DNA of 13,051 nucleotides from Candidatus Rifleibacteriota bacterium (GTDB taxonomy: Bacteria; Muiribacteriota; Ozemobacteria; Ozemobacterales; Ozemobacteraceae): positions 1-13,051 of the forward strand of contig JBNJGH010000096.1 in NCBI GenBank assembly GCA_051747585.1, in the 5' to 3' direction. The notes under the pieces are model-generated. The model did not search any database. It saw only the letters and a list, made by a program, of their open reading frames with translations, and was not told the origin of the DNA. A program made the translations under genes and the position numbers. Below are positions 1 to 13,051 of the stretch, in pieces. Each line of letters opens with the position of its first letter. The first letter of the stretch is position 1.

Positions 1-924
1 CGAGACCCTGGCTATAAGCAAATCTATTCAGCTCTTATCATATTGCCTGTTTTGCTGGGCGAGCAGACTGAGCTGTTACAAGAAGCCGGAATTAAAACAG
101 CACAACAGATAAACAAAAAGACTGTGAGTTCGAAAAACGGTATAGATAATCTGTTTAACCTGGTAAAAAAACAGCTCGATGAGATAAATCATTTTGAGGC
201 TTTGACAGCCAAAATCAGAAGAATTTGTAAGCAATATACAACCATTATCAACCGCAAAACCAGGTTGTCGAATCTCCATAACCTTGTAAGAACCCATAAC
301 CGCCTGATTCTAAAAATAATAACCGGACATTTGGAGAAATTTACAATTTTGATTAATAAATACCGTCTTAAGCTTGAAGATTTAAAAGTGAAGCTAAATT
401 ATTTGAGAGACGGCAACAATAACAATAGAGTAGCGGTTGCTGCCAGGCTGACTGAATTGTTTCGCCAGTGTGATCAGGTGCTTATCAATCTTGAGGACTA
501 TAAAGAGAGCAGCCTTGATTTTACGGTAAAATTGAAAAATGAATTGTCGGAAGGTGAAAAAAAATTGCGCAATTATGCCTCTTCGGTAGAGCAGAATCTG
601 TTTCATATTTATGAATATGCAGGAAATTTCCCTGATCGAGATTGTAATTTACAAAAAACAGAGGTGTTTCGTTATAAAAAAAATCTGGAAGCGATTTTTG
701 CTTATAACTGTCACTTATTTGAAAACCTAAAAAAGCTTGAGCTGGTTGAGAGAGAGATGGTAGAAGCTGAGACTTACAATAATTATCTGCTGACTTTTAA
801 TGATGACTTAACCGACTCCGCAAACTATAATGAGCTTTTTGATTCTTTATATAACCCGGAACTTATTCTGGAACCAGTTCTTAACGAAACCGAAGACGAA
901 GAAGAAGAAAACGGGCAAAAATAG
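1..924 (+). CDS. Hypothetical coiled-coil protein with acidic C-terminus; 5'-truncated by the window
   Basis: Frame 1 is open from base 1 (RDPGYKQIYSALII...) to TAG 922-924, so the TTG at 43 is probably not the start. Rich in L/K/E/N with helical periodicity, and ends ETEDEEEENGQK. No family motif recognised. Confidence 0.75.
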   Translation, partial: RDPGYKQIYSALIILPVLLGEQTELLQEAGIKTAQQINKKTVSSKNGIDNLFNLVKKQLDEINHFEALTAKIRRICKQYTTIINRKTRLSNLHNLVRTHNRLILKIITGHLEKFTILINKYRLKLEDLKVKLNYLRDGNNNNRVAVAARLTELFRQCDQVLINLEDYKESSLDFTVKLKNELSEGEKKLRNYASSVEQNLFHIYEYAGNFPDRDCNLQKTEVFRYKKNLEAIFAYNCHLFENLKKLELVEREMVEAETYNNYLLTFNDDLTDSANYNELFDSLYNPELILEPVLNETEDEEEENGQK

Positions 925-1008
925 TAGCAAAGAGGCTAAACGCGTTCTATTTATTCTAAAAATAACGCGTAAGGCGGTTAAAACGCCGAAAATTGCGTGA
1001 ATTCGCTG

Positions 1009-1036
1009 TTAATTAGTCAGGGCATATTGCCGATAA
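1009..1036 (+). promoter_or_regulatory. Putative sigma-28 (FliA/SigD) promoter
   Basis: Perfect -10 GCCGATAA at 1029-1036. Imperfect -35: TAAT 1010-1013 (15-nt spacer) or TTAA 1009-1012 (16-nt spacer). Lies 47 nt before ATG 1084. Confidence 0.55.
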
Positions 1037-1083
1037 TTATCTAAGAAAAGGATAATTATGTCCTTTAATTGCAAGGAGGCAAT

Positions 1084-1983
1084 ATGAAAATTATCAATCA
1101 TGACCAGGGACGGTCGATGCTGAAGGACTTAAATCGTTTCTTTAACCGTGGCAAAGCTCAAGGGGCTGATGCCAAACCTGAGACCGGCGACAGCTTTACA
1201 AAAACTCCTGAAGTTCAGGAAAAACCTGTAAAACCAGTAGAAGGATCTGAAGGAGCCGGTAAAGATCTGAACGTTTCGTTTCAGTTCAATCTTTTCTACG
1301 AGCTTTCACAAAAGGTCGAAAAAAAAATGGGACAAAGCGGCTCACAGAAATTTTCAGAAGTTTCTACCAGTGTTGCAGAAACATTTGAAGGCAGTTTTAA
1401 TCTTAAAATAGATGGTCTGGGTTCATTCTTTAAAAATACCGACAGTGCTCTTAATATTTCTGAAGAAACTACCAATGAATTCTTTGATTCTGTAGAGGGA
1501 CTGGCAGATCTTAGCCCGGAAGCTCTCGAGAATTTTCTGGCTGAAAGCGAAGATTTCTTTGCCGAGCTTGAGGATAAATTTGGTGAAGCCGGTGGCGCGT
1601 TTGATCAGATAAAAGATCAGATGCAGCAGCAGGCAAGCGCATTTTTTTCCGGTGTCAGGGCAATTCGCGGTCAGGAAGGCGGATCTGAAAATCAGATTGA
1701 AACAAATCCCGAGGCTGAAGTAGCGGCGGTTGAAAATTCTGCGGGAGATGTTGATCAGGCACTGGCTGCTCTTAACTCAGAGCAAAGCAAAACCGATTCA
1801 ACTTCTGAATTGATTAAAATGGCTAATAAACCTGACATGATGGTTTCAAAAGAAAAATACCAGGAATTTCTTCAGAGTTTTATAGAATATAGCGAAAGAT
1901 TCAGACAAGAGATGTTCTCGGGGCTTTTAAGCAATAACGGTTCCGACAAAAATACGACCGGTTCGATTCTTTCTCAAGCCTGA
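1084..1983 (+). CDS. Hypothetical acidic alpha-helical protein (299 aa)
   Basis: Long ORF. The strong SD AAGGAGG at 1073-1079 precedes ATG 1084, favouring it over TTG 1069. Stop TGA 1981-1983. E/S/F/D-rich with no signal peptide or TM segment. Confidence 0.85.
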   Translation: MKIINHDQGRSMLKDLNRFFNRGKAQGADAKPETGDSFTKTPEVQEKPVKPVEGSEGAGKDLNVSFQFNLFYELSQKVEKKMGQSGSQKFSEVSTSVAETFEGSFNLKIDGLGSFFKNTDSALNISEETTNEFFDSVEGLADLSPEALENFLAESEDFFAELEDKFGEAGGAFDQIKDQMQQQASAFFSGVRAIRGQEGGSENQIETNPEAEVAAVENSAGDVDQALAALNSEQSKTDSTSELIKMANKPDMMVSKEKYQEFLQSFIEYSERFRQEMFSGLLSNNGSDKNTTGSILSQA

Positions 1984-1988
1984 ACCAA

Positions 1989-2178
1989 GTTGTTATCCGA
2001 TTGTTTGTTGAATCCGTTTCAAGACATTTAGATTGCTTCTTCGCTATGCTCATCGCAATGACGGCTAGGGTTGTCATTGCGGGCAAAGCGAAGCAATCTT
2101 TGATAATCTAAAATTCAGGACATAACAAAGAAATAAAGATGTCTTGAAACTTGCTAATATTGCTAAAGGGGTGTCAAC
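1989..2178. mobile_element. Composite MITE-like element copy 1 (190 bp) containing a REP-like doublet
   Basis: Outer IR GTTGTTATCC 1989-1998 / GGGTGTCAAC 2169-2178. Inner IR GTTTCAAGACAT 2016-2027 / ATGTCTTGAAAC 2139-2150 (perfect 12 bp). REP units 2031-2062 and 2073-2098. Flanking direct repeat CAAGCCTGA 1975-1983 / 2179-2187. Colinear with copies 2 and 3. Confidence 0.75.
2031..2098. repeat. Head-to-head REP-like doublet (GTCATTGCG...CGAAGCAATC type; CGTC/TGTC-tagged)
   Basis: GATTGCTTCTTCGCTATGCTCATCGCAATGAC, a 10-nt spacer, then GTCATTGCGGGCAAAGCGAAGCAATC. Confidence 0.85.
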
Positions 2179-2187
2179 CAAGCCTGA

Positions 2188-2652
2188 TTAGAGGTTTTTC
2201 CAGTATTTTATGGCGTTTTCTCCGTTGTCATAATAGTTAGGTAAAAAGCCGGTTTCGCTATAACCGTTTTTTAGAAACATGGAGCGGGAAGCTATGTTGA
2301 ACTGTCTTACTTCAGCACAGCTTTTCTCCATTCCATGTTGTTTAAAAAGCTTTTCCATTTCGCCAAGCAGTTTCGAACCCAGCCCTCGAGTTTGAATTCG
2401 TGGATCTATGGCGATTTTATATATACGCCCTGACGGGATTTTAAAATTGCGCAAAAGCCCGATTACTTCGCCGGCAATCGTCCCGTCATTGTTTTTTAAT
2501 AAAAAAGTCAGCGAAGTTGGGGATTCTATAAGATGCTTCAGATTTTTTACCGGGAACTGGTCTTCAGGGCGATCGAAGCATTCCAGCTCAAATTTATGCA
2601 ATGCGTTTACTTCTGATGCGTCGGCTTCATGTAATTGTAATTTGTTATTCAT
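2188..2652 (-). CDS. GNAT family N-acetyltransferase, RimI-like
   Basis: Motif A IAIDPRIQTRGLGSKLL (acetyl-CoA binding loop), EVRQFNIAS...F...GY, and C-terminal NYYDNGENA typical of RimI-like GNATs. Confidence 0.88.
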   Translation of the reverse strand: MNNKLQLHEADASEVNALHKFELECFDRPEDQFPVKNLKHLIESPTSLTFLLKNNDGTIAGEVIGLLRNFKIPSGRIYKIAIDPRIQTRGLGSKLLGEMEKLFKQHGMEKSCAEVRQFNIASRSMFLKNGYSETGFLPNYYDNGENAIKYWKNL

Positions 2653-2660
2653 ATTCGCAA

Positions 2661-2689
2661 ATATTATATTTTAGCAAAAGCTACGTCAA
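2661..2689 (-). promoter_or_regulatory. Putative sigma-70 promoter of the GNAT gene
   Basis: On the minus strand, TTGACG (2689-2684) is followed by TATAAT (2668-2663, 15-nt spacer) or TAATAT (2666-2661, 17-nt spacer). No SD before ATG 2652. Confidence 0.45.
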
Positions 2690-2709
2690 CCGATCTTTTA
2701 CAACCACCT

Positions 2710-2911
2710 GTAATTATCCGTTTGTTTTTAGAAACCGTTTTAAGACATTTAGATTGCTTCGCTTTGCTCGCAATGACAGGCCTAAGTTGTCATTGCGAGG
2801 AATTCTGCGAAGCAGAACGACGAAGCAATCTTTGATAATCTAAAATGTAGTTCATAACAAAGAACACAAAAATGTCTTGAAACTTGCTAAGATTGCTAAA
2901 TGGATAATTAC
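2710..2911. mobile_element. Composite MITE-like element copy 2 (202 bp; 2708-2913 if the ends are CWG...CTG)
   Basis: Perfect outer IR GTAATTATCC 2710-2719 / GGATAATTAC 2902-2911. Inner IR 2737-2750 / 2870-2883 (13/14). REP units 2752-2777 and 2789-2830. Direct repeat TTACAACCACC 2698-2708 / 2914-2924. Confidence 0.82.
2752..2830. repeat. Head-to-head REP-like doublet with an extra mini-hairpin in unit 2
   Basis: GATTGCTTCGCTTTGCTCGCAATGAC, an 11-nt spacer, then GTCATTGCGAGGAA-TTCTGCGAAGCAGAA-CGACGAAGCAATC. Confidence 0.85.
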
Positions 2912-2968
2912 TGTTACAACCACCGAGCTTCAGTGGTTAAAGAATTATTCTAAAAGTTAGACAAAACA

Positions 2969-2995
2969 AAAAGCTGCCCGGTAAGGGCAGCTTTT
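2969..2995 (-). terminator. Intrinsic terminator of the 3031-3333 gene (possibly bidirectional)
   Basis: AAAAGCTGCCC-ggtaa-GGGCAGCTTTT. On the minus strand the GC stem is followed by TTTTTGTTTT. Confidence 0.85.
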
Positions 2996-3030
2996 ATAAG
3001 AGAGGAGTTTTATGAGAAAGCTTGAAACTT

Positions 3031-3333
3031 TTATTTACGTACTTTATTTTTCATATTTTTAAGAACTGCTTTGAGAGTGTAGACATCAGCTTTGTGGCCT
3101 TGTATTTTTTCCATGAGTTTCTGGGCTTCGACCTGTGCTTCAGGACCGCCTTCTTCGTTCAGTTTGCGCAGTTCGATATAGGCCAGTCTAATTTCTTCGT
3201 TTAACTGTTTGATTTTCTGACTTACTTCATACATTTCGTGTTTTGAAGCAGCTTGAACGGCTGAGCCGAGCATACTGATGATAAAGATTGTCAGAACCAG
3301 CCAGATTGTTTTTTTTGTTACTGATAATTTCAT
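3031..3333 (-). CDS. Small secreted protein (Sec signal peptide plus two coiled-coil helices)
   Basis: SD GGAGG upstream. N-terminus MKLSVTKK, hydrophobic core, then AVQA|AS cleavage-like site. Mature part is helix-GGP-helix. Has its own promoter motif and terminator. Confidence 0.85.
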   Translation of the reverse strand: MKLSVTKKTIWLVLTIFIISMLGSAVQAASKHEMYEVSQKIKQLNEEIRLAYIELRKLNEEGGPEAQVEAQKLMEKIQGHKADVYTLKAVLKNMKNKVRK

Positions 3334-3363
3334 GTTAGACCTCCGTGTATTTGTTCATAATTT

Positions 3364-3391
3364 ATATCGGAGAGATAACAGAAAAACTTTA
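3364..3391 (-). promoter_or_regulatory. Putative sigma-28 (FliA/SigD) promoter
   Basis: Minus strand TAAAGTTT (3391-3384), N12, TCCGATAT (3371-3364), 30 nt before ATG 3333. Confidence 0.7.
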
Positions 3392-3459
3392 GACAAAAAT
3401 AAATAAATTTAAACTATTTTAAGCATTAACAAACAACAACAAACATTAAAAAGACAGAT

Positions 3460-3674
3460 TAATTCTCTATTTGTTTTTTGTTAAGTCTTTAAAGACACTT
3501 AGATTGCTTTACTTCGGCTCCGCTCAGCACAGGCGCTTCGCTCGCAATGACAGCCCCAAATTGTCATTGCGAGGAGCTTAGCGACGAAGCAATCTTTGAT
3601 ATACTAAATTCTAGTACATTACAAAAAATACAAAAATGTCTTAAAACTACCTGATATCGATAAAGGGAAATAAC
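3460..3674. mobile_element. Composite MITE-like element copy 3 (~215 bp, most diverged; left end uncertain, 3455-3460)
   Basis: Colinear with copy 2. Left arm TAATTCTCTATTTGTTTTT; inner IR 3487-3500 / 3634-3647 (11/14); REP units 3502-3551 and 3563-3594; right end GGGAAATAAC 3665-3674. Degenerate flanking repeat AAAAnnCAGA 3449-3458 / 3678-3687. Confidence 0.7.
3502..3594. repeat. Head-to-head REP-like doublet with a 24-bp nested insertion in unit 1
   Basis: GATTGCTT[TACTTCGGCTCCGCTCAGCACAGG]CGCTTCGCTCGCAATGAC, an 11-nt spacer, then GTCATTGCGAGGAGCTTAGCGACGAAGCAATC. Confidence 0.85.
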
Positions 3675-3682
3675 TGGAAAAT

Positions 3683-4771
3683 TCAGAGTAGAGCGCTTAT
3701 GACGCCTCCGGCGAGCATGCTGTCATCCTGGTAAAATACGGCAGATTGCCCCGGAGAAATAGCATAAGTCGGAGAAAAAAGCTCTACTTGCCATTCTTCG
3801 TTGTTGCTTTCTAATATCTGGCACCGTACCGGTCTGGAATTATACCTGATTTGAACCTCAAACTCACTGCCGACAGGGGGTATGCCAATCAATGAATTTA
3901 ATTTTGTTACTCTGAATTTTGTTCCCATAAGAGATTGGTAAAGGCCCGCATGGATCTCGCGCTTCTCAGGATCTATTTTATATACATAGAGCTTTTGCCC
4001 GTGGCCCCCGCCAAGCCCCTTGCGCTGTCCGATGGTGAAGTGCATGTAACCGTTGTGGTCGCCGATTTTTTCTCCTTCAGGGCCAATGATAGGGCCGGGA
4101 AGAAAGCCGGGATGATCATGGGGCAGATGTTTGCGTAGAAAATCAGTATAGTCGCCATCGGGAACAAAACAAATTTCTTGTGACTCGGGTTTTTTCGCAT
4201 TTGCCAGGCCATGTTTCTCGGCTAAAGCTCGAATTTCTTCTTTTTTGTATTTTCCCACCGGCAGCAGGAGAAACGGCAGAACGTCTCGAGGAACTTCCCA
4301 TAAAAAATAGGTTTGATCCTTTTTGCTGTCTATTCCGCGCTTTAAGATATGATTTCCGGCAGCATCTTCGATATTTCTTGCGTAGTGTCCGGTTGCAAGA
4401 TATTTACAGCCATACATCCGGGCTTTTTTCAATAGATAGGGAATTTTAATAGTGGCATTGCAGCGAACGCAGGGGTTCGGAGTGCGTCCATCTGCATATT
4501 CGTTAACGAAGTCATTGATTACTTCATTTTGAAAGGTTTCAGATACATCTAATACTGTGTGTGGAATACCCAGCTTAGCCGCTACCGCACGGGCTGCTGC
4601 TACTCCTTCGAGCCCACAGCAGGACTTAGGGCCGCTTTCTTCCTGGTAGCAAAAAGTTTTTAGAGTAGCTGCCATTACATCATAGCCCTGTTCTTTTAGC
4701 AGAACAGCTGCAACCGAAGAGTCTACTCCGCCTGAGAGGGCTACCATTACTTTTTCTTTTTCCTGATTCAT
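3683..4771 (-). CDS. mnmA: tRNA 2-thiouridine(34) synthase MnmA
   Basis: PP-loop SGGVDS, TPNPCVRCN, ATGHYAR, KDQTYF, ESQEICF, TIGQRKG, PGQSAVFY; SD AGGAG upstream. Confidence 0.97.
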   Translation of the reverse strand: MNQEKEKVMVALSGGVDSSVAAVLLKEQGYDVMAATLKTFCYQEESGPKSCCGLEGVAAARAVAAKLGIPHTVLDVSETFQNEVINDFVNEYADGRTPNPCVRCNATIKIPYLLKKARMYGCKYLATGHYARNIEDAAGNHILKRGIDSKKDQTYFLWEVPRDVLPFLLLPVGKYKKEEIRALAEKHGLANAKKPESQEICFVPDGDYTDFLRKHLPHDHPGFLPGPIIGPEGEKIGDHNGYMHFTIGQRKGLGGGHGQKLYVYKIDPEKREIHAGLYQSLMGTKFRVTKLNSLIGIPPVGSEFEVQIRYNSRPVRCQILESNNEEWQVELFSPTYAISPGQSAVFYQDDSMLAGGVISALL

Positions 4772-4796
4772 TTTTTGACTCCTACAAAATAAAGCC

Positions 4797-5708
4797 CTAA
4801 TGCAAAATCTGTTTTCGTGAAAAGATCAGCAGTGCGAGCAGGTAAAATGCTGCTGCCCAGGCGAATGAAGAGCCTAAGGTCGAAAGTATCTCTGAGCTGA
4901 AAAGGTTTGCTTTACCATTTAAAATGCTTTCTATTCTGGAAACGGAAAACATGTCGGAAAGGTGTCGCGAAAAGACCCAGGCTGCCACATCTGCATACCA
5001 GTTTTCAAGTCGACTCAAAAAGTTAGTTGCAATCAGGTAATAGGTGTGCAAACCCATTAAAACAATCAGGCTGGTAAAAGACATTATAATAGCAGACTCA
5101 AAAAACAGGGAAAACAAGATAAAAAAACCGATTAGCATGAGATTGCCGGCAAAGGTTATAAACAGCAATTGAAAGGCGGCAAGCGAACTTACCAGAGAAG
5201 TCGGCTGGGGTTGGGAAAATTGAGAAAGTTGTTCGGGCATCATTTGCTGGGGTGTTATTCCGCTGTTCTGGGTAATGGCTCGAGCGACAAAAAGATCTGC
5301 CTGCAGGAATAGTCCGCCTATAGTTACTGCGATCAACAAAAACAGCATCACCGAGACTGTTTTTGCGGTAATCACCTGCCATCTCCTGACCGGCGTAATT
5401 AGAAGCATTTTCATGTAGCCCTTGTTAAATTCGGTTGAAAAGCTGTCGCCAATAACCAGAGCAAGAAAAAATGGGGCAATATAAGAAAAGAGTTTTACGT
5501 GTCCGGTAAAAAGCCCCTGAACTACCTCATAAAGCATCTGGAACTGAACTTCGCCAAAACCGAAACTTTTGAATTTAACGTAGGCGACAAGCAGTGCCAG
5601 GCTTGCTACCAGCGGGATTATATTTAAAGCAATTAAGAATAACAAGGCTTTTTTACGGTTAAGAATTTTTTTTAACTCAAAAAGAATGAGCACCGACATT
5701 CTTCGCAT
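4797..5708 (-). CDS. ABC-2 type exporter permease
   Basis: N-terminal FELKK, about six TM segments, and the conserved EFNKGYMKMLLITPVRRWQVITAK. Coupled by TAATG to the upstream ATPase. Confidence 0.9.
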   Translation of the reverse strand: MRRMSVLILFELKKILNRKKALLFLIALNIIPLVASLALLVAYVKFKSFGFGEVQFQMLYEVVQGLFTGHVKLFSYIAPFFLALVIGDSFSTEFNKGYMKMLLITPVRRWQVITAKTVSVMLFLLIAVTIGGLFLQADLFVARAITQNSGITPQQMMPEQLSQFSQPQPTSLVSSLAAFQLLFITFAGNLMLIGFFILFSLFFESAIIMSFTSLIVLMGLHTYYLIATNFLSRLENWYADVAAWVFSRHLSDMFSVSRIESILNGKANLFSSEILSTLGSSFAWAAAFYLLALLIFSRKQILH

Positions 5709-6676
5709 TATTCTTCTCCTTCTTTCTGAGTCTGTTCGCTGGTCAGTTTTATGAAGGTGTCTTCGAGAGAAGCCTGACGCGGTATTAGAGCCGAAACTTT
5801 AACCCCGTCTTTTACCAGCTTTTCGTTGATTTGTGCCGACAGATCCTGATTCATTTTCAACAGAAAGCCTTCGCTTATAATTTCATGAGTCAGTTGCTCT
5901 GAGGGATAAGTCTTAAGTATTTTTGCCGCTTTTTCTTTGTCGTTGTCCGGTATTCTAAGCTCCCAGGCTTCGAGGCGGGCCGAAAGTATCTCTTTTACGT
6001 AGCCCTCTTTAATGTTTTTACCCTGATCTATTATTACAACGTAATCACAAAGGCGCTGCACTTCATCGAGCAGGTGGCTCGATAAAAATATGGTTGTTTG
6101 TTTTTCTTTATGAATTTTTTTGAGAATCTCGCGCATTTGCACTCTACCGGCAGGATCCATTCCGCTGGTTGGCTCATCGAGAATGAGTAGCTTGGGGTCG
6201 TGTAAGATGCCAAATGCTACCCCGAGTCGTTGTTTCATTCCGGTTGAAAATGTGCCGAACTTTTGCTGTGCCGAATCCTTAAGTCCTACCATTTTTATGG
6301 CTTCAAAAATTCTTTCTTTGCTTAAAGGTTTGTAAAGAGAGCCAAACCAGTTCAAATTATCGAATGCGCTGAGAGTTTCGATAAAGTTGGGGTTCTCCAC
6401 TACCGCCCCGGTCTGCTCTACTGCAATGGTGCGTTCTTTGGGTAGAGAGTGGTTTAACAGTGTGATTTTGCCATCGAGTAGGGGAATCAGCCCGAGAATA
6501 ATGCGCAAAGTAGTCGTTTTGCCGGCACCGTTTGGCCCGAGGAATCCTGTAATGGAACCATTCGGCACCCGAAAGCTCAGGTCTTGAAGCACTGCTTTTC
6601 GGCCAAAACTTTTATTTAAATTGTTAACTTCTATTGCTGTTTCAGGCCGGTTGTTTTTCATGTTCATTTTGTTCAT
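5708..6676 (-). CDS. ABC exporter ATP-binding protein (BcrA/CcmA-like)
   Basis: Walker A GPNGAGKTT, signature FSTGMKQR, Walker B LLILDEP, H-loop SSHLL. The start could be 6676, 6667 or 6661; all overlap the upstream gene end. Confidence 0.95.
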   Translation of the reverse strand: MNKMNMKNNRPETAIEVNNLNKSFGRKAVLQDLSFRVPNGSITGFLGPNGAGKTTTLRIILGLIPLLDGKITLLNHSLPKERTIAVEQTGAVVENPNFIETLSAFDNLNWFGSLYKPLSKERIFEAIKMVGLKDSAQQKFGTFSTGMKQRLGVAFGILHDPKLLILDEPTSGMDPAGRVQMREILKKIHKEKQTTIFLSSHLLDEVQRLCDYVVIIDQGKNIKEGYVKEILSARLEAWELRIPDNDKEKAAKILKTYPSEQLTHEIISEGFLLKMNQDLSAQINEKLVKDGVKVSALIPRQASLEDTFIKLTSEQTQKEGEE

Positions 6677-7769
6677 ATAATTCCTGATAAAGTTCCTGGC
6701 CCAGAACTTTTAAGATAATAGTTATCGGTACTGCAAGCAGCATTCCCGGAATGCCCCCAAGGCTGGCTGCAATCGTAAGAGCAAGCATTACTACCAGAGG
6801 GTGCAGGCCTGCATTTTCTCCGACAACATTCGGTTGTAAATACCAGCCCTCGATTGTTTGAACTACTGCTATAGTAATAAGAACTTTAAGTGTCACGGCT
6901 AACAATGCCTGGGAAAAGCCAAACTGCGCTATCGCAACAAAAGCGGCCAGAAACACGGTAAAGAGTCCACCCAGATAGGGAATGAAGTTGGCAATGCCTG
7001 ATAGTGGACCGAGAAAAAGAAAAAAGTTCAGGTCTGACAGCCACAAACCTAAAGTCATTATAATAGCAAAAATTGAATTGGCGATAAGCTGGCCTCTGAG
7101 CAGGGAATGTAATTGCTTGTCTATTTTTGCTATTATAACAAGAGTTCTGCGGCGCAAGTTCGGCGGAAGCAGCATTTTAAAGCTTTCATAAATCGCATCC
7201 ATATCGAGAAGAATATAAAAGACCAGAACCGGTATTAGTAGCATATTTATCATGCCGGAAAATGCTGAGCCGACAAAGCCAATTAACCTTTTAAAACCTG
7301 TAATTGTGGTGTCTTTGATTATAACTACTGCATTGGCTGCCAGTTCGCGTAATTTATCGCCTTCGGAGAACTCCTGAAGATAATCGTTAAGATATGGAAT
7401 ATTCTTTGTTTTTTTAAAAAATTCAGCGCTCGATTCTTTAAGATTTTCAGTCAGTTGATCAACTTTAAGGTTGGAAAGCTTGGTAAACATTTCTCCTGCT
7501 TCGCTTATAATTGATATGGAAAGCGGAACAACAAAGATAGTCACAATAAGAATTGTAAAAATAAATACCAGTAAAACCGCCCAGGGCCTGGGAACTTTCT
7601 TGTTTACCAGCCCCCTTACAAGAGGATTCAAAACATAGGCTATAACCAATGAAATCAGAAATGGATATATTACACTTGCAAGGTAGTAGCATAGTATTCC
7701 GACTATTATGAAGCCGATAACGATTAAAGCGTTTTTTATCGATGCAGGTAGTTGTTTAAGACTGGCCAT
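6642..7769 (-). CDS. AI-2E (PerM/UPF0118) family transporter
   Basis: PFLISLVIAYVLNPLV, LRGQL, NFIPYLG, QTIEGWYLQPNVVG, LHPLVV, GIPGMLLAVP; multiple TM helices. Confidence 0.93.
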   Translation of the reverse strand: MASLKQLPASIKNALIVIGFIIVGILCYYLASVIYPFLISLVIAYVLNPLVRGLVNKKVPRPWAVLLVFIFTILIVTIFVVPLSISIISEAGEMFTKLSNLKVDQLTENLKESSAEFFKKTKNIPYLNDYLQEFSEGDKLRELAANAVVIIKDTTITGFKRLIGFVGSAFSGMINMLLIPVLVFYILLDMDAIYESFKMLLPPNLRRRTLVIIAKIDKQLHSLLRGQLIANSIFAIIMTLGLWLSDLNFFLFLGPLSGIANFIPYLGGLFTVFLAAFVAIAQFGFSQALLAVTLKVLITIAVVQTIEGWYLQPNVVGENAGLHPLVVMLALTIAASLGGIPGMLLAVPITIILKVLGQELYQELYEQNEHEKQPA

Positions 7770-7772
7770 CGA

Positions 7773-8666
7773 TCAACCCCCCTGGCTGCTTGATTTTGGG
7801 CCGTAAATTTTTAGAATGAGTTCTATTTCTCCTTTGCCCATGTTAAGAGAACGGGCGATTTGAGGAATGGTTATCCCTCTTTTTGCCATTTTTAGAACTT
7901 CTTGAACAAAGGAGCCTTCGTTGGCTTTTTTGATAGCCTGAAGATTTTTTTCCGGAATTCTCATGGTGGTGGCGAATTCGGCCGGCTCAAGCCCGGTTGA
8001 GCTTTCGCTTTTGCTGCTGGTTATTATAGAAGAATTTTCAGGAAAATTTTGGCTAAGAGCTTCATTCTCCGGCGTTTGGTCTGTTGCTGAAGATTCGCAG
8101 GTTTGCGGCATTAAATCTTCTTCAAGTATTGATAATTGCTTGCTGATTTGCCTGGTAACTTCTTCATCAATCAATTTTCGTATTTCAGCGTAATTTGTTT
8201 TGGGTTTAATTTTCTTTGCCGCATTTTCTTCAAATTCAGAAAATTTGTCGGCAAGATTTTTTATTCTTTCAGACATTTCTTCGAAAGCCTGCCCGATTTC
8301 TTCTTTTAGTTTTTTGTTTGTCGATGAATTTTTCTTGTCAATGTTAGAATCAAGACTTGCCAAAGAGCGAAGCTTTAAGTCTTCACAGCTTTGTTCGAGT
8401 TCTTTAATAAAGTCATTTACTCGTAAAATTTTTCGGTCAGCAATTGTAAGTAACTCGCGCAGGTCGTTTGACTGCTTTTCGAAAACCTTGTGGTTGTGAT
8501 TGGCTGCGAGCTCCATTTCGTCAAGCAGCTGATTCAAAGACATTTCATATGCTTTCAGTTCTTCACTTGCTTTATATTGTTTATTTCTGCTTATTTTCTT
8601 TCCGGCCCAGAAGGCAACAATAGAAATAAAAACAAAGCAAATTACCAGCTGAATCGCTGTCCACAT
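7773..8666 (-). CDS. Membrane-anchored coiled-coil protein with C-terminal HTH-like DUF6115/SwrB-like motif
   Basis: N-terminal TM helix, long coiled coil, S/E/T-rich linker, and C-terminal VLKMAKRGITIPQIARSLNMGKGEIELILKI. Possible SD GAGG upstream. Confidence 0.75.
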   Translation of the reverse strand: MWTAIQLVICFVFISIVAFWAGKKISRNKQYKASEELKAYEMSLNQLLDEMELAANHNHKVFEKQSNDLRELLTIADRKILRVNDFIKELEQSCEDLKLRSLASLDSNIDKKNSSTNKKLKEEIGQAFEEMSERIKNLADKFSEFEENAAKKIKPKTNYAEIRKLIDEEVTRQISKQLSILEEDLMPQTCESSATDQTPENEALSQNFPENSSIITSSKSESSTGLEPAEFATTMRIPEKNLQAIKKANEGSFVQEVLKMAKRGITIPQIARSLNMGKGEIELILKIYGPKSSSQGG

Positions 8667-8752
8667 ATAAATGTTTTACCTCGGCGGTTATTTTTAATTA
8701 ATTTGATCGCAGCTATACGCAAAAATCAATAAAAGGTCGATAGCATGGTACC

Positions 8753-9748
8753 ATGTTTAACATGTTAAAATCCAAAAAAATTTGGGGCTTTGTCGTCTCA
8801 ATATTTTTTCTCTGGCTTGCTCTAAGAAAAGTAGACTGGAGCAGTATCCCGGATATTTTAAGCAAAATTGATTATTCTTTTATTTTGCTGATGTGCTTTA
8901 CTTACACCCTCGAGCACCTTGCCCGTGCCTATAGATGGCGGGCAATTCTTCCGGGAAAATATTTGAAAATTAAATTCGCTTATTTCGGTATTGTGTTGGG
9001 CTATCTTTTTAATAATTTGCTGCCCGCACGTGCCGGCGAGTTCGTTCGTTCATTTTATCTTAAGAAAAAAAAGACCGCTCCGGCTTCAGAAATTTTTGGC
9101 TCTGTAGTATTCGAAAGGTTCCTCGATGGCCTGGTAATAATTTCTCTGATTGTTTTTTCGTTGAACTATTTCCCATCTACAGATCTGGTTAAGCAGGCGG
9201 GAGTATCTGCTGTTATTTTTTATCTGGTTATTCTATTTGTAATAATTCTGCTTCAGTTTAAAAGAAATCTGGTGCTTAAGTTTACCAGAAAAATTTTCTC
9301 GACTTTTCCATCCAAAGTCGCTGAATTTTTGCACGATTCTGAAGAATCCTTTATCAATGGTCTCGGGTTGATTGCCCGCCCGAAAAAATTTTTCAGGGCT
9401 TTGTTGCTTTCTATTGTTTCGTGGGCCCTTTCGATCCTTACCATGTATATTTGTTTGCAGATGTTCAACCTGGATATGGGAGTGGTCGAAGCCATTCTTT
9501 TGATATGTATTTTATCTATTGGTTCAATGATTCCTACTTCCCCGGGAATGATTGGAATTTATGAATACTGTTGTGTGCTGGCTTTGCATGATATCCTTGG
9601 ACGGAGCGAAGAAGTTGCCGTTATGTTTGGGCTGGTTTCGCATACTATAGGTTACTTTTATGTTTTAGTTGTTGGCTTTATTATTCTTGGCCTGGAAAAC
9701 CTGAGTGTTCACGATCTGAGCCATGCTCAAGAAGAAGTTCAAACTTAA
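8753..9748 (+). CDS. Lysylphosphatidylglycerol synthase transmembrane-domain (UPF0104/YbhN-type flippase-like) protein
   Basis: RAYRW, NNLLPARAGEFVR, ERFLDG, IPTSPGMIGIYE; about eight TM segments. The start could be 8753 or 8762. Confidence 0.9.
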   Translation: MFNMLKSKKIWGFVVSIFFLWLALRKVDWSSIPDILSKIDYSFILLMCFTYTLEHLARAYRWRAILPGKYLKIKFAYFGIVLGYLFNNLLPARAGEFVRSFYLKKKKTAPASEIFGSVVFERFLDGLVIISLIVFSLNYFPSTDLVKQAGVSAVIFYLVILFVIILLQFKRNLVLKFTRKIFSTFPSKVAEFLHDSEESFINGLGLIARPKKFFRALLLSIVSWALSILTMYICLQMFNLDMGVVEAILLICILSIGSMIPTSPGMIGIYEYCCVLALHDILGRSEEVAVMFGLVSHTIGYFYVLVVGFIILGLENLSVHDLSHAQEEVQT

Positions 9749-9763
9749 AGTAAAAACGAAAGT

Positions 9764-9791
9764 TAAGTTTTGTCTTTTTCTTTGCCGATAA
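9764..9791 (+). promoter_or_regulatory. Putative sigma-28 (FliA/SigD) promoter
   Basis: TAAGTTTT 9764-9771, N12, GCCGATAA 9784-9791, followed by SD AAGGAGG 9806-9812 and ATG 9819. Confidence 0.68.
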
Positions 9792-9818
9792 TAATTCTAG
9801 TCGCGAAGGAGGTCAGGT

Positions 9819-10364
9819 ATGAACAAACAAAAACAGAAAGGGAAAACGAAAACGCAATTTGGTCTTTTTCTCTTTTTCGTGGTCGGACTTTTTGCCCTCC
9901 AAATTGCTTTTGCTTTCACCCTTCATGGAGACATCGGTCCGCAGACTGATGCTGTGCCCAGCATTGAAAAACCTGTTTCTCCTGTTCTTGTCGGCAGGAT
10001 CGACAGTCTGGTCAGTAATGCCCAAAAAACGATTGTTTCAAATAAAGTGGCACCGGAAGGAGCTTTTGCCCCTGCAAGCAAAAAAATGACATCAAAAGTC
10101 ATGTCTTTTGCCAGGATCGATACCGAACCAGATCCTGAAGCCGGCGAAACCGTGGTGAGAAAAACTGAAAAAAGTAGATTCTATAGCTATATTATCAGGC
10201 GCGGAGATACGTTGCAGAAAATTTCCCGCAAATTATACGGCAGCAGAGATATGGTTCAGTCTCTTGTAAGACTTAACAGAATAAAAAATGAAAAAGCTTT
10301 GCAGCTTGGCAGCTCTTTGTATATTCCGCGAGCGGGTTTGCTCAAGACAATAAAGGTGCTCTAA
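9819..10364 (+). CDS. Membrane-anchored or secreted LysM peptidoglycan-binding protein
   Basis: Strong SD, basic N-terminus plus hydrophobic helix, and a C-terminal LysM domain YIIRRGDTLQKISRKLYG...LNRIKNEKALQLGSSLYIP. Confidence 0.92.
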   Translation: MNKQKQKGKTKTQFGLFLFFVVGLFALQIAFAFTLHGDIGPQTDAVPSIEKPVSPVLVGRIDSLVSNAQKTIVSNKVAPEGAFAPASKKMTSKVMSFARIDTEPDPEAGETVVRKTEKSRFYSYIIRRGDTLQKISRKLYGSRDMVQSLVRLNRIKNEKALQLGSSLYIPRAGLLKTIKVL

Positions 10365-10373
10365 TTTTTACTT

Positions 10374-11960
10374 ATGCTTTCTAATTTCTTTAAACCCCTT
10401 AACCTGCTATGTATAGGTTGCTACATAGCTTTTATGGTTTTTGCGCTCGACAGTTCGGCTGTCGATGCTCTGGTATTTTTTACTGAAGACAAGAATAATA
10501 AACCCTTGTTCTTTGCCGGCGAAGTCGAGACCTCTACAGTTGCAGCCAGAAAATCGCAAAATTCCACTCCTATTGTTGCGATTCAATACAAAAAAAATAA
10601 AATTGCAAGCAATCTGGTTCAGCTAAAAGAGCCGGAAATCACAAAGCTGGATTCAGAAGAAAAACGGAAACAAGGCGTTTCTGGTAAAGGCGAAAAGCCT
10701 GAAAAAGATCAATCTGCCGGTAAGACGGCAAAAAAGATTGCTCTAAAGACTGTTTCGGCAACCACTGCAGGAACGGCAGCCGGCGAAGTGGATAAAAAAC
10801 AAAGTCAGCTTGAAACAGCAGTCGCGGTTGCAGAAAAAATAGCAGAAGAAAAAATAGCCCGGTTGCCCTCCGCTCTTGACTATATAAAAGCGGTTAAAAA
10901 CAAAAAATGGGAATACGCATCTTTGCTCGACAGGTATATTGTTCGCTATGACAAAGACACTTATATTGTTTTAACCATCAGACCTGAATTGCAAAAAAGG
11001 CTTGAAAACGTTTTTAAGAAATATTCGACCCGTATTGGTGCCTGTGTTTTTCAGGACCCGCGGAGTGGAGCTATCTACGCAATGGCATCCAGCCATAAAA
11101 ATAAAATTCTTGATATTGAAAAAGAAGAGTTTAAAAAGAAGCACTGGGCTCTAAAAGCAACTTTTCCCGTTGCATCGATTTTTAAAATAATTACTGCTTC
11201 AGCCGGTCTCGATACAGAAAAGATTACTCCAAACACTCGCATAAGAGCCTGGAAAAAGTCTACTCTCAGAGTGTGGCGCGCTTTTGCCCGTTCCCATAAT
11301 GGTGTGTTTGGTCGTATAGCAAGAAAAGCCGGCAAAAAAATAATGAAGCAATATATCGATGTTTTTGGCTTTAACAAGCCTTTCTTTTTTGATTTGCAAG
11401 TGGGAAAATCTCTTGCAAAGCTTCCTGACAATAAGTGGAAGATGGGGCAGGCTGCGGCAGGCTTGAATCGAGATTTTGTTGTCAGCCCCATGCATGTCGC
11501 TTCTATCGTTTCCACGGTATTGAACCGGGGAAAAATGATGAAGCCTTATCTGGTTGACTACGTAGTTAGAAGTAACAGGGTCATTTTCAGACGGCAGCCG
11601 TTTCAAATTGCTGAGCCGATAAAACCCGAAACTGCCAAGAATATTTATAAAATGATGTATACCACTACCGCAGTTGGAACCGGAAAAAAGGGGTTCGGCG
11701 GCTACAGGCGTTGTCCTGAGTTGCACAAAATGAATGGGGGTAAAACCGGAACACTTACCGGGGCTTCACCGCATTACCTCTTTACCTGGTTTGGTGGATT
11801 CACCAAAGTAATGGGGCGAGATCTCTGCTTTGTGACACTGGTAGGTCAGCGCAATCATAGAGGAACTAAAGCTGCGTCGATTGCAGGGCAAATCGCTTAC
11901 GAGTTATACATGGAAAGACAAAAAGAAAAAGAAAAAGAAGAGCAACTCGCATCCAGATAG
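10374..11960 (+). CDS. Penicillin-binding protein, transpeptidase domain (class B-like)
   Basis: SxxK SIFK (S268), SxN SHN (S307), KTG (K457, GKTGT), plus LTIRPELQ, DPRSGAIYAMAS, SPMHVA and WFGGF. N-terminal hydrophobic anchor; starts 9 nt after the LysM gene. Confidence 0.92.
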   Translation: MLSNFFKPLNLLCIGCYIAFMVFALDSSAVDALVFFTEDKNNKPLFFAGEVETSTVAARKSQNSTPIVAIQYKKNKIASNLVQLKEPEITKLDSEEKRKQGVSGKGEKPEKDQSAGKTAKKIALKTVSATTAGTAAGEVDKKQSQLETAVAVAEKIAEEKIARLPSALDYIKAVKNKKWEYASLLDRYIVRYDKDTYIVLTIRPELQKRLENVFKKYSTRIGACVFQDPRSGAIYAMASSHKNKILDIEKEEFKKKHWALKATFPVASIFKIITASAGLDTEKITPNTRIRAWKKSTLRVWRAFARSHNGVFGRIARKAGKKIMKQYIDVFGFNKPFFFDLQVGKSLAKLPDNKWKMGQAAAGLNRDFVVSPMHVASIVSTVLNRGKMMKPYLVDYVVRSNRVIFRRQPFQIAEPIKPETAKNIYKMMYTTTAVGTGKKGFGGYRRCPELHKMNGGKTGTLTGASPHYLFTWFGGFTKVMGRDLCFVTLVGQRNHRGTKAASIAGQIAYELYMERQKEKEKEEQLASR

Positions 11961-11989
11961 TTTTAAATTAAAAAATCAAAACAGCAGAC

Positions 11990-12029
11990 AAAACAAAATT
12001 ACCCGATGTCAATCGGGTAATTTTGTTTT
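11990..12029. terminator. Bidirectional intrinsic terminator between the convergent PBP and Clp genes
   Basis: Perfect 18-bp stem AAAACAAAATTACCCGAT-gtca-ATCGGGTAATTTTGTTTT. Confidence 0.9.
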
Positions 12030-12036
12030 AGAAAGC

Positions 12037-13050
12037 TTACTCTTCTTCCTGCTGAATTGGTGGGTCGTCGAATTCGGGTATGTCGCCCGGTTCTTGTGGT
12101 TCCGGTTCTTTTACCTCGAACTGGCCCGTTACCTCAAATTCGGCACAGGTTTCATCATCTTCGTCTTTGTCGCACCTGGCAGTGATTTCATCGCCCTTAT
12201 TGAATTTGCCCATCAGAATTGCTTCTGCCAGTGGGTTTTCAATATAACGATGAATCGTTCGTCTTAAAGGCCTGGCACCGTATTTAAGATCTGTTCCTTT
12301 GTCTACCAGAAACGTTTTAAGTTCATCGGTAAACTCGATGCGCATATTGAGACCTGAAACCCTCTCTGTTACTTCTTCAAGTAAAATATTGAGAATTTCA
12401 AGATTGTCTTCTTTGGTTAAAGCCCTGAAAACTATAATGTCATCGATACGGTTGAGAAATTCCGGTGGGAATTGCTTTTCCAGACTCTTTCTCGTGATTT
12501 TTGCCTTCTGTTCGTGCGAAAGCTCTTCAAGTTTTTTCTTGTCATCAGGCGAAGAAGTCGTTTCTTCAACCCTGAAACCCGGTTTGCTTTCTTCTGAGCT
12601 GATATCCCTTACTCCCACATTGGTCGTAAGAATAATTACAGATTCACGAAAGCTTACGGTTTCGCCTTTGCTGTCAGTTAAAACACCTTCGTCAAGAAGC
12701 TGCAACAAGAGATTGTGCACCTTTTCGTGAGCTTTTTCGACTTCGTCGAAAATAACTACACCATTAGGTTTGTTTTTAACTGATTCAGTCAGGTAACCAC
12801 CTTCATTATGGCCAATATAGCCCGGAGGAGCACCGATCAACTTAGCGTATTCATGGCTCATGGCAAATTCTGAACAGTCAATTCTTACCAGATCAGTTTC
12901 ATTACCTGTCATGAACTCACAAAGTGCTTTGGCAAGCTCGGTTTTTCCCACTCCAGTCTGGCCGACAAAAATAAAACTACCTACCGGTCTTTTCGGGTTT
13001 TTTAACCCGACCCTGGCTTTTCTAATAGCCTGGGCGACAGCTGTAACAGC
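12037..13050 (-). CDS. Clp/Hsp100 AAA+ ATPase (ClpC/ClpA-like), second AAA domain and small C-terminal domain; 5'-truncated by the window
   Basis: Frame open to the window edge: AVAQAIRKARVGLKNPKRPVGSFIFVGQTGVGKTE. Pore loop GAPPGYIG, Walker B VIFDEVEKAH, PEFLNRID, YGARPLRR. Confidence 0.93.
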   Translation of the reverse strand, partial: AVTAVAQAIRKARVGLKNPKRPVGSFIFVGQTGVGKTELAKALCEFMTGNETDLVRIDCSEFAMSHEYAKLIGAPPGYIGHNEGGYLTESVKNKPNGVVIFDEVEKAHEKVHNLLLQLLDEGVLTDSKGETVSFRESVIILTTNVGVRDISSEESKPGFRVEETTSSPDDKKKLEELSHEQKAKITRKSLEKQFPPEFLNRIDDIIVFRALTKEDNLEILNILLEEVTERVSGLNMRIEFTDELKTFLVDKGTDLKYGARPLRRTIHRYIENPLAEAILMGKFNKGDEITARCDKDEDDETCAEFEVTGQFEVKEPEPQEPGDIPEFDDPPIQQEEE

Positions 13051-13051
13051 T

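What the first reader, a model, noticed from the sequence alone, without database searches (positions are those of the whole stretch)
1989..3674. Three copies of a nested non-coding element: outer IR, inner IR, REP doublet, nested mini-hairpins
Seen: three consecutive intergenic regions each hold a colinear, same-orientation element (1989-2178, 2710-2911, ~3460-3674). The layout is fixed: a 10-bp outer IR; an inner IR GTTTYAAGACAT...ATGTCTTRAAAC; a central head-to-head GTCATTGCG...CGAAGCAATC doublet; and a conserved 40-41 nt AT-rich right arm (TTTGATAATCTAAAAT...ACAAA). Length differences arise almost entirely inside the REP loops. Established: CGTC/TGTC-tagged REPs and TIR-bounded MITEs are each known. 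Inference: this is a non-autonomous mobile element or structured RNA that carries a REP doublet as cargo. I do not recognise the carrier, and no transposase lies in the window.
Basis: partly seen in the sequence, partly recalled or inferred. Interest (0 to 1): 0.8.

Follow-up and report, generated by a model that had tools for sequence, protein, structure and literature searches.

The report
Promoter-seeking mini-transposon carrying REP hairpins
The three repeats are copies of a small gene-less jumping element, found at about 100 places in this genome, that carries a pair of REP hairpins and often sits in one orientation exactly 17-18 bases upstream of a promoter's -35 box, likely because the transposase family that moves it is guided by RNA polymerase to spots where it breaks no gene.

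Summary
The element is real. The mnmA-orf100 site is empty in 5 of 5 congeners. Its ends match a 1,773-bp insertion sequence in a relative, whose DDE transposase has homologues annotated ISNCY; no cognate transposase was found in this draft genome. The cargo is a CGTC-type REP pair (tags inside) that flips and grows. The unexpected result is targeting. One end faces a sigma70-like -35 box 17-18 nt away (29 of 73 flanks against 3 of 66 at the other end). A sister MITE and full-length elements from several phyla show the same (TTG at offset 17 in 19 of 45 right ends). Such targeting is published for Mutator-like TnGBS/ISLre2/ISKra4 elements; my searches did not find it for this clade. REP-carrying MITEs are published (QMITE2), and this scan has seen REP cargo and promoter targeting in other families and genomes. 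Guidance by RNA polymerase is inferred, not shown.

The parts
1987..2180 (+). MITE copy 1, degenerate ends, REP cassette reversed, between convergent genes; an exception to the promoter rule
   Evidence: absent from the same gene gap in 3 of 3 congeners that keep the adjacency
1977..1986 (+). left copy of a degenerate 10-bp target duplication of copy 1 (right copy 2181-2190, 7 of 10); the two copies hold the stop codons of the flanking genes
2030..2099 (.). CGTC/TGTC-type REP pair of copy 1, tags inside
2708..2913 (+). MITE copy 2, complete; 16-bp terminal repeats at 2708-2723 and 2898-2913
   Evidence: contigs of a related strain diverge into unrelated flanks at 2710 and 2913
2698..2707 (+). 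left copy of a perfect 10-bp target duplication (right copy 2914-2923)
2737..2750 (+). inner 14-bp inverted repeat, left (partner 2870-2883); aligns with the second conserved block of the IS ends
2751..2831 (.). REP pair of copy 2 with an 11-nt central spacer
2832..2869 (+). AT-rich internal arm; resembles the T-rich stretch that follows the inner block at IS ends
2661..2689 (-). predicted sigma70-type promoter of the GNAT gene; its -35 box starts 18 nt outside the end of copy 2 (8 nt beyond the 10-bp duplication)
   Evidence: consensus match only
3457..3676 (+). MITE copy 3, older, no clear target duplication; a weak -35/-10 match starts 17 nt outside its left end
   Evidence: site empty in 5 of 5 congeners
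3501..3595 (.). REP pair of copy 3 with an extra hairpin module in the first loop
1069..1983 (+). flanking gene, 304 aa, no family above cut-off; conserved in congeners
2188..2652 (-). flanking gene, RimI-like GNAT acetyltransferase
3031..3333 (-). flanking gene, 100 aa, no family above cut-off; conserved in 5 of 5 congeners
3683..4771 (-). flanking gene mnmA (tRNA 2-thiouridine synthase)

Best explanation
This is a MITE with 16-bp terminal repeats and 9-10-bp target duplications, likely moved in trans by an ISNCY-type DDE transposase that inserts it in a fixed orientation 17-18 nt upstream of sigma70-like -35 boxes, probably by recognising promoter-bound RNA polymerase, with a REP pair riding as passive cargo. 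Shown: the copies, the ends, the duplications, an empty site, the matching autonomous element in a relative, and the fixed oriented distance to predicted promoters. Inferred: (a) a transposase supplied in trans binds the bipartite ends (16-bp tip plus the 14-bp inner block); (b) the promoter-proximal strand transfer is fixed 8 bp upstream of the -35 box while the distal one slips by a base, giving 9- or 10-bp duplications; (c) RNA polymerase holoenzyme, or the DNA shape it imposes, positions the transpososome (about 60% likely); (d) an ancestral MITE picked up the REP pair once and amplified it; (e) later flips and growth of the core are by-products of nested inverted repeats (template switching or recombination).
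For: Target duplications within 2 mismatches in 37 of 50 paired copies, shuffled mean 0.32, max 4; peaks only at 9 and 10 bp. Empty site: mnmA-orf100 gap 112-120 bp in 5 of 5 congeners against 349 bp here, and the alignment removes the element. Autonomous partner: 1,773-bp element with a near-identical tip, a perfect 9-bp duplication and a 485-aa DDE_Tnp_1 protein. Asp178, Asp267 and Glu387 are invariant in 77 homologues. Homologues annotated ISNCY share the tip, one with a 10-bp duplication. Of 47 full elements with both ends, 25 have a 9-bp duplication. Orientation: in gaps between co-directional genes the left arm faces the downstream start in 19 of 21 (p=2e-4). A -35/-10 match starts at offset 17 or 18 in 29 of 73 left flanks, 3 of 66 right flanks, other offsets mean 1.3, max 5. 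Offset follows duplication length: 9 bp gives 17 in 7 of 9, 10 bp gives 18 in 8 of 9 (Fisher p=0.015). A -10 box lies at the fixed place even when TTG is absent (12 of 41, background 2.3; sister MITE 27 of 52, background 3.4), so the target is the promoter and not a TTG word. Sister MITE: offset 16 in 48 of 106 at one end, 3 of 91 at the other. Full elements from several phyla: TTG at offset 17 in 19 of 45 right ends and 7 of 47 left ends, background under 1. 162 of 226 REP units in the genome abut a MITE arm.
Against: No cognate transposase in this 93.6% complete draft: only a 25%-identical homologue, around which no inverted ends of this type were found. Promoters are consensus predictions; no transcription starts were mapped. 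44 of 73 left flanks lack the strict match, including copy 1, and most cyanobacterial elements show none. 13 of 50 copies lack a recognisable duplication. A related strain carries all three copies, so no empty allele was seen within the species. Two exact-pattern scans found no copy outside this genome. Kin elements are not independent. No test distinguishes protein contact from DNA-shape readout.
Confidence: 0.85

Rival explanations
1. An ordinary MITE that inserts at random into AT-rich DNA; the position near promoters reflects survival of harmless insertions only.
For: Copies are intergenic and keep clear of start codons, as purifying selection predicts; over half of the left flanks show no promoter at the fixed offset.
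Against: Selection does not give single-base precision, a one-sided peak, a shift of one base with duplication length, or the same offset in full elements of other phyla.
Confidence: 0.07
2. The arms are a palindromic target into which REP pairs insert independently, driven by an Ssn or RAYT nuclease, as suggested for REP dimers in long palindromes by Di Nocera.
For: The REP is widespread while the arms are lineage-specific. Four REP-less 57-58-nt forms exist. About 64 REP-like units lie outside the arms. A decayed Ssn-like gene flanked by CGTC-type hairpins lies in one relative.
Against: Duplications flank the arms, not the REP. The REP junctions are constant across copies. The REP-less forms also lack the inner blocks and the AT arm and join at a short shared word, as deletions would. 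No Ssn-like gene was found in this genome, and the partial Y1 transposase gene has no such REP in the stretch read.
Confidence: 0.05
3. A conserved structured RNA or regulatory leader kept for a function at each locus.
For: Strong predicted folding; fixed position relative to promoters; one RNA-library contig covers part of copy 1 (not proof of transcription); slight within-copy concordance of the inner repeat (p=0.019).
Against: No Rfam family; the element lies upstream of the promoter, outside the transcript it would lead; absent in congeners; outer stem shows no within-copy concordance (p=0.66); parts invert freely.
Confidence: 0.03

Closest known systems
Prokaryotic type II MITEs (Minnick 2024, PMC10969869; first part and term passages read)
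   Same: Under 500 bp, terminal inverted repeats, direct repeats that decay with age, AT-rich, intergenic, stable hairpin, similarity to the IS confined to the ends.
   Different: Partner is an ISNCY-annotated group (the review has 0 occurrences of ISNCY); oriented fixed-distance promoter targeting; three nested invertible layers.
QMITE2 of Coxiella burnetii (PMC5896051; passages read)
   Same: About 190-bp MITE with variable direct repeats that contains a REP.
   Different: QMITE2 holds a GTAG REP and lies mainly in 3' untranslated regions; this one holds a CGTC-type pair and faces promoters.
TnGBS, ISLre2 and ISKra4 elements, p-MULT 3/4 (Guerillot 2014, PMC3942029; passages read)
   Same: Oriented insertion 15-17 bp upstream of -35 boxes with the right end next to the promoter; RNA polymerase contact proposed.
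   Different: Those are Mutator-like transposases. This one hits DDE_Tnp_1 and, weakly, IS4-type models, and no Mutator-type model, so the habit likely arose independently.
CGTC-tagged REPs / Ssn-related motifs (Di Nocera 2013, PMC3733652, one part and passages read; Chenal 2025, PMC11893778, two parts and passages read)
   Same: TGTC tag, short stem-loop and tail; pairs; REP dimers inside long palindromes were noted in two species.
   Different: Tags inside (rare type); no ssn gene found here; 72% of units ride in a DDE-type MITE, which gives these 'transposase-less' repeats a route to spread.
ISNCY ISMae2 group and IS1548 (ISAs1 family) - recalled, not read
   Same: From memory: ISMae2-group ends begin CAG with 9-bp repeats; IS1548 makes 10-bp repeats and was reported near promoters.
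   Different: Neither source was held (only the citation was seen), so subgroup membership and any prior report of promoter targeting in this clade are unchecked.

Membership tests
MITE | Terminal inverted repeats, under 500 bp, no coding capacity | tested here: met
   16-bp tips, 188-420 bp; no conserved ORF within the copies
MITE | Target-site duplication | tested here: met
   37 of 50 within 2 mismatches at 9 or 10 bp; null mean 0.32
MITE | Dispersed multicopy with empty orthologous sites | tested here: met
   106 loci; empty in 5 of 5 and 3 of 3 congeners
MITE | Autonomous IS with the same ends | tested here: met
   1,773-bp IS in relative G006; not found in G000 itself
MITE | Demonstrated mobilisation in trans | not testable with these tools
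   needs a transposition assay
ISNCY (ISMae2-like) IS group | Transposase homology, shared tip and 9-10-bp duplication with ISNCY-annotated elements | tested here: met
   about 32% identity to ISNCY-annotated proteins; shared tip; 10-bp duplication in one
ISNCY (ISMae2-like) IS group | Curated family model or ISfinder subgroup match | tested here: inconclusive
   no NCBIfam model reaches its cut-off; ISfinder not available; subgroup name recalled
p-MULT 3/4 (TnGBS, ISLre2, ISKra4) | Mutator-like transposase | tested here: not met
   only DDE_Tnp_1, DDE_Tnp_1_assoc and weak IS4-type hits
p-MULT 3/4 (TnGBS, ISLre2, ISKra4) | Oriented insertion about 16 bp upstream of -35 boxes, right end towards the promoter | tested here: met
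   (works like them, is not a member)
CGTC REP / Ssn-related motif | CGTC/TGTC tag, stem-loop, short tail | tested here: met
   226 units, 185 preceded by T, control 1
CGTC REP / Ssn-related motif | Associated ssn nuclease gene | tested here: not met
   two GIY-YIG hits only, neither REP-flanked nor Ssn-like; draft genome
REPIN-RAYT | REP doublet with tags outside as the mobile unit, plus a REP-flanked RAYT gene | tested here: not met
   tags inside in 70 of 74 adjacent pairs; duplications lie outside the arms; one partial Y1 gene without this REP in the stretch read
Rfam structured RNA | Covariance-model match at gathering score | tested here: not met
   7 weak matches, none over a copy's core or near its gathering score

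The most novel reading that the evidence does not exclude
An IS4-like/ISNCY transposase clade spread over several bacterial phyla has independently evolved RNA-polymerase-guided, base-precise insertion just upstream of sigma70 promoters. Its MITEs are the main vehicle that multiplies CGTC-type REP hairpins in this lineage, and their footprints could map promoters in uncultured bacteria.
Probability: 0.5. Interest if true: 0.72.

Novelty: new variant of a known kind. Interest (0 to 1): 0.55.

Why it matters
Promoter-guided insertion in bacteria was described as a peculiarity of Mutator-like transposases (PMC3942029). A second, unrelated DDE clade with the same geometry would make it a convergent safe-site strategy and gives a small single-gene system in which to test contact with RNA polymerase. 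The one-base coupling of offset to duplication length pins one strand-transfer position 8 bp from the -35 box. The element also offers a concrete answer, for this genome, to how CGTC REPs spread without a dedicated transposase (left open in PMC3733652): 162 of 226 units hitchhike in the MITE. The composite MITE-plus-REP structure itself is ordinary.

Tried and rejected
Rfam: nothing. Exact-pattern scans of the genome and metagenome collections: 0 hits each. Other transposases in this genome do not carry these tips: a 434-aa DDE gene on C47, a broken element on C194, a Y1 fragment on C196 and the C307 element. A resemblance of the inner repeat to the C194 ends was dropped because duplications flank the outer tips. 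Paralogous empty-site search: 49 queries gave one candidate on another contig and three self-overlaps, not informative. Read laying: no joint skips a single copy; strain X1 has all three; RNA contigs cannot show transcription. Local duplication or hot spot: rejected. Structure prediction of transposase with the sigma C-terminus and alpha-CTD of the same genome: score 0.02, no verdict, no evidence either way. PDB sequence search: nothing. The base-pair covariation count was not completed. Literature: 10 searches (most seen as listings only) found no description of this family or of promoter targeting by ISNCY elements. The IS classification review and the IS1548 target paper were not held, and supplements were not read, so a prior report cannot be excluded. 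Rows dropped: 2 of 52 paired copies at contig ends; duplicate or N-containing flanks (75 to 73); 33 of 80 loci without two recognisable ends; one orientation label (C25) was a script artefact corrected.

Full report
OBSERVATION. The three elements are present, colinear and in the same orientation. Each folds much better than shuffles. Rfam has no match near a gathering score. The host appears to be a Riflebacteria bacterium: a family-level relative's protein is so labelled and earlier scan notes say the same.

A DISPERSED FAMILY. BLAST and profile searches of the 4.1-Mb draft (330 contigs) show many copies: 106 loci hold an arm and 52 have both tips. The window copies are 69-78% alike, and each is closer to copies on other contigs. 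Neighbouring pairs are no more frequent than chance. Among 30 relatives only the REP part matched, in 4 genomes.

IT IS A MITE. Flanks are duplicated over 9 or 10 bp: 37 of 50 copies within two mismatches, shuffled mean 0.32. Copy 2 has a perfect 10-bp duplication, copy 1 a 7-of-10 one, copy 3 none clear. The mnmA-orf100 gap is 349 bp here and 112-120 bp in 5 of 5 congeners, and the alignment removes the element. The gap of copy 1 lacks it in 3 of 3 congeners with that gene order. The gene order around copy 2 is not conserved, so that site could not be tested. A related strain in public reads carries all three copies.

THE LIKELY DRIVER. The tip pattern occurs in several family-level relatives. 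In G006 two tips bound a 1,773-bp element with a perfect 9-bp duplication and a 485-aa protein. It hits DDE_Tnp_1 and DDE_Tnp_1_assoc and only weakly IS4-type models. A candidate DDE triad is invariant in 77 homologues. Homologues on cyanobacterial plasmids are annotated ISNCY and share the tip. The subgroup name ISMae2 is recalled and unverified. This genome holds only a 25%-identical homologue without these ends; the driver is unassembled or lost.

THE CARGO. The core is a pair of TGTC-tagged REPs of the CGTC class (PMC3733652), the class bound by Ssn nucleases (PMC11893778). Tags point inward in 70 of 74 adjacent pairs, the rare arrangement. Of 226 units, 162 abut an arm (a few of the other 64 are loose matches). 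No ssn gene was found here; a decayed one flanked by such hairpins exists in G018. The cassette lies one way in 28 and the other way in 17 of 48 full copies, and the spacer alone is flipped in 2. The whole inner segment is inverted at 5 loci. Loops and spacer grow by further hairpin modules. Four REP-less short forms look like deletions. MITEs with the same tips in relatives carry other cargo or none, and one full IS holds a REP pair before its gene. I read the cargo as a passenger.

THE UNEXPECTED PART: PROMOTER TARGETING. In gaps between co-directional genes the left arm faces the downstream start in 19 of 21 copies. A sigma70-like -35/-10 pair starts 17 or 18 nt outside the left tip in 29 of 73 flanks, against 3 of 66 right flanks and a mean of 1.3 at other offsets. 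The offset tracks the duplication, 17 with 9 bp and 18 with 10 bp (p=0.015), so 8 bp always separate the duplication from the -35 box. A -10 box sits at the fixed place even without TTG (12 of 41). A sister MITE in this genome shows offset 16 in 48 of 106 flanks at one end and 3 of 91 at the other. In 47 full elements from several phyla, TTG lies at offset 17 in 19 of 45 right-end and 7 of 47 left-end flanks; most cyanobacterial copies show no such signal. In the window, copy 2 fits exactly, copy 3 weakly and copy 1 not at all. Promoters are predictions and kin elements are not independent.

MECHANISM. Shown: ends, duplications, an empty site, a matching IS, fixed oriented spacing. Inferred: transposition in trans; asymmetric use of the two ends; positioning by promoter-bound RNA polymerase, as proposed for TnGBS (PMC3942029); passive flipping of the core between nested inverted repeats. 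Selection alone cannot explain base precision. A structured RNA is unlikely.

COMPARISON AND VERDICT. It is a member of the MITEs (PMC10969869). REP-containing MITEs are known (QMITE2), and this scan noted MITE-plus-REP composites of IS1380, IS4 and ISAs1 type elsewhere (unchecked). It works like p-MULT 3/4 elements but is not one. Ten literature searches found no report of this targeting for ISNCY elements, but two relevant papers were not held, and I recall IS1548 (ISAs1) being described near promoters. The scan has also noted promoter targeting in other families (unchecked). New variant of a known kind; interest 0.55.

Noticed in passing
G000, e.g. C3:38335-38705, C11:27088-27456: A second abundant MITE family (about 370 bp, 46 paired copies, 26 with 9-bp duplications) has tips like those of a full IS in G041 and targets -35 boxes at offset 16. 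Four copies of the studied MITE sit in or beside its tips, i.e. the families stack at the same promoter edges.
   Followed up: partly
G000, e.g. C3:5424-5625, C199:75-231: A third palindromic repeat family of about 150-200 bp with short terminal inverted repeats, often next to another short repeat and sometimes nested in the studied MITE's right tip (C80, C3).
   Followed up: no
L038:1229-1420 (G018:C349): A full IS of the same transposase group carries a CGTC REP pair, tags outside, between its left end and its gene.
   Followed up: partly
L064:1417-1800 and L068 (G018): Decayed Ssn-like GIY-YIG genes flanked by CGTC-type hairpins of another sequence type.
   Followed up: partly
L044 (G000:C307:183-2629): Two-gene element: a 308-aa open frame followed by a DDE_Tnp_1_assoc transposase, 25% identical to the G006 enzyme.
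   Followed up: partly
window 3375-3395 and about 1008-1035: A motif like a sigma28 promoter (consensus recalled) upstream of orf100 is conserved in 5 of 5 congeners; a similar one precedes the 304-aa gene.
   Followed up: no
window 2440-2521: In run X1 the GNAT gene has a dense block of substitutions within otherwise close sequence, suggesting a recombined tract.
   Followed up: no
G000:C194:947-2479: A frameshifted DDE element with its own inverted ends sits inside a GTAG-like palindrome, with a lone CGTC-type REP nearby.
   Followed up: no
window 9741-9781 / 9831-9871 and 9838-9923: A 41-nt two-copy direct repeat and a 25-nt inverted repeat at the start of a 181-aa gene.
   Followed up: no
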